NCBI GenBank assembly: GCA_049999805.1 | Contig: JBNGIO010006317.1 | Coordinates: 711,662 to 774,143 of the forward strand | Direction of reading: 5' to 3' | Source of the DNA: Folioceros fuciformis | Lineage: Eukaryota | DNA: 62,482 bases | In this document: one piece after another, positions 1 through 62,482 of the stretch | Layout: every line of letters starts with the position of its first letter | How positions within the stretch are numbered: position 1 is the first letter of the stretch | Position numbers and translations under genes: made by a program | The notes under the pieces: generated by a model | What the model was told of the DNA's origin: nothing | Databases searched by the model: none | Seen by the model: the letters and a program-made list of their open reading frames with translations, nothing else

Positions 1-483
1 TGGCTACTACCCTAGACTCAATCTGACAAGCTTGCTCTTCAAGCCTTCCACAGCTATGCCTCAAGGCTAGACTTCTCACTGTCTACCTATGTCTCTCTGT
101 GTATTAGTGTATCACAATATATCCTTAAGACCCTAACACTGGCCTATTTATACTCCACAGCTAAGCCACTACTAAAGCTGGGAATGATACACACCACTCA
201 TCTCAGAGTACTAGTGGTCATTACAACTCCATCCTTCTCATGAGGTTTTGACTAGAACACACATCTTGTTTCCCAAGGCAGCAAGAAGCATACTTGCTTC
301 TTCATCAAGACAACTCTAGATTTAGCTTTCACCTTTCTACTTTTGACTTTCACCTTATTTCACTTGTGTCATTACTTCAGAAGTGAATATGGTAATCTTG
401 GGAGATTAAGTCAATATGGTATTCTTATAAGATTAAGCAGCTGATGGGGTTCCATATATAATTATATAATTCTCGCTACATCA
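1..483 (-). mobile_element. Possible LTR (partial) of an LTR retrotransposon
   Basis: Non-coding. The minus strand begins TGATGTAGCG at 483 (LTR-like TG start) and has TATAAATAG at ~144-152. No second LTR or pol ORF is visible. Confidence 0.25.
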
Positions 484-723
484 AAATCTAGTAACAAGCA
501 ACTAAAAAAACTTCTATATATGTTGTACTATGGCGTTCATTTTAATTATATACTATCTACTGATGCAGCAAACTGATTTAACATATTCTACGCGACTTGC
601 CCTCATCTACTCACGTTGCTTACTTATATCTTTACATTCATTTAGATTTATGAGAAAAATCGGATAAATATATAAAAAAAAAACTCATCATAGAGAGCCA
701 AATTAGCAAGGTATTGAACCACA

Positions 724-1248
724 ATGGACCTTTCAATTAGCCAGTGGGAAGTAATATTGAATGGTGCCAAATACAATACAAAGACTACAATGAACAAATA
801 TGATGGCAACGAGACACTTAGTTGTAGTATTTGTCTTGAAGAGATTGAAAAGGGAAAAAATAATATAATCAAGATCATTGAATGTGGTCATATTTTCCAC
901 TTTAAGAAATGTCTTGTACCATGGATTAAGAGGAATCGTACGTGTCCGAACTGTAGGGGTGATATATTTTATTCTATTAGTTCTCAAACAATACAACAGG
1001 ATCAAGTATCGTTTCATGAAGGAGTTACATCAATAACCCTCCCCAACGTAACACTATGTCTTCGAGGATTTGGACTCATGCGTGCACCTTTTACTGAATC
1101 TGAGATATCACAAATATCACGAATATGGCTTTTGGATGGCTTCTTGGGTATCCAGTTGGCACATGAAGCACTTACCTTTCAAATTGTTGAAGATGACCCA
1201 CAGCGACGTGAATATACGTACCTAGCGAGTATCTTCTTTGGCTCATAG
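724..1248 (+). CDS. RING-H2 zinc finger protein (putative E3 ligase), intronless, AT-rich
   Basis: CSIC...ECGHIFHFKKC..W...CPNC matches the C3H2C3 RING-H2 pattern; 174 aa ORF. Confidence 0.8.
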   Translation: MDLSISQWEVILNGAKYNTKTTMNKYDGNETLSCSICLEEIEKGKNNIIKIIECGHIFHFKKCLVPWIKRNRTCPNCRGDIFYSISSQTIQQDQVSFHEGVTSITLPNVTLCLRGFGLMRAPFTESEISQISRIWLLDGFLGIQLAHEALTFQIVEDDPQRREYTYLASIFFGS

Positions 1249-1712
1249 ACTCACCATGGGCAATGTGATGTGTGTTTCAACCAATGAGTGATGCCTCACT
1301 TGTGAACCTATGTGTATAGATATATGTGAGTCTCAAAATTATGGCTCCTAAGTAAGATGTAGGTGCACGGTTTTTTTCTCATCAACACCTACATGATGTA
1401 ATTTGTTGCTCAATGTGATAACATAGCCCACCATTCATCCAAGAATGCGGTATTGAAATTTGTGCAAGAAGTTGATGGGAGAGGTGAAAGCATGAAGAAG
1501 GGTGTGGATCTTGTTGGACACGGATGACTGCTGCCAATTTTCACGTTGATTTGGTCTAGCTATGTGGAGGTGAAGAACTTCCTTTGTCTAGTTAAGCCTT
1601 TATGCATAGATCATGTGCTAGGTCTACCTTTGCAAGGCTTTTGTTGACTATAGATCCGCAAGTGTATTCTATGAGTCTAACGTTGACAGTTAGAACCAAA
1701 AAATCCTAACAA

Positions 1713-1974
1713 GATGCAGCATCCTATCTTGATTAAATCGATCACCAACTTCTCAAACAATAGTTTTGTTTTGCAAAGCACCCCTTTTTTCTTTCTCATC
1801 AAGCACCCTATGTCACTTGATCCACATCAAAGGAAAGTTCATGATGCAGCATCCTGTCTTGATTAAATCGATCACGAACTTCTCAAACAATAATTTTGTT
1901 TGGCAAAGCACCCCTTTTTTCTGTCTCATCAAACACCCTATGTCACTTGATCCACATCAAAGGAAAGTTCATGA
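1713..1974. repeat. Tandem duplication, ~130 bp x2
   Basis: GATGCAGCATCCT...GGAAAGTTCAT starts at 1713 and 1843; the copies are near-identical. Confidence 0.9.
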
Positions 1975-2109
1975 CAGCGCTAGCTTCTGCTGTTAGTAGG
2001 GTTACAAAGGGTAGGACAGGGACCTAATGAAGGTCACCCCTCCTATTATCTACCCTATCCTAATACAAACTAGATGCAACTTCTCAAATTTGAAACGAAT
2101 GAAGAACCT

Positions 2110-2490
2110 TAATAGATCCCTTATAGAGAGCCTCAATCAATCTCATACAAAAGAACCTCAATCGATCCCATGTAAAGAGCCTCACTCGATCTCATATAAA
2201 GAGCCTCAGTCGATCCTATATATATAAAGAGCCTCAATCCTCAGTCAATCCCATATAAAGAGCCTCAATCCTCAATCCTCAATCGATCCCATATTAATAG
2301 CCTTAATCCTAGAGTTTCTATCGATCCCATATAAATAACATTAATCTTTAATCGATCCCATTTAAAGAGCCTTAATCGATCCCATATAAATAACCTTAAT
2401 CCTTAGTCAATCCTATATAAAGAGTCTTAATCGATCCCATATATGTAGCCTTAATCCTTAGTCGATCCCATATAAAGAGCCTCAATCAAT
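2110..2490. repeat. Degenerate minisatellite, core ATCGATCCCATATAAAGAGCCTCAATC
   Basis: More than ten variant copies of the motif are visible. Confidence 0.9.
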
Positions 2491-3353
2491 AAAGGATCTC
2501 CTTGAGCATAAGTGACAACGACTCTACAACATCTCTCCCAAGAGCTAGCCTCCAATTCCTACTCTTTCAGTGGGGCTGATGTATATTGTCAATTGTTGAG
2601 GAACTGACTTGGTTCACAAAGCTGCCAAGTTTTGCTTGTTTTGACGATCTGTTGCCAAATCTTTCAAGCGTAGGCAACAGAAGTCCGTGCTTGTCGGTGT
2701 GTAGGTGTGCCAGTGTGTGGGGTATCAGCAAGATGTAAGGGCTGTAATAGTACTTGAGTATTGAGTGAAAAACTAAGACAAGAAAGATTTCTCGACCCAG
2801 AATCGTGGTGGACTCGGGCAAGGGTTTTGTGGTGCACAATGTCTCATTCCAGGCACGCATGGGCTTGTTTGAACCACACCGACGATGCCTACAAGCACAA
2901 AAAATGCCACGATTTTTAGGCACGAGAGGGAATGAGATCTTGAGCTAAAACCAAAGTGCCATGTTTATCCCCAGCAATTCTACACCGAGTGATCAATGTG
3001 ATGATGAGCTGTGTAGCTTCAAATCCAGTTCACTCTTAACCGCTGAAGTCGCAAAGTCGTAAACGACGGTTCATGAATCACAAGTGGATCTCGCAATGGC
3101 AATCGTGGCTACCGCATGCTGTGACAAGAATGCTTACGACGTGACCTGCATGTCCTGCACGGAAGTAACAGTGGCTCTCGGCAGCACCTGTGCTTTAGCT
3201 GGGAGTCCGCCATGAGGCTCCCAGTTAAAGCACTGCTTTACCCGGATAGCGGTGGAGCTGGCGTACTCTACGAAACCTGCACCCGACTTGTTCCAGCTGC
3301 CTGCCTTCACAAGGAAGAAAGGTGTGGCCAGCTAGCAAGCGAGGAGAGCGGAT

Positions 3354-4979
3354 ATGCCTGAGTATAACGAGCACGCCGAGGGAATGAAGTCCTCAAGCCA
3401 TACTGAGGGAATGAAGCTTCCAAGCTTTATGTCTCCAGAGGAGGAGACATTCTTCAGAGAGGCCAAGGTTCCAGTTCGGCTGGCCGCAGCTGCGTATTCT
3501 GCATCGATATCCGATGACAAGCACACTCTGCCTTTCATCGCTGGTAGCAGTACGGTGATGCCAGTGAGCCAGCTGCTGAAGCCGTATCTCCATCTTCAAG
3601 GCGACTCGATGCAAGATATAATGGTGCATGTGGTTGTCATGCCCGTGAAACTGTCAAAAGACGCTAAAGGCGAAGGCCGAACCCGTCCGAAGAAAGTGGT
3701 CTGGGATCTGGCCTTGGTTTACCGGGGCACGCAACCTTACAATGTCTCCAACTGGATCACCGACTTCACCTTCGACCAGGAGCAGGTGGACGACTACATC
3801 TTGAGGCACACGGACCCTAAGCAGCAGAAGATGGTTCTCGCGCACCGAGGCTTCCTCAGAGCATTCAGGAGCATCCATCCGCGGCCGGCTACTGATGGCC
3901 ATTCGGACCTCAGGGTGAGCAGCGTGGTGGATAGCTTGAAAGAGGAGGTGGAGGCGACTTTCGCCAGGCGTCATAGCTGCAAGCACGGGCCTTCCAGCCA
4001 CCAGGATCCCGATCGCCAAAAGGACAGAGCCCGAATGCTGAGGCGTCAGGACGTTCTGCGCGAGGGACTGAGGGGATCTCCTAGGCGAATTTTGTGCATC
4101 GGGCACAGTCTTGGGGGAGCCTTGGCCACTCTGGGAGCTGCCTGGTGCTCCACTACCTTGGTCGAGGAGGAAGCTTTCAGGCATTCTACGGTTCACTGCA
4201 TCACGATCGGGTCTCCCAGGGTTGGAAACGGCGTGTTTGCAGAGGCTTGGGAGGACTTGCTCCTAGGAGGCAAGACCAGGAAAGGGTTCCATGACGGGCA
4301 CGGCACTGGCACTGGCACTGAGAGCTTGACATACCGGATTGTGAACGCCATGGATCCCGTCCCAAGCTCCCCACCTTCTAAGATCATGTTCTACGACTAC
4401 AAGCATGTTGGAAAGGAGGTTTACTTGGAGAGGCAGGTGGAGGACTGGAGTGTGAACGTCATTCCACACGTCGACACCGACCGGCCGTGGCAGAATACTG
4501 GTTCTGTGACTGATCACATGCAGTGGCACTACACTGCTGCGATGGTTGCAGCAGAAACGTTGGCATCCCAGCGCAAGAAAGCTGACAGGGGGGGACCCCG
4601 CACCTGGTATTCTCGGTTCAAGAAGCAGTTGGATTTGTGGGCCGTATGGAAGATGTTTGTGCACGTTTTGCAACTGGATCTTTCGTTGCGAGAACATTTG
4701 TGGTTGCTGTGTTTGTCGTGGGGGCTTGTCATCGTACTGATTTCTTTGACATCGTTCTGTTGGCTCGCCTTATTCTGCATCATGACCTTCCTCCTTCCAG
4801 CGGTTTCGTTTTGTGTTGTGTTGGACTTCGCTGTGCGTCCATTACTGTTACCATTGGATCTGCTTTTTCCATCCAAGGAACCACGTCCTCCGAACTTCAA
4901 GTTGAGCAACTTAAGCCTTGCCGTCCTGTCACCGGTTGTAATGGTGATCACCTACGTGGCTGCTTGGGTTGGTATGTAA
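3354..4979 (+). CDS. Class 3 lipase (alpha/beta hydrolase) with hydrophobic C-terminal membrane segments
   Basis: VYRGT..W.TD, AHRGF, nucleophile elbow GHSLGG, TIGSPRVGN, RIVN.MDPVP, YKHVG, DH; 541 aa intronless ORF. Confidence 0.9.
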   Translation: MPEYNEHAEGMKSSSHTEGMKLPSFMSPEEETFFREAKVPVRLAAAAYSASISDDKHTLPFIAGSSTVMPVSQLLKPYLHLQGDSMQDIMVHVVVMPVKLSKDAKGEGRTRPKKVVWDLALVYRGTQPYNVSNWITDFTFDQEQVDDYILRHTDPKQQKMVLAHRGFLRAFRSIHPRPATDGHSDLRVSSVVDSLKEEVEATFARRHSCKHGPSSHQDPDRQKDRARMLRRQDVLREGLRGSPRRILCIGHSLGGALATLGAAWCSTTLVEEEAFRHSTVHCITIGSPRVGNGVFAEAWEDLLLGGKTRKGFHDGHGTGTGTESLTYRIVNAMDPVPSSPPSKIMFYDYKHVGKEVYLERQVEDWSVNVIPHVDTDRPWQNTGSVTDHMQWHYTAAMVAAETLASQRKKADRGGPRTWYSRFKKQLDLWAVWKMFVHVLQLDLSLREHLWLLCLSWGLVIVLISLTSFCWLALFCIMTFLLPAVSFCVVLDFAVRPLLLPLDLLFPSKEPRPPNFKLSNLSLAVLSPVVMVITYVAAWVGM

Positions 4980-6111
4980 TCTGATGCATAAGGTCATCGA
5001 GCTTTGCTGAACACTGGAGCTCGTGTCTACACATTGAGCTCTAGACTGTTGATAATGTGGAATCAAGCTCTGCTGCTCCTCATAGAGTTAAACTACCTTG
5101 CTGCCCATGTAGAATACAGCTGTGCTGTTACTCCTTCCATTTTCAAGCGCTTCCTCATTTTCATGCATCCAGCTGCGGTGCCCTCATGGATCATCCAGCC
5201 CCGTTTGTGCCTCTCTGCCGCTGCTCATGGCCGTAAAGCACATCCTTCGTTTTCGTAATGGAAAGCTTTACTCAATGGATGGAAGCCAGAGGTCGGTACT
5301 TACAAGGACGTTCTCCAGCACGGGGATGCCAACAACTGCGGGACTCAAACACAGGTGATGGTGGCAAGAATCATGGAATCATGACCAACAGCCGAGAACC
5401 TAGGTCACCAGGAGAGGAAGTGTGAACTCTCGAGTGAGAGATTGTAGAGAAATTCGATTGCGCTATTGGAAAGCCGAGCAATTTGAGCACATGTCGGAAA
5501 GGGACTCGTAGTACTGGCCCTCTACGAAGAGCTGCGATCCAACTCTAGCTGTGCTTGGAGGAGATCGTCGAGAGCGGATTTGGGTAGGGGCCTCTGGAAT
5601 TTTGGAAAAGTCTTCATGGAGCCAGAAGCTAGGGCTGACGGGTGGAAGCGGGGGATATAGGAGGCCAGGGGAGAAGGACCTTTCGGTCGCGAGGGAGAAG
5701 GAAAAAGCCAGGGCACAGGGAGTGGGGATGGAGGACGTAAAAGTAGATCGAGGATATCCGGCATTGAGATGACAGGGTTCTCGGGGACAAGTCATAAGCA
5801 TCAGCAAGTGATCGACATTCTGAGAAGGGATCGACATCCTGGGAAATGAGAACAGGAGGTAAAGGTAGGATATAAGATGCTAAGGGGATGGCCAACCTGG
5901 AGAGGGCATCCCTGAGGCCGAGGCAGGACCGAGGCCTGGTGAGAGATCTGAGAGGATTGATCGAAATAAGGAGGCGAAGCGGATCGGGGTGCAGAGGTAG
6001 GGTCGCGTGGGGCTGCAGGGCTGCTGTCCGGGGAGGTTAATCTCATCAAACCATACTTTATTCTTCAAACCTTTCTCTGTGAACAAAATTTGGAAGAGAA
6101 AAGCAATATGG

Positions 6112-7599
6112 TCAACATTGGACATTGAGAGCTCTAGGCTCAAAGAGTATGAGCTGTCTGGTCCTCGGGGTCCTGAAACTACAGAACAAGGTGTCCCACT
6201 TAGCAGTGGGAATGTGGAAAGCATCCACCCGCTGCACACTTCTGCAGGGGCCAAGGAATTCCAGAGAAACCCATATGTGATCTCCCGCCAGGCCCACCTG
6301 ATCATCCCACCAGTTATCATCGAGCGTCCAGCCTTGGTAGTCAGTTTCTGGAGGCTCCATGGACACGGGCAGGATGGAAGGAGGACCCCAAGCAGACAAG
6401 TCTCGCACAAGCTTGCTGATCCCCAGCATCCGATGACGATCCGCAGCCTGGTACTGGACAGCCATATACACATCTCCCTTGTGCTCACACAAAAGAAGAC
6501 ACTGAACCAGGTGGAACGGCTCCGAATGGTGTATGCCTTCGGCCAATGGAACGGGAGGAAACCCTGCGCGGGCTTCCGCGAGCCGTTTCCCCTCGAGGTC
6601 GTAGATAAGTAAAATACCTGACAAATGATGGCCGTAAATGAGGTCGTTGGAGCCCACAGTCCAGATCCAGCCCTGCACGATGTCCAGCGCGCTGTGATGA
6701 TCCCAGCGTCCACGAACCCAAGCTCCAGTCTTGGACGAGTAGATAGCCAGCGCCCAGCGCCGGTGCACGTCTACATGGTCCAAAAAACTAGCGAGAACCG
6801 CAATCACCTTGAAGTGGGTAGGAGAGTCAGGATCCACCATGAGGAACGGCATACCAACCCTCAGAAAGTAGAATGAGCGGCCGTCAGGACTGTGGAAGTC
6901 AGGCACCATCGCCCAGGATCTCGTAAACGGGTTAATCACATGCAGCCCTGTGGCCTGTCCCGTAAGAACCATGATGAGCCCGTCCTGCGAGAAGCGAACA
7001 TCCGGCAAGTCCCCAAGCGAGGCTGGAGGTCGCAGCAGGTTCTCCGGGCAGAATGAGAGATCGAGGGGGCTGCTCCTCACGTCCCGCGTCATCCCCGAAA
7101 GTGCCCTGGTCTGATTGAGTAGCCCTGCTGCTCGCAATTCCGTGACGGGGCTATCCTCCACCGGTGAGCCCCTCCTGGAGTGAACCCGACTGTAGGAAAA
7201 CGCCAAGATGACAGGACATGAAGATTCTGGGAGGGACGGAGGAATGGCATGTCGCAGACGCTTCCAATTCTCTGTCAGCCTGTTCTTCCACTTGCTGGAC
7301 ACAGCGAGGATTCGCAACTGTGCCTGCAAAGGACAACTGAGGAACACCTGCTCCAAAACCTCTTCCGGAAGATTAGCTGCGACCTCAGGAAGAAGCTCCT
7401 CCTCCCCATCAGCGCCCGGATTCGCGACGTCTCCACTCAACGCTCCCTGAATCCGGTAAAGATCAATACTGGACCTCTGGCCCTGGCGGGGGCAAGCAGC
7501 TGAGGGCCTGTCTAGACTCGAGAGTCGAACATCGCCACCCGTATCGAATACGGGCGACGGAGTCTCAAACTTGGGCTCCGAATCCCTCACTCGCTGCAT
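6112..7599 (-). CDS. F-box protein with C-terminal F-box-associated beta-propeller-like region
   Basis: F-box NLPEEVLEQVFLSCPL...LAVSSKW; GLIMV..HVINPFTRSW..VP, FKVIAV, AIYSSKTGAW. First ATG at 7599. Confidence 0.8.
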   Translation of the reverse strand: MQRVRDSEPKFETPSPVFDTGGDVRLSSLDRPSAACPRQGQRSSIDLYRIQGALSGDVANPGADGEEELLPEVAANLPEEVLEQVFLSCPLQAQLRILAVSSKWKNRLTENWKRLRHAIPPSLPESSCPVILAFSYSRVHSRRGSPVEDSPVTELRAAGLLNQTRALSGMTRDVRSSPLDLSFCPENLLRPPASLGDLPDVRFSQDGLIMVLTGQATGLHVINPFTRSWAMVPDFHSPDGRSFYFLRVGMPFLMVDPDSPTHFKVIAVLASFLDHVDVHRRWALAIYSSKTGAWVRGRWDHHSALDIVQGWIWTVGSNDLIYGHHLSGILLIYDLEGKRLAEARAGFPPVPLAEGIHHSEPFHLVQCLLLCEHKGDVYMAVQYQAADRHRMLGISKLVRDLSAWGPPSILPVSMEPPETDYQGWTLDDNWWDDQVGLAGDHIWVSLEFLGPCRSVQRVDAFHIPTAKWDTLFCSFRTPRTRQLILFEPRALNVQC

Positions 7600-8778
7600 T
7601 GCGCTCCTGCGATGCTCGAGCACAGAAAAACCTGGATTCAGAAAAGATCCTTTGCTAGATTGATGAGCAAGTCCTTCCAGCTCCAGCTAGCGGGATTTTA
7701 ACATCTACAACTCAAGACAGAACTCCCTTCACTGCGACAAGCCGCGACCAAGCTACTGCACGCACCTCGCTGCAAGCTCCTACTCAGCAGAAACACACAC
7801 ATTGGGACGCGCAGGACAGACACCACAGAAGCGCAAGCCGCTGTCGGAAGCGACGCTAACCTAGAGCCTTCCAGCTACGGAAGGCAGGAAGCGGAGACCT
7901 GGGCCGGCGCGATCAATTCCCCTCATTGGAGAAAGGCAGGGCAGGGCAAGGCAAGGTAGCGAATGCAGCTTGGGAGGGAGGCGGACCCGGCTGGGTAGAG
8001 TTGCTTCACAGCCAGTAAACAGAAAGAAAAGATGCGCGGGACGAACAGGACGAGCGCGGCAAGATGGTGAACCTCGAAGAGAGAAGCGCCCTCAACTTGA
8101 AGCACCCGCAACCCACCATGCTGGCAGACGCACGGACCTGCAACAACAGCAGTAACAGTAAAAGCAGCAGCAGCAGGGCTCGCTCTAGGGCTGTCAGACG
8201 CAAGGTACAGCCATGGAGCTCGCCGATCGGCAGCAGGCCGTGGCCTCAGGTTCCAAGGACGGTGGCGCTGCCGCGGGAAGGACGACCAGGTAGATAGCAA
8301 GCTTGCTGCTGGCACCCAAATTAATCTCCCGCAAACCTCCCGCTTGGTCTCCACTCTCCCACTTTACAGCCCTAAAAATGAGCAAAACAAAAAGCGACGG
8401 CAGGTGCCCCTCTCTCCCGCGCGACCTCTCTCTCTCTCTTCTTCACCCCCATTCCCCTCCCCGTCGCCCTCTACCCGGCAGGGGCCCAGGGCAGATTCGC
8501 CTCAATCTGCCTTAATTGAGCGACATTGAGCGGGGACGTCAGAGTCTGACGGCCCCGGTGGTAGCTGGAGCGTGCCCAGCAGCAGCTGCTGACAATGCAT
8601 GCGCATGGCCTGCCGTGCGGCTCGTCTTGCAATCCCAGCTCCAGCACCCAGCGCGGGGGGCCTGGAGCCAGAGCGACTTGTTCCTTCGCATTTGCAACCC
8701 CGTCTCCGTCTCTTCTCGCCTGGATCAGGCCCAGGTCCCTGCCATACCTCATCCTGTCCCTCACCCAGCCTCACCACA

Positions 8779-8916
8779 CCGTTCATTCTTTGGCTTGTCC
8801 TGCCCGTCCGCGGCTGCTCGCCCTCGAACAAACGCTAACCTCGAAGGCCGTTCATTCTTTGGCTTGTCCTGCCCGTCCGCGGCTGCTCGCCCTCGAACAA
8901 ACGCTAACCTCGAAGG
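8779..8916. repeat. Tandem duplication, 69 bp x2
   Basis: CCGTTCATTCTTTGG...ACCTCGAAGG occurs twice back to back. Confidence 0.9.
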
Positions 8917-9334
8917 GTTTGTTTAACTCCCGGCTCGGTTAAGAATAACTAGGGGTTGTCACTGTCAAACCGGTGTGCCACCCAAGCGGAAGAAACTAGG
9001 CATATTGTTGCGTTGAGAACGAACCAAGCCTCCGTACATAATCTCCTGGGGCATATATCTTTTTAGGTTGTAGTCTGTAGATGTCAGATGCAACTACATA
9101 CAGACGTATTTTGCTTCTCGAGTATAACTTAACTTAAAAATTATCTTATAATTAGTACATATTTATATTAAAATAATTGACTATAGTGATCTTGATGCAT
9201 GTTATTCTGATACGCATGTATATTATCATGTGATTTATTCTTTCTGTACAGATTACGTACCTTAGCGCGCATGATGCATATCAGATTACGTAGTGTGCAT
9301 AATGCATATCACATAACATGCATGACAGGACAAC

Positions 9335-9705
9335 ATGACGTGTGCATGATCGAATTGCAAACCACGTCGCGTGCATGATCGGATTGCTCAAACCACATAG
9401 CGTGCATGATCGGATTGCTCAAACCACGTAGCGTGCATGATCGGATTGCTCAGACCACGTAGCGTGCATGATCCGATTGCAAGCCACGTAACATGCATGA
9501 TCCTATTGCAAACCACGTAACGTGCATGATCCAATTATAAACCACGTAGCGTGCATGATCTGATTGCAAAACCATGTAATGTGCATGATCTGATTGCAAA
9601 CCACGTAACATGCATGATCCAATCGCAAACCACGTAACATGCATGTCCAATCGCAAACCACGTAGCGTGCATGATCTGATTGCAAAACACATAGCGTGCA
9701 AGATG
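9335..9705. repeat. Minisatellite, ~28-31 bp unit AAACCACGTAGCGTGCATGATCGGATTGC, about 12 copies
   Basis: Direct tandem copies without unique spacers; degenerate copies extend to ~9245. Confidence 0.92.
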
Positions 9706-12700
9706 CACAACACTTAGCCTTTGCAATAACTAATCAATAGCAAAGTACATAACAATAGTTGGTTCGTCGGCACTTCAAGTATTCTTTACTGTTTTACTTT
9801 TGACAGACCTTCAAAAGTCAAAGGCCAGTAATCGAAAATCAACAACAATGTCCTTTCCATAGTTCTTCTTATCTCAACCCATCATCAAGGCGCATGAGCA
9901 AAAAACAATGTATAATCCAGACGGTTTTATATATATATATATATATTAAATAATATATTAAAATATACTCAATCCTCCATCAGAACTGGGCTCGTCTCTT
10001 CCTCTCATGGCGTTTGGGAGCTCCTTCCTTCTTCCATGGTGTTTGGGGAGCTGCTTTAGGCACCTGGGCATCGTCGGGTCCTTCCGGATGTATCTTTTCT
10101 TTATTATTTATTAAACGAAAATGTCTAAGTACGTAACATTATCCTGTCGGGTGGTTGTATGCGAGATGAGCGCAGAGTGTGCAATGTTGGTTCTCCTTGG
10201 GTTGGTAGGTAGGTAGATGGGCTCACCAGACTCGCACCATGTCTCTCTCGGCCCGCCCATCTTGGAATCAAGTTGCATGTGGGATTGGAGGAGCGGAGGT
10301 CTGGGGTCCCGGCTGCAACTTGCCAGCGCCAGCTTGAAGGCACTGGCGTTTGTACAAAGGTATTTTGTGTACGTGAGCTTGGGGAGGTGAGGTGCGGGGC
10401 CGCACAGGGAGGGAGTCGGGAGCAAGGGCACAGCGAAGCAGAGTCTGTGAGATACATACAGTCTGGAAGCGATCGAACAGTCACGTCGCCATCAGGGCCC
10501 TCAGCTAGCGCTGCAGCCTGCTCGTGTGGCCTCCCGAGCGGAGACGGGCCGGCGACAGGCACGGCCCAGGGTTTGCTCCCACCGCACATGGCCTTGGAAA
10601 CGCATCATTAAACTTCTTCCGAGTTAGAGAGGTCGGACTGGTGCTGTCGCCATCTCGCAGCTGGAGTTGCTTCAGGGGGGGTTTAAGCGGGCCCAGATTC
10701 AGATGCACCAGCACTCATCTCGGGCTTGCAAGCTACAGCAACCAGGTGTGTACGTTCATGCCGCTCTCAGAGTTGTTGGAGCTCTGGCACAAGGGCCAGG
10801 GTGAGTGCAAGGGTCTGGCCAATTTGGTGGTGGTGGCCGCTCGCGATCGGACCTCGCTGCTGGGCCGACTGGTACTTTTTTCTCATGGACGATAGAGGAC
10901 ACAGCCAGCTAGCTGGTGATGCTCTGGAGCTCGACTGTGTCATGGCGATGACCAGTAGGGTATCAGCATACGCTACTGACCACAGTACTGTGTGATGTTG
11001 TCACTGGTACATTCGAAGGTGAATTGATGGGGCAAGTCCATAGATGCCCTCTCCACTAAGCAGACGTGGTGCGGAGTTAGGTTGCAGAGCTTGCGCAGTT
11101 GTCACGTCACCAGAGGCCCTCTGCAGTCTGCGACCTTCCTTGTTGTCCTCTTGGTATCCACTTTCGGGGCCTGCAACTGCTGCAAGTCTCACAATGGATC
11201 AGCCTTGGTGTGCCCGGCGATCGGCCACTGCAAATCAGAAGGTGCTCATGCCTCACTTTGTCATTTGTTGCCTTACAAGTGTTAATGACGCAGATGCGAG
11301 GATGAGGGTGAAGTTGTGATAGATGCTGCACACCTCCTTGACTTGTCCATGACCGGGGCCTCTCTTAAACCTAGCCTGGCACGAATTTCTTGTGAAACCT
11401 GCTTTTCTTGCTTCACATTTCTGAGCGGAAAGCGACCTTCGCGAAGAAAGGCGGAGAGACGGGAAGGGACCTACTGGAGCGTCTGTGACACCGTAAAAGG
11501 GTAACGTGCTGTAAAGCGCCAGGTGACGTGGTGGCAGGTATGCCGCTTTCTGTTTTGTCTGAAAACTGCTCCTCACATGACAAGAATTCACTCTTTGCAG
11601 ATTGTGAGGTGAAATGTCCGCTGCCTGGATGTACGCTCTAAAAGGAACGCCCAGTGCAGAAATAACAACTATTCCAGATGAAGAGAGGTAGAGAGCTGTG
11701 GACCTGCTTCTCACCCCGTCCTTGTCTAGCTACTGTAGCTTTCTGCTTGAAAATGTCCCGAACATCAGTTCAGCGGGCAAGGGCCCAATCCTTTGCAGCT
11801 GGGAAGCTGGGTGATGAAGAAACCTGTGAGGCGGGATTTTATGGGATGAAGCAAGCTATGGGATGGGTTTTTGTGGGATGAAGCAACCTGTGCCACAGAA
11901 GCACCAACAGAAGCTTTTCCACCGATCCTCCTATATGCACCACTTGCAACCCATCAACCTCCTTCAGTACGAGGAGATGGTTTGGGAGAAGGCCCCGTTT
12001 GCACCGCCGGACAAAAAACATCTGCACAGCCAGGGGTACAGTTATGCAGTCAGGCCTGCATAAGTTGCCATCCGAGCTCCTCGTGTACAGCCAAGGACAT
12101 GGCTCTAGTGCCTGAAGTCACAAAAGTGATAGCAGAGACCTGAAGAAGTTTAAACATGAGCACGGAGAGAATCTTAAAAATCTATGGATGAGGAAGCCCA
12201 CAAGGAAAGCCGTCGTCTACCGGAATTCTCCAAGAAGCAAAGGAAAGCCCCTTCATCGGTACCCAAGCCCAAGTACCCCGGCCTTCGGGAGTCGTGACTT
12301 GTATAAGTAGTAAAAGTGCTTTCGCATAAGCCTACTTCAGTGACCATGTCTTGGAGTGGGAGTAGCTTGATACGGCCCTGTGGCACATCCGACAGCACAG
12401 GATCAGCACCAACAGAGTGTCTCCTCAACGTATCTGAACACCTTGCTGAAATCGGATTCTTGTGCTTGAGCTTGAGCTTGAGCTTGAGCTGGGAAGCATG
12501 TAGTGGGTGTCATGCAGTGACACGCGTGCAGCCGAGTGCTCCCGTTGGGAAGAGCCTGGCCCGTGGATTCCCTCTGACACCACCCCGCCAGGTTGCCCTG
12601 ACCGTTGAACCATTGTTGGACACTCTCGGTCGGTCGCATTTTCGCCCATGGTAGCGGCGGATGTGAATCCACCGCTACCATACAAGAATGTCGAGGGGCA

Positions 12701-15284
12701 ATTATTGAACGTGGGAACAATGTGGCATGAAAGGATTATAGGTGTGTTTGGGCTCTTTCTGTGAATAACGTGATGTGAAGGGCGTCACACCCCTGGGACC
12801 CGGGCCCTCGCAGCTATGTATGCCCCTGCTTTTGCACATGATTGAGCAGAGCGCTCACGGGTAGCGAGCCAGGGCACAGTGGGGCAGTCAGAGCCCTCGC
12901 ACCTCGTGTGGCCCATGACACCATGTCCGTCCTTGGTGGACTTCCAAAGCTTTGGTTGTTCGTTTGTCTTGTCTCGCAAACGGCAACGGCCGCCCCAGCT
13001 CGCCAGGCACACGGCCTAGGTTTTGCTGACGGATTGCACATGGCCTGGAAACGCATCATTGTTAGTGGTGTGGGATGAAAGACATCGGCCTTGAACTGTC
13101 TCAAGCATCCGTGCAGGAGCTCCTATGACACCGGAGGGAACGTCAAAATTCCGGGAGCTGGACGGGCCAATTGCATCCTGCCAGCTAGGGCAGAGCCTGT
13201 GAGATATTCCCATTGAACAATCGCGTTGCCGCGTGGCCTGCATCGAAGCTCCTGCAGCCTCGCAAACAGCAACGGGCAGGGACGGCCGAGGTTTTGCTTG
13301 TCACTGCGCATGGATCGCTAACGCATCGGCATTGGACAGCTTTGGGATGAGAGACGCCGGACTGGCGCCGTCGCCGTCACAGACCTGGTGCTGGTGAAGG
13401 AAGCTTAATCAGCCCTGATGGCGTAGAGGATTCACCACCACTTACGTTAGGCCAGGTCCAGTAACGGGGTTCATTCGTACGGCTCCTACAGCTCTGGTCC
13501 CTGGCCCATTTCGTCAAGCTGTGCAACTCATGGACTGTCATTAAGTGGACCTTTCACTGAGAGTGATTCACATAGCATTCATTCCACTGGAAGCTTCTTG
13601 TCAGATTGTGATGGTAGCTGCCTGGACCTGGGTTCAGTCCTCGGACAGATTCGGACAAATTCGTATTCTCACCAGGGTTGGAGGACATGGGTTGGTGGAA
13701 ATGCTTTGGTTCTGTTCTCTGTCAAACACGATGACAAGTAGGGTCTGAGCATAATACTGACCAGCCTTGCCTGACGTTGAAACTTGTGTTCATTGCAGTT
13801 GAACAGATGGTGCAAGCCCATACGTGTCCTCTCTACTGAGAAATTGTGGTTCAGAGAGTTCGTGTGAAGTGATACTGCAGTTTTCACAGCTCTGCAGTCT
13901 CGATCTGTCGCCATCTGATAGTATAGGCTCCAGATCAAGTAGAGGTATCTGCTCCGCCCCGGGCTCAGTCAGAGAAACGAAGACCAGCATATACTTCTGT
14001 TGGCATGGTTGGAATATTCCTCTGCTGCTCAACCCTGTGCTGGTCGGGGACCAATGGGGCATTAGCATAGTACTGACCAGTGAGTGCTGTTCGATGTTTC
14101 ACGTGACTTTCACATTTGAACTGATAGTGGTTTTAGCGTCTATGAGCGAAGAATCACAACTATGGACATTGAAAGGAAATTGAAAGGGAAGGGATATACT
14201 GGAACTCCTGGGCGGTGGCACCGTAAAGGTGGTGTATGTTTGCAAGTTTGTGAGTCACAACCTTTGAAATGGCTTTCCAGGGAAAGCCACAGGAAACAGC
14301 CAAGGAGGCACTAAGAAGCCATCGGCAGACTTCAACTACAGAAGCCAGGACTGACAGAATCATGGATCCATTCCCGACTCTTTAACAAAACGATTGAGCT
14401 GTGAGTAGATCCGACCTTGGCAACCGGCTATCTGCACACAATCATTGCTCGGGTAGGTGGGAACAGTTCTCAAACCACGCACTAGGACAAGACTCATTTG
14501 ATCTCTCGGTTAATTCCATCCCAGAGATGAACCTTCAAGAATAGGACCCAGCAGAGAAGACTTCTACATGACAAAGCCAATGTGGCCACACCCCTTCGAT
14601 CTCACCCGGCTGTGAAGACTCGCAGGGTTTTAAAGCAACTTGAAAGGAGAGATTAGGAAAGCTGCTTGTGCGCAAAAATGGTGCAAAACCAAGAGGGACT
14701 GATGTCACTCGCAAATGGGAGTGAACGAGATGTCACCTTATGCCTTGTCACCCGGCTCCCTTCCACCCCAAATCAGCCTGCAGATGAAAGAACATCAATG
14801 CAGAAAGGCCATGACCCCTTGATGCTTGTTAAACGCAAAATCAAGTTAATCAGCTGCAATTCATGAGGAGCTAGGTGAGAGACATGAAAGAGAGAAAGAA
14901 ACAACAGTCCCCACTCTCCCTTCGTGGGATACCAGGGATGTCCTCTCCTCTGCTTGTGCTGCTCCAGAACAAGCGATCAGGGTTATGAAGAGTGATTGCT
15001 CACAAGATGCAGCAGAGTAAAAAGAGAGAATGCCAAAAATATGCCAGCTGCCTTTATTTTCCACCTCTGGACGTTACCTCGCTGAGCTTGGACAATCGAT
15101 TACAAGCCTCTCACTACAAAAATTGACCTAATGGCAGGTCTGAGTACACAATAAGGGACTGCAAGAATAGAGGACACACCACAACTACAGAGGCGCAGGT
15201 AAAAACCGGCAACAGCCAAAGAGCCCTGTCTTTCCCACAACTGCGAAGCCAGGACTCGGTGCACACCACCGGATGCCCAAAGCC

Positions 15285-15737
15285 TCACATCTCCGCTTCC
15301 TTGTGGGTCTCAATCACCAAATCCGAAATCGGATAGGCTATGCAGGTGAGCACGTAGCCCTCAGCTTTCTGGTCGTCGTCCAGGAAGGAGCCGTCGCTCT
15401 GGTCCACCTCTCCCTGCTTTATCTTCCCGACGCAGGAGCAGCAAGCGCCCGCCCGGCAGGAGTAGGGCAGGTCCAACCCCGCCTCCTCTGCGGTGTCCAA
15501 CAGGTAGACATCGTCAGGAGCCTGAATCACCTTGGACCCGGCTGGCGTGACGAAGGTCACGCTGTAGGAGGCCATGCATGTCACACGGCTGCCCCCAGAC
15601 TTGAGCCCGAACGCCTTCCGGAGCCCCAAACCCGAGCTGCCCACGGCGGCTGATGCATGCGGCTTCATGCAGCCGGAGGAAGCCGGGGAGGTAGATGCCG
15701 CTGCAGCCACCTGGTGGAGCGCCGCAGCCGCCGCCAT
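15285..15737 (-). CDS. PETF: Plant-type [2Fe-2S] ferredoxin with plastid transit peptide
   Basis: Ala/Ser-rich transit peptide ...[23 protein letters not shown]...[12 protein letters not shown]...[19 protein letters not shown] at 15737. Confidence 0.95.
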
Positions 15738-15989
15738 CGCTAAGCAGCACGCCGTACACGAGCTCACAGAAGCGCAGACTTGTGTCAGCCTCTAGGGCTT
15801 TAGAAGACTGGAGAATGAGCTGGGAGTGAGAACGGGACGAAGCGAAGGAGCCTGGCGATGCTCACACACGGATGTTCCTTGGCAGTGGCCGTGTGGACGC
15901 GGCGAAGCCTTGCCTCCTGGTGATTGAATGCGCCAAAGGCGAGATGCTTCCAGAGAGCACCAGCAGCCGCGCCAGATCCGACTATTCGT

Positions 15990-15995
15990 CACGTG
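15990..15995. promoter_or_regulatory. G-box (CACGTG) ~250 bp upstream of ferredoxin
   Basis: Exact CACGTG hexamer in the short intergenic region; function is inferred. Confidence 0.3.
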
Positions 15996-16207
15996 GTCTC
16001 CTGTGACAAGTGTACCGGCGAACCCACATCGACTTAGTTAACGGAACGGGCAACCGTTGGACGGAACGAAAGGAGGACCATTGGTGGAAACCGATGGTCC
16101 TCCTTGGCTTAACCGCATTGCATGCACGTACAGAATTTGCACAAGATTCCCAGATTTGCAGAGCGGCTCAGATTTCCAGTTATGCGTAATGTTGTGACAC
16201 TTGGTTC

Positions 16208-18075
16208 TCAGCTGCGAGGCAGCAGCTGCAGCCATGTTCCCAAGCTGGGAACTTTCTGATGCAGCAGAAACATGATATAGAAGCCAGCAGGGGCGACCAT
16301 GGCGTTTGGGGGTGTGAGCACATCCAGCTGGTAGCCGAGGTCTCCCCCCGTCTGCAGGATACCCGAGAGCTGCAGCATCCTCTGGTTCATGGAGAAGGAG
16401 TGGGTGGAGAGGGGAGGAGCGTAGAGCACCACCTGCACGTCTGAGAAGGTACGGAGGGGCTGCATGGTGGTGAAGGCCACCCGGAATGTGGAGCTGTAGG
16501 ACACCTGTGTCGGGGACACGAGGGTGATGTTGGGCCTGGCTGAATCGAATGTTGGGCTGAGGTAAGGGGGACTGAATGCTTCCATCCGGAGTTCCGTGGG
16601 ATACAACACGTTGGTGAAGGCGTACTTCTCGTTAGGATTGCTGCCTGCAACAAGCACTCTGGCATCAGGGAGGAGCACAGCTGAGGAGTGGTATAGCCGT
16701 GGGATGGTTGTGCTTGCCAGAGTCTCAAATCTGCGAGGAAAAAAAAAAAAACAGTTTCACCAAGACAGATCTGTGTGAGCCTTACAAGAGCACTAACCTT
16801 CCCGGACATGAACATTGCTCAGAATCTGCATTCAATCATGAGTAGGTGGAGACTGGTGACTTGTGCCACCTACCTGAAGTAGAGTTGATTGTCGGGATGG
16901 TACAGAAAGGGAGCAAGGGATGGGCTTCGACCCAGTCCCCATCCCGCACTTCCCGCCTGACAGCCATTGATGATGAGAACGTCTCCGGAAGGCAGCATGA
17001 TCATGTCAGCCATGACCCTGGGAGTGGGCATGGCCTCCATGACCCAGAAAGGCTCCGGGTCTGTGATTCTCAACCTCCCACAGTTCTTCGAAGCAAGGAG
17101 GAACCTGCCGACCTGGGCAGCAGCGGTGGCTCCCTGGGGAGCTCCTCCACACACCATGATCTCCACCGCTTGAAACTCATCTTGGTACGAAAGGGGGAGC
17201 ATGACCGAGGAGCCGGACGAGGGGTAATTCCTGGACTCGAAGCCGGGCATCCTGGGGAAGCTCTTGATCACAGTGTTGTTGGTGTAGTTGAAGAGGATGG
17301 AGTCCTGGTTAGCGAAGACGAAGAGGTTGCCGTCAGGGCAAAGGTGGAGAAAGGGGTACAAATTCTGCGCAGCAGAACTGGTTGCAAAGGTCTGGCTGAG
17401 GAAGGAGAAGGTGTAGAGCTCCTGCGCCTGCGCTCTGGGCACGAACTCGTAGCTGAACTGACTCCTCCCGCCCACCGCGATGAGGCGATCGTCCGGCAGA
17501 ATCTGGTCTGTGGCGTACCATCTGGGCACCTGGAGCAGCGACACATTGGGCGGGGACTCGTTCCAGTCGCAGGTCTTGTTGGAGCAGGGCACGAACCATC
17601 GCACGACCCGGGTGCCGTCCCCGTCCCCACCGGTTTGCACGAACGTCCCGTCCGCCTTCACCGCCCCTGACGAGCACCAAGTGTCGGTCAGGATCTCCAG
17701 CGGGCGGATGGAGTTATCCGCGATGGTGTACTCCACGGAGTGCGCGAAGCAGTCCACCGTGAGCGCAAGGTCGTTGGGGTCGTATCGACATCGCCCGTCC
17801 GGGAGACTGATGTTGGACGGGCCGAAGTCGGTGCGGTCGAAGATGATGACCGTGTTCAGGTAGGTGACAACCATGTGCATCGCGGAAACCCCCGCATTGT
17901 GCACCACCACCTCCCAGGTCCCGCCTCCCTGCTGCGCCCCGGCCAGCCCCGGCTCCAACAGGAGAACCCGGAACAGGAACCAGATAACGAAGCCCAACCT
18001 GCACCGGATCCGATCCCGATCCCGATCCCGCCCCCTCCCCATCCCTCTGCCTCCTCCGACTCCAGGTCCCTCCAT
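16208..18075 (-). CDS. GLOX: Glyoxal oxidase / galactose oxidase-like copper radical oxidase (AA5), secreted; exons 18075-16874 and 16730-16208
   Basis: GVSAMHM, FDRTDFGPS, WCSSG, RWYAT, RLYHSSA, THSFSMNQR. GT-AG intron 16873-16731 keeps the frame. Start is 18075 or 18042. Confidence 0.93.
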
Positions 18076-20163
18076 CTCCAAACCCGGGCCCCCTCCTACC
18101 CCAGGCACCCCGATCGGCCTCCTGCACCACTCACCTCCGAGGCGACGAGACGTGTCGGACGCCCGCTGCTGATGAAGGCAGAGCAGGGCAGGGCAGGGCA
18201 GCATCAGCTGTTTCCTCCACTGGAGAGTCGTGCTTCACAGGGCCCACATTCTCAACAAACAGTCAAGCACAGTGTTGTCGGCGACGACTGTCATAGTGTT
18301 GATCAAATCCTCGCTCCTCCCGGCCAACAGCATCCCGCTCCCGACCCTGTGACGCAATCAAAGATCCGAGCAACACTGCCTCCTCAAGCCCGCAGCAACC
18401 GCGGGCATCAAGCTTCAGCCTCCCAGTCAGACTCCACTCCTCCCGCCGCCAGCTGCCTCGCTCTCAATCAGCGATTCAGAATGACATCGACCTCCGAATC
18501 GGTAGGTGCGAGACAGCTGAAGATGCTGTTATCTTCATGGTCGGAACTCAGTCCCCGTCCGCGTCCCCGTTCCCGTCCCCGTCCCCGTCCCCGTGATGCG
18601 CAAGGCAACGCCGACCAGATGTCACCGCGACGACGGCCCCGGCCCCGCATGCTCCACCGTGGACACACGTCCACCATTGGAACGCATAGAGAAGCCCTGC
18701 CCTTGGCAGCACCCTGACGACCCATCCCCGGACGCTTCGGCAGCCCGCCGAGGGCAAGCCATGGCCCGGTGCCGAGGGCAGGGGTCTGTTGTGCACAACC
18801 TCTCTTCTCCTCCTCCCTTCTCTTCGCTTCGCTTCTCTTCTCCTCGTCTCTTCTCTTGGTTCCTCTTCTGGGGCCCGCTGGCATGGACTCAAAAACACCG
18901 AGAGAGAGAAAGGTGGCGCCAGGTCATCCTCCTCGTCCTCCCATCTTGTCTCGTAGACTGCGACTGATTCGAAATTGAACCGGCCGGACGGGGCTGATTT
19001 CCTCCAGCTGCCTGCCTGCCTGCCAGCGTCCCTTTCTTCCATCCCGTTCACAACGCCAGAGGTGCTGGCCGTACAGGTGGCGCATTGCCGGAGCGTGACG
19101 CCGCGGCGGGCGCGGAATCGGAATCCAGGAATCCAAGAATCCAGGCAGCCAAGCGGGGCCTCTGGAACGACACGCGACAGAGGCCGTGGCCGGGCCCGCA
19201 TGTCGGAGTGCCGCCAAGTAGGCCAGAGCTCATGAGGGCAGAGCAGGGCAGGCAAGTCGTGGCCAGGGCAGGAGGAGCTCCAAGTCCCGGGACACTGGGA
19301 CTCCTGCCCTATCTTCCTCCTCTTTCGCTTTCTCCCGCCCTCGGGCATCCATCCATCCAGTCTCCTTGGCTCATCATACTCCGTCCATATCCGCTCGGAT
19401 TGGCGCGTTGCCTTGCCGCACACGCCAAGCCACACGCACGGTCACAACACGCTTCCCAACCACCATTTGAAACGCCCCAGTACGACCCGCCCTAAATTCC
19501 CTAATTTGTGGCTGTCCCGAGCAAGTTGCAGCCTCACGAAGTCTCGGACCATGTGATCATGATGAGCAGGCCAGGGCAACCAACACAAGAACTTTATTTG
19601 TTTCTGTCCATCGCCATCGGGGGAGGACAGGGAGAGAGAGCGGTAATCCCGTGGGCCAAGGGCACTGGGGGAGTGAAAACCATCATGAATTTTTTTCAAT
19701 ATATGTATCTGTATTGTATTGTATGTGTGTGAGCACATTATTTGAAGCTGGCTCATAAACATATTGTATAAACTTGGCCCATCCCATCCCATCCCATCCT
19801 ACCTACCTACGTCTGAGCATACGTACAGAATTTAGATGTGTGGATTTGGAGGAGAGACTCGACACTCACTCAACTCAGCCCTTCGAGCAATGTACACAGA
19901 GATGTGGGAGAGACTCAACGCCAGGACAAAGACGCAGCCGGAGCCGGAGGTGGAGCGTGAGGAAATGGTCGCCACCGTCCCTCCCTCCCTACGAAACATG
20001 ACCAGCCTTGGAGCAGGAGGAGGCGAGAAGAAGGGTCACGAGTTCGTATAACCATGGAGCAATTGCAAGGAAGCAGGCAACCCGCCACCTGGTAACGGTC
20101 CTCGATGTTGCATATTATTTGCTGACTGCATGGTGAATCTTTCGTTGGTGCTGCCCTCGAAGC

Positions 20164-22908
20164 TCAGGACTGGCTCGCAGCCTGCTCCTGCCCCTGGATT
20201 GTGATGTCCCTGTAGCGGACAATGTAGGGCAGGTCTTTGCCGTGCCACTTCCCGGTCCACGCCCCGCCGTTCACATCGGAAGCATTCCAAACCGAGGCGT
20301 AGAAGAAGACCGGCTTGAGAGGATACGGTTTGTTGGCGGCCGCCTGCTGGAGCTGTGTTACCGTTCGAACGACCTTCCCGTCCACTATCCACCTGGGGGA
20401 AACAGGAAGGCGTGAGCTCGGTCAGGTCCAGGAGTGAGGACGGGGCAGGGGGTCCATGAATGTGGGGTGGAGAAGACAAGGAGCAGGAGAAGGAGAAGGA
20501 GAAGGGAAGGGAGGGAGGAGTTAGTTTAGGACGACTCACTGGATCTTGTCCGTGTCGTAGACGATGGTGTAGATGTGGTAGGCATCGGAGCAGTCGAAGC
20601 CCAGGTCGATGAGGAGTTCGTGCGCGCCCACCCCGTTGACGTAGAAGTTGGTCTGGACGGCGTTCTTGTTGTTGCCCAGCCACTCGAAGTCGATCTCGTC
20701 TTGCACGCGGCTGCCTTCCAGGGACGAGAGGTAGAGGCTGGAGAGCAGGCCGCTGGTGTCGCCAGGGGCGCACTTGAAGCCGCCGGAGAAGCGGCCAGAC
20801 GCGTAGCTCTGGATGGACCGGAATCGGCCTCCGCACCCCGTGGCGTCGTACGAGATGGAGGCGTCCGACCGCTCCACTGCCACGTTGTTGTAGCAGTAGT
20901 CGATGGCCAGGGGCCGCATCGGGATGGGCACGTTGCTGCTGGCCGCCGGCCGGCCGGGAGGCCGCCAGGGCTGGATGAGTGGGGAGAGCACGGAGATGGA
21001 GTCAAAATACATGGAGAAGGGCCCGTTGCTCCAGTCCACCGTGCCGGCGTACGCCCCGTTGGCCACTGTCGAGGCGTCCCAGGTGTAGCCGTAGATGCTC
21101 CCGGCCTTGGTGGGGTAGGCCGACCCGGCGAACGCCTTCGTCACTGTGCGCAGCGGGAGGTTGTCCACCAGCCACCTGCGGCTGGAAGTGTCAGACATGG
21201 ACGATCCCGGGAGGGGGAATATGGATCATGGATCATGGATCCCCAATCCATGCGCCAGGCAGGCAGGCAACCCACCACGTGCGTCCAGCATGATTTGGTC
21301 TTGACAGAGATAGGCAGCATCCAAGTGTGAGCAGGAGCGGAAGCTCAATGCAGCAAAGCAGAATGCGCAAACCATGCCTTAGGAGGGTTTGATTGCACAG
21401 ATCTGGAGGAATCAGACGATTAGTATGGATATGGAGGCTTGTGGAGGGGAGTAGTAGTCGTTGTACTAGTAGTACTAGTAGTAGGATTGGGTGATGGCGT
21501 GCTGTAGGGTGGCCGGCGCTTACATGATGGACAGACTGTCCCACTTGATGGTGTACTGGTGGAACTTCACGGATGTGTCGAAGGAGACCACGATCACCTG
21601 CTGATTGCCTGCGGAGTTGCCATTTACGGCATAGTTGGTGACGATGCGGTTGGGCTTGTTGCCCAAGAAGTCGAAGCTGATGCTATCGCTGGCTTGATCG
21701 TTGGATGAAATCTGCATGGGCAAAGCACAGCACAGCACAGTACAGGATGGATGGATGGATGGACGATTGTCAGTCCCAAATTGCAGGGGTGGGTGGTCGG
21801 CGTTACAAGCACTGGGAAGAGAGGAGTCTCAGAGATTTGCTTACATAGAAGCTGTTGCTCACACCCGAGGCCTTTACTGGGGTCCGCAAATTTGCTGTGA
21901 ACACGCCCGAGGAGTATTTGTCCTGGGAGTGAAACTTCCCACCTGTACGAAGCCACGCATCATGATGGCTTTCAGGTTGTTGTTGTTGCAGGAGCCGCTC
22001 AGAACTGAATGAATCCAATGCCTCCGGAGGAGAGGGTTTGCTGAATTTTTCTGTTTTTCTTGCAGGAAGGAGCTTCATCACTCACCGCAAGCTTTGTCGA
22101 GGCGGATGGTGACCGTGCTGTTTACGATTGTGATGTGGTTCGGGCAGTAATCCACCGCCAGATTCTTCACCGAGCGTGGAGTCGGGATGGGTGGGGCGCC
22201 CCCGTCGGAAGTCTGGTATCCAGGAGGTTTCTCACTTGCCTTGTCCGCGGGGCTCCCGTCGCCATCCTCGTCGAGGACGCCTGGACTCATGATCTCCAGC
22301 AGTTGCTGTGCGCTGGCCACGCTGCGCCCGACCTACACACGTCCAAATATCTTTCAGGCTGGGCTATCGCTCTCTCCGTCGCCCTCCTGTTCCTGGATGC
22401 GGCAGATTGGGGAGCAGGCGTGACGGACCTTGCGAAGATTGGAGCGAGCTTCCCTGGCTTCATTGGTCTTGAAATGGGCCATGCCTTCGATGCAGTCGTC
22501 CAAGGAGGCCTCCACTGCGTAGAGCTGTCGCGCAGTGGTGGCGGCTCCGTCGTCCTGGGCGATGAACTTGGCGGCCTGGTTGAGGCCCGCGCTGACATCG
22601 TCTAGCTCTTTGACGCAGTCCCCGCCCAACAACGGGGAGTCGGCAACCTCCGCCAGGTACACCTGCGCGTCGTTGATCCTGGCCTTGGCCAACTGCAATG
22701 CGATGGCCTGTTTGGTGGCGGCGCCGGAATTGTGGTAGGACGAGGCGAAGCTCCTGCTCGGGGTGTAGTAGGTGCTGCCGTACTCCCCAGCGAGCGCCCC
22801 GGCCTCTGCTCTGCCGGGGAAGTTGAAGGCACATCTGTCAGTGCCCAGGAGCAGCAACAGGGCGAGGCAGGCGAGGATGGTGGAGGCACTCCTCTTGGGG
22901 AGGCCCAT
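20164..22908 (-). CDS. EG16: Secreted PMEI-like domain + tandem GH16 (EG16/XTH-family) protein; exons 22908-22429, 22332-22086, 21942-21845, 21711-21524, 21175-20540, 20392-20164
   Basis: All five GT-AG introns are phase-compatible. Domain 2: LAIDYC...YLSSLEG...QDEIDFEWLG...QTNFY...DLGFDCSDAYH...KPVFFYASVWNAS. Domain 1 has SDSISFDFLG. Signal peptide present. Confidence 0.88.
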
Positions 22909-24823
22909 CTGCAGGGGTGTCATAACCAATCCTGCAACGGCCTGCCCTGTATAGCGAGATGTAGTTGAGATTGTGGCTGTTTGTGCAGTCTCGTGCGTGG
23001 GTATGGGTGCAGATCCCCGATCCCTGGCTCCGGCACGAGCGCACCGCCGGGGTCGCTCAGGCGCTCGACATCAAAGCTGCTTTGCCCCCTCTCGATTCAC
23101 CAAACTCTCATGGCCGGGAGTAGCTTTTTGCAGCTTTTGCAGAGACGGCCGCACCAGCCCCCGCCCCATCTCTGTCTGGCCTCGGCCCTTGCGCTCCAAC
23201 TCAGGCCAAGGCCAATGAAAGGGGGTGGCGATTGGCGTGGAAAGGGCGGGGGCTATTACCGGGTTAAGTAAACGGCTGAGGCGGTTATGAGCGCTGGTCC
23301 TGGGACATCGCCGGGTCCCGGGACTGCGGCACGTAACCGCAAACGGTTACCCGCTGCCCACTTAGGCTTCCACGGACCGAGGTGAAGCCGCCCTGCCCCA
23401 CCCTGGCCCCCGTCGCCGACCTCCACCCTATCCATCCTCGCTCTCCTTTGCAGCCTGCCGGGTGGGGGGTGCGGGGTGCTGGTAGTTGTTACGCCGAACT
23501 CTCCGCAGCTGAATCAGGTTCCTGTCATTTGTTAAGAAGCTGGTGGACAAAGTGATGCTGACCCAGTTGTTAGAGCCGGCTCAGGGGTAGCTACGTGTTT
23601 CTGTTGTGTTAACACTCGAGGAAGGAGTGGATTGTGTGTCAATCTGTTGGGAATCGCAGGCTTAGGGATGGCCAAGTAATTTATTTCTCTCGTCCGGGAA
23701 AGTAGTGCCACGTCCAGTCTGACTCCTTTCCTCGCCGTCAGCTTTGTTTTGCAACATTTTGCGAGTGATTCTCTCGTGCACCTCAAGTGTGAGACTTTGC
23801 ATGCATGCTGCCGCAACCTGCAACAAGGGTGAGCACTACCACTTGCTCATACTCGGTAGAGCTCACGTCTCAGCGGTCAAGCTTCATGTCGGAGGCTGGA
23901 TGTGTGCATGGCTTCCATGGTCACTTTTCCCTGCTTCCGGCAGACCCCCTGCCGTGACGGTTGACTCCAACTCGTGCAGATCTGAGTTAGGCAGAATCGC
24001 ATCGGACATGTCCAGGACCAGCAAGCACTTGTTAGTCTGCTGTCTACTTTTTAGGGTGCATATAGTGGATTCTTTCCTTCAAAGAAAAGAAGAAGGCTAT
24101 TCTGAATTTGACCTAAACATTATTGTTAGGAAGTATCTGTAATTGAAAAGTTGAATATTTTATAATGTGGAAATCATCCTATTTTCACACCGTCTGATTT
24201 TGAGACCAACCGATGGCCACCCTGTTGGAGGCTACTTCACTCTCCACCTCGAGGCATGGCAGCCCTGAGGAGAGGGTAACTTGACATTGAGGCTTGATTG
24301 CACGTAATGGAGCCATTTGTCTTTTGAAGGTCCAAAGGCTTAGTGAAAAGGTGGAGGAACGGGTTGGCTACAGTTCTTACACTTTTCCCGCTTTGTTCCT
24401 GTTCTCAATGCCATGCTGACAGTGAGGTGCCTGGGTGGCTGCATGTCTTCGGGACTCTAAAAAAGGCTGGGTCTGGTTGGAGAGCTTCCCTCTGCATCAC
24501 TGCATACAGTTACCGTATATCGCTTTTCCCCTCGCCCCGAATCTGAATAGCAGGGATTGCTTTCCATGTAAGGTACCAACCATAGCAACCACATCCTGAG
24601 GTACTTTTCATCTCACAAACAATCCTCTGCAGCAACAGCAGCAGTTGGGCTCCACTTCTCACATTCCCACAACCGCCTCAAACAACGCAGTACTGTGATA
24701 CAGTTGTGCCAGCATGGAAGCCATCCCCAAGCTAAGCAGTTGCGGAAAGCCTTGCAACTCTCAAACCTCTACTGTAGCTTGGCCAGGTGAAACCCTACAA
24801 CCTGGTGTCGGGAATCCGGATCC

Positions 24824-25033
24824 TTGAAAGGTGCAGGGCAGGGACCAGGCGACTTGCATGAAAAGATGTTCACCTGGGAAAGGCCATCATTGGAAGTTAA
24901 GACACCTGCCATTGGTTCCTACCTTCGAGTTGGACACAGTGGCCAGGTCCAAGGCCAGTTATTTGTGATCTTTGGAGGTAAGGAAACCTCGTATCCTTTG
25001 GCGAGCCCAGTGCTTGGCAGCTACAATGGCTAG
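24824..25033 (+). pseudogene. Kelch-repeat-like fragment
   Basis: TWERP...LRVGHSGQVQGQLFVIFGG resembles a single kelch blade; no full gene is evident. Confidence 0.35.
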
Positions 25034-25054
25034 CTGCGCCGAAACGCCCTCGTC

Positions 25055-37153: not shown

Positions 37154-38137
37154 GTCTCGGCCCATTGGTGCCTGTAAATTTTTACACTAAGCATCCTTCA
37201 CGCTCACAGGGAACTCGGGAGCATGTCGTGTATAAAACGGGAGTGGTTTCTTAGGAATCTCACCTGCCCCGCAGGGTGCGGCACAAAAGCAAACAGAAAG
37301 CCCGGCCGCTCGCGTTAGCTGACCCACCACTCCTGGGTCTTACAGGCATCAGGAAAGGGCAGGCCAGAGCAGAGCAGGGATGAAGCAAGTTACATTACAG
37401 ACAAGGATTACGAACCTTTCTTTGTACATATGTAGTTTGTGCAAGGATTAAGGTGGAGCGTGAAGTGTCGTCCTCTGCCAGAGCTTCTTTTGTCATGAGG
37501 CTGCAGCTACCACGCCTCGCCCGGACTGTACAGCGACAGAGAGGCACATGTGACGGGAAGAAGAGGGTAGACGATAGTACAGGCCAGGCTTTAAGGGCGG
37601 GGTAAAAAACTATCAGGACCGTCGCACAGGGATTGAATGCGGTGAATCCCGCCCCACCATCTCCCGCCAGGGCACCATCATTTCCGCCAGCTCCCTGCCG
37701 CCACTCGACACCCGCATTCATGCGGCATGTCCCGCTTTCATGCGCGAATGCGATGCGCAGAAGCCCAGGTCCCTGCTTGGCAGCGCCCTGCGCGCCACAG
37801 GTCCGCTGCCCTGCCCAGGACTTGCAGAGCAGCGGCAGCTTCTGACGTTCCAGGTGCGGTCTGACGGGAAAAGAGACGGGGCCTATGGAGAGCCAGCCGG
37901 CTATGGCGCTCTCGTGCAGGGCTCCGCATGACCTCGTCATCACATGCCCCTCGTGAGCGGAGGACGCGCTGCAGAAAGCTGCCCTGCTGTTGTTGTCTTG
38001 GGTGGCATTTCTACTGTCTGATGTCTCGAATGGCATTGTGTTGACTGATTGACTCACATGGGCGGGAAGGATTGATGGGCCCTTGGGGGCTATAGGATTC
38101 CTTCTGTGTGTGTTGTGGGGTTGAGAACATCTCTGCC

Positions 38138-41100
38138 ATGGCGGGCGCGGGAGGGAAGTACGCTGTCGGGGGCTTTGTGCTGCTGTTGCTGTGGCTGTGC
38201 GTGGGTGGAGGGGGGGGGGGAGTCGGGGACGAGGTGGCGGCCTTGATGCAGATCAAGGAGGCTCTGGTGGACCGCATGAATTATCTGGAGGGATGGCAAG
38301 GGAACGCCACAAATGCGTGTGGGTGGAGGGGAGTCTCCTGCAATGCCGCGATGAGGGTGCAGGAGCTGAGCCTGGCGGGACTAAATTTGACGGGCTCGCT
38401 CTCGCCGGCTGTGGGTTTCTTGTCAGCTCTCACCAATTTGAGTGTTCAGCAGAACAACTTCACGGGGACGCTACCTGTGGCGATTGCCACTCTCACGCGC
38501 CTCCGTTTCTTGAACGTGTCCAACAACAATTTCAGCTACTCTTTTCCAGCGGGATTTGGCGCGCTCACCAAGTTGGAGGTGCTGGACACGTACAACAACA
38601 ATTTCTCCGGGCCGCTGCCGGAGGAGCTTGCCGTGCTGCCTGCTCTGGAGCATTTGCATTTGGGGGGAAGCTATTTCGAGGGGACTATTCCTCCGAGCTA
38701 TGGGAACATCAGCAGTCTGAAGTATTTGGCACTGTCCGGGAATTCTCTCACGGGACGCATTCCTCCTGAGCTGGGTAACCTCACTAGGTTGGAGGGGTTG
38801 TATCTCGGCTACTTCAATGTGTATGATGATGGCATCCCGCCGGAGCTTGGGAGGCTTAAGAATTTGGTGAGGCTGGATCTGGGGGGATGCCAGCTCACTG
38901 GCGGGATTCCTGCTGAGCTGGGTAACCTGGAGAGCTTGGACACGCTCTTCTTGCAATTCAACGAGCTCACCGGCAGTATTCCACTGGGGCTTGGAAACCT
39001 CTCCAATCTCAAGTCTCTGGATACCTCTCTGAATCGGATGAGCGGCGGCATTCCGCCCGATTTCTACAAGCTGGAGAAGTTGGAGCTGCTTTCTTTGTTC
39101 GGGAATCAGTTTATGAGCGGTCCGATTCCCGACTTCATTGCTGCCCTCCCTAATCTGCAGGTTTTGCATCTTTGGGGAAACCAGTTCACTGGCAGCATTC
39201 CTGCCAACCTTGGCAACAGTACGAAGCTGATAATGGTCGATCTGTCCAACAATTCTCTGTCTGGTGTCATCCCACCTTACCTGTGTGCGGGGCCCCTTCA
39301 GCGGCTCATTTTGCAGATCAACCAGCTTTCAGGGCCCATCCCTGACAGCATTGGCAGGTGTCAGAGCCTGGAATACTTGCGGCTCGGGCACAATCAGCTG
39401 AATGGCACCATCCCGGCGGGTCTCCTCGGCCTCACTAATTTGTCCTTCCTGGAGCTTCTTGACAATCGTCTGGAGGGGTCTATTCCTCAGGGTTTCGTAA
39501 ATGTCCCACGCCTCTCGAGGCTGGATTTGTCGGACAACTTGTTGGACGGAGATCTTCCTGGCAGCATTGGGAGTCTGCAAAGCGTGCAGTACTTGGCCTT
39601 GACTGGGAATCGATTTTCAGGGAGCATTCCTCCCGACATTGGACAGCTCAGCTTCCTCAACACCATCGACCTGAGTCGGAATTTCTTTACAGGTAGCATT
39701 CCCCCGGAAATCGGGCTGTGCAGTCAGCTCTCGGATCTGGATTTTAGTTCTAACCAGCTGACAGCGGAGATCCCTAAGGAGCTCAGCCATCTTTCGGTGC
39801 TTTCTTATCTCAATCTGTCAAGGAATTCGCTGGTGGGGCCTATCCCGGAAGAGCTGCAGGATCTGCAGACCCTGAACATCGTGGATTTTTCCTACAACAA
39901 TCTGTCCGGGCCGATTCCTGTGAGTGGCACGTTTCAGTTTTTCAACTACAGCTCGTATATGGGGAATCCGGGGCTGTGCGGCCCGCGGAGTATCATCCCT
40001 ACTGGGACTTCCGCATGTGATGCTCCGCAGAGCGCGGTGTATCCCACGAGATCTGCTCCTCGCCGTGGGGGTAAAGCAGCCCCTATTGCCTGGATTGTGG
40101 GAGGCCTCTTCGCAGCTGCGCTCATAGTGTTGCTTGTTGGTGTGTGCTGCTTTTTCAACAAGTATCGATGGTACATTTCCAACATCTTGGCCAAGGACAA
40201 GTCCATCCGTCCCTGGAAGCTTACAGCTTTCCAAAGGCTTAACTTCTCCGCCAACCATGTGCTGGGGTGCCTCAGTGAAGACAACATTATTGGCAGGGGT
40301 GGTGCGGGGACCGTCTACAAAGGCGAGATGCCAGATGGGGAGAACATCGCAGTTAAGAGGCTGCCTGGCAAGGCGACCGGGAAAGGCTTTTCCCACGACC
40401 ATGGCTTCTCAGCCGAGATTCAGACTCTGGGCAAAATCAGGCACCGTAACATTGTGCGGCTGCTGGGATGCTGCTCAAACCATGAGACTAACTTGCTCGT
40501 GTACGAGTACATGCCCTACGGCAGTCTAGGTGAGATTCTGCACGGCAAAAATCATGTCCTATTGGTATGGAACACTCGCTACGAAATAGCAGTGCAGGCA
40601 GCAAAGGGCTTGGCTTACTTACACCATGACTGCCAGCCTGCTATTTTACACCGAGACGTTAAGTCCAACAACATACTTCTGGACTCCAACCTGGAAGCCC
40701 ACGTTGCTGACTTCGGGCTGGCTAAGCTTCTACAAAACAGTGGGACATCACAATCTATGTCCTCAATCTCTGGTTCTTACGGATACATTGCTCCAGGTAA
40801 CACTCCAACTCCTTCGAGTTTCCTGTTCTTGGTGATGCAATCGCAAGCCTTACAGTCTCTGCTTGCCTTATTGACCCTGAAACGCTCACTTGGTGGTGTG
40901 GTCGTTGCAGAGTATGCCTACACGTTGAAGGTGAACGAAAAGAGCGACATATACAGCTTCGGGGTAGTCCTTATGGAGCTCATCACAGGCAAGAGGCCAA
41001 TCGAGCAGGAGTTCGGAGAGGGAGTGGACATTGTGCAGTGGGTTCGTGGGAAGATCCAACACAAGGACATGGGTGCCGAGGTGCTAGACTCCAGGCTTGG

Positions 41101-41308
41101 AAGTAAAAATCTGCCCCTGCAAGAGATCATGCTGGTTCTGAGAGTGGCACTGCTCTGCACCAGCGACCTACCTGTCGACCGACCCACTATGCGCGAGGTC
41201 GTCCAAATGCTCCAAGACGTGAAACCCAGCAGCAACGACACCAAAAATGTGTCGAGCAAGCCGAGCACACCCGACAGAAAGAAAGGAACCCCCCTTAGCA
41301 TAGTCTGA
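38138..41308 (+). CDS. CLV1: CLAVATA1/BAM-like LRR receptor kinase (LRR-XI); exons 38138-40796 and 40911-41308
   Basis: Signal peptide, ~21 LRRs, TM; WKLTAFQRLNF, HDHGFSAEIQTLGKIRHRNIVRLLG, HRDVKSNN, DFG; GYIAP|EY with the conserved single intron. Confidence 0.93.
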   Translation: MAGAGGKYAVGGFVLLLLWLCVGGGGGGVGDEVAALMQIKEALVDRMNYLEGWQGNATNACGWRGVSCNAAMRVQELSLAGLNLTGSLSPAVGFLSALTNLSVQQNNFTGTLPVAIATLTRLRFLNVSNNNFSYSFPAGFGALTKLEVLDTYNNNFSGPLPEELAVLPALEHLHLGGSYFEGTIPPSYGNISSLKYLALSGNSLTGRIPPELGNLTRLEGLYLGYFNVYDDGIPPELGRLKNLVRLDLGGCQLTGGIPAELGNLESLDTLFLQFNELTGSIPLGLGNLSNLKSLDTSLNRMSGGIPPDFYKLEKLELLSLFGNQFMSGPIPDFIAALPNLQVLHLWGNQFTGSIPANLGNSTKLIMVDLSNNSLSGVIPPYLCAGPLQRLILQINQLSGPIPDSIGRCQSLEYLRLGHNQLNGTIPAGLLGLTNLSFLELLDNRLEGSIPQGFVNVPRLSRLDLSDNLLDGDLPGSIGSLQSVQYLALTGNRFSGSIPPDIGQLSFLNTIDLSRNFFTGSIPPEIGLCSQLSDLDFSSNQLTAEIPKELSHLSVLSYLNLSRNSLVGPIPEELQDLQTLNIVDFSYNNLSGPIPVSGTFQFFNYSSYMGNPGLCGPRSIIPTGTSACDAPQSAVYPTRSAPRRGGKAAPIAWIVGGLFAAALIVLLVGVCCFFNKYRWYISNILAKDKSIRPWKLTAFQRLNFSANHVLGCLSEDNIIGRGGAGTVYKGEMPDGENIAVKRLPGKATGKGFSHDHGFSAEIQTLGKIRHRNIVRLLGCCSNHETNLLVYEYMPYGSLGEILHGKNHVLLVWNTRYEIAVQAAKGLAYLHHDCQPAILHRDVKSNNILLDSNLEAHVADFGLAKLLQNSGTSQSMSSISGSYGYIAPGNTPTPSSFLFLVMQSQALQSLLALLTLKRSLGGVVVAEYAYTLKVNEKSDIYSFGVVLMELITGKRPIEQEFGEGVDIVQWVRGKIQHKDMGAEVLDSRLGSKNLPLQEIMLVLRVALLCTSDLPVDRPTMREVVQMLQDVKPSSNDTKNVSSKPSTPDRKKGTPLSIV

Positions 41309-41555
41309 AGGTTCTTTCAAGGGTAAGACGCCATAGCTCTGTCCTCTCCCACGAGCTTTTTTTCCTTGAAGTTCTCACGCATATCCCTAGTAAAGACTGT
41401 CTAGTTAGAAACCCCATATATACCTTGCCTGCATAGAAGTGAGGCAGGCGGGGCAAGGGTACTTGGGGTAGTATATACATTGGTGTCGAAACCAAGTGAG
41501 CGAGTGACACCTGCATTTTCAGAAGTCACTACCAATCCAGCCAGTGCACGTATCA

Positions 41556-42974
41556 TTATCTGTCCGACCCCTGCCTCACCTTTGATGCACCACCTACTGC
41601 GGACCCAGAGAGAACATGCTTGGCAGGCAAAGGGGCGAAGTATTTGGCAAAGGCGCCATCATCCCCTTCTGCAGCATCGGTTTCGATCCAGGTCCGAGTC
41701 TCTATGGGTGGCGCTCCCCATCGCTTTCGCACAGTGGATATAAATTCCTTCTTGCACCAGCGTTTCTCCACCAGACGACCTCTGATCCCCTCCCGGAACC
41801 AAGGATCATCCATGTTCTCTGGCTGAAAGCGGAACGGCCGTTGCCCTAGATTAACTCGCGTCGCCTCCTCCTTCCTGAACTGGCTGAAGACGCCGGAATT
41901 GGAAATGCGCCAGGCAGGGAAGAGACGGGAGCTCAAGTGCACTGCACCTCGTAGAAGCCACACCAGCTGACCATTCACAGTGAAGAAGACCTCCTGCGTG
42001 CGCCTGTTCAACCCGGCTCCCACCACGATATCGGATGTCCGCGCCCAGGACTCCCCCGAGAGCTGGATCCATTCCGACGCGGAGTCGTTCTCATCGCACT
42101 TCCAGATCTCCGCCCGCTCGCCGTGCGGGACCTGGTAGTTGGACGTCCCGTAGCCGTAGCTCAGATGCGATGCCCGGGCGAACTTGAATCCCATGGATGC
42201 TGCGAAGTCCGGGAACACGGTCCCTGTTCCCGCCTCCGGCGCCACCCATAGCACCTCGAAGTAGTAGCCGGGGAATCCGCGGAAGGAGCGCGGGCATGGC
42301 CGATTTCCGATCTTGGTGAGCATGAAGTATCTCCCGCCATGGCCGATCCAGATGTTGTTCTGCAGGAGAGTCTCCGACGGGACGTCCTCGGGATCCCGCT
42401 GCGTGGACGTAGAGAGACTCTCGTCCGTGTCGCTCCAGCTGCTGCGGCTGCTCGGCGAATGATTCAGCCATGGCGAACTAGGGTTGGCAGGGGAGACCCC
42501 GGGCTGGCCGCTGACGAGTAGACGCTGGACGTGGTCCCGCGCGCTGATGCATTCCTTGTCCCGTCTGGCCCACTGGAGGACCTGCTCGAGCTTGGTCAGG
42601 GCGTCGTGGAACTCGCCGTTCTTCGCGTGCTCCAGAGCTTGCTCCCGGTGGCGAGCTCTGCGAGCCCGGCAGGCCTCTTGCTGTTCCGGGAACTTCTGGT
42701 ACACCCGCTTCCGCACGTCGATGTCATCCACCAGGATTTGGAGGTTGGTCATGGTTCCATCGAACGGGGACATGACGAGGGTGAACTCCTCGATGATGCT
42801 CCATCGGTTGTACGTCCTCCCGTCGTTGCACTTCACGGGATCGCACATAATTTTCCTGGTAATGGGATCGCGGAACCAAGCTGGCGGCGGGTCTTGGCCC
42901 TCACTGTCCTCACTCCAGTCTCCGGTATCCTGCAGGCTCAGTTCTTCCGATTCCTGGTCCTCAGTGCGATCCAT
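41556..42974 (-). CDS. U-box + TPR + SPRY protein, paralog of 25055-27215 lacking the N-terminal helical domain; apparently intronless
   Basis: WFRDPITRKIMCDPVKCNDGRTYNRW, GEFHDALTKLEQVLQWA, YYFEV, VGAGLN..EVFFTVNG, VNLGQRPFRF. Probable ATG at 42974. Confidence 0.82.
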   Translation of the reverse strand: MDRTEDQESEELSLQDTGDWSEDSEGQDPPPAWFRDPITRKIMCDPVKCNDGRTYNRWSIIEEFTLVMSPFDGTMTNLQILVDDIDVRKRVYQKFPEQQEACRARRARHREQALEHAKNGEFHDALTKLEQVLQWARRDKECISARDHVQRLLVSGQPGVSPANPSSPWLNHSPSSRSSWSDTDESLSTSTQRDPEDVPSETLLQNNIWIGHGGRYFMLTKIGNRPCPRSFRGFPGYYFEVLWVAPEAGTGTVFPDFAASMGFKFARASHLSYGYGTSNYQVPHGERAEIWKCDENDSASEWIQLSGESWARTSDIVVGAGLNRRTQEVFFTVNGQLVWLLRGAVHLSSRLFPAWRISNSGVFSQFRKEEATRVNLGQRPFRFQPENMDDPWFREGIRGRLVEKRWCKKEFISTVRKRWGAPPIETRTWIETDAAEGDDGAFAKYFAPLPAKHVLSGSAVGGASKVRQGSDR

Positions 42975-44078
42975 GGCATTGCCTGGCGCGGAGGCATCTG
43001 AGAGAGCCGAGACGTGAATCGGGTGGAGGACGGAGGCCTGGTGCGGTTGTTCCCGGCGATACGAAACGGCTTGATACTGGTAGCATTTGTAGGCGGCGGG
43101 ACGTACTACAGCATCAAGAACGCGGTCGCAAGCATCTGCCGCAGTGAAAAATGCAAGTGGGGACGCGGGTGCTTCTGAGTCTCCATCTCGTTTTCTTACA
43201 GTGACATGTCCAACCTTCGGGCCACTGTCAGAAATAGCAAGCCAGAGACGGTAGAGCGGGAGAGAACCTCCAGTTCCGGCCGCAGGTTGCGCATTAATAG
43301 CGAGACTGACGAATAACAAACAGTCGACATGCGTGCCTGCCGGGAACAGTCGCCACCAGAGGAAGTCCAGGTCCATGGTACCTTGATGCATGGAGAGTAA
43401 ATACAGTGTCTTGGCATGTGTCCAGGCTCACACTGGCTCAGCCAAATTCCAGGAACACAGGCAACTGCTACAACGTCATGCCACACTGTCATCAACAGTG
43501 TCGATGCATAAATGTGTACGTCTGCACGCCGACCAGTCTCAAAGTTCCTAAGCACCTCACACCCCAGGACTCCGGGACGTTGAAGACCTACTCCTGAAGT
43601 GCAAGCCTCTTCGGTATCACTATGGAGCAGGTCTTCGAGTTCACTATGTAGCAGGTAGTGAAAAGGAAAAGAAGACTTGGCAGACTTGATGTGAGCTGAC
43701 CGATCATTTCTTGCAACTTGTGCACTTGTCCAAGAAGATAGGAAAGATAGCACTAGAGCTCTTTTCGACGAAAGAGATCGCACTCTAGCTCTTTTCTCTA
43801 AAAAGATGGTGGGAGGAGATTCCAGTCATTGACTTCAGCAGAAAGGCGCCAGTGTCAAGATGGCAGCCAGCCAAACAAGAGGGACGACAAGTGACCAACA
43901 GGACTCATGAATATCAATACGTTGAAGAAATAAAAATCTCTGGAATAAGCACGCAGCTCCACCTTGGGTAGGGAGTGGAAGGCTTTCACTTCCACCACGT
44001 TGAGCAGCTCTTTCCAAACGTTTTCCACATGTTGAAAGACTGGTCTTCGCAGGAGAAGTGGGCTACCTGGAGAAGAAT

Positions 44079-44763
44079 CTACCCTTGCTTACCGTCAGTC
44101 GGGGCTGGCTGTGTCAACAAGCTTTTGGACTTCGATTGGACCTGCACATGCGAAACCACAATTAGAATTGGAGTGTGCTCGGATGGATGCTTGGGAATGT
44201 CCTCTGAGAAAAATCAGCGCGAATGAGGCCAACCTTGTCAAGTACAGACTCAACAGCATCCCTCCCACCCACCAACAATTTTGCTATCTGCCAGCACCAC
44301 TCAGTTCCAGTCAGCTCCACGAATTACATTCGGCTGTGCAAGAAAGACAAGTAGTTCGCACAGATACCACTTACGATCTCTGGGTCCCTCTCAAACCGAG
44401 CTGCCTCAAATTCATTCCGTGCACTAGTCCTCAGCACATCTCTCCTGAATTCAAAACTTCTGTCTTCAAATAGGCAATAACAGAACCCACGTGGTGCAAA
44501 AGGTCATGTGATACCACAAACAGAAGTTCAGCTCCTTGCCAGGGCACGCCTTGATCATTTGGCCACACGAAGAGGCTGGTGGTACGAAGAATATATCGGT
44601 ACAGGCTCAATGCTTCTCGCCTTGTGTTTGTCAGCCTGGGAGCCTCTGCTTCAACTCCCTTCACCACATGCCTCTCGAGTAGCTCCTCCAAGTTACCAGG
44701 ACCGTCATGCATCCTCCTGACCAGTGCCTTGAATGAATACCAGTGCAGATTCTTGGACGCCAT
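44079..44763 (-). CDS. LYR-motif (Complex1_LYR) mitochondrial protein; exons 44763-44540, 44444-44375, 44287-44234, 44141-44079
   Basis: RREALSLYRYILR...PW|RDVLRTSARNEFEAARFERDPEI|IAKLLVGGRDAV. The first intron is GC-AG; the last exon is less certain. Confidence 0.85.
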
Positions 44764-44898
44764 CTGACACCGCCGTCCACGAGTCTACAGACGGCGTGGC
44801 AACGGGATGCCAAAACCCTGCAAGAGTCATTAGAGAGCCGGCTGTGAGGAAAACCGCTTTTCAAATGCATCCAACATCCCTTTAACGAGAAGTGCACT

Positions 44899-47800
44899 AT
44901 GCGAGTGGCAAGTGCCCATCTTCCTCTCCTGTGTCGGTATCGATGTTTGCTGTGGTCGGGGCTTCACTTGTGCGGTTAGTTGGAGTAACAGACGACTTGG
45001 TTGCAAACGGCTAGTTTGGCCGCAATTCCTGTTTTGACGCCCGCCCCGGGTGATGTAGGATGCCGGCAGGTCCTGAGGATGAAATACTACGGAGTGCGCT
45101 CGGGCCGCACCCCTGGAGTTTATGATAACTGGGAAGAGTGCCAGCGCCAGGTGACGGAGAATAGATCACACTGGACGAAGTACGTTCCGTGTGGAATCCA
45201 GCTCACGTTTGTGATTGCCACAGGTTTTGGGTTTCCACGGAAGTGACTTCAGAAGATTCTCCACGGAAAGTGAAGCTTGGGAGTTTGTCGAGGAGGGTAA
45301 GACATGGATGGCCGCACCCAATGGAGCATTGAACAGTGGATCAGCAAAGTCTGGGACTCAGACTATCAAACTGGTGTCACTGAAGCGAAGAAATCAAAGA
45401 TCGTTGACAACGACAGTGCCAGAGAGAATTTCCACTGATCCTCCCGTAAGCTTGTTGCACTTAGCTTTCAACCTTCAAAGAGGTTGGTAAGGGTGTTCTC
45501 AAGTGGATGTATTCGCTGCTTTTCAGAGCATATTGTTCCCAGCAGAGGAAGATGTGAACTTGGAGAACAAACTGCAAAGTCGATCGGTGGTCACCTCTAG
45601 TGCCCAACTCGGAAAGGTGTGCCGTTTGAGATGCCTTTCAACAACATTCAGCTCATGCACTGTCATGTTGTGCACTACGTTTACAAAGACTCAACGAGCT
45701 TGAACCGTGTTCTCAGAGATGAGGTTTTCTCTTGTCCAGGGCACATACACCGTACAGTATGATGGTGCGTCAAAAGGGAATCCAGGCAAGGCTGGTGCTG
45801 GAGCGGTTTTGCTTCATCCGGATGGAACTCTGGTATTACTTGTTGATGTGCCTCCCGTGTTTCTTGTTGAATGTAGACCAACCTACATCCGACTTGTGTT
45901 TTATGACAGCTTTGTAGGATGGCCGAGGGTCTGGGAATAGCTACAAACAATGTTGCAGAATATCGAGGTCTCATTCTTGGCCTCCGTGGAGCCTTGGATA
46001 GGGGTATCCGACGGCTTAAAGCTCAAGGCGACTCGACTTTGGTGTGCCAGCAGGTCATTCAAAAGTTTGGTTCCTGTTTCTTAGGTGTGACTTAGACCAA
46101 TTAGTCGAATTTATTCTGACTTTGATTTTGGTGATCAGGTTAGGGGGAAGTGGAAAGTGAATAGTTCCCACCTTCAACAACTATGTGACGAAGTGAAGCT
46201 GCTTGCCAAGAGATTCGAGTCGTTCTCCATCATTCAAGTGGACAGGGTGTGTTGTTGTAAGGATCCACAAGATTCTACAAACTAATGAGGCAAGGCATCA
46301 TCCTTGCATTATGACACATTATTGCCTGTGGACCATTCGTATAGGCCCTTAACAGAGAGGCAGACAGGATGGCTAACGAAGGGGTGGGTCTTCCAGGTGG
46401 GAGCACATTCTTGATCGCTTTAGTCACATTCGGTGAAGGTTTACAGTTTTTGGTTCTGTAACACATTAACCCCAAGATTGCCATTCTCTGCCTGCAGAGA
46501 AGAAATTTCTCAGCTGGTCTGGTCCAAGAAATGACCTGTCCAAAACTTCGTTAGCAAGACCAAGACGGGAGCAACCTGCTTTGTCAGAAAGCTCGATATC
46601 CGGTTTGCCTCTTTATCTTTATGCTCGTTTGCAGAACCTTCTGTTTGCCTAGTACATGTGCTAAAGCAGTGTGGTCGTCCTCTTACCGCTGTCATGTGCC
46701 AGGGAACTCAATATACGAGAACAGTGTGGACAAGGTACTTTCCCTCTGCGTGGCTGTGTGTACCAAGTAGGTTGCACAGGAGGTCTCTGCTAGCTTTGCA
46801 ATCTGCTGTGGCTGTGCCCTGCTTAGGTTGTTATCCTGTCCATTTCATGAACTCATGCACATGGATTTGTGCTGGTGGACACAGGCTGGTTATATTCTGG
46901 AGTTCGATGGCACGTCGATAGGAAGGCCTGCGAGGGCAGGTGCCGGAGCTCTTTTGCTGGATCCAGAAGGAAGAGTGGTTAGCTTCTTCCGGCCAACTGC
47001 AAGAGAGCTATCTTTCCCCATGTGTCTCATTGAATGTTTTATGGAAGCAAGATTATTTCCCGCAGGTCTGCGAGTTGGTGGAGAACGTAGGACAGGCGAC
47101 GAGCAGTGCAGCAGAGTATCATGGCTTGATTCTAGGCCTTAAGGAAGCACTGGGGAGAGGGATCTCAATACTACACGCTAGAGGAGATTCTGATCGCGTC
47201 TGTCAGCAGGTCAGAAAAGTTTTCTCGCCCATTATTCCCTCTCAAATTGCCACTTCCGCATGTCATACATCACAAGTAGTTATGGCCAAGCAAGGATAGC
47301 CTAATTTTCACCTCTGACCTGGAGCACAGCTGCGTGGTGATCGAACGGTGTCATACCATCATGCCAAGTTGCATCAAGAAGCAAAAGCATTGATACAACA
47401 GTTCGCCGGGTTTTCCATCCAACATGTTGACAGTGTACGCCCTGTACGCTTGACTGCATTGTTGTCATTATACTCTGCTGCCTTCCGTCTCCTTATTCCG
47501 TGCTCACCTTGCCTTCGGCTCAACGATGCAGTCTCTGAATGCGCGGGCAGATGGACTTGCGAAGAAGGCATCGGCACTCTCACGTAAACCAGCCTCTCGG
47601 ATGTGCTTTCTGCTTTCGTTCATGCCAGGGGAGTTAGCTTATTCCTACTCTTTGCTGCTCCGTAGGTCTGAATGAGCTCTTAGCAAGGCAACAGCATCAG
47701 AGCAAGACAGCACTGCAAGGCTGTGCAGACACAAAGCGAAAGGCAGTGTCAAGTGTAGGGGCTCGCTCATTCTCAACGCTGCAGACGCAGGCAGCTTCGA

Positions 47801-48090
47801 ATTCGTGTAGGAGAAGCTGCCACGCTGAAAGGCTGGCCGATGGGCCCGTGTACAATCAAGCCTCGTCCGTCTGTAGCATCAGGAATGGAGTTTGGATGAC
47901 GAAGGTAACGGTAGGTCTCCTTTTCAACAATGAGAATTGCACTGTGTTGTGTTGTATTTTGCTCACCAAATGCATTGTTGTGGATTCAGAGAAGTGGCCG
48001 TCCGTGGTCGGTTGCTGCCAATTTCGTCGGGCGGATACCCCTTCTATGTCTCTATATGGGGTCCTCAACTTCCTGCGTCTCTGTGCGTAA
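44899..48090 (+). CDS. RNH1: Ribonuclease H1-like protein: transit peptide, hybrid-binding (Cauli_VI) domain and two RNase H domains; multi-exon, 3' end uncertain
   Basis: KYYGVRSGRTPGVYDNWEEC; domain 1 YDGASKGNPG..NNVAEY..GDS..NREAD; domain 2 FDGTS.GRP..AAEY..GDS..NARAD. Confidence 0.82.
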
Positions 48091-48668
48091 CGTGAACGGC
48101 CTGGTCACCTTGCCCTCACACATTCGCCACATTCCCACCCCTTTCTTCTGTCGTTGAAGCTGTTGCTTTGGAATCATGTTTCTCGGATTTCTAAAGATTA
48201 GACTGAAAAGCAAACCCGGGCCTGAGCGTCTCTGAAAAGCATCCTTATGGTTTAGTAGGTCAATTCTGCGAGGGCTTGCCTTATGTCCTAGGGTTTCCGC
48301 TGGCACCGAGAGGAAGTCCGATGCCTTCCAAGTGTGTTGTCCCACCGTTTTACTGATCACGAACGAAATGTGGACGGCCGATTGAAAAACGGTGAGAGCA
48401 CAAAATCGAGCTTGCAACCCCGAAGACGGTTGTAGTGTCCCATCTGCAACGAGCAACAGTCTTGGCACAGCCATCCTGAGTCCAGCTTGGAAGCAAGGGC
48501 ACGATGTTCTCCCAGGACGGATTCCCCTGCCCGTGCCTCCGAGGAATGAATGTGCTCTCGTTTATGGAAGAACGGAGTGGTGGATCAGGTCACTGATTGC
48601 TCTAAGGTGTCCAGTGTTGTTTACGGAGCTCTCTGTTCTGTTGAGATTAGCTTGGTGGCTCTAGCAAA

Positions 48669-49489
48669 ATGGTCGCAGTAGAGTACAGCGCCGTGGATGG
48701 GGAAGATGGCGTCTCTCTGGCAGTGCGAGTCTACAAGCCGGATGCAGCAGAGGGGGCTAGGCAACTGGTGTTGGTGCTGGTGCATCAGTACTCAGTGATG
48801 GGGGGCTGTCAAGGTTTGCTGAAGGGCATGGCAACCGAGCTTGCAAGGCGAGGCTACACGACAATCACTTTTGACATGAGGGGTGTCGGTCGGTCCACTG
48901 GCCGACCGACCATCACTGGATTTGCGGAGGTGCGAGATGTGGTGGCCGTGTGCCGCTGGGCCGTGGAGCATATCCCCGCACCCGAGGTTCTGCTTGTGGG
49001 ATCTTCCGCTGGTGAGATCTAACTTCCCTCGTACTAGATGGCGTCTATCCAGGTTATCAGTCGTGAAAAATCTGCTGCACAAGGGATGGGATGGCGAATG
49101 TTTCTCCGGTATCAGCTTCCGGCTCCCTGGTGTGTGAAACTGCCGTTGTTGTTTCAGGTGCTCCTATAGCAGGTTCGGCGGTGGACGAAGTGCCTGAAGT
49201 GCAAGGGTACGTAGCTCTTGGATACCCTTTCGGCTTGGCTGCTTCCATTCTTTTTGGGAGGCATCACAAGTACGTCCTGCAGTCCACTAAGCCAAAGCTC
49301 TTTGTCATGGGCACTAGTGACGGCTTCACCACTGTGAAGCAACTGCAATCTAAGTTGAAAACAGCTGTGGGAAGAGTGGAGACCCAGCTGGTTCCAGGCG
49401 TCGGCCATTTCGAGATGGAGGGACCCCAGTATGACGAGCAAATGGCCTCGTATGTTGAACAGTTTGCTGAGAGTTTGAAAGAACAATGA
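48669..49489 (+). CDS. Alpha/beta hydrolase fold protein; exons 48669-49011 and 49158-49489
   Basis: VHQYSVMGG, FDMRGVGRS, nucleophile GSSAG across the intron, GTSDGF, GVGHFEMEG. Confidence 0.9.
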
Positions 49490-49644
49490 CCTCATTGTAG
49501 TCTAAATAATTGCTAGCTAGCACAGCACAGCCCATAGCCCACTGCGTGAAGGACTGACGTCCACTGAATGCGGGAACGGACTGCTTCAAGCCATGCTTGT
49601 CATAAACCTGGATGACAGTGGAATGCAAGAGCGAGGACAGTCCT

Positions 49645-51684
49645 TTAGCTTTTGTTCACTCTCTCTCTGACGCATTCCACTCGCAGCAGGACCGCGTTAG
49701 ACGTGGTCATGACGATGTCAGTGGCAGCGTGCTTGTAGTTAGGAGAAAGCGTCCACTTGAAATGGTGCAGCAACGCGGCGAGCACACTCTTGGCCTCCAT
49801 GAGAGCAAAAGCCTGGCCGACGCAGATACGGGGCTCGCCCCCGAAAGGATGGAAGGCGTTGGCTTTTGTTTTCTGCGCTGCTTCGATTCCATTCTGAAAC
49901 CGGGCCGGATTGAAGTGCAAAGGATTGTCACCCCAGTACTCAGGATCGATGTGCATGAGCACATGGTAGAAATGCACGATGGTGCCAGGATGTACTTCCA
50001 GGTCTCCGATTCTGTGCTTGGTTTTGGCCTCTCGAATTAGGTCAGTCACCGGCGGGTACAGTCGGATCGACTCGTTCAAGATGTTCCCCATCTGCGGATG
50101 CATCGTAGTAAAGAATCAGTATGATACTGCCGATCAATGCAATGAATGCGGAAGTATGGATGCGGGAAGGTATGGATGCAAGAAGTCGAGGATGCGGGTG
50201 CTCACGGTTGTGAGTTTGGTAAGGTCGGCGGGGTCGAGGATCCCGGTGCCGCCTGAGACTCGCCTCACTTCCTCCCAGGCCTTGTCCTGCCACTCGGGGT
50301 GGCTGGCCAGCAGCATAAGGGTCCAGTTTATGAGCTGGGCAGTGCTGCCGAATCCTGCTACGAACATGGTTCTGCACTCCTGAACTATCTGGTCCAGGCT
50401 CATGGTCTTGCTCCCTCGTAGATGCGCGTCAACCATGATCCCCAGCAGATCGTGCCCAGAGTTGTAGGTGCCACTGCTGGCACCAGCTTGGTAGTGCGCT
50501 TGGACTGCCTCGATCCGCTTGGCCACCACGTCCTGCACCAGGGCCTCCAGCCGGGCACCTGCTTCGGCAGCCTGCTTCTCCATCTTGGTCTTCGGGAGAA
50601 ACCTGATGAGGCACACAAAGCATGGCTGGGAGAATCAACCACGCCTGCAAAAAATCACAATCACCCCTCGCCCACCTCAATCGAATTCCAAGCAAGTTGA
50701 ACATGGTCAGTCATTATTACTTGTTTCCGGGAACAAGGTTCTTCAGTGTGAAGAGGCCTTCCACGGCGATTAGCAGCTGCTCCTCCAGAGCCCTGTACAC
50801 CAAACCCAGGCTGTCGGAGCTCTGGCTCCCAGCAACTGCAGCTCCAAAGGTGCAGTACGTGACCACCTCCAAGGTTGTCTTGTTGATGTCGTGTATGGAA
50901 TACATTTCTGCGCGGCCTCCTTGCTCTGCGACCCTCTAGCCCCAGATATCAACCAAGTCCGCTGTGGCTCTCGCCATATGGTGATGCAGGCCCTGGAGGA
51001 GCCTCGACATACAGTCAGCCAGCCTGGTCACGCGAAGTAGACTCGAGTAGGAACGGACCGTCCGTCACAGAACTCCGCAAGTCACCTCGGAATCCCTGAC
51101 TTATGACCTTCCGTTGCTGCGCCCAGAACTCGTCAGTATCGAGGGCCACGATCCCCAAGCCAGTGATGCTGGCGAAGGCGTCTCGGAGAACCTCGTTCCT
51201 CTTGTAGTCCGTGGCATGGGTGACGGTGAAGTCCCTCCAGAGCTCAGCATCCCACACACCCAAGTGCGTCTTGTCCAGCATTTCCCAAACCACCATCTTC
51301 TTGCCTGCACCGCACCGCACCGCACCGCACCGCACCGCGCAGCGCCACCACCCACAATCAGCACAAATCTGGAGTACCACCAGGCACTGCGAAGTCAGAT
51401 CTACGGACACACCAACCGTGAGCGTGCCGCGAGGACCAGTTCAGGATGTACGGATGCATAGCCTTCACCAACCCATTCTGCTCCACCGACAGAGGAGCAC
51501 GAGGCGCAGATCTCGCCTCCTGCAATTCCAGCAAGTTGCTAAGCAGAGGCACGAATCGGGGTCCTCCAACTCCCTGCTTCTGGTAAAACACCCGCCTCCT
51601 CCACGGCTCCCACACTGCTTTGTACACCACAAACGCAGTTGCCAGAAACTCTGGAATTCGCAGCACCACCGGGACTCCTGCCAT
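49645..51684 (-). pseudogene. Cytochrome P450 (CYP72-clan-like) with an in-frame stop; exons ~51684-51417, 51304-~51069, 50992-50721, 50602-50206, 50091-49645
   Basis: QGVGGP, WAQQRK, HPEWQDK, ESIRLYPP, FNPARF, PFGGEPRICVGQ. TAG at 50938-50936 lies in the exon-3 frame. Confidence 0.75.
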
Positions 51685-52297
51685 GAATCAGTTATCCCTT
51701 GGAAAAGTCGCCCAGTCGAGCTTCTTGTTCAGCGCACATGCGTTCGGACTGCGACTGCAACTGCAACTGCACCCCCCGTGCGCGCATTTAAGGAACGCAG
51801 AGAGCTACATGGTCAGCTCCCCCCTTACTGTACCCAGTCCACCCCTCTTTACTAAAACGTCTTGTTCGTGCCAGCTCGTGCCTTTGTAGCAAGCAAGTCG
51901 CAACGTGACAGGACTGGACGCCGGCGCCTGCGTCATGGTGCACCTGCTCGCCCTCCCCACCAGTGGAATTTCTCTCTTCCCAAGGTGTATTGCAACATGT
52001 GCTTAACAGGACTGTCATGGTTGGGCTTGTTCTCCTGTGCGCCGGGGTATTCTATAGATAAAGTGGTGTCTCTTCTCGTGTAAGGCCAAGGGCGTATAGG
52101 ACCAGGGCAGTTGCAGGCCAAGGGTGCATAGGACCAGGGCCAGTGCAGAGCAAGTTGCATTTTGGACCCATCCACAACCCTATGGCCAACTAGAATCCTG
52201 GACCTATTGGAAAGCATCCGGTCAATATTGTGCATAAACAGATTGGCAATTGCTGTAAGAAGTATGTTGACATGGAGTCCCATCCAGCCGTGACCCA

Positions 52298-52422
52298 TAA
52301 TGCAATCCGAGATGTTATGCAATCTGATCCGAAATGTCATGCAATCCGATCCGAAATGTCATGCAATCCGATCCGAAATGTCATGCAATCCGATCCGAAA
52401 TATCATGCAATCCGAGATGTCA
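52298..52422. repeat. 22-bp minisatellite ATGCAATCCGATCCGAAATGTC, ~5-6 copies
   Basis: Directly visible. It is followed by a ~43 bp segment duplicated at 52425 and 52495. Confidence 0.85.
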
Positions 52423-53098
52423 TATTCTCGATGGCTAGGGAATATGGATACTCATGAATACTTTGCACAAGAGGGTTTCATTTAGAGCCCACCTTTCTCG
52501 ATGGCTAGGGAACATGGATACTCATGAATACTTTGCATTTCATTTAGAACCGACCTTGTTTTGAGTGGTAGATGTGGTTGTCATATATCTCACTAGAAAT
52601 TCTATTTGTGAGCACCTGAAGGCCTGAAGACAGCACCTGAAGGGCAACCCGCGGTGCAGCAAAACGGGGCTGTGCAAAACGCTGATAGTTCGAAGGGGCT
52701 CTTCCGTGCTTACTCTTGAAACGTAGTGTTGGTATTTGCAGCATGCGCTCTGGGGAGCTTGTGTTTAGTACTTTGACAAATCCTAGTTATATAACTTATT
52801 TTCACTATATTGGACATCGAGGCTGTTGGACATAAAACATGCGAGCAGCCAAACGATGGATATTTTGGATGCTTTGTGAAGCTTCGCGCTTGCCAGGATG
52901 TTCGGTCCACTCGGTTTTCTAAGCCCAAACCCCGACTGTGTGCAGTTGTTTGCTCTGTAGGGATCCCAAAGTAGCCTGTGGAATGTCGTCTGAATGTATG
53001 CAGTTGTTTGCACTGTCGCCATCTTGCAGCAACCTGTGCCATGTCGTCCTTGAAACTGCTGTGAGATTTGGAGACGATCGATACGATTCGGCGCCAAC

Positions 53099-55078
53099 AT
53101 GGATCCGTTGGACATAGACATCGCTCTCACGGCCAGTCTCTGGGCCAGACCTACATTTAGATGCCAGTCCTTCCTTACGGTGTTACTGGACTTCGATAGA
53201 GAAAGCTTGGTGGCCGGCCACGCTGAATCTGCGGCGGAATTCAAAAGAATGGCGGATGATCCTGAATGTGCCATGAAGCCGTTCACCCACATTGTGCTGG
53301 ATCCTCTAAGGCCATTCGCCTACCTTCCAAGAATTGGAGGTTGGCAACCCTGCGGACGTGATGCCGACTGCCGACATATGCTTGGCTCAGCAGGCTAAAG
53401 CGCATTTTCTTCAGCGTGGAGTGGAGCATATGAGGTTGGGCTTGCATTGCCTCAACGAACTTTTTCTTACTCGAGAAAACGCTCACTTGGCTGACAACCA
53501 GTGGACCAGAGCGCTTTACTGCTACAAACTCGAGTTGCATTCTCCTGGAGGATATGAAGGACACCAAAGCCGGCGCGGATTTGTCATCTACCTCGGTGGA
53601 CCGGGACGAGGCCACTACCTCCACAGCAGGTTCCAAGAGCTCGAATCCGCTGCACCAAGAAGTCCAATACATGCTTGAGGTTATCCATTTCCATCGATGT
53701 GGTACGTATCTGCGTTTGGGGAGCTACAAAAATGCATTGGCGGATGCCGACATGTGCTGACAGCTAAACCCTCCGATTCGGATCGGCTGGCCGAGATCCG
53801 GCATCAGAAATTCAGGGCAAGAGTGGCTATGAAGGAGAGTGGTCTAGGCATCTACGAGTTTGACGACGAGGACTTCTGCAGGTACTCTGGAACTGAGCAC
53901 GCGCTAGGCTGTGCTCCTTTCGTTGGAGCTATTGAGCTTCGCGATAGTATCGATAGTGGCGAGTGTGGGATGTTTGCATCCCAGGATGTGAAGCCGGGGG
54001 AGCTACTCCTTGTGAGCAATCCCCTTGCACGAGGAAAAGCTCACCAGTCTTGGCCCCAGATACTGTTTTACAGTGGAAGCTGTCTTTTGTCAAGTAAGGA
54101 ACCTGAGCATGGCCAACATAAACTCTGGAACTCCCGATTTCAGAATTTGTTTGTCGAGATCGTAGCCAAGGCACAACACTCGCCGCAGTACGCGGCGCAG
54201 CTCAGGAGCATGCTCCGAGGCACAACGTGGAAGCCTTACTTAGATATTTTCACTAACGATTGGGATGACGACTCGTTTGGAGATGTAAGATCACTGGAGG
54301 ACCACCAATTCCACTTGACGACAGTGGACATCAATGATATCCGACGCGTTGTGGAAACCTTGGGCAAATTTGACAGGGCGCAGTACGGACTGCCTTGTTT
54401 CTTCAAGCACTCTTGTGCTCCTAATTGTGTCTGCTACACGGAGACTACACGGAGCGGCGGAACTATGTTCATTGCCTCCACTACCATGTTTCCCGCTGGA
54501 GAGAAACTTTCGATCAAATTGGTGTCCAACTTCCACAGTAACCTCATCCGCAGTGAACAGTTTAGGCGACAACTCGAAAAGGATTTCTGCAGGTGTCAGC
54601 GGTGCAGGTTTGAAGAACATGTAGTCATGAATATCCCGGATTTGCGAGCTCTGCTCTGCAGTCGTGGTTATCCGGCATTGCTAGGAATAGAAGCTGTGGA
54701 TGCTATTCAGATGGTAGAGGACATGCTAGCCACACCTTCTGAAGCTAGGAAGGGCTCTCTGCAGACGATAATACTGTCCAATGGCAGTGGCGAGTATGTG
54801 CTAAGGAAATGCTTTCAAGTCAAAGCTGGCTAGCGAAGATACTGCACAGCGATATCGACTCTCCTCACCTCACTGATGAGAAGCATAAAGATTGGATCCG
54901 TTGCTCCTCCGCCCTTGCTTTTGTTGTACCGTTCTTGTCGGCACCAACTATTGCAGCGGAATGGATGGATGAGGTAGGGCGAATTTTAACAGCAGTTGAA
55001 CCTGGCACATCAAACGACTTAACCATTCTCGCCTTCTGTAGGGATAAAATGCATCTTCGGACATTGAGGAAATTGTAG
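53099..55078 (+). pseudogene. TPR + SET-domain (SMYD-like) gene broken by several frameshifts
   Basis: TPR-like HRCGTYLRLGSYKNALADA; SET GMFASQDVKPGELLLVSNPL, FFKHSCAPNC, AGEKLSI, FCRCQRC. The homology is spread over overlapping ORFs in different frames. Confidence 0.7.
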
Positions 55079-55283
55079 AGAATTAAGTAACAAAGCAAGT
55101 TTGAGTGCCAAGCAAGAAGTCCCATGCAAAAGCATGTTTAGTAGAGCAGATTACTAAGAGTGTGTAAGCATGTTTAGTAGAGTAGTTGGACAATTTAGTT
55201 GAGTTTAGTTCAGTTTCTCCTCGAAAGCCTTGAGAACATTGAATGCTTGGGCTACGCATGGAGAGCATGTGTTGCTTGGGTTG

Positions 55284-55490
55284 TGAGCACAAGATAGGTG
55301 TGATGTGAATGTGAGCACAAGATAGGTGTGATGTGAAGGAGCTGTTGGAGGTGGTCAAGAGAAGGAAGAACTAAGCTCCTAACTTAGGCAAAGATGGGGA
55401 GCTCTCTCTAATCCTAAGCTCCTAGCTCAGACAAAGATGGGGCTCTCTCCAGGCCTAAGCTCCTAACTTTGACAAAGATGGGGAGCTTCT
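55284..55490. repeat. Short tandem repeats (28 bp x2; ~42 bp x3)
   Basis: GTGAGCACAAGATAGGTGTGATGTGAA twice; CTAAGCTCCTA.CT...CAAAGATGGGG three times. Confidence 0.8.
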
Positions 55491-57353
55491 TATTGACTCA
55501 TGGTTTGGAAATAAAGAGCAACAAGGGTGCCGGTGGTGAGTCCTCCTAGTTAAGGAGGGCAGGCTATATGGAGGCCTAGTGCTATGTCTGGTGTTTAATT
55601 ACTGACTCTTGCTTTTACTCTTAACTGCGTAGTTTTACCCCTTTGAAGGGGTGTTATTGAAGAAGTACTGAAAATTCTGTCAATTTGCTCAACTGGGATC
55701 TCAAACAAGCGCCACGCTTCATTTATGATCTCTATTGAAATAGCCTAATTGATAGTTTCCAAAGTGAATTAAATTTGTGAGTAAAAATCAAAGTAAACTA
55801 AAATACGCTAGTTGTATCATATACTAATACGTATTATGTAAGGACTAAATAAGGATGCTGGTACTAAAGTCATGCAAAGTCTCTCTCCTTGTTTACATGG
55901 TGCAGTTTAAGTCTTTCTCTCCTTCTTAAAGTCTCTCTACTTGATGCATATCTCTACTTGATGCACAATAACCCCTTTAAAACGAACGAATCCCTACACA
56001 AATCAATCCCACACAAAGCACTCAGGAGTCATACCATGAACGATTTAAGTAAAATAAGGTAAAAAGTAAAAAAAATAAAAATGAAAGAAAATGAAAGCTA
56101 ACGTAGGAGCTGCCCTAACTCTTAGAGAGTGGAGTTGCTGGAACTACTTAGTGTTTCTAGGGGAAGGTTTAGAGATGTGAATGAAGTTAGTAGTTGCATG
56201 ATTAAGTTAAGGATATATAACAACTAGAACAAAAGCTTCGATCATTCATCTCATCCTCCCAAGTCAATCATGATGGGATGCCTCCTGCTTGTTCTTGCTA
56301 TTTTTTTAATTAATCTATTTTAAATATATTTTTTTATCTAAAATTATTTTAACCTATTAAACCTATTTATTCAAATACTCAGTTGTGCACACTATCCGGA
56401 CTTCCGTTTTGTTGGCCATTTCCGCAACGGAATTTTGTGGGTACCCTTATTGTGCACATATGTTCCGGTTCCTGCATCTAGGGTGCTTGGTGTCCCGAAG
56501 TAGATCTCTTTGGGTTCCTAGATCTAGGTTGGTTTGTGTCTTGTGTGCGCATCCCAGCTAGGGTTCATTGCTGCAATGACACTCCATTTTACCAAAACCT
56601 CTATTCTACTGCTACATTGCTTTACTTGTTTTGTAATCTTAGTAGTATTTATTTAATATATTCACTTCAACAAAGGAACAATATACCTACCCTAAGGCTT
56701 GAGTGTGCTAGTATACCAGTGTACTCTATGCCCACTAAGTTTGCCATGGTCTTCCTTTGGGAAGGTTACAATGGGCTTTTCAAGGTGTTCCATGTAGGCT
56801 GAAGTGTGCTTGATGTAGTGCAAAAGGCTATACAAGGAAAAATATGTTTGAAGGACAAAGAAATCAGTATATGTATATAGTCGTGATTCACTTGCTTCGG
56901 TAGTTGATTTAGTAGATAGGGCTCTTACCATTTCGCATCACGACAATTACAGGAGCAAGAGTTTCAAGTTTTATAGGATGAGAAAAAAAGGTGGGTTTCT
57001 AAACCCACCCTGGAGATGGACCCCACTCAACCTGGACCTGTTGCTACGTGAACGGCCTTGCTCATTGAACTGAACTGCAACGGCTGTACTACTAGTACGT
57101 GGGAACTTTGGAACAGTGCCACCGTGAGATAGGTTTACCGAACAAGGCTTGCGATGTAAGCTACTGTTATTTCCTCACGTGTTGGTACACGTCACTGGTC
57201 CACGTCATTCTACGCGTTGCTCTTCACCTACACCTTCTGCCGATCTGCTTTCGATCTCGAGAAGGCTTTGCAGACGTTTGGGAGAAGGACGAGGCCAGTT
57301 AGAGACTTGAGAGGAGTACACTATTGCGCGGAGAGGACAGGAGAGAGATCAAG

Positions 57354-57596
57354 ATGTGTTTTCCAATCATGGAGCTCTGGGGAGGAGGCCACTACCATCC
57401 GGGGCAGCCCCGCCCCGCGCTGTGGACTTGGGGACCCGTGCTCAGGCCTGCGCCTCCTCATCTTCATGGCCCTCCTTTGCACCATCCCCATCCTCACCAC
57501 CACCCCCCCCACCACTTCGGAGGTCCTGGTCATCTCGCAGGCCCGGGGCACTTCGGCGGGCCACATCACGGCGGACATCACCACCACCATCACTGA
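57354..57596 (+). CDS. Small His/Pro/Gly-rich protein (80 aa)
   Basis: ATG-started ORF ending HHGGHHHHHH*, with GPGH repeats; GC-rich island. No recognised family. Confidence 0.55.
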   Translation: MCFPIMELWGGGHYHPGQPRPALWTWGPVLRPAPPHLHGPPLHHPHPHHHPPHHFGGPGHLAGPGHFGGPHHGGHHHHHH

Positions 57597-57899
57597 GCGA
57601 GGTGAGATCTCGTTGCCACACCACCCATCATCTCAGTCACCGCTTTCTCTTCGTGCCTGACCTCACTTAACTTTGACTGTCTGCTGGACAATCTTCAGTG
57701 ACTTCAGGGCGGCAGGGTGATGCACAAGGTGACATCCTTGTCGGAACAAAGCGCAAGGCAAATGAAGCCCCCTCGACTGTCGCGATTGCTTACTGTACAC
57801 TCCCAAGGCTTGTCACCATGAATGCTTGTTTTGATCATGACAGGTAGGGTTGTGACACGATTTTTAGAGATGACTGTAGGCTGATACGTGGAAGATAAT

Positions 57900-60800
57900 C
57901 TACACCTGAGCACTGAGCTCCTTCAGCTTCGCATAAATTTCTGAACCTTGAAAACGGTTGTTGTCACCTAACATGAATGAGTGTACCTGCCCATCGTACT
58001 CCATCCAACTCTGACCGGTTTTCGTACACGCGTCAGCAGAGTCTCGGGAGTCCTCCATCTCCATCGCCCTGTCCCATAGTTGCGCATGGGCATAAATGTT
58101 TGACATGAGCACGTACGCTACGCCCTTTGATGGCCCCAACTTGATTGCCTGCTGAAAGGCTTGCTCGCCCAGTTCGACGTGAATATGCTTCCTGCAGGCA
58201 CTAAGCAAAGCAACCCACACTGCCCAACTGGGTCGCATGGGCATGATCTGAATCACCTTTTTCGCCTTGCTGAGAAGCCCGGCGCGGCCAAGAAGATCTA
58301 CCAGGCTGGCGAAATGGGAAGGCGTTGCACTGATGCCATAGTCCCTGCCCATAGATCTAAAGAGCTCCAAGCCTTCCTCAACGTTGCCTGCGTGACTGCA
58401 TGCCGAAAGGACAGACACGAAGGTGACTGCATCCGGTCTCATGCCTGTCTGCTGCATTTTTCTGAAGCTCTGTAAACTCTGTTCACTCTCTCCTAGTCTG
58501 GCATATCCTGCGATTATGGCAGTCCATGATACCACATCATGCTGGGACACCAGGTCGAATACGCGAATAGCATGCTCCATGCTTCCACACTTACCGTAGG
58601 CATGAATCAGACTCCTGGCAACAGTCACGCTGTGTTCCAAACCCCGTTGAATGATATCCTCATGGATTTGAAGGCACGTATTCAGGGCACCTACGTTGCT
58701 GCAGGCCTTCAGGATACTGAGAAAGGTAGCTCCATTTTGGGTCACGCCGTTTTCTTCCATTTGCAAGTAAAGCTGCACCGCCTTCTCACCCTGATCTTGC
58801 TCGGCGTACCCAGAAATCATCGCATTCCAGGAGACCACATTTCGCTGACCTAAATTGTCAAACACATCCCGGGCATCCTCAACACTCCCACACGTTGCAT
58901 ACATGTGGATAAGAGTATTGCCCACAAATGTATCTGATGCATAACCTGCCCTTATAATCTCTGCATGGATGTCCCTCCCCAGCTGGAGGGATTGTACTTT
59001 CACACTTCGCTCGTTGACGATCCTCTCTTCCTCCATGTCTGCAACAAGGGTGCATGCCTTCAGCACACTGACAAATGTGCGGTCATCAGGCCCAACACCA
59101 GCCTCTTGCATCTGAGCATAGAAGTGCAAGGCTCTCTCCCCTTGCTCCTGCTGTGCATAAGCTGTAATGATTGCATTCCATGACACTACATCTTGCTGGG
59201 ACAACTTGTCAAACACATGCCTCGCATCCAAAATGCTCCCACATTTTGCATACATATCAACGAGTGTATTCCCTACAAAAACGTTCGACTCATATCCTCT
59301 TCTCCTCACCCCAGCATGGATTGCCCTCCCTCTTTCCAATGACGCCGCTCTTACACACTGTCCATTTACGACAGTCACCTCCTCCATAGCTGCCACGATG
59401 CCACATGCCTTGAGCGCACTAACAAAGGTCCGGTCATCTGGCTTCACATTGGCTCGCTCCATTTCTGCAAAAAGTTCCAAAGCCTTCTCACCCTGTTCTT
59501 GCTGTACATACCCTGTGATCATAGTGTTCCAACACACCACATTGCGCTGCGACAGAGAATCAAACACTTGTCGTGCGTCCAAGATATTTCCACATTTTGC
59601 GTACATGTGAATGAGACTGCTACCCACAAACTCATTAGAATCCAAGCCCCTTCGAGAGACGTCCTCATGAACTGCCTTGCCAACTTTCAAAGCCTTCCCT
59701 TTATCAAGCTGGCCTTCAGGCGCTTCTCTCTCAATGACTGCAAGCATACCACATGCTTTGAGCACACTGACAACCGTTCTTTCATTCGGTGTCACGCCTG
59801 CCTCCTGCATTTCCAAATAGAGCTGCAAAGCCTTTTCTACCTGTCCATGCTGTACATATCCAGCAATCATTGTCGTCCACGACACAACGTCCGGGTTGGA
59901 CATTCCATCAAACACCTGTTGTGCGTACGTCATGCTCCCACATTTCGCGTACATGGCTATAATACTGGCACACACGAAACTCTCAGAATCCCATTTACAA
60001 CTGACGACATCGAAATGAATTCGCCTGCCCCTTTCAATATCCCCCAAGAGAGCACACACCTTCAACATAGCCACAAGTGTGTACTTGCTTGGCTGAATAC
60101 CCCCGTCTTGCATTTGCGTGTAAAGCCTTAGAGCCTCTCGGGGTTGTTTGTGCTCAACATACCCAGATATCACAGCTGTCCAAGAGAACACGGTACGTTT
60201 AGATAGCGTTGAAAATACCTGCACCGCATCTGCAAGACTTCCACACTTGACAAACATATGCACCAGAAGTTCCCCCAGATAGCTGTCCTGCTCAATCCCG
60301 TGCTGTATGATTTGAGCATGCACTTGCTTGCCCTCAGTCAACGCCTTCTTCTTGACACACACCTGCAACAGATGTCCGTAAGTGTGGACTGAGGGCGCAA
60401 CGCCCATGGTGTGCAAGGCATTGAGTGCTTCTTGTAGGTGCCCCTCGCGACATAATCTCTGCAGCTCAAGGTCATCTTCGGAGCACGGTACAGGAGGCCC
60501 GCTAAATCTACCACCGGTCTCTTGGTTTGATGGCAAAGAAGCCAGCAGTGCTTCTACCCACGGCGGCTTCAACCAACTATTGATCCACAAAACCTCGTTC
60601 TTTGACTTGTGCCTAAAGTCCGGACGAGTAGGAGTTCGCTGCGGCAGGCCAGCATAGAAGTCAGCACACGCACTCGCAACCACAAGAAAAGTTCACATCC
60701 ACTAGGCCCCACCCTTCCACAGTCCGAACACTACCTTATCCAGCCTGTTGTCCCACCACTGTGAGGGATCAGCGAAGAACTCCTGCCAGAGATGGTGAAG

Positions 60801-61391
60801 CCGCTCTCTCCGTTCCTGCTCATTCTCTACGCCTACCGAATCACACCAACAAGTCAGACGACAAAAAAATCCACACCCATCCCACACCAATTCCTCAACC
60901 GAACCCATGAACTTAAACATACACCTACAAAGAAAGACGCCTGTTCCTGACCCTGCTCTGAAGACGGCGTGTTCCGTGGCCTGGCCACACGGTCTCTCCA
61001 CAATACATCCCTGGTGAGCCTTTCACCAAAATCGGGCATCTCAGGATCTGCCTGCAAGCACCAGCCAAACTGTAAACACCGAAACATTCAAACCAAACAA
61101 AAATCACACAACAACACCTCATACCTCAGTGGACCTGGAATCCCGCCATCCTGCAGGATCCACAAAAGAAGGCTGCCACTTCCCTCCCCCACGGTTTCCA
61201 GCCGCAGACACGCCCGACCCTTTCGCATCGGCAACGAGCATCAGCCCCGCTGTACTCCAACACGCCCGTGCAGAGCAAACAACAGGCGGGACCGTACCGC
61301 ATTGCCCTGCACCTTGACTCCATCCTCCCACACCGGAATGCTCGTAGCCCTTGCTGGGCGCATTGCCATAGCTGCGACTACACGACAACAT
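57900..61391 (-). CDS. PLS-class PPR protein (E/E+, no DYW) with N-terminal OSB-type PDF motifs; exons ~61391-61125, 61051-~60925, 60832-60735, 60638-57900
   Basis: Repeated P-L-S triplets (LVDMYAKCGS..DAR.VFD...DVVSWNA), E domain, PG-box-like KTGQSWME..VHSF..GD. The upstream exons splice in frame; the start is uncertain. Confidence 0.9.
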
Positions 61392-61700
61392 GCTCGACCG
61401 CGGTGGCACGGTGCTCCACCTTCGCCAGCATCCAACCGGACAATGTCGTTTACCGTCTTCCAGCCTCGGCGCTGGCGCTGGCTCTGGGTCTGGCGCTCTT
61501 ATCAGCACCTATCGCTTCTCAGATATTCTGTCATTCCTTCTCAGTCTCGTGAACCCCTCTCTCTCTTCCTCTCAATCTCTCTACCATAAGCATTGTTTCC
61601 TTACTACTTACTACCTACACATCTATTCCAAATCTGAAGCACGTACATTCATCAAACTTATCAATTCTCATCATCAATCTTACACCGTACTCTAAATAAC

Positions 61701-62099
61701 ATGATCCTTTATTTCATATTACTATTATTACTTTCAAATCACATACATATGGAATCTCCTGAATTTAAATATCTTAACCATAATTGTTTAGATGAGATAT
61801 ACAACACTAATGACCCACGACTTATAATAATCAGATATAACATAATTCAAATGCTTGAAATTAAAAGCGAAATGCACATGTTAACTCCATATATTAGACA
61901 AGAAGGTTATTTCCAAGGCATTCTTCATTGCACCCCGGAGGCTATTACAATTCAAAGATGTTTAAAATGCATACAACTCATCACGACATTATTACCAGAC
62001 ACTTTATGTCTAGATTTTTCTGGTGCTAAATGTTCTTTTCAAGAATGTACATTTTATTACCGATATCTACAACCTAAAGAAGATCCACCTTGTAACTAA
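61701..62099 (+). CDS. Secreted cysteine-rich Gnk2/DUF26 (stress-antifungal)-like protein, AT-rich
   Basis: Signal peptide; GILHC-x9-C-x2-C...LC....GA.....CTFYY resembles the DUF26 C-x8-C-x2-C pattern. Confidence 0.7.
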   Translation: MILYFILLLLLSNHIHMESPEFKYLNHNCLDEIYNTNDPRLIIIRYNIIQMLEIKSEMHMLTPYIRQEGYFQGILHCTPEAITIQRCLKCIQLITTLLPDTLCLDFSGAKCSFQECTFYYRYLQPKEDPPCN

Positions 62100-62217
62100 A
62101 TAGTTTTTGGCCTTTGACCCTGCTTGGGTTGGGAGTAGAAAGGACTTTCCATGTCTTTCTCAATAATAAAAAATAATATATTTTCACTAAATAGTTTCAA
62201 CTTCCAAATAAATATAT

Positions 62218-62403
62218 ATTAGATATTATTGATAACTTTGTACTCAGGGATTAGTTCTTTCTTGTTCTTTCTTGATGATTTTGTTTTTCTCTTTTTCGAC
62301 GTCAATGGCTTATATATTAGATGTTGTTAATAGCTTTGTACTAAAGGATTAGTTCTTTCTTGATGATTTCGTTTTTCTCCTTCTCGAGGTTAATGGCTTA
62401 TAT
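62218..62403. repeat. Imperfect tandem duplication, ~98 bp period
   Basis: TTAGAT.TT.TT.ATA.CTTTGTACT.A.GGATTAGTTCTTTCTTG and AATGGCTTATATA each occur twice. Confidence 0.7.
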
Positions 62404-62482
62404 AAAGGTTGAGTTTTGACCTCAACACGTGCTTTCATTAAATTAGTGAATATAAAATAACATTATTATTATCGCTTGGATG

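Follow-up and report, generated by a model that had tools for sequence, protein, structure and literature searches.

The window, by which we mean the whole 62,482-nt stretch of Folioceros fuciformis DNA that was analysed, contains a minus-strand gene of four exons whose product is 1,067 aa long with one stop. The coding part of exon 1 (61125..61391) begins with the ATG at 61391 and encodes a leader of about 70 residues and then the first half of a first PDF motif, PDF-1 (61125-61181); contig coverage extends upstream of this coding part to 61495. Intron 1 (61052..61124; 73 nt, GT-AG, phase 0) interrupts PDF-1 at the conserved PDF intron site, and exon 2 (60952..61051) supplies the second half of PDF-1 (~60989-61051) and a linker. 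The second motif, PDF-2, is separated from PDF-1 by intron 2 (60833..60951; 119 nt, GT-AG, phase 1) and is itself divided by intron 3 (60639..60734; 96 nt, GT-AG, phase 0), with its first half (~60735-60797) in exon 3 (60735..60832) and its second half at the start of exon 4 (60537..60638), in the exon and frame of the PPR array. A single open frame of 930 codons (57903-60692) holds this second half and the whole array. The PLS-class PPR array (58190..60470), delimited by Pfam matches and triplet spacing, has about seven P-L-S triplets, three of them with a long-L (LL) motif, and is followed by E1-E2 motifs (58030..58190; Pfam PF20431) and an E+ tail (57900..58030); the boundaries of the array and of the E1-E2 motifs are approximate. 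An earlier, sequence-only reading had placed an intact and a degenerate PDF copy here, each split by a phase-0 intron and the intact one in frame with the PLS array, and this arrangement is what we find, with intron 2, which that reading had left out, placed by the contigs.

Evidence for splicing comes from contigs of public runs, presumed to be RNA, that bridge the introns, since transcripts yield intron-free contigs. Record 1 of run X1 covers the segments 61495-61125, 61051-60952, 60832-60735 and 60638-57697 with 0 differences, and record 6 of run X2, from another organism, has identical joints between exons 1, 2, 3 and 4 and shows 146 differences over 2502 nt of exon 4; exon 2 differs at 0 positions in X1 and at 4 of 100 in X2. 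Introns 1 and 2 are absent from the contigs in 4/4 runs examined, and intron 3 is absent from the X1 and X2 records just named. The PDF exons are thus joined to the PPR exon in spliced contigs of two organisms, in line with the transcript that the sequence-only reading had asked to see confirmed. In run X9 one contig lacks 1 nt of exon 2. Near 57600 the X1 contig omits a further intron, which is GT-AG on the plus strand; the contig therefore merges a convergent neighbour at its far end, which leaves the PDF-PPR joints unaffected.

Could a short PDF gene merely adjoin a PPR gene, the fusion being an artefact of annotation? The merged plus-strand transcript in X1 demonstrates that contigs can join genes, and the runs are only presumed to be RNA. 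However, half of PDF-2 lies in the PPR array's own exon and frame, three minus-strand introns are removed in two organisms, and in dozens of paralogues a single uninterrupted frame encodes both PDF and PPR. This explanation is largely refuted already, and we give it scarcely any credence.

Anatomy of the protein and its known relatives

Against an HMM of 149 PDF motifs, taken from 56 proteins that have an OB-fold signature, PDF-1 (residues 71-110) scores 20.5 bits and PDF-2 (residues 135-189) 67.8 bits, in a test that is not fully independent, as the 56 source proteins were first retrieved with a profile from the F. fuciformis genome; the best score among 1000 shuffles of the first 130 residues is 7.5 bits. 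These scores support the claim that the motifs are of the OSB type. PDF-1 is decayed and PDF-2 is intact. The leader, rich in Ser, Gly, Ala and Arg, is from its sequence a likely transit peptide, and removal of the PDF along with it is unlikely, the intact copy being at residues 135-189 and the motif being under purifying selection in paralogues (see below).

The PPR array is recognized by Pfam as PF13041 (E 5.7e-111) and PF01535 (E 1e-92), and its triplets are spaced at 101, 116, 117, 117 and 101 aa; the spacings of 116-117 aa indicate the three LL motifs. The E1-E2 region matches PF20431 with E 1.5e-7 and 32 bits (cut-off 27.3). When the E+ tail is aligned with full DYW domains, it proves to hold a PG box, in degenerate form, and the first part of the gating domain and then ends, without the HxE/CxxC catalytic core. 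The Pfam E+ model has no match on the window protein, and the KP box and the deaminase domain ending in GRP or DRH are absent from it, the protein stopping after E+. The PLS-E editing-factor anatomy proposed earlier therefore stands as to the P-L-S array and the E motifs, and is refined to E1-E2-E+ with three LL motifs. Pfam finds no family and no OB-fold in the upstream exon frames, and OB-fold (PF00436) matches in the genome are confined to contigs C3075 and C6415. The gene product thus appears to be a PLS-class E+ editing factor with an added PDF, not an OSB protein.

In its P-L-S array, E1-E2 motifs and E+ tail without a catalytic core, the protein resembles PLS E+ factors of the CLB19, SLO2 and CRR4 type, and differs from them in its N-terminal PDF motifs and its LL motifs; E+ proteins are reported to be enriched in hornworts (PMC13386178). 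With the OSB proteins (AtOSB1-4) it has in common the ~55-residue PDF in one or more tandem copies, but it has no OB-fold, and its PDF is N-terminal and followed by ~880 residues of PPR-E+, whereas the OSB PDF follows the OB-fold. RRM-PPR fusions (PMC13386178) likewise have an extra nucleic-acid-binding domain on a PPR protein; these are reported there as a few per seed-free lineage, against hundreds of PDF fusions in this one genome.

The kinship with OSB proteins raises a reversed division of labor, in which the PPR array would guide the PDF to organelle DNA sites (R-loops, repeats) for sequence-specific, OSB-like DNA maintenance and not for RNA editing. The known PDF ligand is ssDNA, the PDF of AtOSB1 being reported as sufficient for ssDNA binding, and OSB1 limits recombination at repeats (PMC6963530); in addition, the same code allows a synthetic PPR to bind ssDNA (PMC11094755). 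The proteins nevertheless retain the E1-E2-E+ and DYW ends characteristic of editing factors, and the DYW core evolves at dN/dS 0.06-0.08 in PDF-bearing paralogues, so that we think a DNA role of this kind very improbable.

PDF-bearing genes in the genome and in other lineages

A PDF half-exon query of the 87-Mb genome gave 334 candidates; all of those scored (150/150) matched, mostly in frames of 750-1850 codons, and a WWDNR DNA pattern gave 236 matches versus 8 for the control. The genome has at least ~230 PDF-bearing loci, and most of those sampled are intronless DYW:KP genes. Forty loci from the top of the candidate list yielded 34 complete intronless PDF-PPR frames, a count that excludes incomplete, broken and intron-split loci, and 26 of the 34 end in DYW:KP and eight in E/E+. 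Most sampled paralogues are thus of the putative U-to-C editor class (GRP/DRH), whose ends are described as hornwort variants (PMC9478123), whereas the window gene has neither KP box nor deaminase and falls among LL/E+ sequences together with fern PDF-PPR proteins. How active natural KP proteins are is given as unknown (PMC11845758). Synthetic GRP-type editors, composed of P1-L1-S1 triplets and C-terminal domains alone, are reported to reach 22-26% editing, and the synthetic KP designs as described there contain no PDF (PMC9478123).

Patterns for the domain ends gave 188 GRP and 55 DRH matches. We sampled 18 of the 188 GRP loci, in steps down the first 100 listed and without choosing for PDF, and the motif is present on 13/13 intact frames of these GRP-type DYW:KP genes; among the other five loci, one has a PDF upstream of an assembly gap, one is broken with a remnant, one is broken without a remnant and two run off the contig. 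The GRP genes are one clade in a quick C-terminal tree, and 13/13 is therefore one inherited state and not 13 tests. A second sample, 40 of 150 listed DYW-domain loci and again not chosen for PDF, has intact PDFs on 7/33 non-GRP KP-type genes and in-frame remnants (15-38 bits) on 3/33; the motif is absent from the canonical PPR-DYW genes (0/5, one of them cut at its 5' end) and from the single DQW-ending gene, and present on the single PPR-less gene. In the third, 20 of 150 listed E+-anchored loci (1071 candidates) not chosen for PDF, there is no intact PDF (0/20) and there are two scored remnants within the ~1.6 kb scanned upstream, a span that may miss distant exons. Near-universal on GRP genes, the PDF is patchily distributed over the other KP genes and is rare on E+ genes. 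A requirement for it in all KP or all E+ proteins is ruled out, and the PDF is optional, because most E+ and many KP proteins lack it.

The expectation that similar fusions exist in other seed-free plants was borne out by a profile search of 1.84 billion representatives, which gave 990 matches, the best 150 of which were examined. About a dozen of 158 proteins have a PDF and then PPR sequence, and such proteins occur in the ferns Adiantum, Ceratopteris and Pteridium, the lycophyte Diphasiastrum and the moss Sphagnum; the Sphagnum protein ends with a canonical DYW, and no seed-plant protein is among the PDF-PPR proteins named from the best 150 of the 990 matches. A full-text literature search found no description of a PDF-PPR fusion, with roughly one chance in four that papers or supplements outside those examined mention it. 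"OSB" has no occurrence in seven of the papers searched, among them the main text of PMC13386178, its single match in PMC10226603 and in PMC11135702 is in the reference list, and the matching passages of the KP literature searched make no mention of an N-terminal PDF on KP proteins. The PDF and PPR parts are each known and their combination is new relative to the literature searched, from which it is missing probably because the PDF has no Pfam model; Pfam finds no family in the PDF regions of five paralogues.

Origin, fold and constraint of the PDF

All of the intron-split PDF motifs examined (17/17, in 15 genes) have a phase-0 cut five codons before the Pro-Asp-Phe triplet, and the genome's own OB-fold OSB gene (L116) has its PDF intron at the same site as both PDF introns of the window gene. 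Ten further intron-split PDF genes have a PPR frame just downstream, to which we infer that they are joined, so that, with the window gene, 11 PDF-PPR genes that keep the intron were found. The window gene alone among them has PDF and PPR in one exon; L038, with two intact PDFs ahead of its PPR frame, has the same plan. The quick C-terminal tree (83 rows) pairs the window gene with L104 (support 95) within the LL/E+ group that includes the fern proteins, and has the PDF in the canonical group and in the KP group as well. This tree fits both a single old fusion followed by many losses and several fusions or swaps, and in a PDF-only tree of 59 columns 41/59 inner branches are open, which leaves the fusion events uncountable. 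The simplest history would be that PDF exons were captured from an OSB-type gene and that introns were lost and the motif was spread by retroposition afterwards: early in land plants, PLS genes may have acquired the PDF exons together with their intron, and retroposed PDF-PPR copies without introns may later have expanded, chiefly as GRP-type DYW:KP genes. Hornwort PPR expansion is reported to have been driven by retroposition (PMC13386178).

AlphaFold predicts the PDF to be a compact 59-residue domain (pLDDT 92). It has no clear structural match, the best being E 5.0 with Foldseek against the PDB and Z 2.6 (rmsd 2.7, 42 aligned) in a wide search with VIA-align, and this lack is evidence for neither a new nor a different fold. 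The best PDB sequence match, CP29 at E 0.03, is taken as chance. A homodimer prediction scored 0.00 in two runs, for which controls were not folded and the alignment was not used, and counts neither for nor against a dimer. In the ESM Atlas the nearest clusters are of phage gp49 (PF25690, 36-55% of members) at 0.77-0.83, below the 0.9 mark, and PHROGs gave weak, scattered matches (best E 0.004, 5/55 members); a phage origin of the PDF is a lead.

In a set of paralogues picked for clean PDF motifs, the PDF has dN/dS 0.20 among 20 GRP-type and 0.27 among five DRH-type genes at dS 0.6-0.7, versus 0.08 and 0.06, respectively, for the DYW core. The PDF is under purifying selection and is less constrained than the DYW core. 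Its alignment has 14 invariant columns among 55 copies, and core residues of the OSB PDF are kept in the PDF-PPR copies. These values bear on the idea that the PDF is a passenger, which arrived with upstream exons giving a promoter and a transit peptide, was multiplied by retroposition and is loosely kept for folding or spacing without any role in editing. The frequent loss or decay of PDFs in KP and E+ genes, the decay of PDF-1 in the window gene and the retroposition-driven expansion reported for hornworts (PMC13386178) would suit such a history, and the 13/13 on GRP genes, being a single inherited state, does not contradict it. A dN/dS of 0.20-0.27 at this depth of divergence does not suit it, nor do the 14 invariant columns, and the PDF has been retained in ferns, a lycophyte, a moss and F. 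fuciformis, and on PPR-less DYW genes too. Unlike in OSB, moreover, leader and PDF have no OB-fold between them. On balance we regard a passenger PDF as unlikely.

Candidate deaminase donors and the putative role of the PDF

Eight of the 18 matches to a canonical DYW-end pattern were judged real; nine are one common DFW-type sequence, apparently a KP-domain motif read in antisense, and one was rejected as it has no stop codon. In the frames seen, three of the eight real genes (L068, L143 and L142) are devoid of PPR motifs. L068 and L143 have an intron-split PDF, a linker and a DYW core with HSE and CxxC, and the 5' end of L142 lies off its contig. The three are mutual best matches (72-73% versus <=65% to others), and their DYW similarity starts about where four E+ tails, those of the window gene and three paralogues, stop. 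A weak word-based search found no homologue of the PDF-linker part of a PPR-less PDF-DYW protein at E <= 0.001 among 478 candidates. By their sequences the two PDF-DYW genes without PPRs resemble donors of a deaminase in trans. An E+ tail is reported to provide a truncated DYW partner, in trans, with the PG box and the start of the gating domain, and DYW2 and DYW1 to complement the ends of their E+ partners (PMC11897456); in this genome, too, there are truncated DYW genes whose ends are complementary to E+ tails. DYW1 is said to be nothing more than a truncated DYW, and DYW2 to have a few degenerate PPRs (PMC11897456), whereas the candidate donors here have a PDF and, in the frames seen, no PPR motifs. 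In hornworts, C-to-U editing may depend on a handful of DYW donors in trans, which are difficult to match with partners (PMC12548569), and the three DYW genes without PPRs found here, two of which have a PDF, are concrete candidates for these.

The presence of the PDF on both halves of a split editor invites the view that it is a protein-docking module, which would pair PDF-PPR-E+ proteins with PDF-DYW donors or pack on the PPR array as MORF does in seed plants. AtOSB2 is reported to be a tetramer (PMC6963530) and MORFs to be absent from seed-free plants (PMC13386178). However, most E+ proteins depend on donors as well and have no PDF, and most sampled PDF copies are on KP proteins with a catalytic domain of their own (26/34 complete intronless frames), which makes docking distinctly unlikely in our judgment.

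As far as sequence and contigs can tell, the PDF-PPR fusion is real, spliced, under selection and widespread in seed-free plants, and from this we infer a function for the PDF. The reading that we favor, with a probability of about 55%, is that the window gene encodes an organellar specificity factor for C-to-U editing, which relies on a truncated DYW borrowed in trans and has in its PDF an optional, sequence-independent single-strand anchor. PPR arrays read RNA upstream of the edited C (PMC11897456), and the PLS-E+ protein, presumably imported into an organelle, would in this way pick the site for C-to-U editing without a deaminase of its own; its partners would be the genome's three PPR-less DYW genes, two of them seen with a PDF. 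The PDF, an accessory domain presumably taken from an OSB gene, would be a compact anchor that holds the protein on single-stranded nucleic acid, making it dwell longer or raising its local concentration at sites of transcript production, and would be helpful but not essential. Binding is suggested because the motif is conserved and the OSB1 PDF is reported to be sufficient for ssDNA binding (PMC6963530), and the ligand could with about even odds be nascent RNA or exposed nucleoid ssDNA. The sequence-only reading had likewise offered a tether to nucleoid ssDNA or R-loops and, as an alternative, a motif repurposed for binding RNA. MORF helpers are reported from seed plants only (PMC13386178), which leaves room for a built-in helper in seed-free plants.

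We count in favor of the anchor the spliced fusion in two organisms, the kept OSB core residues, the compact fold and the dN/dS values, and further the intron site in common with L116, the complementarity of E+ and DYW ends and the PDF-PPR proteins of other lineages. Against it are the lack of a PDF on most sampled editing factors, the decay of PDF-1 in the window gene, the editing by synthetic GRP proteins without a PDF, the weaker constraint on the PDF than on the DYW core, a reported ligand that is ssDNA and not RNA, the degenerate PG box of the window protein and the X9 contig with its deletion in exon 2.

A bolder extension of the anchor, possible but doubtful, is that seed-free plants run PDF-tagged editing, in which native GRP U-to-C editors need their PDF for full activity, the PPR-less PDF-DYW proteins are the missing trans deaminases for hornwort E+ factors, and the PDF gathers both on nucleoid single strands. 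If true, PDF-tagged editing would link organelle DNA maintenance to RNA editing and stand in for MORF proteins. The PDF on 13/13 intact GRP genes, set against the weak synthetic GRP editors built without it, bears on the activity of natural KP proteins, and its occurrence on many putative U-to-C editors provides a new, testable handle on how they work; adding a PDF might improve engineered U-to-C editors.

PDF motifs and paralogue classes

Seven intronless PDF-PPR-E+ genes of the Folioceros fuciformis genome (loci L022, L026, L035, L045, L048, L051 and L060) carry PDF motifs that cluster with those of the GRP genes, a variant of the DYW:KP class, with support of 97 in the PDF-only tree. The C-termini of those of the seven that were placed in the quick C-terminal tree fall outside the KP group, and this combination of PDF and C-terminal groupings makes swaps between paralogue classes the likely explanation.

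Two intact intronless PDF motifs stand in tandem in the GRP-type genes L054, L125 and L131, and protein P0001 has three. Several KP-type paralogues (L109, L110, L122, L126 and L127) are broken or frameshifted, which fits a family whose genes arise and are lost quickly.

As for the origin of the motif, the ESM Atlas clusters closest to the PDF at L024:639-815 are small phage proteins (PF25690, gp49), with a score of 0.83, below the 0.9 mark. Such likeness may be a lead to where PDF came from.

PPR-less DYW genes and a related PDF gene

Three PPR-less genes encode a truncated canonical DYW deaminase and are candidate trans donors for the E+ proteins. Two have an intron-split PDF upstream, L068:68-850 (minus strand, contig C2033) and L143:2985-4043 (plus strand, C2365); the third, L142:3-1739 (plus strand, C1291), extends past its contig edge. 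The PDF of another gene, L042:1-1333 (plus strand, C5989), clusters with those of L068 and L143 (support 99, PDF-only tree). No DYW was seen in L042, which has a long low-complexity repeat tail similar to the L142 linker.

The window gene and its neighbors

A 17-codon, out-of-frame upstream ORF (61378-61431, minus strand) overlaps the main ATG of the window PDF-PPR-E+ gene and lies within the leader covered by contigs. In exon 2, one contig from sequencing run X9 lacks a base at 61020 (depth 15/28), reflecting an allele, a paralogue or an error. At the 3′ end, the PPR transcript in a run X1 contig is overlapped by a convergent plus-strand gene (57360-57900), a Gly/His/Pro-rich frame with an intron at about 57602-57698. 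Elsewhere in the window, the plus strand carries a SET-domain frame (53679-54833; PF00856, E 1.5e-7) and a 1070-codon frame with a signal-peptide-like start (38096-41305), which by eye resembles a leucine-rich-repeat receptor kinase.
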